This document shows positions 1 to 64,000 of a stretch of 64,000 nucleotides of DNA, piece after piece. Source of the stretch: Fibrobacter sp. (GTDB lineage Bacteria > Fibrobacterota > Fibrobacteria > Fibrobacterales > Fibrobacteraceae); assembly GCA_017615055.1 (NCBI GenBank), contig JAGAAW010000133.1, positions 2,463-66,462 of the forward strand, given 5' to 3'. The notes below the pieces were generated by a model. That model was not told the origin of the DNA and did no database searches. It saw only the letters and a program-made list of their open reading frames with translations. The first letter of the stretch is position 1, and each line of letters begins with the position of its first letter. The translations under genes and the position numbers were made by a program.

Positions 1-284
1 GTCTCGCCTAGCCCCGCAAGCAGTTCTGCCGCAATCGCATCGTCGCCGCCGGCAAGCAGTTCTTTCTGCTCGCGGGCTAGTTTCTTGATACGCGCCTCGA
101 GCCTTAGCGCCTGCTCGTGCGAGGGCAGTTCGAACTTGCGCAAAATGCACTCCGGCGGGAACGCCTTCGTGAACTTCGCCCCCTTTCCGGATTTGTGCTG
201 ATCAAAACGCGCCTCGACATCTACGGCATAGCCCGTATATATGCGGTTACCCGCGCAACGCAGCATGTAGACGAAATGCGGCAC
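1..284 (-). CDS. GIY-YIG nuclease family protein (UPF0213/YhbQ-like), runs off window start
   Basis: Not in ORF track; hand translation from GTG 284 gives (M)PHFVYMLRCAGNRIYTGYAVDVEARFDQHKSGKGAKFTKAF...ALRLEARIKKL, i.e. VY-x-YTG, R-x3-H-x-GKGAKFT and A-x3-E-x2-IK motifs. Confidence 0.85.
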   Translation of the reverse strand, partial: MPHFVYMLRCAGNRIYTGYAVDVEARFDQHKSGKGAKFTKAFPPECILRKFELPSHEQALRLEARIKKLAREQKELLAGGDDAIAAELLAGLGE

Positions 285-307
285 AATTAAACAAGAGGGT
301 AAAAAAA

Positions 308-356
308 ATGTGGAATGTGAAATGTGAGATGTGAAATGAATTATTTCACATCTCAT
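308..356. repeat. Heptamer tandem repeat (ATGTGRR x4) followed by an inverted copy
   Basis: atgtgga atgtgaa atgtgag atgtgaa ... tttcacatctcat. Confidence 0.8.
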
Positions 357-359
357 GTA

Positions 360-1721
360 TTATTCGCTCTTCGGCTCTTCAGGAGCGTCATGCGGCTTCG
401 ACACGACGTTCATGTATATCGTGCCAAGGATTGCGGCACTGAAGCTGCCCAGCAGAATGCCGAGCTTCGCGGAATCCTGACGGTCGCCCACGTCGAAGGC
501 AAGGCCCGCGACAAACAGCGCCATCGTAAAGCCGATACCCGCAAGCATGCCGCCACCCCAAAGGACCTTCCAGGGGTAGCTCGGCTTCTTGGAAATACCG
601 ATCTTGACCGAGAGCAAACTGAACAGGAATATGCCGATAGGCTTGCCCAGAATGAGGGCGATTGCCACGGCTCCCATCACCGGAATCTCGACGCCGCCAA
701 GCTTGATTTCGACACCCGCATTGCTGAGCGCGAACAGCGGCATAATGAAGAAATTCACCCAGGGCACCAGCGGCTTGAAGAAACGCTCCTGCATCGAGAT
801 ACTCTCGCGCGCACCGCGCTTGAGCTGCTGGAACACCTCGTACTGTTCGTTCCTGTCCTTCGCCTCGCCCGAAAGCGCACCGCCCAGGCTGCCAGCAAAG
901 TGGGCAAGCCTGCCCTTCGCAAGCACGGGCTTCGCCGGTACCGAGAGGCCAAGCAGCACGCCCGCGATGGTCGGGTGCACGCCGCTCTTCACGAAGAACG
1001 CCCACACCGCAACGCCAATCACGCCGTGCAGCAGCAGGTTACGCACGCCAATGCGGAACAGCACGTTGATAAGCACCAGCAGGGCAATGCCCGTACCGAG
1101 GGCCACAAAGTTGATGCCGTCGCCGCTCGGGTAGCCAATCGCAATCACGAGGATGGCACCGATATCGTCGGCAATGGCGAGGGTCAAAATCATCACGCGC
1201 AGGGCATGCGGGACCTTCTTCCCGAGAATCGCCATGCAGCCCACAACAAAAGCAATATCCGTAGCGGTCGGGATACCCCAGCCACGCGCGGCACTCGCCT
1301 CGCCACCCGGGCAAAGCGCAAGGTAGATGAGGGCCGGGAACAGCATGCCGCCCGCAGCCGCGATAATCGGCAGGCTCGCCGCCTTCGGGTCGTGCAGTTC
1401 GCCGTAAGTCATTTCGCCCTTGACTTCGAGACCGATATTGAAGAAGAATATCGTCATCAGGGCATCGTTGATAAACCAGTGCAGGTCGCCAGCGCCAGTC
1501 CAGTTGGCAATCGTCATGGAGAACGGCATATGCCAAAAGTGGTGATACGTTTCGGGGCTCAGGTTCGCCCAGACAAGAGCGGCAAGCGTCATGATAATGA
1601 GCACGATGCCGCCCGTCGTTTCCACCTTCATCAGGCGTTCGACAGGGGTAATGATTTTCCGGACAGGGGTTTCCGGGAACAGATCTTCAATCTTGTCGCT
1701 GCTAGTAACTTTTGCTGACAT
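360..1721 (-). CDS. nhaA: Na+/H+ antiporter NhaA
   Basis: FINDALMTIFF, GWGIPTATDIAF, LAIADDIGAILVIA, GIGFTMALF motifs; many TM segments. Confidence 0.95.
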   Translation of the reverse strand: MSAKVTSSDKIEDLFPETPVRKIITPVERLMKVETTGGIVLIIMTLAALVWANLSPETYHHFWHMPFSMTIANWTGAGDLHWFINDALMTIFFFNIGLEVKGEMTYGELHDPKAASLPIIAAAGGMLFPALIYLALCPGGEASAARGWGIPTATDIAFVVGCMAILGKKVPHALRVMILTLAIADDIGAILVIAIGYPSGDGINFVALGTGIALLVLINVLFRIGVRNLLLHGVIGVAVWAFFVKSGVHPTIAGVLLGLSVPAKPVLAKGRLAHFAGSLGGALSGEAKDRNEQYEVFQQLKRGARESISMQERFFKPLVPWVNFFIMPLFALSNAGVEIKLGGVEIPVMGAVAIALILGKPIGIFLFSLLSVKIGISKKPSYPWKVLWGGGMLAGIGFTMALFVAGLAFDVGDRQDSAKLGILLGSFSAAILGTIYMNVVSKPHDAPEEPKSE

Positions 1722-1779
1722 ACAAAAACAATATAGATTTTTTTGCCAAAAAGTTCGTCAAACCTGTGTAAAATCGGGT

Positions 1780-2385
1780 TTAGAGTACCGCACGGTAGGC
1801 CTCGACCAGTTTTTCGAGGCTCACGGCGCAGTTCGCGGGCGACGTGGAGGGGAGTTTGACCGCATCGATACCAACATCGGCGGCACAGTACTTCTGGTAT
1901 AGTTTGTGCGCAGTGGCGCCCGTACAGAATATGCGGGCCACCTTCGACCTTGCCACCAGCGCGGCTATCTTGTTCGGGATGGCATCCTCGATGCTCGTGT
2001 CGCTAGCCCCCACGATGGTGCAGCTTTCGAGTACGTCCCAGAGGGCGATGTGGTGCCTCTTGAGCATGGCCTTCTTTTGCGGGATGGTCTCGGGAATGGT
2101 TTCGCCGAGAACTGCAGCGAGCACCTTCCAGAAACGGTTCTGCGGATGCCCGTAGTAGAAGCCCACCTCCCGCGACTTGGGGGATGGTATCGAGCCCAGC
2201 AGGAGCACGCGCGAATCCCGGTCGTAAACCGGCGGGAACTCGTGCGTCACGCGTGTGCGCACGTTTTTGCCGGTGGGCGGTTTACCTGCGGGCAGTTTTT
2301 TGCCGGCGGGAACGTTTTTGCCGGCGGGCGGTTTGCCGGCAGCAAGATGCGCGCGGTTCGTTGTATTTTCTGTTCTGGTAGCCAT
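1780..2385 (-). CDS. Uracil-DNA glycosylase superfamily protein (DNA-deoxyinosine/hypoxanthine glycosylase type) with repetitive N-terminal tail
   Basis: LLGSIPSPKS, FYYGHPQNRFW, IALWDV, LPSTSPAN motifs; ATG 2385 preferred. Confidence 0.85.
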   Translation of the reverse strand: MATRTENTTNRAHLAAGKPPAGKNVPAGKKLPAGKPPTGKNVRTRVTHEFPPVYDRDSRVLLLGSIPSPKSREVGFYYGHPQNRFWKVLAAVLGETIPETIPQKKAMLKRHHIALWDVLESCTIVGASDTSIEDAIPNKIAALVARSKVARIFCTGATAHKLYQKYCAADVGIDAVKLPSTSPANCAVSLEKLVEAYRAVL

Positions 2386-2429
2386 AAGCAACTGCGGGTA
2401 AAGATACGAAAATTTCTATCTTTCCTTAT

Positions 2430-3209
2430 ATGGACAGAGCACGTCGCCGCAAATTCGGCCAGAACTTTCTGGATGTACCTACCGCGCAGATGATTGCGGG
2501 CGACTTGCCTGCAAATGCCGGAGAGGCAGTGCTCGAGATCGGCCCTGGGCACGGCGCCCTCACGGAACACCTGCTGAATCGCGCCGTGCAACTCACTGCC
2601 GTCGAAATCGACGAGCAGTGCGTGGAATTTCTGCAACAGAAATTCCAGGGCCGCGAGAACTTCCACATCGTAAACTGCGACTTCCTCAAGTTCGACCTGC
2701 AGGCATTCCTCGACGCGCACGAAAAACCATGGGTTACCGGAAACCTGCCCTACAACGTGTCCACCGCGATTATCGCGGGTCTCATGCCGCGCCTGCACCT
2801 CACGAAGGGATTCATGGGAATGGTCCAGCTGGAAGTCGCCGAACGCATCTGCGCCGCACCGTGCAGCAGCAACTACGGTAGTTTGTCCGTACTCGTATCT
2901 GCGTTCGCCGACACGCAGATCCTTCGCAAGATCGGGCCCGAACACTTCACGCCCCGCCCGAACGTAGACAGCGCCACGATGCTCCTCACGCCCAAGGAAT
3001 GCCCGCTTGCCGCTCCCGAGGGCTATTTCGAGTTCGTACGCGCCGCCTTCACGCAAAAGAGGAAGACACTCGCGAACTCGTTCGGCCGCGCCTACGACAA
3101 GAAGAAAATCCAGGAAGCCATCGAGCTTTTGGACTACCCCTCTACGGTACGCGCCGAGGAACTTTCCCCCGCGCAGTTCCTGGAATTCTACAAGGTCATT
3201 GTAGGCTAA
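2430..3209 (+). CDS. rsmA: 16S rRNA (A1518/A1519) dimethyltransferase RsmA/KsgA
   Basis: GQNFL, VLEIGPGHGALT, GNLPYNVST, MVQLEVAERI, F-x-QKRKTL. Confidence 0.96.
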   Translation: MDRARRRKFGQNFLDVPTAQMIAGDLPANAGEAVLEIGPGHGALTEHLLNRAVQLTAVEIDEQCVEFLQQKFQGRENFHIVNCDFLKFDLQAFLDAHEKPWVTGNLPYNVSTAIIAGLMPRLHLTKGFMGMVQLEVAERICAAPCSSNYGSLSVLVSAFADTQILRKIGPEHFTPRPNVDSATMLLTPKECPLAAPEGYFEFVRAAFTQKRKTLANSFGRAYDKKKIQEAIELLDYPSTVRAEELSPAQFLEFYKVIVG

Positions 3210-3260
3210 TTCCGCAAGTAGCCCCAATCCCCGTTGATTTCTTTTTTATATTCCCTAAAT

Positions 3261-3704
3261 ATGAAAAAGGCATTATACTTCGTACTAGGGCTCTCCATAC
3301 TCTCGCTCCTGTCTGGCTGTGACTACGCAGAAATAAGGGAGGTAAAAAATTCCTCTCTCCCATACTGCGAAACCTATACCATCGCCGCCGTGATGGATTC
3401 CCTAATGCAAAAAAATTCCTGGTCAGCACATACAGATGCCTCCGGGAAAACAACTATTAGTTGCGAAGGCATGATTATCAACGACAATAGGCTCGTTCCC
3501 GCCGAATTCAGGTTCAGCCAGGCAAACGGAGGGCAGCCAGAGCTGCTTATGTTCACCCTCGAGCAAAAGGCACAGCCGACACTGCTTGCCAACAAATTCT
3601 TCGCAAGGGTATGCTCCGATGACTACTTTAGGAACTTTGAAACAAAAGCAAGCAAGCTACTGAATAAAGTCATTGACAAGGTCAATGAAACCTTAGACAA
3701 GTAG
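3261..3704 (+). CDS. Hypothetical lipoprotein
   Basis: MKKALYF + hydrophobic stretch + LSGC lipobox; ATG 3261 preferred to ORF-track 3234. Confidence 0.75.
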   Translation: MKKALYFVLGLSILSLLSGCDYAEIREVKNSSLPYCETYTIAAVMDSLMQKNSWSAHTDASGKTTISCEGMIINDNRLVPAEFRFSQANGGQPELLMFTLEQKAQPTLLANKFFARVCSDDYFRNFETKASKLLNKVIDKVNETLDK

Positions 3705-6700
3705 CTACTTGCGGTTGGGCCTCTTGTAGCCGAACGGCTTCAGCAGGTCATCACGCACCTTGCGCACGTAGCCCTTCCTGTTAGATTCCTTGTCCCTCTC
3801 CACGGGCGGCGTATCGCACTGAAGTTCAGAACGGACCGACACATCAGTCTTGTAGAGGTACGCACCGGTCGCATACTGGCGACCGTTCGCCGTTCTCACG
3901 TAACCATCCTTGTCCGGTTTCTGCTCAAAGTACAGCGTCATCACGCCGGCATCGTTCGTGTAGTCGGGGTTATCGAGTTCCTGCTCGAAAGAGAAGTAGT
4001 CCACAAAGTTGCCAAGAGTCGTGTACACCCAGATCTTCACCTTCATCGTCGTGTGGTACAGGCTCGCCCTCGAAATATCGCTGCCCATGTTTTCCTGGAA
4101 TTCCGCGGTGCAGTGTTCCCGCACGTATTCCTCCACGGTGTGCTTATCGCCGTTTTCAGAATCGATTCCATCGTAGTTCACAAGGCCGTCCTTGCCAACA
4201 AGGTCGTCAAGCGTCGCAAGGCCCAACGTGGGGCGAATCGTAGAAAGCTTGGTATCGATGGCGAGCGTCGGGCCAAGATGCCCCTCGAGGCCCGGATACG
4301 GTTCATCGCCGCTACCTTCTTCCGTCTCGAACTCACCGCCACGCAGCGTCTCGATTTCCTTGTCCGCCTTGGAATTGTAGATAGTCACCGAGAAGGTCTG
4401 GCCCTCCTTCGGCTCGTTCGCGGCGTAGTATTCCTCGGTCTTTTCGCGCGTTACTATAGTTACCGGAGTGACCACGGAAATATCCAGGTCCTTTGAGTTC
4501 TTCATGATAACCTTCACCGTATCGCTCGCAACATTGCCCGCCTTGTCGCGGTAGAAGCGCACAATCGCGTTGCCGCCCTTCACGAGCCCCTGCTCGGTAA
4601 GTGTATCCATCACCACCGGGCCCTTGCCGTCGTTCCTGTCTACGGTCCACTTCACGTCCACGTAGTTGGCATAGAAAATCTCGTTCTCTTCCGGCGAAAG
4701 GATTTCCACCTTCGGAGGAATCACATCGACCACGATGTAGATGGACTGGCTAGAGATATTGCCGAACTCGTTCGCGTATGTATAGGTCACCTCGTAGCCC
4801 ACGTTGCCGTCGGCATCCTTCACGACCTTCCCCTTCGTATCCAGCGCATAGCCCACCATGACCGTTTCGCCGTTCCTGTCGGTAAAGCGGTAGCTTACCG
4901 TGTAAATGGCTCCGGTCTCCGATTCCACGGGTGCCCCGGTGAACGCATCCGCCGTATACGAAATCTCAACAACCTGCCCGTCAATCTTCGTCTGGTACGC
5001 AACCTTAATCTGCTCATCAACCACGTCGCCCTTTGCGTTCGTCACGTAAGAGACAGTCACGGTATCGCTCCCGACAATTTCCCTGTAACTCACGAGAACA
5101 AGGCTATCGTTGTAGGGGACATACTTGACGGTGCCAGCCGGGGTTTCGTTCAGCACCAGCTTTTCGGACGCAATCTTTTCCACGGTCTTGAACGTCGCCT
5201 GCGGTACGGCCATCGTATCGAACATCACCGCAGCAATGTTCACGCTATGTTCCTTGTACTTGCAGGTAGAATCCGTGTACGTGGAATCCAGAATCGGTTC
5301 CTTGATCTTGACTGCGATATCGTTCAGTTTCTTGTTCACATAGAAAGACGTATCACCTTCGGCGGGCTCTTCCGTGATGGTATAGATGTTCGCATCGGGC
5401 AACTTATCGACCGCCGTAGAGACCTGCACCTCGGGCGTCTTCGTACAGACGAATATCGTCACGTCCTTCACGGCGGGCGTATCCTTCGTCTTGTCGTAAT
5501 AGGTAAGCGTTACCACATTGTAGCCCTCGTGCAAGTCCGTGAGGGTCGTATCCGGCTGGGGGATAGTATCGCCCATCCACGAAAGCGTAAGCGTCTTGTC
5601 GTTTATCTTAATCGGCAAATCCGGATTCGATTCCGAGTAGCTGCCGTTACCCGACTCCGCGTGGGTCACGGTAATCTTGGACGTTTCCACCACGTTCACA
5701 ATTTCAATCTTCACTTCGGCCACGCTCTTGTTGCCGTCGGTATCGGCAATCTGGACCTTGACCGTATAGTACTTCTGGCTATCGGGGAGTGCCTCGTAGT
5801 CAAACACTGCGCGCGTAGTAATCACGCCCGTCAGCGCATCGATCTTGAACAGGCTCGAATCGCCACCCACGAGGCTAAAGCTGTTCTCGCAGAATCCGGA
5901 ATTCGCGCCATCCTGGTCGTAGTAGAGCATCGTGCCGACGGTCGTACCCACGGGCATGTTTTCGGCAACCTGCATCGTCGTATCCGTCACGGAAGGCGGG
6001 TCGTTGTCGTCGACAATCAAGATCTGCACCGCGGTCGAATCTTCGGTCGTGCTGTTTGCGCACTTCACAAAGAACACGTAAGAGGACTGCGTCTCGAAAT
6101 CGAGAACGCCGTTGAGGTATATGCGCGTAGTATCGAACCTGAAGGTGGTTCCCGTATCGCCCGAAACGATGGCGCAGCTCTGGATGTCGGAAATGCGCAG
6201 TTCATCTATAATCCCGACGAGCGTATCGACCGATGCGTTCTCGTTGATGGTGTACTGGAATCGAACCACGTTTATAGTCATCGTCCTTGCAGTATCGCTA
6301 ATGTCCGGGTTGTGGACGTTCGCCACCACGAATTCGAATGTCGTATAGGGCGAGCCGTACTCGTCATGCGCGGGAGTGTAGTTCAGGCTGCCGGGGAACT
6401 TGACGAAGTCCCCTGCCGCTACGGGCACACCATTGTACGTGAGCGTACCCGAGGCCGGGAGCGTCTTGACAATCACGCCGTACTTGTCGAGTACGGTCAC
6501 ACCGTCGTTCTCGTATGCCGGGAATGCCGTAATAGGTAAGGTCTCGTTCATCATCACGGTCACGGACGTATCGTGCGAGATAGGTCTCTTGTCGTTATCC
6601 ACGATGACGTAGTCCATCGAGTAGCTAGAATCAGCATTGCGGTCGCCGTCCGGAGTAATGGCAGCCGTCAGGTTAAAGATTTTCACAATAACGCTCTCGT

Positions 6701-8108
6701 CCGCTTCCTCGAGCATGTCGTCCTTCGCGTGGAACACGATGGGCTTTTCCAGGTCTCTCGAGAACTGCGGGAACGCCGCATGCCCCGTATCCCTGCCGCA
6801 TACCGGAATCTCAGTGTAGTTGGATTCAAGCACGTCGTTCACGTTCGCAAACTTGCAGGCCGGGTCATCCATGTAGCCGTTGCAAGCACTCGCGGGCTTC
6901 AGGGAAAAACAGTAATCAAACGTCACACGGGTCGGCGGGTCCTTCGAAAGTTCCAGTTTTACCGTATCACCACGGGCTTCGTTATCCTCGTAGGCCATAG
7001 AACCCACGGCCATGTTGATTACGGGGGGGCTGAATGGCACATAGCGGAAATCACCCGCCTTGAATTCCGCATTGATGGAAACCTTCTTTGCCAGGAGCTG
7101 CCCCGCAAAGTTGTAGTGCTGCTGGAAACTGATCGTGCCGCCCGAAATATACGTTCCCTGAATGGTGCAGTTCTCTGCCGGGAATGCGATGTCGTTCGGC
7201 GTGTAGAAAAGGAGGTTACCGCCGTAATTCTTGTTCAGTGTGGTGTCCAGGGTACCGCCTTCCCATTGCTCTGTCGTCTCGTTCCAGGAACCATCCGTCA
7301 CATTCAAGATGACAATGTTGTGCAACGTAGACTTAACCGTAAGATTGCCGTCGATAAAGATTCTCACATAGCGATTCCCCGACATGCGGATGAACAGGTA
7401 ATCGTTATTGTTATCCAGCAACATGTCCCCTTTCACGTGGATATTGTAGAACTGGCCAGAACCCGAAGGGATGTCAATGTAGTTGGCCTTGTCACTGAAT
7501 GTGAACGATTCAACTTCCAGGTCATAGGTAATCGTGGAATGGTCTACGCGCGGCACATCCAGCGTGCTATCAAGCGCCGGGATATTATCTGCAGTGCAGT
7601 CAAGCTTTCCACCGCCCTTTGCCAGGCCCTTTGTCATGGTAGACTTGTCCCCTTTCACGCAGAAGTTCCCGTGGAGTGCAACGTTATCGCTGCTAACGGC
7701 ATTGCTGCCGATGTTGAAATTCCCACCGAAATAGGACGGGCCCGTCATAATGGTGTCCTGACCATCCGCATTCTTGAAATCCCCGGCAAATGCGAGCGGA
7801 CCACCGATACTGTGCATGATGTTGCGCATCTCAAGCCCGGCAGTCGCGCTACCCGAATACCCGACCTCATCGGTTATCTGCACGTCCTGACCTATGAAGG
7901 CGACACCATAGGGGTCCCCACTCAACCCCGTGCCCCACAACTTGTACTTGATAAGTTCCTGCCAGGTATCGTTCTGTTCCTGGTCCGTCAACGCATCGTA
8001 AGTCGCGCCGAAGTAGAACGGCGTAATTTCCGAGGCGAAAAGTTCCGCCACGCCCCCAAACCATAGGACCAGCACCCCTAGTGCAAATGACAATTTACAC
8101 TGTCTCAT
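3705..8108 (-). CDS. Large secreted surface protein with cadherin/Ig-like domains and Fibrobacter-type C-terminal domain
   Basis: Signal peptide from ATG 8108; cadherin motifs LDFETQ, DDNDPP, VAENMPVGT, FDYE; C-terminal VYTTLGNFV...NGRQYATGAYLY and basic tail. Confidence 0.8.
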   Translation of the reverse strand: MRQCKLSFALGVLVLWFGGVAELFASEITPFYFGATYDALTDQEQNDTWQELIKYKLWGTGLSGDPYGVAFIGQDVQITDEVGYSGSATAGLEMRNIMHSIGGPLAFAGDFKNADGQDTIMTGPSYFGGNFNIGSNAVSSDNVALHGNFCVKGDKSTMTKGLAKGGGKLDCTADNIPALDSTLDVPRVDHSTITYDLEVESFTFSDKANYIDIPSGSGQFYNIHVKGDMLLDNNNDYLFIRMSGNRYVRIFIDGNLTVKSTLHNIVILNVTDGSWNETTEQWEGGTLDTTLNKNYGGNLLFYTPNDIAFPAENCTIQGTYISGGTISFQQHYNFAGQLLAKKVSINAEFKAGDFRYVPFSPPVINMAVGSMAYEDNEARGDTVKLELSKDPPTRVTFDYCFSLKPASACNGYMDDPACKFANVNDVLESNYTEIPVCGRDTGHAAFPQFSRDLEKPIVFHAKDDMLEEADESVIVKIFNLTAAITPDGDRNADSSYSMDYVIVDNDKRPISHDTSVTVMMNETLPITAFPAYENDGVTVLDKYGVIVKTLPASGTLTYNGVPVAAGDFVKFPGSLNYTPAHDEYGSPYTTFEFVVANVHNPDISDTARTMTINVVRFQYTINENASVDTLVGIIDELRISDIQSCAIVSGDTGTTFRFDTTRIYLNGVLDFETQSSYVFFVKCANSTTEDSTAVQILIVDDNDPPSVTDTTMQVAENMPVGTTVGTMLYYDQDGANSGFCENSFSLVGGDSSLFKIDALTGVITTRAVFDYEALPDSQKYYTVKVQIADTDGNKSVAEVKIEIVNVVETSKITVTHAESGNGSYSESNPDLPIKINDKTLTLSWMGDTIPQPDTTLTDLHEGYNVVTLTYYDKTKDTPAVKDVTIFVCTKTPEVQVSTAVDKLPDANIYTITEEPAEGDTSFYVNKKLNDIAVKIKEPILDSTYTDSTCKYKEHSVNIAAVMFDTMAVPQATFKTVEKIASEKLVLNETPAGTVKYVPYNDSLVLVSYREIVGSDTVTVSYVTNAKGDVVDEQIKVAYQTKIDGQVVEISYTADAFTGAPVESETGAIYTVSYRFTDRNGETVMVGYALDTKGKVVKDADGNVGYEVTYTYANEFGNISSQSIYIVVDVIPPKVEILSPEENEIFYANYVDVKWTVDRNDGKGPVVMDTLTEQGLVKGGNAIVRFYRDKAGNVASDTVKVIMKNSKDLDISVVTPVTIVTREKTEEYYAANEPKEGQTFSVTIYNSKADKEIETLRGGEFETEEGSGDEPYPGLEGHLGPTLAIDTKLSTIRPTLGLATLDDLVGKDGLVNYDGIDSENGDKHTVEEYVREHCTAEFQENMGSDISRASLYHTTMKVKIWVYTTLGNFVDYFSFEQELDNPDYTNDAGVMTLYFEQKPDKDGYVRTANGRQYATGAYLYKTDVSVRSELQCDTPPVERDKESNRKGYVRKVRDDLLKPFGYKRPNRK

Positions 8109-8240
8109 CTCTTTTCTCCTAAAAAAAATGTAGAGGCATCCCGTACATTCCAAATATAGTTTATAAAAATAAACATTTCAAACCGGGATAAGCCCCAAAT
8201 TGGGCAATATCCACCTTATTTATATAGGAGTGGCGATTTT

Positions 8241-9926
8241 TTATTTAGAAGCGATCCTGAGACGGAAAGCCACGCAGGCAATATCTACGGCACGGGGCAG
8301 GCTCATCTCGCGGCTCATGCCCTGAGGCAGGTTCCTGAACCCGACATTACATATAACATCGCAGAGCTTCTGTGCCGCACCCGCGATAGAATCGGCAGAC
8401 GCATCGCTTTCAACATTGCTCGCAGCATTCTGGAGCATGTTCAGCAGCATGAACCCTGCACCAAGCCGCTGCTGCTTATCCACAAGCGTCACGAGGCGCG
8501 AGGTGTCGGCCACAAGAAAGCCTATCTGCAATAGCGTATCGCCAGCAAGCTTCACCTTCACCTGGCGCTCCACGGCAGACGCGGGCCGCACAGACTTCTG
8601 CAGGGGCTGCATGTAGGCGGCGAAGGGTCGCGCATTTACTGTGGATCCTATCAGGCCTTCGGCCTTCCAGGATGACACTGTGGACTTTGCACATTCTGCC
8701 TTGTAATTCGCCATCACAATTATGTTGTCTGCAATATCAAGGTAGTCTCCGCAAGCGCCCGCGACAAGAACGAAGTTCATGCCCGCAGAGGCAAGCTCGC
8801 GAATGCGGTCGGTCAGCGGGATTAGCGGTTCACGCTCGTCACCCAACAGCTTGCGTACGCGCACGTCACGAATCAAGAAATTCACCGCAGAGGAATCCTC
8901 GTCAATAAAGAACGTGCGGGCACCCGCCTCCATCGCCTCGAGCAGGTTCGCCGCCTCGCTCGTAGAACCCGAGGCCGAGAGCGTGTTGAAATCCTTCGTG
9001 CTTATGCCACCGGGCAAGTCGCGCACGAACATCGAGAGGTCGGTCCCGCGTACGCTGCGCCCGTCCTCCACGCCCACACGGAGTGCAGTCGCATCCACAA
9101 CTATACCCTCGCGCCCATCGCCCGGAACATGCGGGTACACCGCGCGAGTCAGTGCCTGCAATAGCGTCGACTTCCCATGGAATGCGCCACCGGTAATTAC
9201 CGTAATCCCCTTCGGGATTCCCATGCCGCGGATCTCGCGCCCGCAGGCATTGAACGTCACTGCAAGTTCATCGGGGGCAAAAAACGGTACTGCCCCTTCA
9301 AGCGGTAACTCGCTCAGGCCCGATGCACGCGGCAGCACCGCCCCGTCAGGCACAAACGCGCACAGCCCGCGCCCTTCCAGTTCCGCAAGTATCTCCTTGC
9401 GTTCGGCAAGCACGCGGTAATGCTCCTGCATCGCGGGTTCATCGCCCTTATTATAATAGAGCCCCGCCGATACCAGGTCGGGCATAACCATCGTCAAAAT
9501 CTCTGCGGCAAGTTCCGCCTGTATCTTGCGGCCCTCGCCGGGGAGCCGCACCTGCAGGCACGCGCGAATCTCGCCGTTATCAATCCACAGGCTGTTCCGC
9601 ACCAGCATCTCGGGTCCAGCCGTATCGAAAACAACCGCGGCATCCTTCCCGGGGTACTTTTCCTGCACCAAGCGCCCGAGCTTGCGGTACAGGTAGTCGC
9701 TCAATGCAAGCCTGCGCTCGAAACCCGAACCCCACTCCGGCGCATAGCCGAGCGTTGCAAGCTTAGCACGCAGCAGCACGCGCGAGGCAGGCGCAAACGG
9801 GTCCCCCTGCACATGGATAAACTCCAGGATAAAGTCACCAAAATCCCACGTCCTTTCGGCGAGGGACTTGTACAGGCCATAGGGCTTTCCATCGAGGATT
9901 CGTATCTTCTGGTACAGCGCTTTCAT
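8241..9926 (-). CDS. Predicted ATPase of the ABC class (ABC_ATPase/MRB1590-like family)
   Basis: HVQGDPFAPAS, Walker A GGAFHGKST, HVPGDGRE, ASGSTSEAAN, Walker B FFIDEDSSAVNF. Confidence 0.85.
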   Translation of the reverse strand: MKALYQKIRILDGKPYGLYKSLAERTWDFGDFILEFIHVQGDPFAPASRVLLRAKLATLGYAPEWGSGFERRLALSDYLYRKLGRLVQEKYPGKDAAVVFDTAGPEMLVRNSLWIDNGEIRACLQVRLPGEGRKIQAELAAEILTMVMPDLVSAGLYYNKGDEPAMQEHYRVLAERKEILAELEGRGLCAFVPDGAVLPRASGLSELPLEGAVPFFAPDELAVTFNACGREIRGMGIPKGITVITGGAFHGKSTLLQALTRAVYPHVPGDGREGIVVDATALRVGVEDGRSVRGTDLSMFVRDLPGGISTKDFNTLSASGSTSEAANLLEAMEAGARTFFIDEDSSAVNFLIRDVRVRKLLGDEREPLIPLTDRIRELASAGMNFVLVAGACGDYLDIADNIIVMANYKAECAKSTVSSWKAEGLIGSTVNARPFAAYMQPLQKSVRPASAVERQVKVKLAGDTLLQIGFLVADTSRLVTLVDKQQRLGAGFMLLNMLQNAASNVESDASADSIAGAAQKLCDVICNVGFRNLPQGMSREMSLPRAVDIACVAFRLRIASK

Positions 9927-10043
9927 ATAAAATCGGGTTTCAGGGGCCGCTTTAAAAGAATTTTACCTACAAAATATTAAAAAAGTGAGCCACATCATGG
10001 AAAACTTTATATTTTAGGGTAAAACGCAAATAGGAGTAAAAAC

Positions 10044-10583
10044 ATGAAAAAGCTCTACATTTTCGCCCTTATGGTGGCGTTCCTCATGACCGCGGCTGTC
10101 GCCGACGATGATCCACCTCCGCGCGGCAAGGCTGCAACCGTCACCATCATCACCAACCCGCCCAACAGCGACGTGTACCTGGGTAACGAACTCCTGGGCA
10201 AGAGCCCCATCGAGAACATGCAGGTCAAGTCGGGCCGCCAGACGCTTATCGTCATCGACCAGGGCTACGAACTGGTGAACCAGCGCGTGAACGTGTGGCC
10301 GGGCAACGACAAGCGTAACACCTTCGACTACGGTACCAAGATCCCGAAGGGCCACATCGAAGTGACCACCATCCCAGGCAAGTGCCTCATCTACGTCGAC
10401 GGTGAAAACTCCGACAAGACCGACGGTGCAGCACTCACCATCCACAACCTCGACGCAGGCGACCACCTGGTTCGTGCCGAATGCTCCAACCGCAAGTCCG
10501 CCGAAATGCTCGTGACCGTGAAGGGTGAAGAAACCGTCAAGATTACTCTCGACGCCACCTCCGGCAAGAAGAAAAAGAAGTAA
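10044..10583 (+). CDS. Secreted PEGA-domain protein (two PEGA-like units)
   Basis: Signal peptide; ITNPPNSDVYLG-x3-LGKSP and VTTIPGKCLIYVDG; RBS AGGAG. Confidence 0.8.
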   Translation: MKKLYIFALMVAFLMTAAVADDDPPPRGKAATVTIITNPPNSDVYLGNELLGKSPIENMQVKSGRQTLIVIDQGYELVNQRVNVWPGNDKRNTFDYGTKIPKGHIEVTTIPGKCLIYVDGENSDKTDGAALTIHNLDAGDHLVRAECSNRKSAEMLVTVKGEETVKITLDATSGKKKKK

Positions 10584-10603
10584 TCTCTAGGTTAAGCATT
10601 ATA

Positions 10604-10637
10604 AATAAAGGACGCTACAAAGCGCCCTTTATTTTTT
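10604..10637. terminator. Bidirectional intrinsic terminator
   Basis: aataaaggacgct-acaa-agcgccctttatt + T-run between convergent genes. Confidence 0.65.
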
Positions 10638-10655
10638 ATACATGAAAAATTATTT

Positions 10656-10797
10656 GAAGGCAGGCCTTACCCGCCCATTTGCATCCGCACCGCTAGGTGC
10701 CCACGAAAATAACCCACTGACCTAAACGTTGTTATATGAACGGAGTGGGTTATTGAGTGTCAGGAGGGTCTTAGGGAGGGCGTGAGCCCGCCCTAGT
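10656..10797. other. Multi-hairpin non-coding element (structured repeat or ncRNA)
   Basis: Hairpins gcacc-gcta-ggtgc; aataacccact...agtgggttatt (perfect 11-bp IR); tagggagggc-gtga-gcccgcccta. Confidence 0.5.
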
Positions 10798-10806
10798 CTC
10801 ATTAGC

Positions 10807-12006
10807 TTATTTGCAAACCTTGTCGAATTCCTTGACCTTGAGCTTGCCAACAGCCTTCGTTACCGCCTCGGCCTCGGTCTTGCCCACGCCCTTCGACGAC
10901 TTGGTGAAGCTCACCTTGTCACCGGAAACGGACACCATCACGTCAAAGGAAAGCAACTGGTTGAGCGAACCCTTGGGCGTCGCATTCACCTCGGCCTTGA
11001 TAACCGGGTCCTTCGAGTTCTTGCCCACGAGCACACCCTGCTTTGCCATCTGGTCGGCAAGCGCCTTGCACCCCTCAGTGCTACCCGTGCAGTCGAAGCG
11101 CACGTTGCACGAAGCCTGCTTCACCTCGTAGGGAACCACAAAGCCCTTCTCGAGCCTTGCCGCCTTCAGGATATCTTTCGGGAAGTCGGGCACGAACGAT
11201 ATGGCAAGCGTCCCCGCCCCAAAGTTCACGTTCGGGATGGTAAACACGGCAGTTCCGTTATCCTGCGTGCGGCGGGAATCGAGCTTCTTGCCGTCCTGTA
11301 CCGCCTTGAGCGGGAAGTCCGTCACCGCGCCCTTCGCGTCGGTAACCGTCACCGTGAAGTTCTCGATAACGTCCTTCTCGAGCACGAGCTTTTCGGGCGC
11401 GGTCTTTACCTGCAGGTTACCGAGCTTAGACGCGATATCGGCACGCAAACCCGGAAGGTTATGCTTCAGGTTGAACGACTCGTTCAGGGTAAACACCTGC
11501 GCAAGTTCGCTCTTCAGCGCACTGTAAGGCTCAATGAGCGCCTCTGCAGCAGTGAGCATGCGGATGGCCTCGTCGTAACGCGACGCATCCAGCGCGGCAC
11601 GGCCGTCGGCCTCGTACTTCGCAATCTTCTCCTTCGCGTTAGCCATCTGCAGGCGGATGTTGTTCGTCATCTCGTCCACGTCGAGCGTCGCGGTGGCACG
11701 GAACTTCTTGCCGTCCTTCGGGAGCGGCTGCACCTTCACCCACTTGAGGTCGACATTCGTCTTCACGTTCTTGTTCGAGGTGTAGGTCTGCGAAATCTTT
11801 TCCTTGCCGCCCGCAGATACATCTTCGGTGCGGAGCCTGTCATCGGCCACGACCGTCGAGGATATCTGCTTGGCAACGCCCGCAATGGCGGTGTTGTTCG
11901 CCTGTTCCTGCGAAACCTCCGAAGAAGCGGTGTACGTGATTACCTTGCCCGCAAACGCGGCTACAGAAAGAGAAAGCAGCAAAAAGGCAAACTTCTTGAT
12001 GTTCAT
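10807..12006 (-). CDS. Secreted protein with N-terminal LPP20-like region
   Basis: Signal peptide (SVAAFA); SQEQANNTAIAGVAKQISSTV resembles LPP20-type helix. Confidence 0.5.
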   Translation of the reverse strand: MNIKKFAFLLLSLSVAAFAGKVITYTASSEVSQEQANNTAIAGVAKQISSTVVADDRLRTEDVSAGGKEKISQTYTSNKNVKTNVDLKWVKVQPLPKDGKKFRATATLDVDEMTNNIRLQMANAKEKIAKYEADGRAALDASRYDEAIRMLTAAEALIEPYSALKSELAQVFTLNESFNLKHNLPGLRADIASKLGNLQVKTAPEKLVLEKDVIENFTVTVTDAKGAVTDFPLKAVQDGKKLDSRRTQDNGTAVFTIPNVNFGAGTLAISFVPDFPKDILKAARLEKGFVVPYEVKQASCNVRFDCTGSTEGCKALADQMAKQGVLVGKNSKDPVIKAEVNATPKGSLNQLLSFDVMVSVSGDKVSFTKSSKGVGKTEAEAVTKAVGKLKVKEFDKVCK

Positions 12007-12007
12007 A

Positions 12008-12979
12008 CTACTTGAGTTCGATAAGAATCAGTTTCTTGGTAATGTTTATCTTGCGCACGGTCACGGAACCCTTGAGCCCGCGGCGGATGTAGCTGTAGAC
12101 TTCCTGCGAGTCGGCGAACTTATCCATGTCGGCAAACACGGTCATGTCGATCGTCTTTGCGGTCTGAACGTGCGTGTTCACGCGCTTGAAAGCCTTCTTC
12201 ACGAGCATGTTCACGTCGTCCTGGATATCTTCCACGCGCTGCTCGTCAAAGTCGCCCTGCAACTTCATTATTACCTTGTACTGAACGCCATTCTTGCGGT
12301 CCACTTCCCAGTAGCCCTTGATCTTCTTCTCGAGACCCGGCATGGCACGGCTCGCGGCATCGAAAACCGCCTGCGCAATATCGCCCCTGCTCTGCCCGTT
12401 TGCGGCAGCCTGGCTAGTCTGGCTACCCAGCAAGCGCGCAGTAGCGGCCTCGTAGGCGCTCAGTTCTATAAGCACGATGCCGCCCTCGATGGAGGCGGAG
12501 AACTTGATATAGATATCGGCACTCAGGGCGAGGCTTGCGAGGTACGAAAGGTCCTCTTCCGTCTCGGCGATATCCTGCTGCATCTGGATGACCTCGCCAA
12601 GGGTCTCCTCGCCGGCAAGCGACTTCACCTCGTACTGGCGCTGGGTCAGGTATCCGTTGATGGCCTCGATGGCCATACGGTTGTTGGGGTTGCTCTGGAA
12701 TGCCTGCAGGTCGCTCTTGCCCTTTGCCTTCTGGGCGGGCACAACGACAATCGTGGGCAACGGCTGGTTGCCCATGGCTACGGACTGCTGTCTGGGGGCG
12801 GGCGCCTGCCTTGCAGGTGCCTGCGATTCGTAGACCGGCTTCTTCGCGGGCCTTGCCTCGTCGGCATCAAGTTCGTCGAACGCCTTGGAAGAACGACGGC
12901 GAGTATCGGCATCGTTTGCCGCAAAGGAGAGGCTCGCCATGAGTCCTATAAGGGCGATCAGTGTTATCAGTTTGCGCAT
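12008..12979 (-). CDS. Secreted DUF6175-like protein
   Basis: Signal peptide; LPTIVVVP, ADIYI, LSAYEAATARLLGS; 1 nt from downstream gene. Confidence 0.55.
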   Translation of the reverse strand: MRKLITLIALIGLMASLSFAANDADTRRRSSKAFDELDADEARPAKKPVYESQAPARQAPAPRQQSVAMGNQPLPTIVVVPAQKAKGKSDLQAFQSNPNNRMAIEAINGYLTQRQYEVKSLAGEETLGEVIQMQQDIAETEEDLSYLASLALSADIYIKFSASIEGGIVLIELSAYEAATARLLGSQTSQAAANGQSRGDIAQAVFDAASRAMPGLEKKIKGYWEVDRKNGVQYKVIMKLQGDFDEQRVEDIQDDVNMLVKKAFKRVNTHVQTAKTIDMTVFADMDKFADSQEVYSYIRRGLKGSVTVRKINITKKLILIELK

Positions 12980-13229
12980 ATTTCTCCTCTTGAAAAGAAA
13001 ATCGCCGGGAATCCCAGGGGACCCCCTTAAAACTTACATAATATATACTTTTTTTCGGGGATACATACAATTTTGTTTACATAGTCTGGATAAATAGGCC
13101 ATAATTTCGGATAAAATGCGTGATAATATCACAAAAAAGCCGTTTTTGGCACATTTTCGCACCGGGGCACGCCCCATTTTCGAAAATTTTATCTAGTTTC
13201 AAGTCTAGAAGTTTTCCTAGGAGCATTTT

Positions 13230-14132
13230 ATGAACGCTAAAATCCTACTCGCAGCAGGTGCCCTGCTCGCCACGCAGTCGTTCGCCATCATCGGTATCGG
13301 CGCGCACTACACCCCCAATTTCGGCACCAAGATGACCGGTTTCGCCGAAACCCCCGACAGGTTCGGCAACAGCGTCAACGTCACCGACGCCGGCGAAGTC
13401 AAGCTGTGGCACGGTGGTTTCGACGAGATGATGCACGGTTTCGGTTTCAAGGTGTGGGTGGATATCCTCCCCATCATCGATATCGAAGCGACTCTCAACA
13501 TCCAGTTCGGTTCCTACGACGCATCGCTCTTCGTGATCAAGGACCCGACCGCAGCTGCAGGCGACGTGAGCGCCTACGACCAGATTGACCTCGAGATTGA
13601 ACTGGGCGGTACCCCGTTCGGCAAGGCGAACCCGAAGTTCGTGCAGATGAACGGCGACCTCTCCATCACCTACCCCCTCACGTTCATCCCCATCATCCGC
13701 CCCTACATCGGCGGCGGCCTTACCTACTACCTGAACACCTTCATCCTGAACCAGTCCTTCACCTACAAGGTCGTGGGCGGTACCTACAACGTGGTTAAGG
13801 CCGAACTCGAAGCCGAAATGCAGAACGCCATCGACGGCGTGATGAACAACCCGGCCGCTGCACTCGACCCCAATTCCATCGCTCTGCCCGACCAGAACGC
13901 CATGGCCCAGAGGCTCTCTGACGCCCTCGTCGAGAACCTGCAGGATGCCGCCCTCGAGGAAGGCCTCAAGACCAGCATCGGCGGTCACGTTCTCGTCGGC
14001 CTCCGCGCCAAGCTTCCGATTATCCCGATTGCCGCATACGCCAACTTCAAGTACTACTTCGGTGGCGACTTCCCGGAAGAAATCAGCCCGGGGCGCATGG
14101 CTGCTGAAATCGGTGTCGGCCTCGCAATTTAA
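13230..14132 (+). CDS. Outer-membrane beta-barrel-like protein with helical insertion
   Basis: Signal peptide, amphipathic strands (RPYIGGGLTYY, AYANFKYYF), C-terminal EIGVGLAI; highly biased codons. Confidence 0.65.
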   Translation: MNAKILLAAGALLATQSFAIIGIGAHYTPNFGTKMTGFAETPDRFGNSVNVTDAGEVKLWHGGFDEMMHGFGFKVWVDILPIIDIEATLNIQFGSYDASLFVIKDPTAAAGDVSAYDQIDLEIELGGTPFGKANPKFVQMNGDLSITYPLTFIPIIRPYIGGGLTYYLNTFILNQSFTYKVVGGTYNVVKAELEAEMQNAIDGVMNNPAAALDPNSIALPDQNAMAQRLSDALVENLQDAALEEGLKTSIGGHVLVGLRAKLPIIPIAAYANFKYYFGGDFPEEISPGRMAAEIGVGLAI

Positions 14133-14167
14133 ACTAAAGTACCCCATAGGAGTTTAAGGGAAACAAA

Positions 14168-14896
14168 ATGGCTAATAATACTAGCAACACTAGCATTCTT
14201 ATTGTCGAAGATGAACTTGCAATTGCCGAAAGCCTCGTAGACCTCTGCGAGCTCAACGGCTACCATGTAAAGCATGTTGCCGATGGCGAGAGCGGCCTGA
14301 CCGAGGCCCTTACCGGGCAGTACGGACTGGTGCTCCTCGACGTGATGCTCCCGGGCATGAACGGCTTTGAAGTCTGCGACAAGATCCGTGAAAAGGACAG
14401 AAGCCTCCCTATCATTATCCTTTCTGCAAAGAACACCGACGAGGACATCATCAACGGCCTCAAGTTCGGTGCCGACGACTACATCCCGAAGCCGTTCTCT
14501 ACCCCGATGCTGCTTGCTCGCATCGAGGCCGTGCTCCGCCGTAGCCGCCAGTCCATGGAAAACGAAGGCAAGCTTGTTGCCGGTAACCTCCGCGTGAACT
14601 TCCGCGAATACGCAGGTACCCGCGGCAAGGAAGAACTCGCATTCACCCGCAAGGAAATCGAAATCCTCGAATACCTGTGGAACAACCGTGACCATGCGGT
14701 TCCGCGCTCCGAACTGCTCCGCGAAGTCTGGGGCTACGAGAACGCCGAATCCGTGGATACCCGCACCGTCGACATCCACATCACCAAGTTGCGCAAGAAA
14801 ATCGAGGACGATCCTTCCCATCCGAAGCTCTTGGTCACGTTCCGTGGCGAAGGCTACCAGATGCGTTCTACACCTGAATGCTCAAAAACCGTCTAA
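14168..14896 (+). CDS. OmpR/PhoB-family response regulator
   Basis: IVEDE, LLDVMLPGMNG, GADDYIPKPF, TRTVDIHITKLRKKIE. Confidence 0.95.
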   Translation: MANNTSNTSILIVEDELAIAESLVDLCELNGYHVKHVADGESGLTEALTGQYGLVLLDVMLPGMNGFEVCDKIREKDRSLPIIILSAKNTDEDIINGLKFGADDYIPKPFSTPMLLARIEAVLRRSRQSMENEGKLVAGNLRVNFREYAGTRGKEELAFTRKEIEILEYLWNNRDHAVPRSELLREVWGYENAESVDTRTVDIHITKLRKKIEDDPSHPKLLVTFRGEGYQMRSTPECSKTV

Positions 14897-16746
14897 AAAA
14901 GCGCCTAATAGTCATCTATTCAGCCATCTTCGCCGTGATTGCACTCCCGGTGGCGTGGCTGCTTTACGATTCGTACCTGCACATGCAGGACGAGTCGAAG
15001 GCGGAATGGGCCATGCATGCGGCCCAGGTGCTGAAGATGGCGGACAACCGCATCAAGGACGACCTCGCGATCGAGAACAAGCGCTCCTTCATGGAGTACC
15101 GCTTCATCAAGGTCGCAAAGACAATCTCTGCAGGCGAGCAGCCGACCTACTCCGATCTAGCGCTCAACTTCCCGGTAACATCGTGCAATAGCGATTCCAG
15201 CAAGCTGGACTACTGCAGCCAGTATGCCGGGCTTATCGGGCATTTCCAGATCGACCCCGACGGCGTGTTCAGCACGCCCTACCTGCCGGCAGGCGCGCTC
15301 GGGCAGGTGCAGCTCGAGAACAAGGAAATCCGCGAATCGTTCCAGAACCAGCTCAAGTTCATCGTACGCGACATGGGCATCAAGAACAAGGGAACGGCCG
15401 CCACGCAGGACACTTCTAAGGGTTCCGAGAACTACAACGCACTCGACCAACTCGCCAACGAAGTTGACCTTTCCAAGAGCAAGAACCGCAAGAAACGCCT
15501 GCGCGTGGAACGCACCTCCGAGCAGGAGCAGTTCGCGTTCAACGTGGAATCCGCCAAGATGGATACCTCGGGCCTGTACAGGATATTCCCGTACGTGGGC
15601 ACGATGGACATCGCTATCGAATCGTTCCAGGCGGAACTGAACCGCCAGTACATCGTGTTCTACAGGAACGTGCTGCGCGGCGAGGAGAACTTTGTGCAGG
15701 GGTTCGTCGTAGACCTGCGCGAATACCTGAAGAGCATCGTAGAACTTGAAATCGGCGACTACGCTAGCGAGGACAACCACCTCGCCCTGAAGTTCACCTA
15801 TAAGGGCGACCTCATCTCGTTCGGCATAGACACGCGGAACACCATCAAGGTGTTCGAAGAAAACCTCGCCGAACCGCTGAACGCTATAACTATGAGTATG
15901 TACGTGGACGAATCCGTGCAGGAATCCGGCAACGGGCAGGTCATCAGCAACGGGCAACTGCTGTTCCTGATTGGCGGCATCATGTTCCTGCTTCTGGGTG
16001 GCGGCCTCATTTCCATTTACCGGCTTACGCAGAGCCAACTTGACCTGGCCCAGAAGCGCCAGGACTTTATATCGGCGGTGAGTCACGAACTCAAGACACC
16101 GCTCACCACCATCAAGATGCGCGCCGAGATATTACAGACAAGTTATCAGAAGATGGACGACACCAAGCGCAAGCGCAGCTTTGACCAGATTGCAAGCGAG
16201 AGCGACCGCCTTACGCGCCTTATCCAGAACGTACTCGACCTCTCGAAAATCGACGGCAACCGCTGGGTGGCAAACATCAAGAAGGACTGGCCGAAGGCCG
16301 TGCTCGACGACTTCGTGACCATGTACACCAAGAACATCGAGGACCACGGCTTTTCGCTTACCGTATCTTGCGACTCGGATATCGACCGCGTGCAGCTGAT
16401 GATGGACCGCGACGCCGTGATGCAGATCCTCACGAACCTCGTGGACAACTCGCTCAAGTTCTCGAAGAACGCCGACTACAAGATGATCATCATCGAGATG
16501 AAGACAGAAGGCGACCACGTGTACCTCGCCGTGCGCGACTACGGCCCGGGCATTCCGCCCTCCGAAATGAAGAAGGTGTTCCAGGAATTCTACCGCGTAG
16601 AAAATGAGATGACCCGCACCACGAAGGGCACCGGCATCGGGCTTTCTATGGTGAAAAAGCTCTGCGCACTCTCGAACATGAAAATCGAGATCGAGAACGC
16701 GAACCCCGGTTTGCGCACGAAAATCCATTTCCCGCCCATGGTCTAA
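14878..16746 (+). CDS. Membrane sensor histidine kinase
   Basis: Two TM segments; H-box VSHELKTPLTTI, N-box NLVDNSLKF, DYGPGI, GTGIGL; overlaps regulator by 19 nt. Confidence 0.95.
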   Translation: MLKNRLKKRLIVIYSAIFAVIALPVAWLLYDSYLHMQDESKAEWAMHAAQVLKMADNRIKDDLAIENKRSFMEYRFIKVAKTISAGEQPTYSDLALNFPVTSCNSDSSKLDYCSQYAGLIGHFQIDPDGVFSTPYLPAGALGQVQLENKEIRESFQNQLKFIVRDMGIKNKGTAATQDTSKGSENYNALDQLANEVDLSKSKNRKKRLRVERTSEQEQFAFNVESAKMDTSGLYRIFPYVGTMDIAIESFQAELNRQYIVFYRNVLRGEENFVQGFVVDLREYLKSIVELEIGDYASEDNHLALKFTYKGDLISFGIDTRNTIKVFEENLAEPLNAITMSMYVDESVQESGNGQVISNGQLLFLIGGIMFLLLGGGLISIYRLTQSQLDLAQKRQDFISAVSHELKTPLTTIKMRAEILQTSYQKMDDTKRKRSFDQIASESDRLTRLIQNVLDLSKIDGNRWVANIKKDWPKAVLDDFVTMYTKNIEDHGFSLTVSCDSDIDRVQLMMDRDAVMQILTNLVDNSLKFSKNADYKMIIIEMKTEGDHVYLAVRDYGPGIPPSEMKKVFQEFYRVENEMTRTTKGTGIGLSMVKKLCALSNMKIEIENANPGLRTKIHFPPMV

Positions 16747-16820
16747 TAGGCGAAACTCTCGTATTTTTAGTATTTTAGGGGACGCGGAACAACACCGCGC
16801 CGCTTTGAAGGATATGGATT

Positions 16821-18158
16821 ATGACACAGGAAGACATTCTCGCTAACCCGCAAGACTACGACCTTTCTATCGAGACCGTCGGGAAGGGCACGCTGAAGTC
16901 CCCCATGAAGGGGATCAAGTTCGTCTCGGAAGACGACCGCATCAGCCTTACCACCGACATCAAGCGAATCCATGAATTTATAGACAAGGGAATCGAGGTC
17001 CCGTCGCTCGAGGCTGCAGGCCCGCGCGAGACGATTTTCCACGACCCCGCCTGGACGCGTGCAGGCATCGTGACCTGCGGCGGCCTCTGCCCCGGCCTCA
17101 ACAACGTGATCAAGGGTCTTGTTCAGGTGCTGTGGTTCGACTACGGCGTCCGCAACATCTTCGGTATCCCCTACGGCTACCGCGGGCTCAACCCGTCCTA
17201 CGGCTACTCGCCCATCACGCTCAACCCCGACGTTGTCGATTCCATCCAGGAAGACGGCGGCACCATCCTCGGGAGTTCTCGCGGCATGCAGGACCCGGTC
17301 GTGATGGTAGATACCCTGATGCGCCTCAACATCAACGTGCTGTTCTGCATCGGCGGTGACGGCACGCTCCGCGGCGCGCACGCAATTGCCGAAGAAGTCA
17401 AGAAGCGCAAGCAGCCCATCTCGATTATCGGCATTCCGAAGACTATCGACAATGACCTGAACCTTATCGACCGCACATTCGGTTTCGAGACCGCAGTGCT
17501 CAGCGCGACCGACGTCATCACGAGCGCGCACAACGAGGCAAACGGCGCATTCAACGGGCTCGGACTCGTGAAGCTCATGGGCCGCGACTCCGGCTTTATT
17601 GCCGCATACGCAGCACTCGCGACTACGGTCGTGAACTTCTGCCTGGTGCCCGAAGTCCCCTTCACGCTGGAAGGCCTGTTCAAGGCTCTCGAAAGCCGCT
17701 ACAGCAGTGGCAAGACGCACGCGGTTATCGCCGTCGCCGAAGGCGCCGGCCAGGAACTGTTCAAGGACCAGGAAGAACGCCGCGACGCAAGCGGGAACAT
17801 ATTGAAGAACGATATCGGTGAATTCTTGACCCGCAAGATCAAGGAACACTTCGACAAGGTGGGCAAGGAAGTCAACATCAAGTACTTCGACCCGAGCTAC
17901 ATGGTGCGGAGCATCCCCGCGAAGGGCACCGACGCCATCTTCTGCTTCCAGCTCGCAGAAAGCGCCGTACACGCAGGCATGGCGGGCAAGACCGACATGG
18001 TGGTGGGCAGCATGAACGAGCAGTTCAGCCACGTGCCCATAGAGTACGCCGTGAACGAAAGGAAGAAGATCGACCCGAACGGAACGTTCTGGCACGCCGT
18101 GCTCGGAGCCACGCGCCAGCAGGACTATTTCTCCGGCAAGGGCAAGGGCAACAAATAA
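16821..18158 (+). CDS. pfkA: 6-phosphofructokinase (PfkA family, probably ATP-dependent)
   Basis: TCGGLCPGLN, GGTILGSSR, IGGDGT (Gly typical of ATP use), PKTIDND, MGRDSGF. Confidence 0.92.
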   Translation: MTQEDILANPQDYDLSIETVGKGTLKSPMKGIKFVSEDDRISLTTDIKRIHEFIDKGIEVPSLEAAGPRETIFHDPAWTRAGIVTCGGLCPGLNNVIKGLVQVLWFDYGVRNIFGIPYGYRGLNPSYGYSPITLNPDVVDSIQEDGGTILGSSRGMQDPVVMVDTLMRLNINVLFCIGGDGTLRGAHAIAEEVKKRKQPISIIGIPKTIDNDLNLIDRTFGFETAVLSATDVITSAHNEANGAFNGLGLVKLMGRDSGFIAAYAALATTVVNFCLVPEVPFTLEGLFKALESRYSSGKTHAVIAVAEGAGQELFKDQEERRDASGNILKNDIGEFLTRKIKEHFDKVGKEVNIKYFDPSYMVRSIPAKGTDAIFCFQLAESAVHAGMAGKTDMVVGSMNEQFSHVPIEYAVNERKKIDPNGTFWHAVLGATRQQDYFSGKGKGNK

Positions 18159-18193
18159 AGTAACCTTCTAAATTTTTGTATTATTATTTCACT

Positions 18194-18337
18194 ATGCTCA
18201 AGAAAGAAGACAAAGTTCTAATCCGCACGGCCATGATGGAATACAGGAACCTGCTGTTCAAGACATTCCACGGCACCGACGAAGAAAAGAACCGAATCGC
18301 ACACGTGAACAAGCTATTGAGAAACTGGCAGACCTAA
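18194..18337 (+). CDS. Small hypothetical protein (47 aa), below ORF-track cutoff
   Basis: MLKKEDKVLIRTAMMEYRNLLFKTFHGTDEEKNRIAHVNKLLRNWQT*; stop TAA abuts next ATG (18338); TATTAT 6 nt upstream. Confidence 0.65.
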   Translation: MLKKEDKVLIRTAMMEYRNLLFKTFHGTDEEKNRIAHVNKLLRNWQT

Positions 18338-19099
18338 ATGCAGATTGCATCCAAGATAATCCTTGCCGTACTCCTGTGTACGCTCGCGGGCTTCGCAAAT
18401 GAAGACCTGCGCTTTGCGGATTCGTGCTATGCGGCACGAGCCGAGCAGGCAAAGGGCGACAAGGCGGATGCACATAACGCGAAGCTGATGATCGATGCCT
18501 ACCAGAAGGCGATGAGCGACGCTTCCGTTGCCGAGGCGGCAACCGAAGGCTACGTGAAGAGCCTCTACTTTTCTTTCCGGTTTGTGCCCTTCGACAAGAA
18601 GAAGCGCTCGCAGAAGCTTGACTCCCTAAAGAACGCGACCGAGGCGGCATACGCGAAGTTTCCGAAGAACAAGGACATCGCGCATATCTACGCGACCGCG
18701 GTATCGATGTGGGGCGCCGACAAGAACCCCCTGCAGGCGGTAAAAGACGGGATTGCGACAATCGTGCGGGACGTGGCCACGAAAACCGAGGACTGGCAAG
18801 TGCTCGGTCGCGCCCACCAGTTATTGCCCTACATTCCGCTGATTCTCACATGGCCCGACAAGGAACTTGCGGACAAGTACCTGAACATGGCCCTGCAGCA
18901 GGACCCGAAGGACCTTTACAACTACTTCTTCCTTGCCGAACTGCGGTTCGAGCAGAAGCGATACGCCGACGCGCTTGACCTGATCGAGCGCGGACTTTCC
19001 CGCGGAATACGTACAAGCTACTTTATGGAAGACAAGCGCGGACGCTGGCAGTTGAAGGAACTGAAGAAGAAGATCAACGCGAAGCTCGACAAGAAGTGA
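18338..19099 (+). CDS. Secreted TPR-containing protein
   Basis: Signal peptide; ALQQDPKDLYNYFFLAELRFEQKRYADALDLIERGL TPR motif. Confidence 0.75.
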   Translation: MQIASKIILAVLLCTLAGFANEDLRFADSCYAARAEQAKGDKADAHNAKLMIDAYQKAMSDASVAEAATEGYVKSLYFSFRFVPFDKKKRSQKLDSLKNATEAAYAKFPKNKDIAHIYATAVSMWGADKNPLQAVKDGIATIVRDVATKTEDWQVLGRAHQLLPYIPLILTWPDKELADKYLNMALQQDPKDLYNYFFLAELRFEQKRYADALDLIERGLSRGIRTSYFMEDKRGRWQLKELKKKINAKLDKK

Positions 19100-19149
19100 C
19101 ACGAAGTGTCATCCTGAGCGCAGCCCGTAAGGGCGAAGCCGAAGGATCT
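19096..19149 (+). repeat. REP-like palindromic element (GTCATCCTGAG...CGAAGGATCT family), copy 1
   Basis: gtgacac-gaa-gtgtcatcctgagcgcagcccgtaagggcgaagccgaaggatct; related copy at 59635-59680 on the minus strand. Confidence 0.75.
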
Positions 19150-19169
19150 ACAACAAGTTTTAACTATGC

Positions 19170-19197
19170 AAAAAGCGCCGCGATTGCGGCGCCTTTT
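19170..19197. terminator. Bidirectional intrinsic terminator
   Basis: aaaagcgccgc-gatt-gcggcgcctttt between convergent genes. Confidence 0.7.
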
Positions 19198-19225
19198 AAT
19201 TTTGATACCCGACGAACGAACTATT

Positions 19226-20614
19226 TTACCCAGCCTGGACGGCGGTGAGCGCGATCGTGTAGACGATGTCTTCCACGAGGGCGCCGCGGCTCAAGTCGTT
19301 CACCGGCTTGGCCAAGCCCTGGAGCATCGGGCCGATGGCGATGGTGCCATGGGCGCTGCGTTGCACGGCCTTGTAGCCGATGTTACCGGCAGAGAGGCTC
19401 GGGAACACGAACACGGTAGCCTTGCCGGCGACGGTGCTGCCCGGGGCCTTGAGGGAACCTACGCTCGGGGTAGTGGCGGCGTCGTACTGGAGCGGGCCAT
19501 CCACGAGCATCTCGGGGCGGGCTTCCTTCACAATCTTGGTAGCTTCGCGCACGAGGTCGGCATCGGGGCCCTTGCCGCTGTTCATGGTGCTGTAGCTCAG
19601 CATCGCGACACGGCTCGGCAGGCCGAACGCCTTGGCGGTGTCGTCGCACTGCTGGGCAATGCCGGCGAGTTCCTCGGCAGTCGGGTTCAGGTTGATGGCG
19701 CAGTCGCCGTAGATGTAGGTCTTGTCCGGCATGCACATGAAGAACACAGAGCTCACGGACTTCACGCCCGGAGCGCACTTGATCACCTGCAGGGCAGGGC
19801 GCAGCGTATCGGCGGTAGAGTGGATGGCACCAGAAACGAGGCCATCGACCTCGCCCATCTTGAGCATCATGGTACCGAGCATTACGTTGTCGGCAAGTGC
19901 CGCGCGGGCCTGGTCTTCGGTCATGCCCTTCGACTTGCGAAGTTCCACGAGAGTCGGCACGTACTTTTCGGCGAGTTCTGCGCTCGGTTCGATAATTTCA
20001 ATGTCAGCCGGGAGAGCGACGCCCTGTTCCTTGGCGACGGCGAAGATTTCGTCCTTCTTGCCGACGAGCACGGGCACGGCGATGCCGCGGTCAATCACGA
20101 GCTTCGCGGCCTGCACGGTACGCGGTTCGCTACCTTCGGGGAGCACAATACGCTTCTTCGCCTTGGATGCCTTGAGGAGGAGGCCAGCACGGAACATGGT
20201 CTGGCTCGTCTTGCGTTCGGCAGGCTCTGCGGCGAGGTCAGCGGCAAGGCACTTGGGGCAATGAAGCAGACGCTTGGGGCAGAAGAGGTCGGCATCTTCG
20301 CTATCGGAGTAGATCTTTGCATCGAGTGCGGTTGCGAGGGAGTCGTTGAACTTCTGTGCCATCACGTCACTCATGCCGGCGGCACCTTCGACTACGACGG
20401 CGTCCACAGAATCGAAATCCTGCTTGAGGAAGTCGGCAGCAATCTTTTCCATGAGCACGGCGGAGTTGTGTGCCTTGAGTTCCTTCACGGCATCGGCACC
20501 GTTCACGCACGGCTTGTAGGTGGCGGACTTAAGACCGGCGGCGGCAATACCGTCGACAACTTCCTTGACCTTGGCTTCCATGTTTGCGGAAGCGACCAGA
20601 TATACACGGTTCAT
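19226..20614 (-). CDS. pta: Phosphate acetyltransferase with shortened N-terminal domain
   Basis: [63 protein letters not shown]. Confidence 0.95.
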
Positions 20615-20865
20615 AAATTATCTCCAAAAAAATCAGTTTGTTGAACGCATAAAAAGTAGGTTTTGAAAGCCGGAAAGTGCAGGCAGGCAGGCAAAATGGC
20701 GGCATTTACGCCACGTAAACTTTTCTTTACCGCAATTTACCATTTTATGCACGATTTTTGCACGCCTTTTGGGGCATCTGGCCGTGCCCCTATTGCTTTT
20801 TGGCCTAAAATAAGACATATTTATGTAACGCCCCACTGATGGGATGTATATAAGGAGCGTTTATT

Positions 20866-23800
20866 GTGTGGTATAAGATTATCACCCGTATAACTCTGTT
20901 AACACTAGTCGCTGCAATGTGTGCTATGTCACAACCCGGGAATGGTAACGGGAACGGCAGAGGCAACAACAGGGAAAAACCTACCGAAGAGGAACCCGCC
21001 GGTGAAGAACCGCGCGGTGGCGGAGAAGCCGCAGGCGGCTCGAATGTCGTTATCCGGTTCATGCCGAACTGGACAAACACCAACGCCATCATGACCCACA
21101 ACGGCAAGGAATCCGTAATGACCGCAGTCCAGAACTACTGCGGTTGGTTCCAGACGACTGTCAAGAATGCACCCACCACAGGTTTCGAGGTCACCTTCAA
21201 GCAGACCATCGGCAACATCCACGTGACCGCGGAAGGCCCCGAGAAGGTGGCTCGCGGACTGGAACCTGCAGGTAGCCCGATTATCCTGGATAGCATTGCC
21301 GCACTCAACGACACGCTGTGGATTATCGGCAACCCCTCCGGCCCTCCCGACCTGTTTGCGGAATACCCGGTCCGCCTGGGCGACTGCCCGACAAAGACGC
21401 TCTCGGTAATGATGTTCGACTGGTACGACGGATCGTACAGTGACGGACGAACCGGCTACGTAGCGCGCGATGTTCCGCAATACGGTGAAGGAACAAACGA
21501 AGACTTCGGTAGTAGCGGATGCGGATACACGAAGGGAATGGTCGAGCCTATTCTCGGCAGCAACGGCGTCCCGGTACGTGCAAGGGATTTCCCCGCAAGC
21601 TGCACCAACGCCACCCACCTTGACAACTGGTTCCTGCCCGAAATCATCAACACCGGTACCGACGGCAAAAAATACACCAACGCGACCTGCCGTGACCTGG
21701 AACTTGAACTGACCGATGACGGCTTCTGGCTCGGACAGCGCGACGACGGCAGCCCCGAAGGCGGCCTCTTCTTCCTGGATGACTTCCGCTGGCTCGACGA
21801 AGACAAGACCGTCGAGAACGTCTACTACGATTCCGCGAGCGGCAACAAGGGCTATCACAACTTCAGCTTCTCCATGAAGATCCAGGCGAAGTTCGAATAC
21901 GTGCCCGGCCAGTACTTCGAGTTCAACGGCGACGACGACGTGTGGGTGTTCATCAACAACCGCCTGGTGGTCGACATCGGCGGGCAGCACACGAAGGAAT
22001 TCGGTGCGGTGGATCTCGATACGCTTGGACTTACCGAAGGCGAGACATACCCGTTCCACATCTTCTACGCCGAACGAAAACGAACGCAGTCCAACTTCAT
22101 GATGCGCACCTCAATAGACCTGCGTACCGAGGCAAGCATATTCCTCACCGACGACCGCTCCACGCCTGTGCTCAAGAACTATGATGTATGGCAGGTCGTG
22201 AAGAAGGACGCGCTCAGCTGCGACTTCTCCGCAAACGAACTTGCAGACGTAGATACGGTGGAAGGACCTTCCAACTACAGGCTCACCGGCGGTAACCTCG
22301 GCGAGGCAGGCGTAATGCTCGATACCGCGGGAATGTGGTTCGAGGGTATCACTATCGAGAAGAACTGGTACCAGTTCAGCATCGACTCCGCGCGCATCGT
22401 AGAGAACAACGGACTCGCTCCAGGCCACTACTACCTCGAAGTCTCGCTCAAGAATGCTCCTGAACAGAAGACTGGCGTATGGATTACCATCCCGCCGTAC
22501 AAGGTACCCACGATTGTGTTCGCGACCGAGAAGTGGGAATCCATTGGAGCACAGGTTTCGGGCAACGAGCCCTACATTGGCAAGTGGACCTACGAAATGT
22601 ACAAGGTACAGGTGATGTTCGAGGAAGACTGGGCTACCGTATCCATCTACAACCAGAACATCAATCTCTCCTCCTCCGACCCGAACATGAAGACGGTTGA
22701 CGAGAACGGCAAGGCCATCAACAAGGTAACGCTTGACTCAACGGGCCACGGCACATTCTACTTAATCGCGAACGCCCCTGTTACAGGCGCTACACTGCAG
22801 GCGAAGGGCGCCGCGGCATCGGCAGCCGTATGGACCGACCTCAACTTCGAGGAACCGCCGATACCGCGCATATCCAGCGCGATAATCGTCGACCGCAACG
22901 GCGACGGACGCGGCGACAGCGTGTACATCAAGTTCAACAAGAAACTTGGCGGCGACAACAATCTTGACTCCCTAAAGTTCGCATTCGGCGAGGGATTCCC
23001 GATGCAGACCGAGGGAGACTGGAAAGTCAGCGAAAACAAGACGGAACTCACGATTGTCGCAAGCGGTGATTGCGAACCCTACAAGGTGTGCGGATTCAGT
23101 TCCCTGATATTCACCGGTGGCAAGGAGGAAGTGTACACGGGTAGCATCGACACCTGGTTCACCTACACCGAAAGTGGCAAGAGTTACCACTTCCACATTG
23201 CGGCCGACCCGCTTACCGACGGCGTGAACCCCATCGTAACCCAGGCGGTAAAGAGCATTACCAAGAGCGGTCACGAGTTGGCACTCACCTTCAGCGAGGC
23301 CATTACCGAAGACACGAAGGAATACTTCAAGGACATGTTCCGCTACCACTGCGTACGCGGTGGCGAAAAGGTCGACCCCGAAAAACCCATGGGTGTAGAC
23401 AAAGGTTCCACAGGCAATACGATGAGCCTGCTGTTCACCATGAGCACCTACGATGCGGTAATACCTTCCGTGGGCGACTCCGTGGGCTTTGTGCCTCAGG
23501 GCGGTTCCACCACAAACCTCGCCGAAGACATGAGCGGCGTAAAACCGCACAAGTACACGCCGATGGTGAGAATCTCCGGTCAGCAGGACATGCAGATTAC
23601 TGGCACCGACGTGCTGCCGCTTGACCCCAACAACGAGATAGTGCAGGACAAGGAAAACACCACGCAGCCTATCCTCATCACCAACAAGGATGCCGATGCA
23701 AAGCAGGTATCCGACGAGAAGGGCGTGCAGGGTCACCTGATCGGTTTCGACGTCGCGGAGCTCATCGAGACGCAGACAGCCGAAGAGATCGCGAGCCTCG

Positions 23801-24591
23801 ACGCACTTATCTCCACGCTCCTGAACGGCGGCAAGGATGACACCACGTACACCGTACTCGAGATTACCGAAGAGGAATCCATCGCGCAGCTTATCGAAGC
23901 CATCATGTCCAGCAGCATCAGCGGATTTACCGACGAAGCAATTACAGGATTCATGGATTCGAGCATCACCGCGAGCAACTACAAGAAAAAGCTCAGCGAC
24001 GAAGACCTCGAACTGTTCGAGGAATACGTGCAACGCGGAATCGAGGCGAGCAGGGATTCCATCATGAACATCAAGACGGCCGCCGATATGGATGTCAGCT
24101 CGCTGTTCCAGGATATTATCGACGGGACCATCTCCGAGAAGGAGCTCAAGAAAGCCGGCGTGAGCGAAGAGGTGATCGAGGCCATCAAGAACGGCACGAT
24201 TACCGCAAGCAACATCGACCAGTTCCGCGACGGTACGCTCTCGCTCGCCAAGCCTGACGACGTGAAGCTCAAGTACGAAACGTTCTACTACACGCACCTC
24301 GGCAACTACGTGGGTGGAAGCTCGGGCACGATCCTCTGCTCCGACAAGGAAGTCTACGGCGACGCGGGCTGCCTTGCGAACCCGGGCAACCTGTTCCTTG
24401 CATGGAACATGCGCGCCGACGACGGCCGCCTCGTGGGTACGGGTGCCTACATCGCACGCCTGCACGTGAAGGTGATAGTCGGCCGCAAGACCGTCACAAA
24501 CATCACGCGCGACCTCATGTGGGGTGTCCGTCGCGGCAGCAACAACGGCATCAACCTCGGCGAAATTCTGGACGAGAAGAAGAAAAAGTAG
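20866..24591 (+). CDS. Fibro-slime domain surface protein, paralogue 1
   Basis: GTG start after AAGGAG; signal peptide; HNFSF...FEFNGDDDVWVFINNRLVVDIGGQH...FHIFYAER; DRNGDGRGDS; C-terminal WNMRADDGRLVGTGAYI. Confidence 0.92.
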   Translation: MWYKIITRITLLTLVAAMCAMSQPGNGNGNGRGNNREKPTEEEPAGEEPRGGGEAAGGSNVVIRFMPNWTNTNAIMTHNGKESVMTAVQNYCGWFQTTVKNAPTTGFEVTFKQTIGNIHVTAEGPEKVARGLEPAGSPIILDSIAALNDTLWIIGNPSGPPDLFAEYPVRLGDCPTKTLSVMMFDWYDGSYSDGRTGYVARDVPQYGEGTNEDFGSSGCGYTKGMVEPILGSNGVPVRARDFPASCTNATHLDNWFLPEIINTGTDGKKYTNATCRDLELELTDDGFWLGQRDDGSPEGGLFFLDDFRWLDEDKTVENVYYDSASGNKGYHNFSFSMKIQAKFEYVPGQYFEFNGDDDVWVFINNRLVVDIGGQHTKEFGAVDLDTLGLTEGETYPFHIFYAERKRTQSNFMMRTSIDLRTEASIFLTDDRSTPVLKNYDVWQVVKKDALSCDFSANELADVDTVEGPSNYRLTGGNLGEAGVMLDTAGMWFEGITIEKNWYQFSIDSARIVENNGLAPGHYYLEVSLKNAPEQKTGVWITIPPYKVPTIVFATEKWESIGAQVSGNEPYIGKWTYEMYKVQVMFEEDWATVSIYNQNINLSSSDPNMKTVDENGKAINKVTLDSTGHGTFYLIANAPVTGATLQAKGAAASAAVWTDLNFEEPPIPRISSAIIVDRNGDGRGDSVYIKFNKKLGGDNNLDSLKFAFGEGFPMQTEGDWKVSENKTELTIVASGDCEPYKVCGFSSLIFTGGKEEVYTGSIDTWFTYTESGKSYHFHIAADPLTDGVNPIVTQAVKSITKSGHELALTFSEAITEDTKEYFKDMFRYHCVRGGEKVDPEKPMGVDKGSTGNTMSLLFTMSTYDAVIPSVGDSVGFVPQGGSTTNLAEDMSGVKPHKYTPMVRISGQQDMQITGTDVLPLDPNNEIVQDKENTTQPILITNKDADAKQVSDEKGVQGHLIGFDVAELIETQTAEEIASLDALISTLLNGGKDDTTYTVLEITEEESIAQLIEAIMSSSISGFTDEAITGFMDSSITASNYKKKLSDEDLELFEEYVQRGIEASRDSIMNIKTAADMDVSSLFQDIIDGTISEKELKKAGVSEEVIEAIKNGTITASNIDQFRDGTLSLAKPDDVKLKYETFYYTHLGNYVGGSSGTILCSDKEVYGDAGCLANPGNLFLAWNMRADDGRLVGTGAYIARLHVKVIVGRKTVTNITRDLMWGVRRGSNNGINLGEILDEKKKK

Positions 24592-24785
24592 GGCTCTAGA
24601 AGGTTTTTCGGAACCTTTCACCCCTATTGTAAATTTCCTTTAACATTATGTACGCGAAAATCACCCCTTTTTCGCGTATCTTCTTGAGTTGTAAAATATT
24701 ATATAGTTGCTTTTTTGTTTTCAATAAGGCATATTTATATAGAATAGTTATCGCATTTTTACAGGGATGTTAAAGGAGCGAGATT

Positions 24786-27700
24786 GTGTGGTATAAGCTA
24801 ATCACTCGAGTTTTGTTGTTGACCCTAGTCGCGGCAATGTGCGCTATGTCACAGACCCGCCCTGGTCGTGGTGGCGATGAGCCTGCAGCCGACGAACCCG
24901 CCGGGTCAACAAAGATCATCCGGTTCATGCCGAGCTGGACGAACACCAATGCCGTGTTGATCAACAACGGCACGGAAACCATTATGACCGCAGTAAAGAA
25001 CTACTGCGGCTGGTTCGAGACGAAGGTCAAGAACGCACCCGCGGCAAACTTCGCCGTGACGTTCAAGCAGACCATCGGTAACACCTACGTGGGTGCCGAA
25101 GGCCCGGAAATCGTCCCCTCGGGTGCACTCCCCGTAGGCACGCCAATACTACTCGACAGCATCGCCGCCCTGAGCGATACCCTGTGGATTATCGCAAACC
25201 CCGTTGACGCACCCGAACTGCACGCAACCTACCCGAACCGCCTGGGCGAGTGCCCGGTAAGAATCCTCTCGGTGATGATGTTCGACTGGCTGCACGGTAC
25301 CTACGGCGACGTATCGAGGAGCGACACTATCAACTACCACAGCGGCAACGCCGCCAAGGATTCCATTCTCGACAACATCGTCTACCTCATCAGCAACGAC
25401 TTCGGTAGCGGCGGATGCCAGAGCACCGGCGGCAAGGCAATGACGGGCATGGTGGAACCGTTCCTAGGGTCTAACGGCGTTCCCGTACGCAAGCAAGCGG
25501 ACTTCCCCGCAGCCTGCCACGCAACAAACTACCTCGACTACTGGTTCCAGCCCCTTGATATTGGCAAGGACGCAGGCGGTAAGGTCTATACCAACGCCAC
25601 ATGCCGTGACGTGGAACTCAACTTGACAGACGACGGTTTCTGGCTGGGGCAAAAGGACAACAACAGCAAGGAAGGCGGATTCTTCTTGCTGGATGACTTC
25701 GAGTACCTTGATGACGCAAAGACCGTGAAGAACATCTTCTTCGACCAGCTGAATGACAAGAAAGGCAAGAAGCACAACTTCGGCTTCACCATGAAGGTGC
25801 AGGCAAAGTTCGAATACGTGAAGGGCCAGGAATTCGAGTTCTTCGGCGACGACGACGTGTGGGTGTACATCAACAACCGCCTGGTGGTCGATATCGGTGG
25901 ACAGCACGGCCAGGTCCGCGGTTCCGTGAACCTCGATACGCTCGGGCTTGTCGAAGGCCAAGAATACCCGTTCCATATCTTCTACGTGGAACGCCACACC
26001 AGTTCCTCCAACTTCATGATGCGCACGTCCATGGACCTGCACACCGACGCAAGCATATTCCTCACCGACGACCGCTCCACGGAACTCCTCAAGAACTACG
26101 ACGTGTGGCAGATCGTAAAGAAGGACGCCCTCAGCTGCAACTTTGACTTGAACGAGGGTGCACAGGTCGATACGGTGGAAGGGCCTTCCAACTACCGCCT
26201 TACCGGCGGCAACCTCGGCGAAGAGGGCGTGATGCTCGACAAGACGGGTGAATGGTGGTTCGAGGGCATCTACATCGAGGAGGGCTGGGACAAGTTCAGC
26301 ATTGACTCCGCACGCATCGTAGAGAACAACGCTCTCGCTCCGGGCCACTACTACCTCGAGATCTCGCTCAAGAACAATCCGTCGCAGACGACCGGCGTGT
26401 GGATTACCGTTCCGCCTTACAAGGTCCCGACCCTCGTTTATGCAACCGAAAAGTGGAACCCGATCGGTGCACAGGTCTCTGGCGACACGCTCCAGATTGG
26501 CGAATGGGCCTATGAGATGTACAAGGTGCAGGTGATGTTCCTCGAGGACTGGGCGACGGTAACCATCTACAACCAGAACGTCAACCTCAATTCATCGGAC
26601 GTGAACCTCAAGACGGTTGACTCGACCGGCAAGGCTATAAACAAGGTCGTTCTCGATTCCACAGGACGTGCAACGTTCTATGTTATCGCGAATGCGCCCG
26701 TAAAGGGAGCGACGCTGCAGGCAAAAGGTGCCGCATCATCCGCTGCGGTATGGACAAACCTCATTTTCAACGAACCGCCTATCCCGAGAATTTCCAGTGC
26801 GAAATTCTATGACCGTAACGGCGATGGACGTGGCGACAGTCTACTTATCTCGTTCAACAAGGAACTCGGCGGCAAGAACAAACTTGACTCCCTGAAGTTC
26901 GCATTCGGTGAAGGGTTCCCGACACAGACCGAGAAAAACTGGAAGGTCCACAGCGGCAATATGGACCTCACGATTGTCACGGAAGGTGCCTGCGAGCCCT
27001 ACAAGCCCTGTGGTTTCAGCTCGCTAATATTTACCGGCGGCAAGGAAGAGGAATACACGGGTAGTATCGATACCTGGTTTACCTATACCAACAACGGCAA
27101 GAGCTATCACTTCCACATTGCAGCCGACCCGCTTATCGACCGCGTGAACCCGATCGTGACGCAGGCGATAAAGAGCATTACCAAGAGCGGCCACGAACTG
27201 GAGCTCACCTTCAGCGAAGCTATTTCTGCAGAATCCATGACTCACTTCAAGGATATGTTCCGCTACCACTGCGTACGTGCAGGCGAAGTCGTGGAACCCG
27301 AAAAGCCCGTTGGCGCAAGCAATTCTTCAAATAGCAAGATGACCCTGCTGTTCAGCATGAGCACCTACGATGCGGTAATCCCCTCCGTGGGCGACTCCAT
27401 AGGCTTTGTGCCACAGGGTGGCTCTAGCGTGAACCTAGCCGAAGACCTGGGCGGAGTCAAGCCGCATAAGTACTCGCCGATGGTGAGAATCTCGGGCCAG
27501 CAGGACATGCAGATTACCGGCGCCGACGTGTTGCCGCTTACACCGGACAACCCGATCGTGCAGAACCCGACTACCACGCAGCCGATCCTCGTGACCAACA
27601 AGGATGCCGACGCAAAGCAGGTATCCGACGAGAAGGGCGTACAGGGCCACCTGATCGGTTTCGACGTAGCTGAGCTCATCCAGACACAGACCGCCGAAGA

Positions 27701-28514
27701 AATCGCGAGCCTCGACGCACTTATCTCCACGCTCCTGAACGGTGGCGAAGACGACACCACGTACACCGTGCTCGAGATTACCGAAGAGGAATCCGTAGCC
27801 CAGCTGATTGCGGGCATCACCGCAAGTGCAGTAGGCGGCTTTAGCGAAGAGACCATCAACGGCTTTACCGACGGCACCATCACCGCGGACAACTACAAGA
27901 AGAAACTCAGCGACGAGGATCTCGCACTGTTCGAGGAATACGTACAGCGCGGTATCGAGGCGAGCAGGGATTCCGTCATGAACATCACGACGGCAGCCGA
28001 CAAGGATGTCGCATCGCTGTTCCAGGATATCATCGACGGGACCATCTCCGAAAAGGAACTCAAGAAGGCCGGCGTAAGCGAAGAAGTGATCGAGGCCATC
28101 AAGAACGGCACGATTACCGCAAGCAACATCGACCAGTTCCGCGACGGTACGCTCTCGCTCGCCAAGCCTGACGACGTGAAGCTCAAGTACGAAACATTCT
28201 ACTACACGCACCTCGGCAACTACGTGGGTGGAAGCTCTGGCACGATCCTCTGCTCCGACAAGGAAGTCTACGGCGACGCGGGCTGCCTTGCGAACCCGGG
28301 TAACCTGTTCCTTGCATGGAACATGCGTGCCGACGATGGCCGCCTCGTGGGTACGGGCGCCTACATCGCACGCCTGCACGTGAAGGTAGTAGTGGGCCGC
28401 AAGACGGTATCGAACCTCACGCGTGACCTCCTGTGGGGTGTGCGTCGCGGTGCCAACAACGGCATCAACCTCGGCGACATTCTAAGCGAAGACAAGAAGA
28501 AATCGAAAAAGTAA
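24786..28514 (+). CDS. Fibro-slime domain surface protein, paralogue 2
   Basis: Same architecture (HNFGFTM...GDDDVWVYINNRLVVDIGGQH...YVER); colinear with paralogue 1. Confidence 0.92.
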   Translation: MWYKLITRVLLLTLVAAMCAMSQTRPGRGGDEPAADEPAGSTKIIRFMPSWTNTNAVLINNGTETIMTAVKNYCGWFETKVKNAPAANFAVTFKQTIGNTYVGAEGPEIVPSGALPVGTPILLDSIAALSDTLWIIANPVDAPELHATYPNRLGECPVRILSVMMFDWLHGTYGDVSRSDTINYHSGNAAKDSILDNIVYLISNDFGSGGCQSTGGKAMTGMVEPFLGSNGVPVRKQADFPAACHATNYLDYWFQPLDIGKDAGGKVYTNATCRDVELNLTDDGFWLGQKDNNSKEGGFFLLDDFEYLDDAKTVKNIFFDQLNDKKGKKHNFGFTMKVQAKFEYVKGQEFEFFGDDDVWVYINNRLVVDIGGQHGQVRGSVNLDTLGLVEGQEYPFHIFYVERHTSSSNFMMRTSMDLHTDASIFLTDDRSTELLKNYDVWQIVKKDALSCNFDLNEGAQVDTVEGPSNYRLTGGNLGEEGVMLDKTGEWWFEGIYIEEGWDKFSIDSARIVENNALAPGHYYLEISLKNNPSQTTGVWITVPPYKVPTLVYATEKWNPIGAQVSGDTLQIGEWAYEMYKVQVMFLEDWATVTIYNQNVNLNSSDVNLKTVDSTGKAINKVVLDSTGRATFYVIANAPVKGATLQAKGAASSAAVWTNLIFNEPPIPRISSAKFYDRNGDGRGDSLLISFNKELGGKNKLDSLKFAFGEGFPTQTEKNWKVHSGNMDLTIVTEGACEPYKPCGFSSLIFTGGKEEEYTGSIDTWFTYTNNGKSYHFHIAADPLIDRVNPIVTQAIKSITKSGHELELTFSEAISAESMTHFKDMFRYHCVRAGEVVEPEKPVGASNSSNSKMTLLFSMSTYDAVIPSVGDSIGFVPQGGSSVNLAEDLGGVKPHKYSPMVRISGQQDMQITGADVLPLTPDNPIVQNPTTTQPILVTNKDADAKQVSDEKGVQGHLIGFDVAELIQTQTAEEIASLDALISTLLNGGEDDTTYTVLEITEEESVAQLIAGITASAVGGFSEETINGFTDGTITADNYKKKLSDEDLALFEEYVQRGIEASRDSVMNITTAADKDVASLFQDIIDGTISEKELKKAGVSEEVIEAIKNGTITASNIDQFRDGTLSLAKPDDVKLKYETFYYTHLGNYVGGSSGTILCSDKEVYGDAGCLANPGNLFLAWNMRADDGRLVGTGAYIARLHVKVVVGRKTVSNLTRDLLWGVRRGANNGINLGDILSEDKKKSKK

Positions 28515-28537
28515 TTCTCTCTCTATTGCAACAAGAA

Positions 28538-28565
28538 GCCCGCGGATTTTTCCGCGGGCGTTTTT
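28538..28565 (+). terminator. Intrinsic terminator
   Basis: gcccgcgga-tttt-tccgcgggc followed by T-run. Confidence 0.75.
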
Positions 28566-28630
28566 GTTATAAACGATCTTCGATAAACGAGATTCAATAA
28601 GCGTGCCTGCCCGGCGAACCGGGCGCCACG

Positions 28631-31600
28631 TTACACCGTTCCGTAAAGTTCGGTGATGTCCTCGTTACTGCGGTCGAGCATCCAGAACTGGTTCACATGG
28701 GCGCAGGTATCCTCGACGAGGTTAATCTTGAGTCCATGCTTCGCTTCCAGGTAACGGTAGAGCCTGAGCGAGTCAGCGCACAGGGCATCGACCATCATGG
28801 TGCTTACCACCAGGTTGATCTCGCGGAGCTTGCCCTTGTTGCGGGCACGTGCCATCCAGCGGTCGATCTCGCCCATCGTAGATTCGAGGGTAGCGATACG
28901 GCCACCGCCACGGCACACCGGGCAGATTTCCGTCTTTTCGGTCATGAGGTTCACGCGCACACGCTTGCGGGTCACTTCCATGATGCCGAACTGGCTAATC
29001 TGTGCGGGGCTAATCGGCGCCTTGTCGCGGCGGATCGCCTTGCGGAATTCCTGGTACACGGCATCGCGGTCGGAATCCGCACCCATCTCGATGAACTTGA
29101 TGATGATGAGGCCGCCCACGTCGCGCATGCGCAACTGCTTCGCAATCTCGCGGCAAGCATCCAGGTTCGTCTCGAGGGCGAGCTTGTTCCTGTCCTTGCC
29201 GCGGGCACGCCCGAGGTTCACGTCGATGGAGACGAGCGCCTCGGTCTGCTCGATCACGAGGTTCGCGCCGTTGTAGAGCGGAATGCGGCGCTGCAGGGAG
29301 CGTGCATAGTCGTTCTCTATCTTGAAATGTTCAAACAGGCTCTCGTTCTTGTCCCAGAGCTTCACCTTGTCGAGCTTGTCCGGAGAAAGCACCTTGAGGT
29401 AGTCACGCAGCGCGAGGTATTCCTCGCGGTTGTCGATATACACGTAGTCGGTGTTCTCGCCAAAGTATTCACGCACGGTCTGCTCGATGGAATCGGATTC
29501 CTCGTAGATGCAGGTTTCGGCGGGCTGGTTCGCGAAGTTGAACTTGGTCTGTTCCCACTTGCTCTCGAGTTCGCGCATCTGCTTCTGGATTTCGAATTCG
29601 GATTCGTTGAGGCCGTTGGTACGCACGATGTAGCCCACGTCGCGGGCCTTGAGGCGGCGCACCACCTTCTTGAACTCGCGGCGCTTGGCCGGGTCGCGTT
29701 CGCGCTTGGAGACTCCGATGAAGTTGGTACCCGGCATGCACACGAGGAAACGCCCCGCAAAGCTCAGGTGCGTCGTCAAGCGCGCACCCTTGGTGCTGAT
29801 CGGTTCCTTCACCACCTGGACCATGATTTCCTGGCCTTCGCGCAGAATCTCGTCGATGGAGATTTCCTTGGATGGACCATCCTCGTCATCGTCGTCACCG
29901 TATTCGCGGCGCAGGAGTTCGCTACGGTCCATCGCATCGTCCTGATGCAGGAACCCGGCCTTCTCCATGCCGATATCGATAAACGCGGCCTTGAGTGCGG
30001 GGAGAACCTTCTGCACCACGCCCTTGTAGATATTCCCGAGCACGCGAGTCGAGGAGACGCTTTCCACCACGAGTTCGGCAAGTTCGCCGTCTTCCATGAT
30101 GGCGATACGCTTCTCGTAGGGCGTCTTGCTGATAAGGATTTCGCGCTTCACCTTGTTGCGGCCGCGCATGTTGCCACGCTTCGGGCGTGTCGGCTTTGCG
30201 GGCGCATCGGACTCCACGAAGTCGTAGAGTTCGGTAATGTCTTCCTTCTGGTCGTTGAACATCCAGAACTGGTTCACGTGGGCGCGGTCGTCCTCGACAA
30301 GCTCGACCTTCATGTCGTGCTTGTATTCCAGGTAGTGCAGCATGCGGGCACGGTCACGCACCAACACCTCCACCATCGGGGAGCTGAGCACGAGCGTCAC
30401 CTGCTTGAGGCCGCCCTTCGAGTGGGCGCGCGCCATCCAGCGGTCGATTGTCCCGAGAGCCGACTCGAGGGTGGCAATGCGGCCACCGCCACGGCACACC
30501 GGGCAGAACTTGCTCTTGAAGGAATCCTCACGCACGCGTTCGCGGCGGATTTCCATAAGCCCGAACTGGGTAATCGGGGACGGCTTCACGATCGCCTTGT
30601 CGCGGCGTGCAGCCTTCACGAATTCCTGATAGATAATCTCGCGGTCGTTGTCGGTCTCCATGTCGATGAAGTCCACAATGACAAAGCCGTCCACATCCCT
30701 GAGTCTAAGCTGCTTCGCGATTTCGCGGCAGGCATCGATGTTAGTCTCGAGGATAATCTTGCCCTGGTCCTTGCCGTGCACCTTGGGGCCCGTGTTCACG
30801 TCGATGGACATGAGGGCCTCGGTCTGCTCGATCACGAGATTTCCACCGCGCGGGAGCGGTACCTGGCGCTGCAGGGAGCGGGCGTAGTCGTTCTCTATCT
30901 TGAAGTACTCGAACAGGCTCTCGCTACTGCTCCAGAGCTTGACCTTGTCGAGCATCTCGGGGGCGGCGCTGCGCAGGTAGTCACGGAGCGAGAAATACTC
31001 GTCGCGGTTGTCCACGTACACGTAGTCGGTATTCTCGTTGAAGTATTCACCGATGGCGCGGCCCGCGGAATTGGACTGTTCGAACACGCAGGTACCGACA
31101 GCGGCACCCGCATAGTTTTCCTTGGTGCGGTTCCAGAGGGCCTCGAGTTCCTGCATCTGCTGCTGGAGGGCCTCCTCCGTCGCTTCCATGCCCGAGGTAC
31201 GCACGATATAACCCACGTCGCCGGCCTTGAGGCGGTTGATCATCCCCTTGACCTCGCGGCGGCGGGCAATGTCACGTTCACGCTTGGACACGCCGATGAA
31301 GTTCGTGCCCGGCATGCACACCAGCAGGCTACCCGCAAAGGTCACGCGCATGGTAAGCCCGGCACCCTTGCCGCCCGCAGGTTCCTTCGAGACCTGCACC
31401 ATAATCTCGTCGCCCTCGTGGAGCACGTCGGCTATGGCAGAATCACCGTAGGCATCCGTATCGTCATCATCGAACCTGCGTTCAAGCGCGGCCTTGGTAT
31501 CGACGATATCTTCTTGCCGCAAAACGCCGTCCTGGCCCAGCCCTATATCCACATAGGCTAGCGCTGCCGCCGGAACCACCTTTTGTACGACACCCTTATA

Positions 31601-31735
31601 AATATTACCCTGGACCTGACTCGAAGAGCTCCCCTCGACCACGAGTTCCGCCAATTCGCCATCTTCCATGATGGCATAGCGCGTTTCGTAGGGAGTCTTA
31701 CTAATCAAAATTCCACGTTTGCACTTATACGTCAT
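28631..31735 (-). CDS. Rne/Rng family ribonuclease made of two tandem full RNase G-like units
   Basis: Each ~500-aa half has GNIYKG S1, IVRT sensor, LVIEQTEAL-x-SIDVN, EIAKQLR-x-RD, CPVCRGGG Zn-link; basic linker near 30150-30220. Confidence 0.93.
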   Translation of the reverse strand: MTYKCKRGILISKTPYETRYAIMEDGELAELVVEGSSSSQVQGNIYKGVVQKVVPAAALAYVDIGLGQDGVLRQEDIVDTKAALERRFDDDDTDAYGDSAIADVLHEGDEIMVQVSKEPAGGKGAGLTMRVTFAGSLLVCMPGTNFIGVSKRERDIARRREVKGMINRLKAGDVGYIVRTSGMEATEEALQQQMQELEALWNRTKENYAGAAVGTCVFEQSNSAGRAIGEYFNENTDYVYVDNRDEYFSLRDYLRSAAPEMLDKVKLWSSSESLFEYFKIENDYARSLQRQVPLPRGGNLVIEQTEALMSIDVNTGPKVHGKDQGKIILETNIDACREIAKQLRLRDVDGFVIVDFIDMETDNDREIIYQEFVKAARRDKAIVKPSPITQFGLMEIRRERVREDSFKSKFCPVCRGGGRIATLESALGTIDRWMARAHSKGGLKQVTLVLSSPMVEVLVRDRARMLHYLEYKHDMKVELVEDDRAHVNQFWMFNDQKEDITELYDFVESDAPAKPTRPKRGNMRGRNKVKREILISKTPYEKRIAIMEDGELAELVVESVSSTRVLGNIYKGVVQKVLPALKAAFIDIGMEKAGFLHQDDAMDRSELLRREYGDDDDEDGPSKEISIDEILREGQEIMVQVVKEPISTKGARLTTHLSFAGRFLVCMPGTNFIGVSKRERDPAKRREFKKVVRRLKARDVGYIVRTNGLNESEFEIQKQMRELESKWEQTKFNFANQPAETCIYEESDSIEQTVREYFGENTDYVYIDNREEYLALRDYLKVLSPDKLDKVKLWDKNESLFEHFKIENDYARSLQRRIPLYNGANLVIEQTEALVSIDVNLGRARGKDRNKLALETNLDACREIAKQLRMRDVGGLIIIKFIEMGADSDRDAVYQEFRKAIRRDKAPISPAQISQFGIMEVTRKRVRVNLMTEKTEICPVCRGGGRIATLESTMGEIDRWMARARNKGKLREINLVVSTMMVDALCADSLRLYRYLEAKHGLKINLVEDTCAHVNQFWMLDRSNEDITELYGTV

Positions 31736-31859
31736 TAACAATCCTAAAGTATGTTAAAACTCGATAGAAATACACCCAAAACGGCAATCCTGGTCCGGAA
31801 AGCCGTCTAAGGTAGCATAAATATAATAAATGTCAAAAAAATGAATTAGGCGCGAACGG

Positions 31860-32861
31860 TCATGTAAGGTGAGACGGCGGGGTGCCAGCGCTGTTGCGGA
31901 TGGCGGCCTGCTTCCTTTCCACAATCTGGTCGGCGATAGCGCGGGCCTTCTCGGTCAGCCACAGCCAGGACTGACTCGCCGGCTCGTAATCCGCCTCGCC
32001 GAACATCTGCACGCGATGGGCATGCCGGAGCGCCTCCACCTGGCGGAAGGCCTTCACGTCACCCTTCGGGTACACCGCAAAGGTCGAGCCACCGTTGTAG
32101 TTCAAAATACTGAACGCGGGCACGTCACTCGGGCCGTCGGCAATGTAGACCATGTTCTCGAAGGGTACCCGGCGGCTCTCGCGCGCAATCGTGGAATTCA
32201 CGTCAATCGTATCGGGGTACTTGTTGCTCCCCTTGTTGATCTCGAAAAGGTAGCGGGTCTTGCTCGTGTTGTCGAGGGCACAGGCAACCTGGGAAATCTC
32301 GGGGCCCGTAGCAAGCCCGAGTTCCGCCTCCGCAGAAGAGGACTTCAGGCCGGTAGCACCATCGGGCATATCGAGGAATCCGGGCTGCAGTACATCCTCG
32401 ATAAACTCGCACCCGAAAATACCGTCCACGTAGGGCGCGATGGCGCTCCCGCGAATCGTCTCCGCAAACCCGGTACTGACAACGTAATGTTCCAGACGGA
32501 TATCGAATGCCTTGTACTTCGGGTTTTCATCGATAAGCTTCTTGATTTCACCAAAGAACTGCGGCAAGCCCGGATAGAACACGAGTTCCTTGCCGAACTC
32601 ACGTAATAGTTTGTTCGAAAGCCCCTTGAAGAGCCCCGCCTTCACGTAGGTCAGGATATGGTTCAGGTAGCTGGTATCGGAATTCACCGAGATGCCCTGT
32701 GCCGCATAGCGGGCCTTGAGCGCATTAACCTCGGCCCAGAAAGTACGGCCATCCACGCCAAAATGGCGGAAGAGTGGTTCCTGCATGTACGAACTGATGA
32801 GGGTCTTGTCGCAGTCCCACACCATCGCGATGATATTCTGTTCAAACGGCGCCTGTTTCAT
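31860..32861 (-). CDS. HAD-like hydrolase
   Basis: WDCDKTL (DxD), YVVSTG, MVYIADGPSDVP. Confidence 0.8.
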   Translation of the reverse strand: MKQAPFEQNIIAMVWDCDKTLISSYMQEPLFRHFGVDGRTFWAEVNALKARYAAQGISVNSDTSYLNHILTYVKAGLFKGLSNKLLREFGKELVFYPGLPQFFGEIKKLIDENPKYKAFDIRLEHYVVSTGFAETIRGSAIAPYVDGIFGCEFIEDVLQPGFLDMPDGATGLKSSSAEAELGLATGPEISQVACALDNTSKTRYLFEINKGSNKYPDTIDVNSTIARESRRVPFENMVYIADGPSDVPAFSILNYNGGSTFAVYPKGDVKAFRQVEALRHAHRVQMFGEADYEPASQSWLWLTEKARAIADQIVERKQAAIRNSAGTPPSHLT

Positions 32862-32869
32862 AATAAACC

Positions 32870-33020
32870 TCTCGTAACCCGCAATAAATTTCTCAATCCC
32901 GCAATAAACTTCTCGTAACCCGCAACCTAATCATCCATCATCAATCATCCATTATCCATCAACAAACTTCCCGCAACCCGAATCCTAATCATCCATCATC
33001 AATTATCAATCATCAATCAT
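32870..33020. repeat. Compound intergenic repeat: three ~20-nt units plus TCATC(C/A)A heptamer arrays in two related blocks
   Basis: tctcgtaacccgcaataaa-like units; cctaatcatccatcatcaat occurs twice. Confidence 0.75.
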
Positions 33021-33847
33021 TTCGTAATAAAGTAGTCCTCGGGATTCACGGGCACGCCGTCAACGCGGATCTCGTAATGCAGGCCCACGCCGGATTCTCG
33101 CCCGCTCTCGTTCACGGTCGCAATCGGGTCGCCGCGCCGTACCACGTCGCCCTCGTGCACCAGGGAATGCCCCAGGTGCGCGTAGAACGTGCGGATGCGC
33201 GGCAGGTGGCTAATCTTCACCGAAAGCCCGAAACCGCGGTGCGAACGCACCTCCATCACCACGCCCGCACCTGTCGCATAAACTGTGTCATCTACGTCGG
33301 CGACGTAATCAATGCCCCTGTGCGGCAGGTCAATCTCGGTAAACGGATCGCGGATCATCTCGAAACGGTTCCTGACCGCGTGCCCGTTCTTGAGCGGGTG
33401 AATCACGGGCAGCGACGCCGCAAGCGCCGAGTCACCCTCGATGCCCTTCAGGAGCCTCTTGAAACTACCCTCGATCTCGCGCAGGCTCTTGCGGGAAGAA
33501 AACGGCACCGATTCTTCGCCGAAGGCATCGTCCAGCGCAAACCCGAGCCCGCTCAGCTTCATGGTGCTGTCGCGCAGGAGCTTTGTCTCCTCTGCCTTGA
33601 GGATGGATTCGTCCACCGTCTCGCGGATACCCTTGATCTCTTCCTTGATGGCCTTGTTCTGCCGGTATACCGAAACGATGTCGTCTGTTGTTAAGTTGTC
33701 TATAATCTGCGTCGGGGAGAAAAGGATAAATCCGACTGCCGCGAGCAGTATGGCCACGGGCACCAGAAGTATGCGCCAGAAGGATAGCCGGAAGTTCTTG
33801 CTGCCGGACGTCCTTTCGGTAAAAACGTGTACTTCGAGCTTGCGCAC
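33017..33847 (-). CDS. M23 family metallopeptidase
   Basis: HRGIDY, TFYAHL, GLHYEIRVDGVPVNP; N-terminal TM. Confidence 0.9.
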   Translation of the reverse strand: MRKLEVHVFTERTSGSKNFRLSFWRILLVPVAILLAAVGFILFSPTQIIDNLTTDDIVSVYRQNKAIKEEIKGIRETVDESILKAEETKLLRDSTMKLSGLGFALDDAFGEESVPFSSRKSLREIEGSFKRLLKGIEGDSALAASLPVIHPLKNGHAVRNRFEMIRDPFTEIDLPHRGIDYVADVDDTVYATGAGVVMEVRSHRGFGLSVKISHLPRIRTFYAHLGHSLVHEGDVVRRGDPIATVNESGRESGVGLHYEIRVDGVPVNPEDYFITK

Positions 33848-33850
33848 GGG

Positions 33851-34117
33851 CTAGCGGTCCCCTCCGGCAATCTTTGCCTCGAGGTCTTCGATGCGCCGTT
33901 TGGTCTCCTCGATATCGCCGATGAGTTCCACGACGGACGGGTCGTCCTTGATGGTGTTCAGGAGGTCGCCCTGGACCGCCTTGTAGAGCTTCTGGCCGAG
34001 GGTCTGGAACTTGGTTTTGAGCTTACTTTCTTCGCTTGCCAGTTCAACCCTGCTCAGTGCGGTGCCGGCAACCCCCAGCGCCTTGCTTTTTATCTTGTTT
34101 AGAGCCGTTCCGTTCAT
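33851..34117 (-). CDS. Small coiled-coil hypothetical protein
   Basis: ATG 34117 with GAGGT RBS (ORF-track extension to 34252 unlikely); core codon usage. Confidence 0.7.
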   Translation of the reverse strand: MNGTALNKIKSKALGVAGTALSRVELASEESKLKTKFQTLGQKLYKAVQGDLLNTIKDDPSVVELIGDIEETKRRIEDLEAKIAGGDR

Positions 34118-34184
34118 AAATCTTACCTCGCTCGGCCTTAAAAAATAGTAGTTTTTCCATTGTAAAAAACAATGGAGACATAAC

Positions 34185-34337
34185 ATGAGCCGAAGCGAAC
34201 GCAGACGCGCTAAGCAGAACGTCAAAAATTTTACGCCAAAGAAAAAGAACACCCTGAATAAATGGGTTATCGTGGCTATTGGAACTATCGCTGTCGTATT
34301 CTTCGTGGGTACGATGCTTATTCAGAGAGGTGCCTAA
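34185..34337 (+). CDS. Small single-TM membrane protein (50 aa), below ORF-track cutoff
   Basis: MSRSERRRAKQNVKNFTPKKKNTLNKWVIVAIGTIAVVFFVGTMLIQRGA*; GGAGA RBS; ends 3 nt before dnaN. Confidence 0.7.
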   Translation: MSRSERRRAKQNVKNFTPKKKNTLNKWVIVAIGTIAVVFFVGTMLIQRGA

Positions 34338-34340
34338 ACA

Positions 34341-35462
34341 ATGAAGTTCGTGATTGAAAAGAACGCTTTCCTGGATGTACTGCAGGCAGCCATCAACGCC
34401 GTCCCCAACAAGTCCACTATCCAGATTCTCAACAACTTCGCTCTGCGCCTGGAAGGCAACTTCCTCGAAGTGAGCGCGACCGACCTGAACCTCGGTATCA
34501 GGGTCAAGGTCGAAGTTCAGGGTGAACGCGACGGTTCCGTGGTCATCAACGCACGCAAGCTGCTTGACCTCGTGAAGAGCCTCGTAGACCCGAGCATCAC
34601 GAATGTCACCTTCGACGTGCAGGACTTCCTCGCCACCATCCAGTGGAGCGCGAAGGGCAAGGCCTCCATCAGCGGTATCGACGCGAGCGACTTCCCGCCG
34701 TTCCCCGAAGTCTCCGAAGGCGAATCCCTCAACTTTGCCGCAAGCGAACTCGCTTTCCTCGCCGAAAAGACGACCTTCGCCTGCTCGACCGACACTATCC
34801 GCCTCAACCTGAACGGCGTCTATCTTGAAGCCAAGGACGGCGTGATTTCCATGATTGCGACCGACGGTCACCGTCTGGGCCGTGCCTCCATCGAACAGGA
34901 AGGCGCAAACCTCACGAACGGCGCTATCATCCCGAAGAAGGCCCTCCAGCTTATCCTCCACATGGTGAAGCCCGATGCAACCGTCGAGGTCCGTACGTCT
35001 GCAACGCACATCCTCTTCAACACCGGTTCCACCCAGGTGATCTCGAAGCTCTTCGAAGGACCGTACCCCAACTACCGTGCGGTGATTCCGCAGAACTTCG
35101 AACGTACCGTCCAGATGAACACGGTCGAATTCCAGAACAAGATGCGCAGCGTGATTGCCATGGCGAACGTCCGTACCCACAAGGTGCGCCTGCAGATCGA
35201 TGGCAACAACATGGAACTCAGCGCAAGCGACCCGGATGTCGGTGGCGATTCCCGCGAAGCACTCGCAGTGACGCACAACGGCGAAGGCAACTTCAGCATC
35301 GGGTTCGATGGCCGCTACCTCTCCGAAATCTTCAGCATGTGCAAGAGCGAAGAAACCATCATGAAGATGAACAACCCCATCGGCGCCTGCATCATTGAAC
35401 CGGTAGGCGACAATCTCGGGTTCAGCTTCCTCCTGATGCCGACGCACCTGAACGACGACTAA
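34341..35462 (+). CDS. dnaN: DNA polymerase III beta sliding clamp
   Basis: ATDL, LNGVY, ATDGHRL, GPYPNYRAVIP, IGFDGRYL, LLMP; 373 aa. Confidence 0.95.
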   Translation: MKFVIEKNAFLDVLQAAINAVPNKSTIQILNNFALRLEGNFLEVSATDLNLGIRVKVEVQGERDGSVVINARKLLDLVKSLVDPSITNVTFDVQDFLATIQWSAKGKASISGIDASDFPPFPEVSEGESLNFAASELAFLAEKTTFACSTDTIRLNLNGVYLEAKDGVISMIATDGHRLGRASIEQEGANLTNGAIIPKKALQLILHMVKPDATVEVRTSATHILFNTGSTQVISKLFEGPYPNYRAVIPQNFERTVQMNTVEFQNKMRSVIAMANVRTHKVRLQIDGNNMELSASDPDVGGDSREALAVTHNGEGNFSIGFDGRYLSEIFSMCKSEETIMKMNNPIGACIIEPVGDNLGFSFLLMPTHLNDD

Positions 35463-35497
35463 TAATCGCGCTTTGAGCTGCGCGTTACAAACAAATT

Positions 35498-35527
35498 AAA
35501 AGACTCCGCCCGGCGGGGTCTTTTTTT
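35498..35527 (+). terminator. Intrinsic terminator
   Basis: agactccgc-ccg-gcggggtct + T-run. Confidence 0.75.
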
Positions 35528-35615
35528 CACCGGCGGCAACACTGCCGGCGTAATTTTACGGAGAATTATCATAAATGTCAAGCCCTTTTGCGGGAAAAAA
35601 GATTATTTTAAAATC

Positions 35616-36986
35616 ATGACATTGATGATAATCCAACTCCTGGTTGTGCTTCTTGCACTCTACGTGGGTTCCCGTTACGGGAGCCTCGCCCTCGGCGCCA
35701 TTTCGGGAATCGGCCTTGCCATCCTCGTACTCGGCTTCGGCCTACAGCCGGGCAAGCCGCCTACCGACGTTATCTACATCATCATCGCGGCGGTGACCTG
35801 CGCGGGCATATTGCAGGCATCGGGCGGCATGGATTGGCTAATCCAGATTGCGGAGAGGCTCCTGCGCAAGCACCCGAACCACATCACCATTTTGGCCCCG
35901 CTCTGCACGTTCTTCCTCACGGTTCTCGTGGGTACCGGCCACGTCGTGTACACCCTCATGCCGATTATCTGCGACATCTCGCTCAAGAAGGGAATCCGCC
36001 CGGAGCGCCCCTGCGGCGTGGCCTCGATTGCATCACAGGTCGGCATTACCTGCTCGCCGATTGCAGCCGCGGTCGCATCGTTCGTGATTATCTCGAACGC
36101 GAACGGGTTCAACATCAACAACCTGCAGGTCATCGCGATCACTATCCCCGCGTGCCTCTGCGGGCTCATGGCAGCAGCGCTTGTCTCGTACAGGCGCGGG
36201 CTCGACCTCGACAAGGACCCCGCTTTCCAGGCGCGCCTCAAGGACCCGCAGATGAAGGAATACATGTATGGAAGCACCGCCTCCGTGCTCGACAAGGAAG
36301 TTTCCAAGGAAGCGAAGCGCGCCGTGTTCATTTTCCTCGGCGCCCTCGCCGTCATCGTGTTCTTCTCCATCATGCAGATTGCAGGCCACGACATTCGCCC
36401 CAAATTCCCTACAGGTAAAGTAATCGACGGTATTGCCCAGGTCAAGCCACTCGCCATGAACATCATCATCCAGATCGTGATGATTGCCGCTGCCGCGTTC
36501 ATGATTATCTGTTGCAAGGCAAGCCCCAAGAAGGCCGTGGCAGGCGCCGTGTGGCAGAGCGGCATGGTGGCCGTTGTCGCCATCTACGGAATCGCGTGGC
36601 TCGCCGATACCTACTTCGCGAACTACCTCGGCGTGATGCAGGGCGGCCTCAAGGATATCGTGCAGCATTACCCGTGGGCCATCGCGTTCGCGTTCTTCGC
36701 GGTGAGCGTGCTCATCAACTCGCAAGGCGCGGTGGTGGTCGCCATGCTTCCGCTCGCCTACAGCCTCGGCATTCCGGGCCCGGTACTCCTGGGCGTACTC
36801 CCGAGCGTGTACGGGTATTTCTTCATCCCGAACTATCCCTCGGACATTGCGACCGTGAACTTCGACCGCTCGGGCACAACCGTCATCGGCAAGTACCTGC
36901 TGAACCACAGCTTTATGCGGCCGGGCCTCGTGAGCGTCGTCGTCTCGACAATCGTGGGTACACTGCTCGTGAAGTTGTTCTACTAG
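35616..36986 (+). CDS. Anaerobic C4-dicarboxylate transporter (DcuA/DcuB family)
   Basis: GTGHVVY, IRPERP, ASQVGITCSPI, PNYPSDIA, FDRSGTT-x-IGKY-x-LNHSF. Confidence 0.93.
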   Translation: MTLMIIQLLVVLLALYVGSRYGSLALGAISGIGLAILVLGFGLQPGKPPTDVIYIIIAAVTCAGILQASGGMDWLIQIAERLLRKHPNHITILAPLCTFFLTVLVGTGHVVYTLMPIICDISLKKGIRPERPCGVASIASQVGITCSPIAAAVASFVIISNANGFNINNLQVIAITIPACLCGLMAAALVSYRRGLDLDKDPAFQARLKDPQMKEYMYGSTASVLDKEVSKEAKRAVFIFLGALAVIVFFSIMQIAGHDIRPKFPTGKVIDGIAQVKPLAMNIIIQIVMIAAAAFMIICCKASPKKAVAGAVWQSGMVAVVAIYGIAWLADTYFANYLGVMQGGLKDIVQHYPWAIAFAFFAVSVLINSQGAVVVAMLPLAYSLGIPGPVLLGVLPSVYGYFFIPNYPSDIATVNFDRSGTTVIGKYLLNHSFMRPGLVSVVVSTIVGTLLVKLFY

Positions 36987-37025
36987 AATGTGCCCTACCA
37001 CCTATAATTTTATATTATAGAGGAA

Positions 37026-37748
37026 ATGGCAAACGCAATCCGCAAACGCATCAGCAAGAAGATTACCAAGGCACTGCACGACTTCAACCTGATTGAAGAC
37101 GGCGATAAGGTGCTTATTGCCGTAAGCGGGGGCAAAGATTCCAGCGTGCTGCTGATGGAACTTGCAAGCCGCATGGGAAAGTTCCTGCCCAACTGCGAAA
37201 TCGGGGCGATACACATCCAGAGTGACTTTGCGGACAAGGCCCCGCGGGAATTTTTGCAACGGATGGCAGCGCAGTACCCGCAGATACCGTTCTACTTCAA
37301 GGACGTCGCGGTGGAAGGCAGGCTCAAGGAAGGGCGCAACCTCAACTGCTACTGGTGCAGCACGCAGCGCCGCACCGAGCTCATCAAGTTCGCCCGCGAA
37401 AAGGGCTACAACAAGATTGCGCTCGGGCACCACATGGACGACATCGTAGAGACGCTCCTGATGAACATGCTGTACAAGGGAGAGTTCAGCGGCATGCCCC
37501 CAATGGTACCCTACGAAAAGTACCCGTGCAGCATTATACGCCCGCTATGCTACTGCGAGGAATCTGAGATTATCGAGTATGCGGAAGATGCGGGCATCCG
37601 CAAGTTCACCTGCACCTGCGAGTTCTCGAAGGCAAGCCACCGCAAGACCATACGCGAAGAAATCAAGAGCCTCACCAAGGGCAATTCTACCTTGAAGGCA
37701 AACCTGTTCGAAAGCATGCGGAACATCCGCATGGACTATTTGCTATAG
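37026..37748 (+). CDS. ttcA: tRNA 2-thiocytidine biosynthesis protein TtcA family
   Basis: PP-loop SGGKDS, CYWC, KIALGHHMDDIVET, IIRPL, CTC. Confidence 0.85.
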   Translation: MANAIRKRISKKITKALHDFNLIEDGDKVLIAVSGGKDSSVLLMELASRMGKFLPNCEIGAIHIQSDFADKAPREFLQRMAAQYPQIPFYFKDVAVEGRLKEGRNLNCYWCSTQRRTELIKFAREKGYNKIALGHHMDDIVETLLMNMLYKGEFSGMPPMVPYEKYPCSIIRPLCYCEESEIIEYAEDAGIRKFTCTCEFSKASHRKTIREEIKSLTKGNSTLKANLFESMRNIRMDYLL

Positions 37749-37780
37749 GCGCTTGCGGAGTTTATTCTACCGCGGGACAA

Positions 37781-38401
37781 TTACCGCGCCGCTTGTGCGG
37801 CCTTGACGCAGCGCACTGAACGGAAGTCCCCCTTGGGGAATGCGTTCATGCTCGTAGCCTTGCTGCTGAAATCAAGAAACAAATAATACGCAAGATCGTC
37901 AGGCGTCGTAGTCACGCTCCAGAAGTATGCGTAGCCGCCGATACCGTCGTACTTGCCGCCTTCCATTTCACCGTCATCGTTCTTCGTAACTGCGCCGCGG
38001 TAGCCTGCGGGTAGCGCATTGAAGCCGAGCGCGTCGGTGCCGTTCCCCTTCTTGAACCAACCGCCTGTGGACTTGAGGGATTCGCCCGCCTGTTCCGTGC
38101 CGCCGGAAGCTTCAATGAGATTTGCGAAATCGGCACTGTCAGGGAGACGCCAGCCTTCGGGGCATGATGTGCGTGCATCGTCCCAGGTATAGAGCCGTCC
38201 ATACTCGGAACACTTGCGGCTATCGCCCTCGGGGCACACGCTCCCCTCGGTTGCAAAATTCAGGTTCTCCGCAAACCAGGTCCGTTCCCCGATTTTCACA
38301 ATGTCATAACTCTGACCATCGCGCGGGTCGGTGAACGACTCGGAGCAGGCGATAAACAGCGCCGACACGAAAATGCAAAGCAGGAATAAAAAACGGCGCA
38401 T
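37781..38401 (-). CDS. Fib_succ_major (FISUMP) domain lipoprotein
   Basis: FIAC lipobox; FTDPRDGQSY, WFAENLN, YGRLYTW, CPEGWRLP, GFNALPAG, SVRCVK. Confidence 0.92.
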   Translation of the reverse strand: MRRFLFLLCIFVSALFIACSESFTDPRDGQSYDIVKIGERTWFAENLNFATEGSVCPEGDSRKCSEYGRLYTWDDARTSCPEGWRLPDSADFANLIEASGGTEQAGESLKSTGGWFKKGNGTDALGFNALPAGYRGAVTKNDDGEMEGGKYDGIGGYAYFWSVTTTPDDLAYYLFLDFSSKATSMNAFPKGDFRSVRCVKAAQAAR

Positions 38402-38402
38402 G

Positions 38403-39338
38403 CTACTCCTTCACGAATTCATCCAATTCCCAGATATTCCTGATCATGCCGGCATTCTCGCCACACAGCATCATGCTGCCCTTTATCAGTTTCGAGAAAT
38501 CGAACGGCGTTCTCTGCTCGCCGGGCATCAACTGAATCGGCTTATCAAGTCCTTCAACACGTTCGTACCTGCCGGGCTCCGGAGAGTAAAGCACCTTACA
38601 TTCTACGGGCTCGGGCAGTTTTACGTTCGAACGCACCAGGTTGCTATCCGGCACAAACTCGATCGTAAAGTAGTCGTCACGGGTCCACTTTGCCATTTCC
38701 TTAAAAAGTGCGTACATCCCCGGAGAATCAAAGAAGTAGCCGCCCATGACACTCTCGCTCCTGCATCTTCCATCCTTCTTATAGAACAGGTGTTCTATGT
38801 TCGAATCCACCAGCATATAATTATTTTTTTCCACCTTCGTCGTCTCAGGAGTGAAAGCCTCCATCTTGTCCAACATCTTTAGGAACATCGCCGTATCCGC
38901 AACGGAATCCACCACCACCTTTTTCCACCGCATGGCATGATTGTAGGGGTCTTCACCCATTTTCATGTAATCCTTCCAGTAGCCTATCGTGCGCTGCACA
39001 AACCACGTCGAATCGCGCGCAATACGCTCTAGCCTTACGGAGAATTCCGTCTTGCCAAACCCGCTACCCTCCATGGAATACTCGATAAAGTCACCGCCAT
39101 TGCACATGGTCGTGACCGCTTCGCGGATAAACCGGTCCTTATCTGACGACTGGGGCCTTGAATAATTCGGGATGATGTGCAACAGGTTCTCGAAACTTGC
39201 AATAACCAGCACGGAATCTGGCGGGCCCTTCGGGGGCGGCTGCGTAGTTTCTCCTTTCTTGACCGTAGCGGGCTCGCTGCCGGCACAGCATAGCAGGAGC
39301 ATCGCAAAGAAAGGTACAAGAAGGGTGCGCAGGTTCAT
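38403..39338 (-). CDS. Hypothetical exported protein/lipoprotein
   Basis: N-terminal hydrophobic stretch ending LLCC; coupled to FISUMP gene. Confidence 0.65.
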   Translation of the reverse strand: MNLRTLLVPFFAMLLLCCAGSEPATVKKGETTQPPPKGPPDSVLVIASFENLLHIIPNYSRPQSSDKDRFIREAVTTMCNGGDFIEYSMEGSGFGKTEFSVRLERIARDSTWFVQRTIGYWKDYMKMGEDPYNHAMRWKKVVVDSVADTAMFLKMLDKMEAFTPETTKVEKNNYMLVDSNIEHLFYKKDGRCRSESVMGGYFFDSPGMYALFKEMAKWTRDDYFTIEFVPDSNLVRSNVKLPEPVECKVLYSPEPGRYERVEGLDKPIQLMPGEQRTPFDFSKLIKGSMMLCGENAGMIRNIWELDEFVKE

Positions 39339-39502
39339 GCTCTGAAAATACTTCTTTTTGCAAAAGGCGTCAATGCGAATAGTTCCTGTTTCCTGCGCGA
39401 ACCAGAAATTGCGTTTTTAGGGAGCGTAAAACGAGCGCTAAGGTTGTATATTTAACTTGAAAATATTTAACTACCCTTTATCCGACCCCAAGGCGGTACC
39501 CT

Positions 39503-41251
39503 ATGCTGATGGAAAAGATTGCATCCCCTGCAGATGTGAAGAAGATGGACACGGAAAGCCTCAAAGCGCTCGCAGGCGAAATCCGCACGGCGCTTTTGAA
39601 CAAGATTTCCAAGTGCGGCGGGCACCTGTCGCCGAACTTGGGCTTTGTCGATGCGACCATCGCACTGCACTATGTTTTTGAATCGCCCAAGGACAAGATT
39701 GTCTACGATGTCAGCCACCAGAGCTACACGCACAAGATTCTCACAGGCCGCGCCGAAGCGTTCCTGAATCCGGACAAGTACTGGAGCGTCACGGGCTACA
39801 CCGAACCCTGCGAGAGCGAGCATGACCATTTTATGATTGGACACACCTCGACCTCGGTAAGCCTTGCGCTCGGGCTTGCAACCGCCCGCGACATCAAGGG
39901 CGAAAAGGGCAATGTAATCGCCGTCATCGGTGACGGCTCGCTCAGCGGCGGCGAAGCATTTGAGGGCCTGGACAATGCGGGCGAATACGCAACGAACTTT
40001 ATCGTGGTGGTGAACGACAACGAGATGTCCATCGCCGAGAACCACGGCGGGCTCTACGCCAGCCTCGCGGAACTGCGTGCCACGCAGGGCAAGAGCGAGA
40101 ACAACTATTTCAAGAGCCTCGGGTTCGATTACCTCTACGTGGAGCAAGGCAACGACATCGAATCGCTCATTGCGGCTTTCAAACAGGTGAAGGATTCGAC
40201 CAAGCCAGTCGTCGTTCACATCCACACGCTCAAGGGCAAGGGCTACAGCTTTGCCGAAAACGCGAAGGAAGGTTTCCATTGGGCGGCACCGTTCGACATT
40301 CCTACGGGTGTCGTAAACTGGGGCAACGGAGAATCTTACGGCGGCATCCTCGGTGACTACCTGATGAAGAAAATCAAGGCCGACCCGAAGGTGGTCGTAA
40401 TCCACTCCGCCGTACCCGCGGGCATCGGATTCTTTGCCGACCGGCGCAAGGAAGCGGGCAAGCAGTTTATCGACGTAGGTATCGCCGAAGAACACGCGGT
40501 GGCGCTTGCTTCGGGACTCGCGAAGGGCGGCGCCAAACCCGTGTACAGCACGCACGGAACGTTTATCCAGCGCACGTACGACCAGCTTTCGCAGGACCTT
40601 TGCGCGAACAACAACCCGGCCACATTGCTGATTACCATGTCGGGTGCCGACGGCATGAACGACACCACGCACCTCTGCATTTTCGATATCCCGATGATGA
40701 GCAACATTCCGAACCTGGTGTACCTCTGCCCCACCTGCGTGGAGGAAGCGATTGCCATGATGGACTATGCGATCGACCAGACGGAACACCCGATGGCCAT
40801 CCGCATTCCGAACGGAGTTGCTCACAGGAATGTCGCGTTCGACAAGGATTACTCCAGGCTGAACACGTTCAAGATAGACAAGCGCGGAAGCAAGGTGGCA
40901 CTCATCGGCCTTGGCAGCTACTATGCCCTCGCCGAAGAAGCAGCGGCGGAACTCGCAAAATCGGGAATCGACGCAACGGTTATCAACCCGCGCTTTGCCA
41001 CGGGCGTCGACTGCGAGGTATTGGATGGGCTTTGCGCAGACCACCAAGTAGTCGTTACTTTGGAAAACGGCGTAGTGGACGGAGGCTTTGGCGAAAAGGT
41101 TGCGCGGTACTACGGCACATGCGACATGAAGGTGCTCGTGAAGGGTCTCAAGAAAGAATTCTACGACAAGGTGCCCTACGGCGAACTCATGGAGCGCAAC
41201 CGCCTCACACCCGCGCAAATTGCAGAAGACGTGCTGGCCGCGCTGAAATAG
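39503..41251 (+). CDS. dxs: 1-deoxy-D-xylulose-5-phosphate synthase
   Basis: GGHLSPNLG, DVSHQSY-x-HKILTGR, TPP motif GDGSLSGG...NDNEMSI, DVGIAEEHA, FIQRTYDQ. Confidence 0.93.
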   Translation: MLMEKIASPADVKKMDTESLKALAGEIRTALLNKISKCGGHLSPNLGFVDATIALHYVFESPKDKIVYDVSHQSYTHKILTGRAEAFLNPDKYWSVTGYTEPCESEHDHFMIGHTSTSVSLALGLATARDIKGEKGNVIAVIGDGSLSGGEAFEGLDNAGEYATNFIVVVNDNEMSIAENHGGLYASLAELRATQGKSENNYFKSLGFDYLYVEQGNDIESLIAAFKQVKDSTKPVVVHIHTLKGKGYSFAENAKEGFHWAAPFDIPTGVVNWGNGESYGGILGDYLMKKIKADPKVVVIHSAVPAGIGFFADRRKEAGKQFIDVGIAEEHAVALASGLAKGGAKPVYSTHGTFIQRTYDQLSQDLCANNNPATLLITMSGADGMNDTTHLCIFDIPMMSNIPNLVYLCPTCVEEAIAMMDYAIDQTEHPMAIRIPNGVAHRNVAFDKDYSRLNTFKIDKRGSKVALIGLGSYYALAEEAAAELAKSGIDATVINPRFATGVDCEVLDGLCADHQVVVTLENGVVDGGFGEKVARYYGTCDMKVLVKGLKKEFYDKVPYGELMERNRLTPAQIAEDVLAALK

Positions 41252-41393
41252 CGCGAAAAGTCACCATAAATACACTCCGCACCAAAATTTCGTGAAATAC
41301 ATCACTCCCGCTCGGGGCAACTAAAAAAATTGTCCCCGCGCGGGTTTCATGGTATATATTACTTCTGTCAAAAAAATTTCAAGGAGTATTACA

Positions 41394-41807
41394 ATGAAAA
41401 AAATGTTCCTCGCAGCCGTTATCGGCGCAAGTGCACTCTTCACCGCATGTGGCGACGATTCTTCTTCATCCCCCAATACGGATACCCAAGACGTAGAAAA
41501 GAAGGACGGCGACACCCCTTCTAGCGGCGATTGCTTCACTTTGCCGGAACCGAATCAAACATCATATCAGGGTTGCTGGTACACCTCTGATGCAACGTCC
41601 GTGACCGAGTTCGAAGTAACAGCCGTCGGTGTGATTACCAGGACATGGACCGTTGATGACGGGAAGGTTATAAAGACCACGGACTATAATGATGGCAACC
41701 CGCCGATGGTTGACGAAGAATCCAGCATGAGTTCTCTAGACGATGCCCTGAATGAAGAAAAGGATGGCACCTGCAAAAAGATAAAAACCGCAATGTGCGA
41801 AGAATAG
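41394..41807 (+). CDS. Hypothetical lipoprotein
   Basis: MKKMFLAAV...FTACGDDSSSS lipobox; AAGGAG RBS. Confidence 0.8.
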   Translation: MKKMFLAAVIGASALFTACGDDSSSSPNTDTQDVEKKDGDTPSSGDCFTLPEPNQTSYQGCWYTSDATSVTEFEVTAVGVITRTWTVDDGKVIKTTDYNDGNPPMVDEESSMSSLDDALNEEKDGTCKKIKTAMCEE

Positions 41808-41816
41808 TAACTGAAG

Positions 41817-41841
41817 TCCGGCCGCAAGGCCGGATTTTTTT
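41817..41841 (+). terminator. Intrinsic terminator
   Basis: tccggcc-gcaa-ggccgga + T-run. Confidence 0.8.
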
Positions 41842-41894
41842 ACCCTATTTTTCGGCAGTTAGATTTTTGATTTAAAAGAATATATATTACAAGT

Positions 41895-43070
41895 ATGGCA
41901 ATCTCGCGGCAAACATTCCGGCTTGCACTCCCCGCGCTCCTGTGCGGAGTGTTTTCGCTTGCAATCGGGCCGTTCGCCGGCGCAGTTCATGCGGCGGGGT
42001 TCGCGGGTGTTTTCGACGCGGGCTGGTCCACAGCCTACTACCCGCAAGATTCCATCACGCACATGCACCAGCGCCTGCACGCGCTCGGGATGGACGAAGT
42101 CGTATTGCAATACGCTGCGGTCGAAGCGACGCACTTGTACTACCCCTCGCAACTGGACTTTTTGCAGAACACGCAGTACAAGAACAATGAACTTTTCCCC
42201 AAAAGCATCGAGGCGGCAAAGGCCACCGGGACCAGGGTCTGGCTCGGGCTATACTACAACGGCGAAAACTGGTACACCCCGCCGACCGCCGAGCAGCTCG
42301 ATACTTTGTCTGCACGCAACCTGAAGGTACTCGAAGAAATCTATGCGCTGTACGGGAGCGAGACCGTAGTCGCGGGCGTGTACATCCCGCAAGAAATTGC
42401 GCGCTACTACTGGGACGGCCTACGCAATGACGCGACGCCGGAGATGCTCACGGAACTTTTTTTGAAGCCGGTTACCGAAGCCGCACAAGCGAAAGGCTGG
42501 AAAGTGATGGCGGCGCCGTTCTACAACCAGAATCTGGAAAAACCCGAGAAACTGCAGGCATTTTTTGAACAGCTTTTCGCTGCAGGATTCAAGCCCGACA
42601 TTATCGCCGTGCAAGATGGCGTAGGCGCGAGCGATGCGGGCAAGCACCACGCCGAAACATCGAACGTCGCACAGTACGAACGCGCAGTAGTGCAGGCCTG
42701 CAAGCAATACGGGATTGATTTCTGGGTCGACATGGAACTGTTCCGCACAGACGACTCGCACGCGCTTGCCGACAGCGCAAGAATCTCCGCGCAGCTTGAT
42801 TCTGCATACGCCGCGGGCGCCGCGAAGGTCATCGGCTACGATCTCGCAGTGCTCGGGAACGCGGGCCTCGATTCACTTGAAAAGTGGAATCTGAAATCAA
42901 GCGTGGAACCGCCAACCCGCATCCACGAAACCCGCCGGGCGCCTAATGCCCGCGGCGAAAGGCAACAAAAACGGGAACTGTTCCTGAATGAACATTTCCC
43001 GAATACCCGTTTCTCGGGCAATAATCCGCAATATTACAAGGCGAACGGCGCGAAAGTCCCACAGCGTTAA
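41895..43070 (+). CDS. DUF4434-like secreted TIM-barrel glycoside hydrolase-like protein
   Basis: Signal peptide; LGMDEVVLQY, VWLGL, GVYIPQE, IIAVQDGVG, FWVDMELF; basic C-terminal tail. Confidence 0.7.
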   Translation: MAISRQTFRLALPALLCGVFSLAIGPFAGAVHAAGFAGVFDAGWSTAYYPQDSITHMHQRLHALGMDEVVLQYAAVEATHLYYPSQLDFLQNTQYKNNELFPKSIEAAKATGTRVWLGLYYNGENWYTPPTAEQLDTLSARNLKVLEEIYALYGSETVVAGVYIPQEIARYYWDGLRNDATPEMLTELFLKPVTEAAQAKGWKVMAAPFYNQNLEKPEKLQAFFEQLFAAGFKPDIIAVQDGVGASDAGKHHAETSNVAQYERAVVQACKQYGIDFWVDMELFRTDDSHALADSARISAQLDSAYAAGAAKVIGYDLAVLGNAGLDSLEKWNLKSSVEPPTRIHETRRAPNARGERQQKRELFLNEHFPNTRFSGNNPQYYKANGAKVPQR

Positions 43071-43134
43071 TGCGTTCTTGGTATATTTTAACCAAAAATA
43101 TCCGACCTGATTTTAAGGAAAGGAATAAGATTCC

Positions 43135-44532
43135 ATGGAAAAGAAAGTCGCAAAAAAGACGGTGGCCAAGAAGGCTGCCAAGACTACCACTACAAAAGCA
43201 GGTGTTGAAAAAGCCCCTGTTAAAAAAGCCCCTGCTAAAAAAGTCGTTGCCAAGGACCTCAGTCACCTCAAGAGGCTTATTACAGCAGAGATTAAGAAAA
43301 ACGGCCCCAATTGCGACCTGAATTTTATCGACGTTTCCAAAGTGACGAGCATGAACACCCTGTTTTGGGATGAAAATAGTGGATGCACTCGAATGGAATT
43401 CAATGGCGATATTAGCCAGTGGGATGTATCCAATGTGACGGACATGAGTGAAATGTTCAACAAGTCCGCATTCAACGGCGACATCAGCAAGTGGAATGTC
43501 TCCAAAGTGGAGAACATGTACGGTATGTTCAAATACAACTACCACTTCAATGGCGATATCAGCAACTGGGATGTCTCCAATGTGAAAGATATGAGTTGGA
43601 TGTTCGTTGAATCCATATTTAACGGCGACATCAGTAAATGGAATGTTTCCAATGTAAAAGATATGAGTTGCATGTTCATGGATTCCAAGTTCAACCAAGA
43701 TATCAGCAAATGGGACATAAGCCACATTGATGCAGATAATCGTCGCGGAATGTTCGATGGTTCTGCCTACACCCACAAAAAGCCGAAAGTGCCAGACATG
43801 AAAAAAATCAAAAAGGCTCCGGGAACAACTGTCGTGGCAGAAAATACTGAACATCTTGAACAGCTCATTGAAGAGGCTGTCGAAAAAAATGGTTTTAATT
43901 GCGACCTAAATTTTATTGATGTCTCGCATGTGACTGACATGGGGAGTTTGTTCGAATATAGCGCGTTCAAAGGCGATATCAGCAAGTGGGATGTGTCCAA
44001 CGTGACCGACATGACATTTATGTTTCATGGTTCCGAATTCAAAGGCGATATCAGCAAATGGAATGTCTCTAAAGTAAAGAGTATGAAGTATATGTTCTAC
44101 GGTTCCCCTTTTAACGGCGACATTAGCAAATGGGACGTATCCAATGTGACTGATATGAGTTGTATGTTTAGTGGTGCTAAGTTCAACGGCAACATTAGCG
44201 GTTGGGACGTATCCAATGTGACTAGCATGTATGCCATGTTCAAAAAGTCTATTTTTGCAGGGGACATCAGCAAATGGAATGTGTCAAAAGTGACCAATAT
44301 GGATTATATGTTCTCCGATACCGAGTTCTGTGGCGATATTAGCAAGTGGGACATGTCCAATGTGACCAATAAGTGCGGAATGTTCTATAAATCTCATGAT
44401 TACAGGATGTATCAACGTCGAAAAGAATCCTTGGAAGAATCTGCAACTAAGCCCCAAAAGACCTCAAGCGAGAAAACGGCTAAGAAAAAAACGCCGGGCA
44501 AGATGATTGTTGCCAAAGATAAAAAGCTTTAG
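43135..44532 (+). CDS. DUF285/BspA-type repeat protein (Lys/Ala-rich N-tail, two capped repeat modules)
   Basis: 22-aa repeats FNGDISKWDVSNVTxMxxMF; two CDLNFIDVS caps; no signal peptide. Confidence 0.9.
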   Translation: MEKKVAKKTVAKKAAKTTTTKAGVEKAPVKKAPAKKVVAKDLSHLKRLITAEIKKNGPNCDLNFIDVSKVTSMNTLFWDENSGCTRMEFNGDISQWDVSNVTDMSEMFNKSAFNGDISKWNVSKVENMYGMFKYNYHFNGDISNWDVSNVKDMSWMFVESIFNGDISKWNVSNVKDMSCMFMDSKFNQDISKWDISHIDADNRRGMFDGSAYTHKKPKVPDMKKIKKAPGTTVVAENTEHLEQLIEEAVEKNGFNCDLNFIDVSHVTDMGSLFEYSAFKGDISKWDVSNVTDMTFMFHGSEFKGDISKWNVSKVKSMKYMFYGSPFNGDISKWDVSNVTDMSCMFSGAKFNGNISGWDVSNVTSMYAMFKKSIFAGDISKWNVSKVTNMDYMFSDTEFCGDISKWDMSNVTNKCGMFYKSHDYRMYQRRKESLEESATKPQKTSSEKTAKKKTPGKMIVAKDKKL

Positions 44533-44562
44533 TTTCGATTGGCGATAATAGAGTAGAGGATA

Positions 44563-45243
44563 ATGAAATATATGAACATGCACGAAAAAGTTATCGCTCG
44601 CGACCGCGATCATTTGCTACAACTTATTGAAGAGGCCTTCGAAGAAGAAGGCAAGAAATGTGACCTGAATTTCATTGACGTGTCGCAAGTGACGGACATG
44701 CATGATTTGTTTGCCGACCGAGGCTTTAGGGGAAACATCAGCGAATGGGACGTATCCAATGTGACGGACATGAGTGGCATGTTTTCTGGAGATGGTCCGA
44801 TCCTGAATCTTGATACCGGGAAAGAAGAAGAACGGATTCCGTTCGATCTCGGCATTGGCAATTGGGATGTCTCCAAAGTGACAAATATGAATCACATGTT
44901 CAGTGGCTCGAATTTCAATGGCGATATCAGCAAGTGGAATGTCTCGAACGTGGAACAAATGGCATGCATGTTTGACGAATCTCTGTTTGACGGGGATGTC
45001 TGCAACTGGGATGTATCCAAAGTTCAAAACATGATGGGAATGTTTAGAAAGTCCCGATTTACGGGTGACATTAGCCGATGGAACGTGTCTAATGTCCGAA
45101 ATATGAGAGACATGTTTAGCGGCTCTCTGTTCAATGGCGATATTGGCGAGTGGAATGTCTCGGATGTGGTAAATATGAACTTGATGTTCGATTACTCCGC
45201 TCTGGAAAAAGCGGGCAAACTCCCCAAGTGGTACAAAGAGTAG
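44563..45243 (+). CDS. DUF285/BspA-type repeat protein (single module)
   Basis: VIARDRDHL...CDLNFIDVS cap, repeats, C-cap SALEKAGKLPKWYK. Confidence 0.9.
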   Translation: MKYMNMHEKVIARDRDHLLQLIEEAFEEEGKKCDLNFIDVSQVTDMHDLFADRGFRGNISEWDVSNVTDMSGMFSGDGPILNLDTGKEEERIPFDLGIGNWDVSKVTNMNHMFSGSNFNGDISKWNVSNVEQMACMFDESLFDGDVCNWDVSKVQNMMGMFRKSRFTGDISRWNVSNVRNMRDMFSGSLFNGDIGEWNVSDVVNMNLMFDYSALEKAGKLPKWYKE

Positions 45244-45388
45244 CCGACAACGTCCAATATATCTCAAAAAGGACCGATAATGTAAAAGGGACGGGAAGAA
45301 GACTGCAAACCAGTATTTTTCCTCTATTCAAAAAAAAAATATATATTTCAATTGGTATTAATGTTTTACAAAAAGGAGAATGATTTTT

Positions 45389-46654
45389 ATGGCAATGCAT
45401 AAGCCCATATCACCAGAGTCTTTGATCGCCTTGTTAAACTTGAAGTTTGCAAAAAAATCAGCCACAAAAGCATCCGCTAAAAAAACGGCCAAGACAGAAT
45501 CTAATAAAGCCGTCAAGACAACCGCAGCAAAGGCCGTAGCCAAGAAATCTGCGAAGGTTGCGGCTACAAAAACTGCAGTTGCAAAGAAAGCTGCCAAGCC
45601 GGCTGCAGCAAAGCCCATGGCTAAGAAACCCGCAAAAGCAGAAACTGCAAAACCAGTCGCAAAGAAGCCCTCAAAGGCTACGGTTGCAAAGGCCGCAGTA
45701 AAGAGCACAGACAAGACCGTCGCAAAGAAGGTCGTGGCAAAAGACCTCAAGCATCTCCAAAAACTCATTGATGCCGCGATGAAGAAAAGCGGCCCCAAAT
45801 GCGACCTGAATTTCATCAATGTTTCCAAGATTACGACCATGGATGATTTGTTTGCCAGAGACGATAGCCACAAAAAAAATAGGCGTTTTGAATTCAACGG
45901 TGATATAAGCGAATGGGATGTATCCAATGTGACTTCTATGAACAGTATGTTTTGGGGATCTCAATTCAACGGAGACATCAGCAAATGGAATGTGTCCAAA
46001 GTAACAGACATGTGTGGCATGTTCGTCCGCACAAAATTTAAAGGAGACATTAGCAAATGGGACGTATCCAAGGTGACGAAGATGTATGCTATGTTCTCTG
46101 GTTCTGAGTTCAACGGCGATATCAGCAAATGGGATGTGTCCAAGGTAACTACTATGAGTGGCATGTTCGCTAGATCCAAATTTAACGGCGACATCAGCCA
46201 GTGGAACGTGTCCAAAGTAACGGAAATGCGTGAAATGTTCCAAGAATCTCAATTTAACAGCGACATCAGTAAATGGGATGTATCCAATGTAATCGAGATG
46301 AATTGGATGTTCCAAAAATCCAAGTTCAACGGCGATATTAGCAAATGGAACGTGGCTAACGTGAAAAGTATGGAACGCATGTTCCAATGGTCCAAGTTCA
46401 ATGGCGACATCAGTAAATGGAACGTGGCTAACGTGACTTCTATGAGCGGCATGTTCTTCGAATCTGAATTCAATGGTGACATTGGCAAATGGAATGTGTC
46501 CAACGTTAAGTATATGGATAAGATGTTTGCATACTCCAAGTTTAATCACGATATCAGCCAGTGGAACGTATCCAAAGAGGCTGACTTGTGCGAAATGTTC
46601 GAGGGTTCAGTGCTGAAAAAATCCAAGAAAATCCCCAAGTGGTACAAGAAGTAA
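45389..46654 (+). CDS. DUF285/BspA-type repeat protein with histone H1-like Lys/Ala-rich N-terminus
   Basis: ~95-aa AKK/KPA tract, cap, about 11-12 repeats, C-cap KKIPKWYKK; AAGGAG RBS; start 45380 or 45389. Confidence 0.9.
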   Translation: MAMHKPISPESLIALLNLKFAKKSATKASAKKTAKTESNKAVKTTAAKAVAKKSAKVAATKTAVAKKAAKPAAAKPMAKKPAKAETAKPVAKKPSKATVAKAAVKSTDKTVAKKVVAKDLKHLQKLIDAAMKKSGPKCDLNFINVSKITTMDDLFARDDSHKKNRRFEFNGDISEWDVSNVTSMNSMFWGSQFNGDISKWNVSKVTDMCGMFVRTKFKGDISKWDVSKVTKMYAMFSGSEFNGDISKWDVSKVTTMSGMFARSKFNGDISQWNVSKVTEMREMFQESQFNSDISKWDVSNVIEMNWMFQKSKFNGDISKWNVANVKSMERMFQWSKFNGDISKWNVANVTSMSGMFFESEFNGDIGKWNVSNVKYMDKMFAYSKFNHDISQWNVSKEADLCEMFEGSVLKKSKKIPKWYKK

Positions 46655-46682
46655 AAAAGTGCGGTTCACCCGCACTTTTTTT
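46653..46682. terminator. Bidirectional intrinsic terminator
   Basis: aaaaaagtgcgg-ttcac-ccgcactttttt. Confidence 0.8.
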
Positions 46683-46829
46683 ATCCCTGGAAAGCCACCT
46701 GCTTCCAGTCGTCAGTATCATCACCGTTGGCGTAGAGCGCCTTGTAGGTGTTCATGACCCTCGATGACGTCGCAAATTACCAGTACAAGTTTGCCAGGAC
46801 ATTCGCCTTATAACCCCTATTGCAAGCCC

Positions 46830-47960
46830 TTAAAAGGGAAGGTCGTCATCTTGATTGCCTTGATCCAAAGCCCTCGATTCAATAATTTGTTTGATTCTCT
46901 CGGCCTCTTGAGCCCTTTCGGCTTCTTTGGCTTCCTTGGCTTTTTGAAAGCAATCTGCATCGACATCTGGATAGATTTCCCCAAAATTTACCTGGGGAAA
47001 ATCTAAATAATCCTTCCAATACGGAATTCCAAATTCTTTCCAAAAGGCATACATCCTTTCAAGCGCAAGTACGCCCGGTTCATTAAAGTAAATCTCGGCA
47101 AAAAATCTTTTTTTAGAAGGATCATGGAAATAAGGTCTATGAACCACAAAAATAGGGGCTTTCACATCTTGCGGATATATACGCCGGTCCGATTGTGACC
47201 AGAACCACCAGCTTTCATCTTCTGTCAATACGCGTCCACCATTATCTTCAGCAAACTTACAGATAACGCTGTCGAAGGCCGCCAATTTTTCAAAGAATTT
47301 ATTTTGGCCTTTACAAGCGAGTTCAATCGAAAAAGTTCCCCTATAGTCACGATAAACAAAGTCAATATATGTAAAAGGATTGCTATCAAGCCAATCCGAC
47401 CCGCCCACCAAAGGAACTTCTATCTGCCAATAATCAGACAAAGGATCTACAAGTTTCCATTGTCCACATGCAAATTTATCTTCCGTTCGTTTTGAGTTGA
47501 ACCAATTCAAAAGGAACTTTTGGACAGGCGACAATTCCTTTTCGGCTTCTTCCTCTTCATCAATATATTCATCAATCTCATGCTGACAATCTCTTTCAAT
47601 TTTCACATCAGGATACATGTCTGCGAAGGTTATCCAAAATTTGTCGGGTTCGTGCCATGCAGTACAGAAAGAGTAGCGAACAAAATCATCGCCTTCTTCA
47701 TCAATTTTTGCATCTATCGCATTCCGGTCGGTTCCCCAATGATCAATAATCCAGTCCCGCCTTAGAAAATCTTCATGTCCTGCTCCGGGTTCAGTTCCAG
47801 AGCCTTGCTCTTTATTCTGGTATTTGGGGTCTTCATAGTCAACCGGCACAAACGCTTCAAAATTGAATACACGGCCATTAATGTTGGCTTTTTCTTTGAT
47901 TTCCTTGATTCTTGCGGGCGTTCCCGAAATTTTCACATAATTCCAAACCCAATTAGGCAT
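46830..47960 (-). CDS. Hypothetical protein with N-terminal YubB/Api92 (DUF1281)-like ferredoxin-fold domain
   Basis: MPNWVWNYVKISG, FNFEAFVP, DWIIDHWGT, FCTAWHEP, YPDVKI; ATG 47960 with GAGG RBS. Confidence 0.65.
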   Translation of the reverse strand: MPNWVWNYVKISGTPARIKEIKEKANINGRVFNFEAFVPVDYEDPKYQNKEQGSGTEPGAGHEDFLRRDWIIDHWGTDRNAIDAKIDEEGDDFVRYSFCTAWHEPDKFWITFADMYPDVKIERDCQHEIDEYIDEEEEAEKELSPVQKFLLNWFNSKRTEDKFACGQWKLVDPLSDYWQIEVPLVGGSDWLDSNPFTYIDFVYRDYRGTFSIELACKGQNKFFEKLAAFDSVICKFAEDNGGRVLTEDESWWFWSQSDRRIYPQDVKAPIFVVHRPYFHDPSKKRFFAEIYFNEPGVLALERMYAFWKEFGIPYWKDYLDFPQVNFGEIYPDVDADCFQKAKEAKEAERAQEAERIKQIIESRALDQGNQDDDLPF

Positions 47961-48174
47961 ATATAAGGACCTCTTTGCATTGTGACTTTTTGTGGATGCT
48001 AACAACTATTAGTATACATATTTTTTCAAAAAAAAACATAAGTTTTTTAAACTTATTCAACAAAAAAACAATTTCTACTAAAAACCTACTCCAGCATATA
48101 TACTTTTAGCAGAAAGACAGTCATTAAATTTCTTCGAGTATTTCTTTCTGTAACAGTATTGAAAGTCCTTTCCC

Positions 48175-48831
48175 TTAAAAATACTCCAGAATTCTCTCGG
48201 AATGGTCTTTGGCCGTGGCAAGGATGCTCCGTTTCTGCGACGCAGGGATATCCATCTGCTGCACTCCTTCTTGCAGCAAGCCGTACATCACATTGAAAAT
48301 GCAGACCAAGATAAACCTGTACGTGTCATTTCCAAACCTAGATGTCATCAGGCCATACCTGTCAAGGATTTCTTCCAATCCTTCAAAAAACAGCTTCTTG
48401 TGCGAGAACTGGTTCGAAAATTCCTTCCAGATATCAAGCCCGAAACCCGGCCAGCCCAAATGTTCGAGGAGGCTGACATATTTTTCGTAGTTTAGATAAC
48501 GCGGATTCGCTTCGCCGTTGGGGCTCTCGAAATCCTTTTGGGTCATCTCGTCCCAAAGCAACAGGTGAGTCATCAACTGATACAGGAAAACACCCGAAAA
48601 TACAAAATTTCGAATCGGGTCTGCTTGCGCACATTCGCAATTTTTCTGCTTGATTTCGTCCCAGTGGCCACTGTTTAACCACAGCCGACCATTGCAATGT
48701 GGCTCATATTCCGTCTCGAATATGTAATGAAGGTCCTGATCATAGTCCCCGCGCAGGTAATACTGTACAAAGTCTTCCAACACTAACCCACAGTTATTAT
48801 TACTTCTTTGATTATTGTTTTGATAATTCAT
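48175..48831 (-). CDS. Hypothetical protein
   Basis: Long ORF; ATG 48831 with GAGGT RBS. Confidence 0.65.
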   Translation of the reverse strand: MNYQNNNQRSNNNCGLVLEDFVQYYLRGDYDQDLHYIFETEYEPHCNGRLWLNSGHWDEIKQKNCECAQADPIRNFVFSGVFLYQLMTHLLLWDEMTQKDFESPNGEANPRYLNYEKYVSLLEHLGWPGFGLDIWKEFSNQFSHKKLFFEGLEEILDRYGLMTSRFGNDTYRFILVCIFNVMYGLLQEGVQQMDIPASQKRSILATAKDHSERILEYF

Positions 48832-49042
48832 AGATACCTCTTTTTGCTTTATATATCGCATAGAAGTGATAGAATGTAAAAAAAGCACATATTTAGGTTG
48901 ATTTACTCGCTGCCATTATGCAAGGCAGAGCCTAATCCGGCTATCGCACCGGAAACAAGCCTAGAAAAATACAACTGCAACCTGCTGAAGGCGCAATAAA
49001 AAACTTCCCAGTCATTGGGCTGGGGTAAGATATTGCAGGAAT

Positions 49043-49498
49043 TTAAGACTTAATCCACTTCGAGAAGTCACTCGGTTTTCGCTCTTTTCTTAACCGCTTG
49101 AATAATCGGAGTTTTTCGCGAAGTTCTTCATCTTTTCGCTCCTTTTCCAAGACTTTTTCGCGAGGATAAAAGTCATTCACCCATCCTATAAATTCTTTGC
49201 AAACGGCTATAAATCCATCTAGATCGCTCTTTTTGACAGAACGCTTGGTATATTTATAAGTATTGAACATTTGGTCAAACATGCCAAAACCTGTTCCGAC
49301 ATATACGTAACTCTCGTCGGAACAATAGAGTTTCTCGATTTCGTACAGGAATGGCTCCTTAAAGCTCCACTGCTTTAGCTCCACAATGCCGATGGTGTAA
49401 CCATCGCGCGGATTGATTACCCTACAATCGCGGCCTACCGTAAGCCCAGCCGCTTTAAGTTTTTGAACCAATTCATCTATAGTGTATCTCATAGGCAT
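49043..49498 (-). CDS. Hypothetical protein
   Basis: 151-aa ORF, basic C-terminus, co-oriented with flanking genes. Confidence 0.6.
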   Translation of the reverse strand: MPMRYTIDELVQKLKAAGLTVGRDCRVINPRDGYTIGIVELKQWSFKEPFLYEIEKLYCSDESYVYVGTGFGMFDQMFNTYKYTKRSVKKSDLDGFIAVCKEFIGWVNDFYPREKVLEKERKDEELREKLRLFKRLRKERKPSDFSKWIKS

Positions 49499-49567
49499 CT
49501 CCCTGAATCTCTTCTATTTATCGGAGGATCGTGCCTATTTGTCAAATTTTCGCCAATTCAAAGCTCA

Positions 49568-50680
49568 TTACGTGAACATGTTCCTCTTTTTAGTTTTTTT
49601 AGAAATATTCCATTTGCTGATGTCGCCGTTGAATGCTGATTGGAAAAATATCATGTTCATATTCATTACATTCGAAACGACCCAATTGCTGATATCGCCG
49701 TTAAATTCTGACATGAAGAACATTTGACCCATATCTGTTACATTGGACACGTCCCAGCCGCTGATGTCGCCATTGAACTTGGATTCGTAGAACATCTCGC
49801 TCATATTTGTCACGTTGGATACATTCCACTTGCTGATGTCGCCGTTGAATAGAGAATGTTCGAACATCGCTCTCATGTTGGTCACATTGGACACGTCCCA
49901 CTTGCTGATGTCGCCGTTGAATTTAGACGAGCAGAACATCGCTTTCATATTGGTCACATTGGACACATCCCAATTGCTGATATCGCCGTTGAATTTAGAG
50001 TTTTGGAATAAGCCTTCCATATCAGTCACCTTAGATACATCAATGAAATTTAGGTCGCAGTCATGGCCATAACAGGCAACAGCGGCTTTAACAATCTGTT
50101 TTAAGTGATCGCTGTCAACTGCAACGAGCCTACCCGACGAATCTTTTGACAAATCTAAAATCTTTTGATATAGAGCTAAAATAGTGTCCAAATTACCTTT
50201 TGGCTGGTTGCTTTCGACATTTTCGAATATTTTGTCAACTCGAGCCTTATCAGATATATTCCATTTACTAATGTCTCCATTAAATTGGGAGAAAGCAAAC
50301 ATATATGACATATCTACCACTTTTGATATGTCCCATTGGCTAATATCACCATTGAATTGGGAACAATAAAACATGCCGTGCATATTCGTTACATTGGATA
50401 CATTCCACTTGCTGATGTCTCCGTTGAACTGGGAACTAGATAAACCTTCTGGGCTGAACATAAGGCTCATGTCTTCAACATTGGAGACATCCCAATTGCT
50501 AATGTCGCCGTTGAACTTGGATCCTTTGAATAGTTTGGACATGCTCTTCATTTTGGATACATCGATGAAGTTCAGGTCGCATTCCGGACCATAAAGAGCC
50601 ATCGTCTCCTTGATCAAATCCTGAAGCTGTTTCTTTGTCGTGACAACGACGGTAGGCATATCTTTGGGTTGTTGTGTCAT
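49568..50680 (-). CDS. DUF285/BspA-type repeat protein (two modules, no intact C-cap)
   Basis: Two CDLNFIDVS caps, 22-aa repeats; ATGA overlap with upstream gene. Confidence 0.9.
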   Translation of the reverse strand: MTQQPKDMPTVVVTTKKQLQDLIKETMALYGPECDLNFIDVSKMKSMSKLFKGSKFNGDISNWDVSNVEDMSLMFSPEGLSSSQFNGDISKWNVSNVTNMHGMFYCSQFNGDISQWDISKVVDMSYMFAFSQFNGDISKWNISDKARVDKIFENVESNQPKGNLDTILALYQKILDLSKDSSGRLVAVDSDHLKQIVKAAVACYGHDCDLNFIDVSKVTDMEGLFQNSKFNGDISNWDVSNVTNMKAMFCSSKFNGDISKWDVSNVTNMRAMFEHSLFNGDISKWNVSNVTNMSEMFYESKFNGDISGWDVSNVTDMGQMFFMSEFNGDISNWVVSNVMNMNMIFFQSAFNGDISKWNISKKTKKRNMFT

Positions 50681-51624
50681 TTGCTTAAATCTCCAAGGTC
50701 CACTCGGTCGTTATCAAGCAGGAGCGCCTTCTTGCTTACGTTTGATATGTTCCACTTGCTAATGTCCAGCTTGATTTTGCAGAACCAGCCTTTTGAAGGT
50801 TCTGGGGAAACATCAAAATTCGCAAAAAGATTGCTAAAGTCGGTCACATTAGAGACATCTAAAAAATTCAGGTCTAGAACTTTGTTCAAGGCAATTGTAT
50901 TTTCCGCAATGCTGTCTATAAGACCAAATGTTCCTTGCATATACAAATTTGTCTCAATATATCTTTGCAGTTCCTTAAGGAGTTGGTCAAGATGTTCACG
51001 ATTTTTCACGACAATTGTCTTTTGATCATCTGTATCTTCTTCTGAACAATCTAAAAAATCATGGGCTATCAACTGCATTTGAAGGTTTTCGGAACCAGTC
51101 ATCGGTCCAGCATGGTACTGAAAGCGGCCGTCTTCAACCTTGCCTTTGCCTGTGAACCACTCATCATAGGCAAAATCACACCACCAACGCGTTTCAAACA
51201 CCAAGCCATCCGCCGCCATCTTTTCATAGACTTTAATGGGAGGCTTTCCAAACGTGTAAAAAGGAAATTCTCCTTTCAACAAGCCATCCAAAGTGCGTAT
51301 GAACGGTTCCTCGTTCCCATCATACAAAACATCACTAGTTGTTCCCCAGTTGTCCATCCGCCATGTTTTAATAGCATTCCCTATCACATCGACAGGCGCA
51401 GTATTTCCACCAGGGGCGTTCATTTTTCTCCAGGCCCAAACATCTTGATTTGTATTATCGGCCCAGCCACTGTCCGCATCATCCCTTGATGGTTCCGGAA
51501 TAATCATTGAAAACGACAGCAATGTTTCAGGGGTATCAGCGAGGCGCCGGCCATCACCATAAAGTTTCTTGAACCTCTTGATGTTTTCTGCATCCATCGT
51601 GATGATATTTGAAAATTCGTCCAT
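50677..51624 (-). CDS. YubB/Api92-like domain fused to a degenerate DUF285 cap and repeat
   Basis: LSFSMIIPEP, WRMDNWGT, FYTFGKPPIKVYEKMA; then IVVKNREHLDQL...DLNFLDVSNVTDFSNLF...DISKWNISNV. Confidence 0.65.
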   Translation of the reverse strand: MDEFSNIITMDAENIKRFKKLYGDGRRLADTPETLLSFSMIIPEPSRDDADSGWADNTNQDVWAWRKMNAPGGNTAPVDVIGNAIKTWRMDNWGTTSDVLYDGNEEPFIRTLDGLLKGEFPFYTFGKPPIKVYEKMAADGLVFETRWWCDFAYDEWFTGKGKVEDGRFQYHAGPMTGSENLQMQLIAHDFLDCSEEDTDDQKTIVVKNREHLDQLLKELQRYIETNLYMQGTFGLIDSIAENTIALNKVLDLNFLDVSNVTDFSNLFANFDVSPEPSKGWFCKIKLDISKWNISNVSKKALLLDNDRVDLGDLSK

Positions 51625-51788
51625 ATCTTACCATTGTGTTGAAATTAAATGTTTTCAGGCATTTATACTCTTATTATATATTTTTTTTGAACAGAGGATA
51701 CGGGAAAAAACATTTTAGTGTCGCCAGAATGAAAAAGGTTAAGCAGAATTAACGCCCGCTGGGCTACAAAAAAACTTATATTAACAAC

Positions 51789-52685
51789 ATGAAGAAGAAT
51801 CTAGTGGGTTTAGGAATCGCCCTCACCATGGGCTTGGCTACGACTATCTATGCGGATAGGTGCCCTAACGCATGGCCCGCGGAGGGCGAAAACTACGCCT
51901 CCGGCACGATAGACGGTACAAACTACAGTTACGAAGTCTGGCGCGATGGCTACAATGCTTATTTGGAGTGCTACGATGATGGCGGCTACTTAGTTTACTC
52001 CAAGGCCGCGGACGCTATCGTGCGCTTTGGTCCCAAGTTCGACGAGCCAAAGACCTTCGACCAGCATGGCAACTTTGCGGCGGACTACAAACTTGGTTCA
52101 ACGTACGGCGCAGGCACCGGCTTTTACTTGATCGGCATCCAGGGCAACACCACCGAGCCGAAAACTGAATTCTACATCGTAGACTACTGGTATATCGAAG
52201 ACAAAGCAGACACATCAGCTTTCGGAACCAGGATGGGCGAATTCACTGTCGATGGCGACACCTACGACATCTGGCAGAACACCGCCAACAACTACTTGGG
52301 CGTCCAGGGCAACACCTCGTTCAAGCAGTATTTCAGCATTCGACGCACCACGCGCGATAGCGGACACATCGACATTACCGCCCACTTCAAGAAGTGGGAA
52401 GAACTCGGCCTCAAGCTGGGCAAGATAACCGATGTCATGGCGCTTGTGGATGGGAGTAAGGGGAAGTCCTGGACCAGCTATCTCACTATAGACTATTTCA
52501 ATATTACCGAATCAGCAGACACTACCGGCACAGCATCAGACAGCACCGGCACGACAACTATTTCAAGGCGCGCAAGCCTGCCCGTCTTGAAGGGTGATTA
52601 CCGCGTGTTCGACATGCAAGGCCGCTACCTCGGTACTGGCGAACAGAAGCTCAGCCCCGCCGTCAGGACCGTAAAGAAGCGTTAA
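51789..52685 (+). CDS. Glycoside hydrolase family 11 xylanase-like protein
   Basis: Signal peptide; EFYIVDYW, VDGDTYDIW, TSFKQYFSIR, ITAHFKKWEELGLKLG; Thr/Ser linker; YRVFDMQGRYLG tail. Confidence 0.88.
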   Translation: MKKNLVGLGIALTMGLATTIYADRCPNAWPAEGENYASGTIDGTNYSYEVWRDGYNAYLECYDDGGYLVYSKAADAIVRFGPKFDEPKTFDQHGNFAADYKLGSTYGAGTGFYLIGIQGNTTEPKTEFYIVDYWYIEDKADTSAFGTRMGEFTVDGDTYDIWQNTANNYLGVQGNTSFKQYFSIRRTTRDSGHIDITAHFKKWEELGLKLGKITDVMALVDGSKGKSWTSYLTIDYFNITESADTTGTASDSTGTTTISRRASLPVLKGDYRVFDMQGRYLGTGEQKLSPAVRTVKKR

Positions 52686-52686
52686 A

Positions 52687-53481
52687 TCAGGTAAGATTCT
52701 TCCACTTGAAGAAAAGCGCCTTCAGTTTCTGGAGGTAGAACTTGCTTTCTTCTACATCTATAAAGAACGTGGTGATGCACACCACGAGGTGCGAACTGAG
52801 AACTATGCCCACGATAGCGTTGGCAACGTGATACGCGCCAAACATGTTTGTACGGACAAATTCAATGTGAGTCCACAGGAGCCAGAGAATCGAACATACC
52901 GCAAAGGCCTTCAGGACCAGCGTGTTATTCTTGGCAAGCGCAACAATGCCCGCCGCAATCGAAGCCGCAGTCATGATTACGACAGGCACGGAATGGTCGT
53001 ACCCGATATGCACCAAGAAGCCAAACCCGTCAACCAAAAAGACTATGGCGCAGAACCGGAGCAGGCTCAAGTTCACGCGGCTCCCTTCCGGAGTCTTCAT
53101 GTTCCCCATAAACAACGAAACGAAATAGACTACCATAAACATGTTTATAAAGTGGTCGGCCAGCCTTTGCAGCAGGAACCCGACACCCGGCGAATATTGA
53201 AGGCCCAAATACACACGCGCGAAGTTTATACCGCCAACAATACTCACTATTATCATGATTGCGGAAAAGACCCTCAGGAGTTTCGCACTCTTTTTTGCGA
53301 ACACGATTATCCCCACGAGAATAATGGCGACACTTGCAAGAATCATCGGAGCAATATCCGTAAAGGACTCGCCCTCTTCAAACTCCACCATAGTAACCTG
53401 CAACAAGAGCCTCACGAGTCGATTTAACTCGTGCACGGCAATCAGGATGCCGAAGAGTCTAAGCAAGGCAAGGTTCATCAC
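52687..53481 (-). CDS. Multi-pass membrane protein with internal duplication
   Basis: About 8 hydrophobic segments; MNLALLRLFG / VNLSLLRFCA and LLRVFSA / VLKAFAV repeats. Confidence 0.7.
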   Translation of the reverse strand: MMNLALLRLFGILIAVHELNRLVRLLLQVTMVEFEEGESFTDIAPMILASVAIILVGIIVFAKKSAKLLRVFSAIMIIVSIVGGINFARVYLGLQYSPGVGFLLQRLADHFINMFMVVYFVSLFMGNMKTPEGSRVNLSLLRFCAIVFLVDGFGFLVHIGYDHSVPVVIMTAASIAAGIVALAKNNTLVLKAFAVCSILWLLWTHIEFVRTNMFGAYHVANAIVGIVLSSHLVVCITTFFIDVEESKFYLQKLKALFFKWKNLT

Positions 53482-53486
53482 AAGTC

Positions 53487-53741
53487 CTAATGCTCGTGTT
53501 TCCCTGTCGGGCTATAACTACACCCGGAACCGTAACTAGACGAGCCGCAATAGGCACACTTGTCGCCACCATGACCATGCTTGTGCATACCGGTGGGACT
53601 ATAACTGCAACCCGAGCCATAACTGGACGAGCCGCAGTATATGCAACTTGAAGAGTCCGAGATATGGGCGTGCTTGCCAGTGGGGCTGTAGGAGCAGCCG
53701 AAACCGTAACTGGATGAACCGCAAAAACGACAATGAGACAT
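53487..53741 (-). CDS. Small triple-repeat Cys/His (CCCH-type) protein
   Basis: 3x CxxCGSSSYGxGCSYSPTGxHxH; ATG 53741 with GGAGG RBS. Confidence 0.8.
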   Translation of the reverse strand: MSHCRFCGSSSYGFGCSYSPTGKHAHISDSSSCIYCGSSSYGSGCSYSPTGMHKHGHGGDKCAYCGSSSYGSGCSYSPTGKHEH

Positions 53742-53782
53742 GGTTTGTACCTCCAACTATAAATATATAGCCAAAAATGTGC

Positions 53783-54334
53783 TTAAGGTTCTGACCGCAA
53801 CGAATCCGGAAGGGAAGCATCCGGGCCTTTCGGGCCCTTTATCCCATACGGGATATCTATCGTATCGCTATCGCACACGACGCGCACCAGAGTTTCTTCC
53901 TGGCTCGCAATGTGGCAACCCTCATCGACTTCCCAGTCCAGCGTGATTGTCGCCGTATCGCTATCGCAGTTGATGAAGAAGCTATTCAAGGAACGAGATT
54001 CAACGACGCAGAACCAGCCGTTCTCACCGTCCTTGCCATCCTTGCCGTCAACGCCGTCCTTACCATCGGCACCATCCTTGCCGTCCTTGCCATTGCGGCC
54101 GTTCAGCATTGCCCATCCCGAGCCGGTGCAGTACATGGGCACGCCAAATTCTCGATCGTAGACAATCTTCCCCATCACGGAAGAATCGCACTTGATATCC
54201 TTAATCTTCTGGTCACTGCCCAGCACGTCCACACCCACGCTGCGATCAACATCAACGACAGTCTCTTCGCTTTCACAGGCATAGAAGGCAAGGGTCGCCA
54301 TCGCAAACAAGAAAATGATTATAGCCTTCTTCAT
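53783..54334 (-). CDS. Lipoprotein with short collagen-like (GKD) tract
   Basis: FYAC lipobox; GRNGKDGKDGADGKDGVDGKDGKDGENG; Cys-hairpin repeats. Confidence 0.8.
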   Translation of the reverse strand: MKKAIIIFLFAMATLAFYACESEETVVDVDRSVGVDVLGSDQKIKDIKCDSSVMGKIVYDREFGVPMYCTGSGWAMLNGRNGKDGKDGADGKDGVDGKDGKDGENGWFCVVESRSLNSFFINCDSDTATITLDWEVDEGCHIASQEETLVRVVCDSDTIDIPYGIKGPKGPDASLPDSLRSEP

Positions 54335-54335
54335 A

Positions 54336-54995
54336 CTATTCCCCCTTCTTCACCAAATTAATGCCATCACAGGTGTATTTCTCCGGATCATACGGCGTGT
54401 CACCGCACAACCCCTTATAGAAGAGAATTTCAGAGTCACCGCACTTGCGGGTGTATGTTCCATCGCCGTTATCCTTCTCGGAACACGATTCACCGACAGG
54501 GCCCATCTCGCCCACACGCACTACCGCGGAATCTGCACCGCATACCAGCACCACCGTGTTATCTTCGTCTACATTTACGCTACATGCAGACGGCGTGCGG
54601 ATTTTCAGGTCAATCTCTATGGAATCGCTACCGCACACAACCTTGTAGACCATGTTGCTGTCGAGCACTGCAGAGCAGCTACCTCCGCTGTAGCCATCTA
54701 CGCCGTCAATGCCATCAGCGCCATCCTTTCCATCACGACCGTCTTCACCGTCCTTGCCGTCGATGCCGTCCAGGTTACGCCAGTCATGCCCATCGCAAAA
54801 GAGCACCTTGCCGGAATCTGCCACGAACACGATGGAAGCAACCGTACTGTCATTGCAGACACCTAGGCTGTCGCCCTCCTGCACGGTAGGCATATTCATG
54901 TTCTCCGCGACCTGAATCGTGCTGGTCGTCTGCTCGTCGCAGGCCACAAGGGCAAAAAGCCCGACGAACAACAGGAAATTTTTTTTCGTTTTCAT
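54336..54995 (-). CDS. Lipoprotein with collagen-like tract and one Cys repeat
   Basis: LVAC lipobox; GxD triplets; ends YKGLCGDTPYDPEKYTC. Confidence 0.8.
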   Translation of the reverse strand: MKTKKNFLLFVGLFALVACDEQTTSTIQVAENMNMPTVQEGDSLGVCNDSTVASIVFVADSGKVLFCDGHDWRNLDGIDGKDGEDGRDGKDGADGIDGVDGYSGGSCSAVLDSNMVYKVVCGSDSIEIDLKIRTPSACSVNVDEDNTVVLVCGADSAVVRVGEMGPVGESCSEKDNGDGTYTRKCGDSEILFYKGLCGDTPYDPEKYTCDGINLVKKGE

Positions 54996-55004
54996 ACTTT
55001 ATCC

Positions 55005-56993
55005 TCAATCCTTCACACAACGGACGGTGCGGTCTTCATTCTTAAGCGGCGCCTTTATCTGTACCAATCCATTATATGATGCGTCCGCGTAGAAGAAACA
55101 CACGTAAGCTGATTTTCCACTTTCAGTTTCTGTCATAGACCACGCGTCAAATCCGTTTGGATATATTGGTACATCTGCATTTTCTTGCCTATGGAATGAT
55201 TGGTCCTGCTCCCGATATTCAATTGGAACCGTACCCGTCGGGATTGCAGAGAAACCATACGGATCCTTGGGATAAACCTTATCCCGTTTAGACAAATCAA
55301 CGGACACATCCCAGTAAACGAGATCTTCCTCCCCCATTACCTCGACAAGCGCTTCCCACTCCTCTTTCGTCGGAATGTGCCACCCATTCGGGCATACACC
55401 CTGATGCGGATAAGTGATTCTATCACTACAATTATGACCATAGCCACATTCAGACTCGCTCACCTGCATTGCCACGGACCATGGGTAAAAACGCCCCTTT
55501 AGACCACAATGCTCTTTTCCATCCTTATACACGGTATCACAGAAACTATTTGGCACCTTGTAATCCAAGTTCTGCGCCATCCAGGTTTTGCCACCTATTT
55601 CCGTGAACCTATAAATCCTGCCATTCCTTCTATCACAAAATTCGTGATCAAAATTATACTCTACTCCATCGCAAGTTCCATAGCGAACGCCGTCTTTACA
55701 ATATTGCAAATTCGGGTCATACTTTTTTCCGCCGCACCTATTTTCAACTGTTCCCATACTATAGTCATACAATGGACTACATATATCAAAATATATGTCA
55801 TAGTCGTATCCCGGGCATTCTTCTGCAAGAGGTCCATAATAACAGAATTGAGTTTCTGGATTATATGTTTCGCCACCACACTTTATTTCGATAGATTCTC
55901 CAAAACAGAATTCTTGAGCGGGATTAAATTTTTTCCAGCCGCAATAGGAATATACGGAATCCTCATAGCAGAATTGCTTCTTTAGGTCATAATCTTTATC
56001 GCCGCATAAATCAACAAGCGAGTCATTGTAGCAGAACTGCTGTGCAAGGTTATAGTCTTTACCATTGCAGTAATCTACAAGCGAATCATTATAGCAGAAT
56101 TGTTGCGTCAGGTCATAGTCCTGAGTTCCACAGAGATTTACAAGCGAGTCATTATAGCAGAACTGTTGGCTCAAATCATAGTCATTGTCACCACAAGGGA
56201 TAACCACTGAATCGCCATAGCAAAAACGTTCCTTCAAGTCATACGTTTTTCCGCCACATAGGGCAATCAGAGAATCTCCGTAACAGAACTGTTTTTCAAT
56301 ATCGTAGACATGCGTGTTGCAGCGTTCCACAAGAGTGTCGCCATAACAGAACAACAAACCATCCGGGTCAAACGGGGTATCTCCACAGGCAGCCTTATAC
56401 AAAATTACGGAATCGCTACCGCAAACCAGGCGAACCTGCCCACCGCCAATATCACTCTGTTTGCATAAGTCACCATCATCGCCCTGTGCCCCCTGTAAAA
56501 GCGTGGTAGAATCTTTACCGCAAGTCAAAACATAAGATGAATCCTCGGTGAGCCTAATGGAACACGTATCCGGAATTTCAAAGTCGTAGCGGACAATCGC
56601 CTTTGTCGCACCGCACCCCAGAACAATGCCATCGGCGAACTCTTCCACAAAGCAGTCCGTACCGGACGTGCCGTATTTGCCCTTCTGGCCGTCAACGCCA
56701 TCTTCACCGTCTTTACCGTCGCGGCCGTCCTTGCCATCCTTGCCGTTCACCTTTTTCCAGGCCTTACCCGTGCAGTAATAGATGCTCGAGGAATCGCCGA
56801 CATACAGCAGTTGCCCCAGCCTTGCAGAATCGCATGTCTCCTCGGTCAACGAAACGCCCTTGCCGAGCATATCGAGGGTGTAGCGGTCCGTAACGCGAAC
56901 CGTTTCGGTGTCTCCACCACAGGCAATCAGCACTATGGCCGAAAGCAGCAGGGAAACGAAATAAAGTGAATGGAAACATCTACTGGTCATCAT
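55005..56993 (-). CDS. Lipoprotein: collagen-like tract, ~12 Cys-rich 21-aa repeats, C-terminal FISUMP domain
   Basis: LIAC lipobox; CGGKxYDLxxQFCYxDSLVxL repeats; WMAQNLDY, GVCPNGWHIP, RTVRCVKD. Confidence 0.88.
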   Translation of the reverse strand: MMTSRCFHSLYFVSLLLSAIVLIACGGDTETVRVTDRYTLDMLGKGVSLTEETCDSARLGQLLYVGDSSSIYYCTGKAWKKVNGKDGKDGRDGKDGEDGVDGQKGKYGTSGTDCFVEEFADGIVLGCGATKAIVRYDFEIPDTCSIRLTEDSSYVLTCGKDSTTLLQGAQGDDGDLCKQSDIGGGQVRLVCGSDSVILYKAACGDTPFDPDGLLFCYGDTLVERCNTHVYDIEKQFCYGDSLIALCGGKTYDLKERFCYGDSVVIPCGDNDYDLSQQFCYNDSLVNLCGTQDYDLTQQFCYNDSLVDYCNGKDYNLAQQFCYNDSLVDLCGDKDYDLKKQFCYEDSVYSYCGWKKFNPAQEFCFGESIEIKCGGETYNPETQFCYYGPLAEECPGYDYDIYFDICSPLYDYSMGTVENRCGGKKYDPNLQYCKDGVRYGTCDGVEYNFDHEFCDRRNGRIYRFTEIGGKTWMAQNLDYKVPNSFCDTVYKDGKEHCGLKGRFYPWSVAMQVSESECGYGHNCSDRITYPHQGVCPNGWHIPTKEEWEALVEVMGEEDLVYWDVSVDLSKRDKVYPKDPYGFSAIPTGTVPIEYREQDQSFHRQENADVPIYPNGFDAWSMTETESGKSAYVCFFYADASYNGLVQIKAPLKNEDRTVRCVKD

Positions 56994-59556
56994 TCTCACT
57001 CTCGTTTTTCACACAGCGAACGGTACGAGAAACATACTTACGCCATGTCGGCGTCGTGACTGAACCACCCCATTGGTTATCCGCATAGAACACACACAAA
57101 TGAACCCATTGGGTTCCAGGGCGACTAGAATCTAATGACTCCGTAGATGTCCATGCATCAAATCCGGCCGAGTTTTTTGTTCCATCACTCAATCTGCAAT
57201 AGGAATATCCTTCATAGTTGGGAATAAAACCTCTATCATCACTAATATGTTTACAGGTTCCAACATGATTAGAATCAGTAACAACGAATCCCGTCGGAAT
57301 CGCAGAAAAACCGTATTCATTTCTTCCAAAGTTATCACGCACCAGTACGGTATCATCCCAATAAACAAAATCCCCTCTTCCCATAAAATCAATCAAGGCA
57401 TCCCATTCGGCCTTCGTCGGCAAGTGCCAACCATCCGGGCACACGCCCTGGTGGGGATAGTGTAGTTGATCACCGCAACTATGACCATAACCACATTCAG
57501 ATTCCGGCAAGTCCATTGCGGCGCTCCACACATAGAAACGCCCCTTGGGGCCACAATGCGCCCAGTCATCTTTAAACAGAGAATCGCAGAAACTATTCGG
57601 GACCCTAAAGTCCAGATTATCCGCCATCCATGTCACACCATTAATTGTGGTGTACCTATAGACTCGCCAGTTCCTCTCATCGCAGAATTGCCTTCCTATT
57701 GCATATTTTTTATCCCTACACCAATCCATAACCTCGTTTATCTCACAAAATTGCTCCTGTGGATTATACTCCCGTCCTCCACATAAATCAATGAGTTCAT
57801 CATTATAACAGAATTTTTGTTTCAAGTCATAGGATTTCCCACCACAGCGTTCAACAAGATATTCGTCAATTATATATCCAGTAAGCGTATCTTTTTCCAC
57901 ATAGCAAAATTCCTGCTCAAAAACGTAAGATTCGCGATAATATTCAGGTTTGCGACGGCATTCATAAGGAACAATCTCATTGTCGTAACAAGTGTACCAT
58001 CGCACATCATAGCTTTCACCACCGCAAAGATCATACAACAGATTGTCGTAGCAGAACTGTACGCTTAGATCGTAATCCTCCCCACCACATAGGTTCACAA
58101 GCGAGTCATAATAACAGAATTCCTGTTTTACATCATAAGCCTCACCGTTACACATATCAACAAGAGAGTCGTTGTAGCAGAACTGCCTATTCGGTTGGAA
58201 GTCCACGCCTCCGCACAGGGGTGTGATTCGCCCATTATAGCAGAATGCAGATTCCAAATCATACGTTCTGCCACCACACATATCAACAAGCGAATCGTTA
58301 TAGCAGAATTGCTGTTTCGGATTGTAGTCTTTTCCCCCACACAAATTTACAAGAGAGCCATTGTCACAGAATTTCAGTTCCAAGTCATATGATTTTCCGC
58401 CACATAAATCGACTAAAGAATCATTATAACAGAACTGTTGCTTCGGGTTATAATCACTCCCGCCACACAAATCAATAAGTGAGTCGCCATAGCAGAATTG
58501 TCTTGTCAAATCATAATCCTTGCCTCCACAAAGAGAAACTATTGAATCCCTATAACAGAACTGTTGCGCTAAGTCATAGTCCTTGCCACCGCACAAACTG
58601 ACGAGCGAATCTTCGTAACAGAACTGCTGTGCTAAGTCATAGTCCTCACCGTCACAATTGGTAACTACCGTATCCCCGTAGCAGAATTGTTCTTCCACAT
58701 TAAAAGATTCGCCGCCGCAAAGAGTGACTATTGAGTCACTAGAACAAAAAACTGCTTCCGGATTATACGATTCCCCGCCGCACAGGCCTACAAGTGAATC
58801 ACTAAAACAGAACTGCTGCGTCAGGTCATAGGTTTTTCCGCCACACATATCAACGAGCGAATCTCCGTAACAAAACTGTTTCTTGATATCGTAGATGTGT
58901 GAGCCACAGCGCTGCACAAGGGTATCGCCGTAACAGAACAGCGAACCATCCGGGTCAAACGGGATATCGCCGCAGGCGGCCTTATACAAGGTTACAGAAT
59001 CGCCCCCGCAAACTAGGCGAACCTGCCCGCCTCCAATATCCGTCTGCTTGCATATATCCCCGTCATCACCTTGCGGACCCTGCACAATCGTGGCAGAGTC
59101 CTTACCGCAGGTCAAGACATAAGATGAATCGGACCGGAGTGCAATGCGGCACGTATCGGGGAGTTCAAAGTCATAGCGGACAACGGCCTTTGTCGCACCA
59201 CAACCCATCACGAAACCTTCCGCAAAATCTTCTATAAAGCAGTCGGTACCAGATGTCCCGTTCTCACCCCTCCTGCCATCAGTACCATCGGTGCCGTCTT
59301 TACCATCACGGCCGTCCGTGCCATCCTTGCCATTTACCTTTTTCCAGGCCTTGCCGGTGCAATAATAAATGCTCGAGGAATCGCCGACATACAGCAACTG
59401 ACCAATCCTTGCGGAATCACATTTCTCCTCGGTCAGCGAAACGCCCTTGCCGAGCATATCGAGGGTATAGCGGTCCGTAACACGAACCGTTTCGGAGTCT
59501 TCCCCGCAGGCAATCAGTGCCAGCGCCGCCAGCACGAGGGGAAACCAGATTTTCAT
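56980..59556 (-). CDS. Lipoprotein: collagen-like tract, ~20 Cys-rich 21-aa repeats, C-terminal FISUMP domain
   Basis: LIAC lipobox; same repeats; WMADNLDF, GVCPDGWHLP, RTVRCVKN; start 59556 or 59568. Confidence 0.88.
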   Translation of the reverse strand: MKIWFPLVLAALALIACGEDSETVRVTDRYTLDMLGKGVSLTEEKCDSARIGQLLYVGDSSSIYYCTGKAWKKVNGKDGTDGRDGKDGTDGTDGRRGENGTSGTDCFIEDFAEGFVMGCGATKAVVRYDFELPDTCRIALRSDSSYVLTCGKDSATIVQGPQGDDGDICKQTDIGGGQVRLVCGGDSVTLYKAACGDIPFDPDGSLFCYGDTLVQRCGSHIYDIKKQFCYGDSLVDMCGGKTYDLTQQFCFSDSLVGLCGGESYNPEAVFCSSDSIVTLCGGESFNVEEQFCYGDTVVTNCDGEDYDLAQQFCYEDSLVSLCGGKDYDLAQQFCYRDSIVSLCGGKDYDLTRQFCYGDSLIDLCGGSDYNPKQQFCYNDSLVDLCGGKSYDLELKFCDNGSLVNLCGGKDYNPKQQFCYNDSLVDMCGGRTYDLESAFCYNGRITPLCGGVDFQPNRQFCYNDSLVDMCNGEAYDVKQEFCYYDSLVNLCGGEDYDLSVQFCYDNLLYDLCGGESYDVRWYTCYDNEIVPYECRRKPEYYRESYVFEQEFCYVEKDTLTGYIIDEYLVERCGGKSYDLKQKFCYNDELIDLCGGREYNPQEQFCEINEVMDWCRDKKYAIGRQFCDERNWRVYRYTTINGVTWMADNLDFRVPNSFCDSLFKDDWAHCGPKGRFYVWSAAMDLPESECGYGHSCGDQLHYPHQGVCPDGWHLPTKAEWDALIDFMGRGDFVYWDDTVLVRDNFGRNEYGFSAIPTGFVVTDSNHVGTCKHISDDRGFIPNYEGYSYCRLSDGTKNSAGFDAWTSTESLDSSRPGTQWVHLCVFYADNQWGGSVTTPTWRKYVSRTVRCVKNESENDDQ

Positions 59557-59585
59557 CCTACCACCCATAGTAAGCAAATAATAAC

Positions 59586-59616
59586 AAAAAAAACGGCCCG
59601 GATAATTCCGGGTCGC
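59586..59616 (-). terminator. Intrinsic terminator on minus strand, downstream of the aspartokinase remnant
   Basis: ggcccgga-taat-tccgggtc hairpin preceded on + strand by an A-run. Confidence 0.6.
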
Positions 59617-59634
59617 GGTTTATATTCGGGTTTG

Positions 59635-59680
59635 AGATCCTTCGTGGCTTCGCCACTCAGGATGACACCGGAGGTGTCAC
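59635..59680 (-). repeat. REP-like palindromic element, copy 2
   Basis: Reverse complement gtgacac-ctccg-gtgtcatcctgagtggcgaagccacgaaggatct. Confidence 0.75.
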
Positions 59681-59838
59681 TTCACAAACGCGCCGTAGAT
59701 GGCCTTGATGGCCTTCTCGGTATCGGCTTCGTCAACACCGGTGATGATGTTGATCTGCGAAGAACCCTGGTCGATGATGCGGACGTTCACCTTGTTGTCG
59801 GCGAGAGCCTTGGAATCCACGACGATATATTTTTTCAA
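59677..59838 (-). pseudogene. 3' remnant of an aspartate kinase (C-terminal ACT domain)
   Basis: Hand translation: IVVDSKALADNKVNVRIIDQGSSQINIITGVDEADTEKAIKAIYGAFVK*; QGSS-x-I-x-I motif; core-like codons; no kinase domain upstream. Confidence 0.75.
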
Positions 59839-59890
59839 TTTTGCCCATAAAAGCGCTCCTTAAAGAAAAAAATATGGTATATTTCTTGAC

Positions 59891-60061
59891 ATGGATATTT
59901 TGGGTAACATGAGCCGCTCTCTATTGGGCCATTCGGACCGCTTTGCGTTGTTCGTTAAACCCGTTACCCCCCCCAGGTAAAAATCAGTTTACAAGTCGTT
60001 TGTAATCCTTTTTTCAGGATTACTAAAAAACACCGCGACATTTTACGTTGCGGCGGTTTTT
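59891..60061 (+). promoter_or_regulatory. Possible leader: 29-codon uORF followed by two hairpins, the second terminator-like
   Basis: TATATT 7 nt before ATG 59891; ORF ends 59980; gtaatcct/aggattac hairpin; accgcgac/gttgcggcggttttt hairpin. Confidence 0.4.
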
Positions 60062-60111
60062 GCGTTTTTAAAACATTCAATAAAGCACAAGAAATTTAAG
60101 CAGGAGCAATT

Positions 60112-61494
60112 ATGAAGACAATCAAACTCGGGCCGGAATGCTTGACAACCGACTACAAGATGCTGACCGACGAGGCCAAGCAGAAAATCTTTGACATCAG
60201 CGCAAATGCTAAAGAGAAAACGACCATAGAGTTGCCTAAAGGCCTTCTGTTCCTGAACATTACAGATGACGATTGTCCCAAAGACTTCGAGTGGAACGAA
60301 GACGTCTTGGTTAAGATTCCCGCCACGCTTATTGGATATAATTGGTCTAATATTTTAGAAAGCTATCTCAAGATTCCCTCTTTTATGGCTGAAACCAACT
60401 TTGCCTCGGACATGGCAAGTGACAACCAGTACGAAAGTAAGGTTCCAAAACGCAAATTCGCAATTAGCGGCTGCGCACATGGTGGCTACGAACTTTCATA
60501 CAAAAGCGTAGATGACGAAGACGAGGCGAATGAAGTAGCAAGCAATGGCGAAATTGATTGTGATATGTTCTTCGCGGCAATTCCATTTTCAGACGAAGCG
60601 GAAGATAATCAGCAATGGACACTCGAAATTGAAGGCCTTAAACTTGAACTATGCACAGACGACCACGAATCCGGAGTATATTTCAAACTTGGCGGCAAAA
60701 GCTTCAAATTGATATGTCACACATCATACGCCTTTACCTTTGAAGAATCCGTAAACAATTCCGCAGTCGTTCAAAAGATGCACGTGAAGCACAACAGCCG
60801 CGAAGCGGACTTTAAGGAACTTGGCAATTATGATCCAAGTCAACTTAAAGTCTATGGCTCCTGGAGCCTTGGCCTTTGGGCTATGCACTATGGCGACACT
60901 GCCATTTCGTGGACCAGCGGTGGCGATGGCGAAGAAGAAGGCGTCTTCTACTATGACGGCGACGATTACAATAGTTTGGACGTAGAATCCGATGATTGGG
61001 CTTTTGACGATGAATCAGAATCTGGCGATAACGATGATTCTAACGACGGCGATTCCGCAACATCCGACGAAGACGATATCAAACTGAATACGGACGGCAT
61101 GGTCGCAAAAGATCTAGACCATTTGGAAAGCATTGTGCGAAAAGCGCTTGAAACGTTAGGACCCGAATGCGATTTGAATTTCATCGATGTATCCAATGTA
61201 ACGGACATGAACAGCTTATTTTCATGGTCTCCGTTCCATGGCGATATCAGCAAATGGAATGTATCTAGCGTGACAGACATGAGTTGTATGTTTATGGGTT
61301 CTGCATTCGATGGAAATATCAGTTCATGGGATGTTTCTAATGTAACAGATTTTTCCAACATGTTCGACAGGGCAAAAAATTTCAACATCAATTTGAATAC
61401 CTGGAATGTGTCCAAAAGCGCAAACACAGACGACATGTTCAATAGCACACCGCTTGAAGCCGAAGGGAAACTCCCCAAGTGGTATAAGAAATAA
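60112..61494 (+). CDS. Unknown acidic N-terminal domain + Asp/Glu-rich linker + DUF285 module
   Basis: AGGAG RBS; MVAKDLDHL...CDLNFIDVS, repeats, C-cap STPLEAEGKLPKWYKK. Confidence 0.85.
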   Translation: MKTIKLGPECLTTDYKMLTDEAKQKIFDISANAKEKTTIELPKGLLFLNITDDDCPKDFEWNEDVLVKIPATLIGYNWSNILESYLKIPSFMAETNFASDMASDNQYESKVPKRKFAISGCAHGGYELSYKSVDDEDEANEVASNGEIDCDMFFAAIPFSDEAEDNQQWTLEIEGLKLELCTDDHESGVYFKLGGKSFKLICHTSYAFTFEESVNNSAVVQKMHVKHNSREADFKELGNYDPSQLKVYGSWSLGLWAMHYGDTAISWTSGGDGEEEGVFYYDGDDYNSLDVESDDWAFDDESESGDNDDSNDGDSATSDEDDIKLNTDGMVAKDLDHLESIVRKALETLGPECDLNFIDVSNVTDMNSLFSWSPFHGDISKWNVSSVTDMSCMFMGSAFDGNISSWDVSNVTDFSNMFDRAKNFNINLNTWNVSKSANTDDMFNSTPLEAEGKLPKWYKK

Positions 61495-61598
61495 AAAATC
61501 GTATCAGAATAATTGATTAAAGTCTTTTAACTAACACCCATTGTTGTTTGACGCTCGGCGACATCGGGTTTAACAATAGAGCGCATGGAGTAAGAAAT

Positions 61599-61748
61599 AT
61601 GAAATTCCAAATTGAATATATGCTGAAAAACAAACAAGGGATTCTTTTAAAAGAAGTGATCGAAGCCCCTTTCCAGGCTACAGCAGAACAAATATTTGAT
61701 GCTAAATGGAATGGTGCAGCCCAACGCATCCGTACAAAGCACTTGTAA
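61599..61748 (+). CDS. Small hypothetical protein (49 aa)
   Basis: MKFQIEYMLKNKQG...RIRTKHL*; GGAG RBS. Confidence 0.5.
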   Translation: MKFQIEYMLKNKQGILLKEVIEAPFQATAEQIFDAKWNGAAQRIRTKHL

Positions 61749-61809
61749 TAATTTTATTCTATAAAAACATCTTCAAAAGGGAAGAACCCATCTCCCCAAA
61801 GGGTTTCTT

Positions 61810-64000
61810 ATGTTTGATTTTCTCAAGAGAAAAAAGGCTACCAATAAAGAACAGTTGATGCAACTGGTTAAAGAATCTATAGCGAAAAAGGGCGCTTCCT
61901 GCGACTTGAATTTCATTGATGTTTCTCAAGTGACGGACATGAGCCACCTGTTTGAAGAATCTAATTTCAACGGAGATATTAGCAAATGGGATGTGTCTAA
62001 TGTGACCACCATGGAAAAGATGTTCCGCAAATCCAAGTTTAATGGGGATATCAGCAAGTGGGATGTTTCAAATGTCGAAAACATGGAAGGACTTTTCTCT
62101 ACATCTCCTTTCAACGGAAACATCAGCAACTGGAACGTGGCAAAAGTAAAGAATATGCGGAGCATGTTCTATTCTACAAAATTTAATGGAGATATCAGCC
62201 GCTGGGATGTTTCGTCCGTAGAAAACATGCGTTCAATGTTTTATAAATCCGCTTTTACGGGCTGTTTGAGTAATTGGAATGTTTCAAATGTGACAAATAT
62301 GGAGTATATGTTTGCCGCGACCAATTACCAAGGGGATTTGTCTAAATGGGATGTGTCAAATGTGACTAATATGACAGATTTTTTGGCGGGTAGCGACAAC
62401 CCGTTTGACAGTGACTACGATCACGATGTCGGAGATATTACAAATTGGGATTTAAGAAAGGCCGGAAACACTATAGCATCTTTGTTTGCATACAATAAAT
62501 TACCTCCAAATAAGTTGTATGAATTTTTCAAAAAAACATTCAGCCAGATTCCACAAAATAAGGACGAGTTAGTAAAAATTGTGGAAGTCCTGAAAAAAGC
62601 AAATAAAAAACTTCCGACTCCCATAGACCTAAATTTCATTGACGTATCGCATGTTACTGATATGAGTCATCTGTTTGAAGAATGCGATTTTAATGTTGAT
62701 GTCAGCAAGTGGAATGTATCCAATGTGACCACCATGGAAAAGATGTTCCGCAAATCCAAGTTTAACGGAGATGTCAGCCAGTGGAATGTTTCAAAAGTCG
62801 AAAATATGGAAGGGCTTTTCTCTACGTCCGCATTCAATGGAGACGTTTCTAATTGGAATGTGTCAAAAGTAAAGAATATGCGGAGCGTTTTCTATTGCAC
62901 AAAATTTAATGGGGATGTCAGTCGTTGGGATGTTTCGTCCGTAGAAAACATGCGGACAATGTTTAACGAATCCGCTTTTGCTGGTGATTTGAGTAAGTGG
63001 AATGTTTCTAATGTGACTAATATGGACGGCATGTTGCGCAAGTCAAAATTCAATGGCGATGTCAGCCAATGGAATGTGTCTAAAGTAACAATAATGGAAA
63101 CCCTATTCAGCGGCACACCATTCAGCGGAGATGTTTCCAAATGGAATGTTTCTAATGTAAAAAACATGAGCGCAATGTTTTCAAATTCGAAGTTCAATGG
63201 CGATGTATCACATTGGAACGTATCGAATGTAGAGAACATGAGTTTTATGTTCTGGGGAATTAATTTAAGTTGCGACTTGTCTCATTGGAATACCGGTAAG
63301 GTGACGAACATGAAAAAAATGTTCATGAAATCAACCTTCAACGGAGATATTTCCAAATGGGACGTTTCAAATGTAGAGAATATGGAAAGCATGTTTGAGC
63401 AATCCTTATTCAATGGAGACATTAGTCAGTGGAATGTTTCAAAGGTATCTAATATGGAAGGGATGTTTAGAGGTTCCCAGTTCCACGGAGACCTTACAAA
63501 ATGGAATATCTCTGCCAATACAAAAGATATGTTTGCAAATTCCAAGTTTAGCGAAGATGAAGTCAATGCCCTCTTCTGCAAGCCGTTTACGGATCCGCGC
63601 GATGGAGAAACCTATAGGACATGCAAAATTGGGAATCAGATATGGATGGCAGAAAATCTGAGGTATCGCCCAAAGAAAGGAAGCGTGGCATACAATCAGG
63701 ATCCTTCTACTGTGGCAACTTACGGGCGTTTCTATACTTTGGAAGCCGCTCAATCAGCATGTCCACCGGGCTGGCATTTGCCAAGTAACGAGGAATGGAA
63801 AGAACTTTTTGATTTTGTAGAAAAAGAAGGGTACGATATAGGAGATGCCCTGCGTTCGAAAAACTATGACGATGGGATGGATGCCTATGGCTTTTCCGCT
63901 ATTCCTTGTGGAGCTATAGGAAATAGTGAAAGGTCTAGAAAATTATGTCTCTTCCTGACATCGACTTCATCTGAGGTCAGCGAATCAGATTCATATAGCT
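61810..64000 (+). CDS. DUF285/BspA-type repeat protein (two modules) fused to C-terminal FISUMP domain; runs off window end
   Basis: Not in ORF track; hand translation from ATG 61810: MFDFLKRKK...CDLNFIDVS, repeats, second DLNFIDVS near 62630, then FTDPRDGETY, IGNQIWMAENLRY, YGRFY, CPPGWHLP from ~63586. Confidence 0.9.
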   Translation, partial: MFDFLKRKKATNKEQLMQLVKESIAKKGASCDLNFIDVSQVTDMSHLFEESNFNGDISKWDVSNVTTMEKMFRKSKFNGDISKWDVSNVENMEGLFSTSPFNGNISNWNVAKVKNMRSMFYSTKFNGDISRWDVSSVENMRSMFYKSAFTGCLSNWNVSNVTNMEYMFAATNYQGDLSKWDVSNVTNMTDFLAGSDNPFDSDYDHDVGDITNWDLRKAGNTIASLFAYNKLPPNKLYEFFKKTFSQIPQNKDELVKIVEVLKKANKKLPTPIDLNFIDVSHVTDMSHLFEECDFNVDVSKWNVSNVTTMEKMFRKSKFNGDVSQWNVSKVENMEGLFSTSAFNGDVSNWNVSKVKNMRSVFYCTKFNGDVSRWDVSSVENMRTMFNESAFAGDLSKWNVSNVTNMDGMLRKSKFNGDVSQWNVSKVTIMETLFSGTPFSGDVSKWNVSNVKNMSAMFSNSKFNGDVSHWNVSNVENMSFMFWGINLSCDLSHWNTGKVTNMKKMFMKSTFNGDISKWDVSNVENMESMFEQSLFNGDISQWNVSKVSNMEGMFRGSQFHGDLTKWNISANTKDMFANSKFSEDEVNALFCKPFTDPRDGETYRTCKIGNQIWMAENLRYRPKKGSVAYNQDPSTVATYGRFYTLEAAQSACPPGWHLPSNEEWKELFDFVEKEGYDIGDALRSKNYDDGMDAYGFSAIPCGAIGNSERSRKLCLFLTSTSSEVSESDSYS

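Follow-up and report, generated by a model that had tools for sequence, protein, structure and literature searches.

In many bacteria, most mRNA decay and much RNA processing are initiated by RNase E/G enzymes. Whether the 5' end of an RNA is sensed and its scissile bond cut within one subunit or across the dimer is a question for which, to our knowledge, the evidence so far consists of one co-crystal and one genetic study, both from E. coli. In the co-crystal of E. coli RNase E, the 5' end is bound in the sensor of one subunit and the scissile bond lies in the other subunit's active site (PMC6954427). The lethal alleles R169Q and D346A/D303A complement each other in vivo and in vitro, and the same work notes that some recent models put sensing and cleavage within one subunit (PMC6954427). 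The S1 and 5'-sensor subdomains move as a single body (PMC2631609), and F67 and K112 sandwich the +2 base (PMC8522691). In the principal dimer of E. coli, the small domain of one protomer is found beside the N-terminal RNase H strand of its partner (PMC6202311), and higher oligomers of RNase E/G enzymes are formed via the small domains (PMC2631609). The premise of an earlier note on the DNA described here, that the S1/5'-sensor of one protomer serves the catalytic Asp pair of the other, is backed by two of these studies (PMC6954427, PMC6202311).

Two Rne/Rng units in one reading frame

The window is a stretch of 64,000 nucleotides from Fibrobacter sp. (contig JAGAAW010000133.1). On its minus strand, a single open reading frame encodes two complete Rne/Rng units, 61% identical in amino acids and 69% in nucleotides (~1500 nt), which are joined by a 22-aa basic linker. 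The features are listed below, with E. coli RNase E equivalents in brackets; residues were mapped by HMMER alignment to the PDB chains 2bx2/2vrt (E. coli RNase E).

28631..31735, minus strand: whole gene, a tandem Rne/Rng ribonuclease of 1034 aa, counted from the ATG at 31735
30215..31720, minus strand: unit 1 (aa 8-509), a full Rne/Rng unit with intact catalytic residues and a degenerate RNA-binding head
31349..31618, minus strand: unit 1 S1 subdomain (aa 42-131), with Val as F67 equivalent (codon 31523-31525); dN/dS 0.15
31064..31348, minus strand: unit 1 5'-sensor subdomain (aa 132-226), as a whole relaxed; dN/dS 0.24
30512..30874, minus strand: unit 1 DNase-I-like subdomain (aa 290-410), metal ligands intact
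30494..30505, minus strand: unit 1 Zn-link cysteines, CPVC, C413/C416
30149..30214, minus strand: linker (aa 510-531), rich in Lys, Arg and Pro, with low conservation; dN/dS 0.41
28634..30148, minus strand: unit 2 (aa 532-1036), a full Rne/Rng unit whose RNA-binding head is of ancestral type and whose catalytic centre is disabled
29771..30046, minus strand: unit 2 S1 subdomain (aa 566-657); dN/dS 0.047
29486..29770, minus strand: unit 2 5'-sensor subdomain (aa 658-752), with R707/T708 (R169/T170); dN/dS 0.024
28934..29296, minus strand: unit 2 DNase-I-like subdomain (aa 816-936); dN/dS 0.19
28913..28924, minus strand: unit 2 Zn-link cysteines, CPVC, C940/C943

The frame given by the ORF finder, 28631..31741 (-), has 1036 aa counted from a TTG. 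The true start is likely the ATG at 31735 instead, since an AGGA Shine-Dalgarno sequence (31742-31745) lies 6 nt 5' of it and the orthologues, 1033-1041 aa long, begin at the equivalent Met. The stop codon occupies 28631-28633.

Each unit alone exceeds the TIGR00757 cut-off of 325.95 bits (371.7 for unit 1, 413.4 for unit 2), which bears out the reading of the earlier note that one frame holds two complete RNase E/G units; every motif quoted in that note was also found where it had been placed. PF10150 is likewise matched by each unit alone, with 264 bits for unit 1 and 273 for unit 2 (cut-off 25.5), and a profile search matched the S1, RNase_E_G and thioredoxin-like small domains in both. In both units the subdomains follow the family arrangement of RNase H / S1 / 5'-sensor / RNase H / DNase I / Zn link / small domain, and the units align with each other over 506 residues with 5 gapped positions. 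Their identity of 61% in amino acids and 69% in nucleotides means that the repeat is neither recent nor made by assembly. The linker is 20-34 aa long among orthologues, and its C-terminal end, RNK(V/C/A)KR, matches the ancestral N-terminus NKCKR.

With E. coli RNase E the protein shares, at an identity of ~36-39%, the order of subdomains, the pair of catalytic Asp residues, the S1 contact residues, the pocket for the 5'-phosphate and the CPxCxGxG zinc link. Unit 2 can be aligned over its whole length with E. coli residues 3-462 in the solved chains. Unlike E. coli RNase E, the protein has no C-terminal degradosome scaffold: a long non-catalytic region of the RNase E type is absent, the sole extra region being the 22-aa linker. 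The RNase E equivalogs NF008074, NF052588 and NF052586 score 187-268 bits per unit, below their cut-offs of 900-1400. The RNase G equivalog NF008689 (cut-off 594 bits) is missed by each unit, at 314.6 and 346.8 bits, and the 650 bits of the whole protein pass it solely as a two-unit sum; a single-unit relative, P0123, also falls below the cut-off at 367 bits. By its size and the absence of a scaffold tail the protein resembles RNase G, yet by these profile scores it is not an RNase G equivalog. It is a variant within the known Rne/Rng family.

Complementary relaxation of the two units

The metal ligands of unit 1 are all in place: D314 (D303; codon 30800-30802), N316 (N305) and D357 (D346; codon 30671-30673), within SIDVNTG and DFIDME motifs that are invariant in 23 genomes. 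The S1 subdomain of the same unit has Y63 at F57, V73 at F67 and K125 at K112. Among orthologues the F67 position is V, I, S, C or T, never Phe, and the K106/K112 region is variable. Its 5'-sensor has R181/T182 (R169/T170), and the 5'-monophosphate pocket (equivalents of G124, V128, R169 and T170) is invariant, comprising G137/V141 and YIVRT.

Unit 2 has the opposite pattern. Its S1 residues F587 (F57), F597 (F67; 29951-29953), K645 (K106) and K651 (K112; 29789-29791) are invariant, and the motifs KAAFIDIG, KAGFLH and STKGARLT occur in 20/20 orthologous proteins and 23/23 species genomes. The 5'-monophosphate pocket is also invariant (G663/V667 for G124/V128, and YIVRT). At the catalytic centre, D840/N842 are the D303/N305 equivalents in the window protein, and in 11/23 genomes the D303 equivalent has given way to N or K. 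The D346 equivalent is Lys882 (codon 29096-29098), and it is Lys in all orthologues. The whole protein thus has one set of metal ligands, that of unit 1. These residues agree with the earlier note, in which unit 1 had kept its metal ligands with a diverged S1 and unit 2 had a canonical S1 with Lys for the second catalytic Asp. The IVRT 5' sensor and CPVC that it reported in both units are likewise present and kept across orthologues, and the CPxCxGxG Cys pairs of both units are retained in all of them.

The two substitutions extend well beyond the window: unit 2 has Lys at D346 and unit 1 lacks Phe at F67 in 20/20 database orthologues and 23/23 species genomes, as the earlier note's hypothesis had anticipated. 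Every one of the 23 species-level Fibrobacter genomes that carry the fusion combines the complementary residue pattern with a single open frame. Both residue sets are retained by more than 100 single-unit Fibrobacterota relatives. A tally across the phylum took in one unpublished genome of another family (G253), on which no claim rests.

Selection follows the same division. Mean identity among orthologues is 0.61 in unit 1 vs 0.94 in unit 2 for S1, and 0.67 vs 0.96 for the 5'-sensor, whereas for the DNase I subdomain it is 0.86 vs 0.76. The dN/dS values are 0.15 vs 0.047 (S1), 0.24 vs 0.024 (5'-sensor) and 0.10 vs 0.19 (DNase I). The maximum likelihood distance to the closest single-unit proteins is 1.72 for unit 1 vs 0.115 for unit 2 in the N part, and 0.38 vs 0.61 in the DNase I part. 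The likeness of these single-unit proteins is mosaic: their N part resembles that of unit 2, their DNase I part that of unit 1. The dN/dS values and branch lengths show complementary relaxation of the two units.

These data bear on a reading in which unit 1 would be a self-sufficient nuclease with a re-specialised S1/5'-sensor of its own, and unit 2 a dead module for RNA binding or substrate recruitment. Unit 1 does retain the catalytic and 5'-phosphate pocket residues, and sensing and cleavage are drawn in one subunit by some published models (PMC6954427). However, of all folded parts of the protein the S1/5'-sensor of unit 1 shows the lowest conservation (identity 0.61-0.67), its dN/dS being 3 to 10 times that of unit 2, and its K106/K112 region has been replaced in several orthologues, which indicates relaxation and not a new fixed specificity. 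The S1/5'-sensor of unit 2 is almost frozen (dN/dS 0.02-0.05) despite the dead centre of its own unit. In E. coli, moreover, mutants of the 5'-sensor and of the active site complement each other when in trans, but fail to do so in cis. We regard a self-sufficient unit 1 as quite unlikely.

It is extremely improbable that the locus is an assembly artefact or a decaying gene. Metagenome proteins of ~510 aa (P0122, P0146, P0161) do mix unit 1, unit 2 and single-unit sequence, and assemblies of the locus can be chimeric. Against this, 31% of nucleotides differ between the halves, the reading frame is unbroken in 23 species genomes, of which several are 99-100% complete, and dN/dS is below 0.25 in each folded subdomain. 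The unit 1 and unit 2 trees are parallel in topology, and the junction is bridged in an independent sample, a sheep gut metatranscriptome, where an RNA-library contig covers 30051-30679, comprising the end of unit 1, the linker and the start of unit 2; depth along the gene in these contig-based runs is no measure of expression level. On the comparative data, both an assembly-fused duplication and a pseudogene were rejected.

A proposed composite-site model

The head of unit 2 is near-frozen though its own catalytic centre is dead, which would be hard to explain unless it served another centre. We propose that the protein is probably a single-chain pseudo-dimer, an RNase G-like endoribonuclease with one composite active site made of the unit 2 S1/5'-sensor and the unit 1 DNase-I centre. 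The earlier note had suggested this composite site, and at the level of sequence the residue survey and complementary selection speak for it. In enzymes of this family, the S1 and 5'-sensor body of one protomer would clamp RNA onto the DNase-I-like Mg2+ site of the partner (D303/D346). An RNase E/G homodimer would then contain two cross-built sites, and after fusion one of the two would be free to decay. Site A, formed by the unit 2 S1/5'-sensor and the unit 1 catalytic centre, would be the single working site, with all canonical residues under very strong purifying selection. Site B, formed by the unit 1 S1/5'-sensor and the unit 2 catalytic centre, would not cleave, having lost the base-stacking Phe and the metal ligand D346, which became Lys everywhere, with D303 lost later. 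Between them the two CPxC pairs, both kept, would bind a single zinc, in the manner of the principal dimer of E. coli. We infer the cross-subunit geometry (from the E. coli literature), the intramolecular pairing, the zinc binding and the activity; which S1 would face which catalytic centre is assigned here by homology to E. coli.

The same logic is found in the engineered E. coli RNase E pair, in which a sensor-defective and an active-site-defective form are active only when combined. In contrast to that pair, the Fibrobacter "alleles" occur in nature, are covalently linked within a single chain and have become fixed clade-wide, and the degenerate head has lost the S1 base-stacking Phe where the engineered E. 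coli allele lost R169. With the subunits tied together, selection would have kept exactly one cross-built site while the other decayed, and the tandem fusion may be taken as natural evolutionary evidence for RNA cutting across the RNase E/G dimer interface.

The same composite site could also be built between chains, with unit 2 of one polypeptide pairing with unit 1 of another in domain-swapped dimers or chains. The results obtained here are compatible with intra-chain and inter-chain pairing alike, and higher oligomers via small domains are natural to RNase E/G (PMC2631609). Pairing between chains is nevertheless rather unlikely in our view. The fusion is in one frame in 23/23 genomes, and no split form was seen. 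Through the flexible linker of 20-34 aa, unit 1's small domain is connected with the N-terminal RNase H strand of unit 2, elements which are adjacent across the E. coli principal dimer (PMC6202311), and an intramolecular partner would be favoured by its large effective concentration.

Structure prediction may lend weak support to the pairing of unit 1 with unit 2. A complex prediction with unit 1, unit 2 and Zn scored 0.54, against 0.01 for the best of 3 controls, at least 69% of contacts agreeing between runs and partner pLDDT being at least 75; the E. coli RNase E dimer has been solved, and this pass is possibly memory. The mark applied is reached by 58/80 solved complexes and 2/110 mismatched pairs, and passes at 0.60 or below comprise just 7 of the 80 solved complexes and both passing mismatches. 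A full-chain AlphaFold2 model based on 20 aligned tandem orthologues was of too low quality to be used (mean pLDDT 54, pTM 0.26).

The earlier note had taken the second site to be dead or regulatory. The loss of D346 and Phe fits a dead site, but the 5'-phosphate pocket of unit 1 is kept, and site B is perhaps not simply dead. The S1/5'-sensor of unit 1 is still under purifying selection (dN/dS 0.15-0.24), and the Lys at D346 in unit 2 is fixed, not random. Together with the invariant pocket, these observations suggest that site B may retain a non-catalytic role. It is conceivable, though doubtful, that site B has been remade as a non-cleaving RNA-holding site, anchoring the 5' end or the product while site A cuts ("hold-and-cut"); this idea draws on the intact 5'-phosphate pocket of unit 1 and the replacement of metal ligands in unit 2 by Lys, with Lys/Arg later at D303 too. 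If true, the protein would be a built-in asymmetric RNase E/G, a symmetry-free natural model that could settle the question of cis vs trans family-wide. A single-active-site RNase E/G with two distinguishable halves is a potential reagent for kinetics and for cryo-EM without symmetry averaging, and would help to ask what the second site of a dimer is for.

Origin, distribution and relatives

The single-unit Rne/Rng proteins of Fibrobacter and Fibrobacterota, as well as E. coli RNase G, belong to the same family and have the same length per unit. Single-unit Fibrobacterota proteins such as P0123 (511 aa, annotated "Rne/Rng family ribonuclease") reach up to 85% identity with unit 2, and synteny with the single-unit genes is partly common, a PA14 gene lying downstream there too. 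The single-unit proteins have a canonical S1 and canonical catalytic residues in one unit and must homodimerise, whereas the tandem protein has two specialised units. The data fit an origin by a single in-situ duplication and in-frame fusion of the resident single-unit gene, which would have taken place in one lineage within the genus Fibrobacter. No other tandem forms appeared near the top of the ranking among 1.84 billion representative proteins.

The gene is the sole PF10150 gene of its genome, and no RNase Y or RNase J passed the cut-off, whether in this genome or in five genomes with the tandem gene that are at least 99% complete. Since complete genomes contain no other homologue of RNase E/G, Y or J, the tandem enzyme must be functional, and it is the only endonuclease of these types in these rumen cellulose degraders.

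Heterodimeric ABC transporters in which one ATP site is degenerate, archaeal tRNA-splicing endonucleases that combine catalytic with structural repeats, and the intramolecular RNase III pseudo-dimer of Dicer/Drosha follow a similar logic, in which a homodimer subunit is duplicated and complementary loss then maps onto one cross-built site. Their folds and chemistry are unrelated to those of the tandem enzyme. A literature search for tandem, duplicated or pseudo-dimeric RNase E/G, or for Fibrobacter RNase G, found nothing relevant, and no case of such a degenerate or fused dimer in the RNase E/G family. The tandem enzyme would be a clean example of subfunctionalisation inside one polypeptide.

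Two minor observations concern the assemblies. A rearrangement suggested by a contig joint from 30923 to 29354 (run X1) was rejected: the N part of unit 2 is followed by the C part of unit 1 at homologous positions, which is the appearance that a single-unit relative, if it co-occurs, takes on with a likeness threshold of 90%, and the joint is no evidence of rearrangement. In a window-wise comparison, the metagenome forms of 508-510 aa fit chimeric assemblies or recombinants, and none of these forms is present among the genus's 98 species genomes that gave a match. P0146 and P0161 have the N part of unit 1 with a single-unit or unit 2 C part, and P0122 is unit 2-like throughout, with Lys at D346 and a start of its own.

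Architecture and conservation of the tandem Rne/Rng gene

A single open frame of 1036 codons (window 28631-31741, minus strand) encodes the tandem ribonuclease. The ATG at 31735 is the most probable start, with an AGGA upstream at the usual distance and the same Met opening orthologues of 1033-1041 aa. The protein from this ATG has 1034 aa, in exact agreement with the gene coordinates of the earlier note. It is arranged as follows.

aa 8-509: unit 1, a complete Rne/Rng unit
aa 510-531 (window 30149-30214, minus strand): linker of 22 residues, rich in Lys, Arg and Pro
aa 532-1036: unit 2, a complete Rne/Rng unit

Scored separately against the curated Rne/Rng model TIGR00757, unit 1 (371.7 bits) and unit 2 (413.4 bits) both exceed the cut-off of 325.95 bits, and each unit has S1, RNase_E_G and thioredoxin-like small-domain matches. 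By profile, architecture and residues, the protein is placed in the Rne/Rng family. It resembles RNase G in its size and in having no scaffold tail; each unit, like the single-unit relatives, scores below the NCBI RNase G and RNase E equivalog cut-offs, and the database name of the tandem proteins is only 'Rne/Rng family ribonuclease'.

Between the halves, identity is 61% at the protein level and 69% at the DNA level, which indicates an old duplication and rules out an assembly product as the source of the double unit. The assembly-fused duplication that the earlier note had considered is not borne out either by the genomes: among 101 species-level Fibrobacter genomes scanned, 98 had matches, of which 23 carry the fusion, always as one intact open frame (1033-1078 codons), and the rest are single-unit. 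A search of 5.8 billion proteins gave 19 more full-length tandem proteins (69-98% identical), and all those with a name are from Fibrobacter. Ruminant gut samples from several studies also yield contigs with the gene. A sheep gut RNA-library contig bridges unit 1, the linker and unit 2 at 30051-30679; considering that RNA libraries can hold DNA, it attests the junction, not transcription.

Complementary losses in the two units

Residues were mapped by alignment to solved E. coli RNase E chains and the motifs then located. All statements of the earlier note on the motifs and residue states of both units proved correct.

Key residues (E. coli RNase E; unit 1; unit 2)
F57; Y63; F587
F67; V73; F597
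K112; K125; K651
R169/T170; R181/T182; R707/T708
D303/N305; D314/N316; D840/N842
D346; D357; K882
Zn-link Cys; C413/C416; C940/C943

The key columns were read in all 23 fusion-bearing species genomes. Unit 1 keeps SIDVNTG and DFIDME in every tandem sequence, and its 5'-phosphate pocket residues are invariant. Its F67 position is V, I, S, C or T and never Phe, and its K106/K112 region is variable, being replaced by an insertion in some orthologues. Unit 2 has KAAFIDIG, KAGFLH and STKGARLT in every tandem sequence, together with Lys at the D346 position; in 11 of the 23 genomes N or K also replaces D303, and the loop after this position has deletions in the more divergent orthologues. The Asp-to-Lys change in unit 2 and the Phe loss in unit 1, for which the earlier note had proposed a survey of orthologues, are thus both conserved. 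In contrast, more than 100 single-unit relatives across Fibrobacterota keep both a canonical S1 and canonical catalytic residues. Read from these columns, what one unit has lost the other has retained.

The same division is seen in the rates of change.

Conservation and selection (unit 1; unit 2). dN/dS values (Nei-Gojobori, 86 pairs of 14 loci) are descriptive only, as the pairs are not independent; ML distances are to the five closest single-unit proteins
Mean identity among orthologues, S1: 0.61; 0.94
Mean identity, 5'-sensor: 0.67; 0.96
Mean identity, DNase I: 0.86; 0.76
dN/dS, S1: 0.15; 0.047
dN/dS, 5'-sensor: 0.24; 0.024
dN/dS, DNase I: 0.10; 0.19
dN/dS, linker: 0.41
ML distance, S1 + 5'-sensor: 1.72; 0.115
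ML distance, DNase I: 0.38; 0.61

To judge from sequence evolution, no folded subdomain is neutral, and both units are still required as folded bodies. The linker is poorly conserved and is between about 20 and 34 residues long (loci L003-L016, L033-L041). Set against unit 2, the closest single-unit proteins show 92-100% identity in the N-terminal part; over DNase I, they are nearer unit 1 (80-94%) than unit 2. Such mosaic likeness is what complementary decay from a single-unit-like ancestor would predict.

Proposed composite active sites

In E. coli RNase E, the S1 domain and 5'-sensor are displaced together, as a single rigid body (PMC2631609), and the +2 base is sandwiched by F67 and K112, with K106 also touching the RNA (PMC8522691, PMC4306137). 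In the co-crystal, the sensor of one subunit holds the RNA 5' end, and the scissile bond lies in the active site of its partner. Complementation between the lethal R169Q and D303A/D346A alleles was seen in vivo and in vitro, and it was lost when one polypeptide carried both kinds of mutation (PMC6954427). On this geometry, the degenerate elements (the unit 1 head, that is its S1 and 5'-sensor, and the unit 2 catalytic centre) would fall in one composite site, and the frozen ones (unit 2 head and unit 1 catalytic centre) in the other. If the sites were instead built in cis, within each unit, both would be crippled, and nothing would explain the near-absolute conservation of the unit 2 head beside a dead centre. 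Hence the comparative data not only rely on cross-subunit catalysis but also support it independently. The composite site of unit 2 S1 and unit 1 catalytic centre, put forward in the earlier note, gains support from the complementary residue losses and from selection across orthologues; the two-unit observation itself is confirmed, and the complementary-loss interpretation is supported by comparative evidence. Pairing is presumably intramolecular rather than inter-chain, and zinc binding and catalytic activity are predicted. Considering the invariant 5'-phosphate pocket of unit 1 and the fixed Lys at D346, the second site, of unit 1 head and unit 2 centre, may have a non-catalytic role.

From the shallow alignment of tandem proteins, AlphaFold2 built a model of poor quality (pLDDT 54). 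Prediction of a unit 1, unit 2 and Zn complex with deep alignments per chain scored 0.54 in three runs (best control 0.01), with at least 69% contact agreement and partner pLDDT of at least 75. Among solved complexes, 58 of 80 attained the mark for the complex score, as did 2 of 110 mismatched pairs; those reaching it with scores of 0.60 or less were only 7 of the 80 solved complexes, plus both passing mismatches. The model possibly remembered the solved E. coli dimer, and the prediction lends the complex weak support.

What is new is the joining of two units in one chain and their specialisation in complementary ways; a literature search on the RNase E/G family found no paper describing either. 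The logic resembles that of heterodimeric ABC transporters, with their degenerate composite sites, and of archaeal tRNA-splicing endonucleases, with their catalytic and structural repeats.

Origin, neighbourhood and probable requirement for the enzyme

In the ML tree, the unit 1 clade (support 100) and unit 2 clade (support 96) are nested among Fibrobacter single-unit proteins and have parallel internal topologies; a tree joining both units in one clade is not rejected (p-AU 0.45). Unit 2 starts with the ancestral N-terminal motif NK(C/V/A)KR-ILISK. The last linker residues, RNK(V/C/A)KR, copy the ancestral N-terminus (MxNKCKR), and the edge of the duplicated stretch thus lies near codon 3 of the original gene. 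The flanking genes are partly common to tandem and single-unit loci.

31860-32861, minus strand: HAD-like hydrolase (weak Pfam match), upstream of the RNase gene
33017-33847, minus strand: M23 peptidase, upstream of the RNase gene
24786-28514, plus strand: 1242-aa PA14-domain protein, downstream of the RNase gene and convergent with it

Most tandem-bearing genomes keep the HAD-like/M23 pair in synteny; in three loci (L012-L014) the HAD-like gene is missing and the M23 gene is the immediate upstream neighbour. A PA14 homologue (40-60% identity) adjoins the single-unit RNase gene in loci L031 and L029, linking tandem and single-unit loci. Trees, shared neighbours and the ancestral motif at the unit 2 start fit a single in-situ duplication with in-frame fusion within the genus Fibrobacter. 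Among 1.84 billion representative proteins searched with HMMER, only the Fibrobacter tandem cluster matched at full length (2018 bits), followed by a single unit at 688 bits. No other listed protein came up to the roughly 600 bits expected for two units with the usual 35-40% identity, and no independent tandem form was seen.

The tandem gene is the sole PF10150 match in the window's genome (77% complete). Neither TIGR03319 (RNase Y) nor TIGR00649 (RNase J) had a match above cut-off in that genome or in five tandem-bearing genomes at least 99% complete (scanned as G000, G109, G164, G152, G136 and G141). Of the three main families of decay-initiating endonucleases, these genomes seem to have only the RNase E/G homologue, and so the enzyme has to work.

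It should be mentioned that an antisense open frame of 954 codons (28697-31561, plus strand) lies opposite the RNase gene; in L035, L037 and L040, three orthologous loci, the same frame is the longest ORF. It has the look of a shadow frame, not of a real gene, opposite a gene that is G+C-rich and has strong codon bias. In the same phylum, several genomes of another genus (g25, family f7) have 2-4 separate RNase E/G domain matches and may hold paralogues. Five metagenome-derived proteins of single length (P0122, P0135, P0146, P0161, P0178; about 485-519 aa) are mosaics, which arose either by chimeric assembly or by real recombination. In P0122 the whole sequence is like unit 2, Lys stands at D346 and the protein has an N-terminus of its own, and P0146 and P0161 join a unit 1 head to a single-unit or unit 2 tail.
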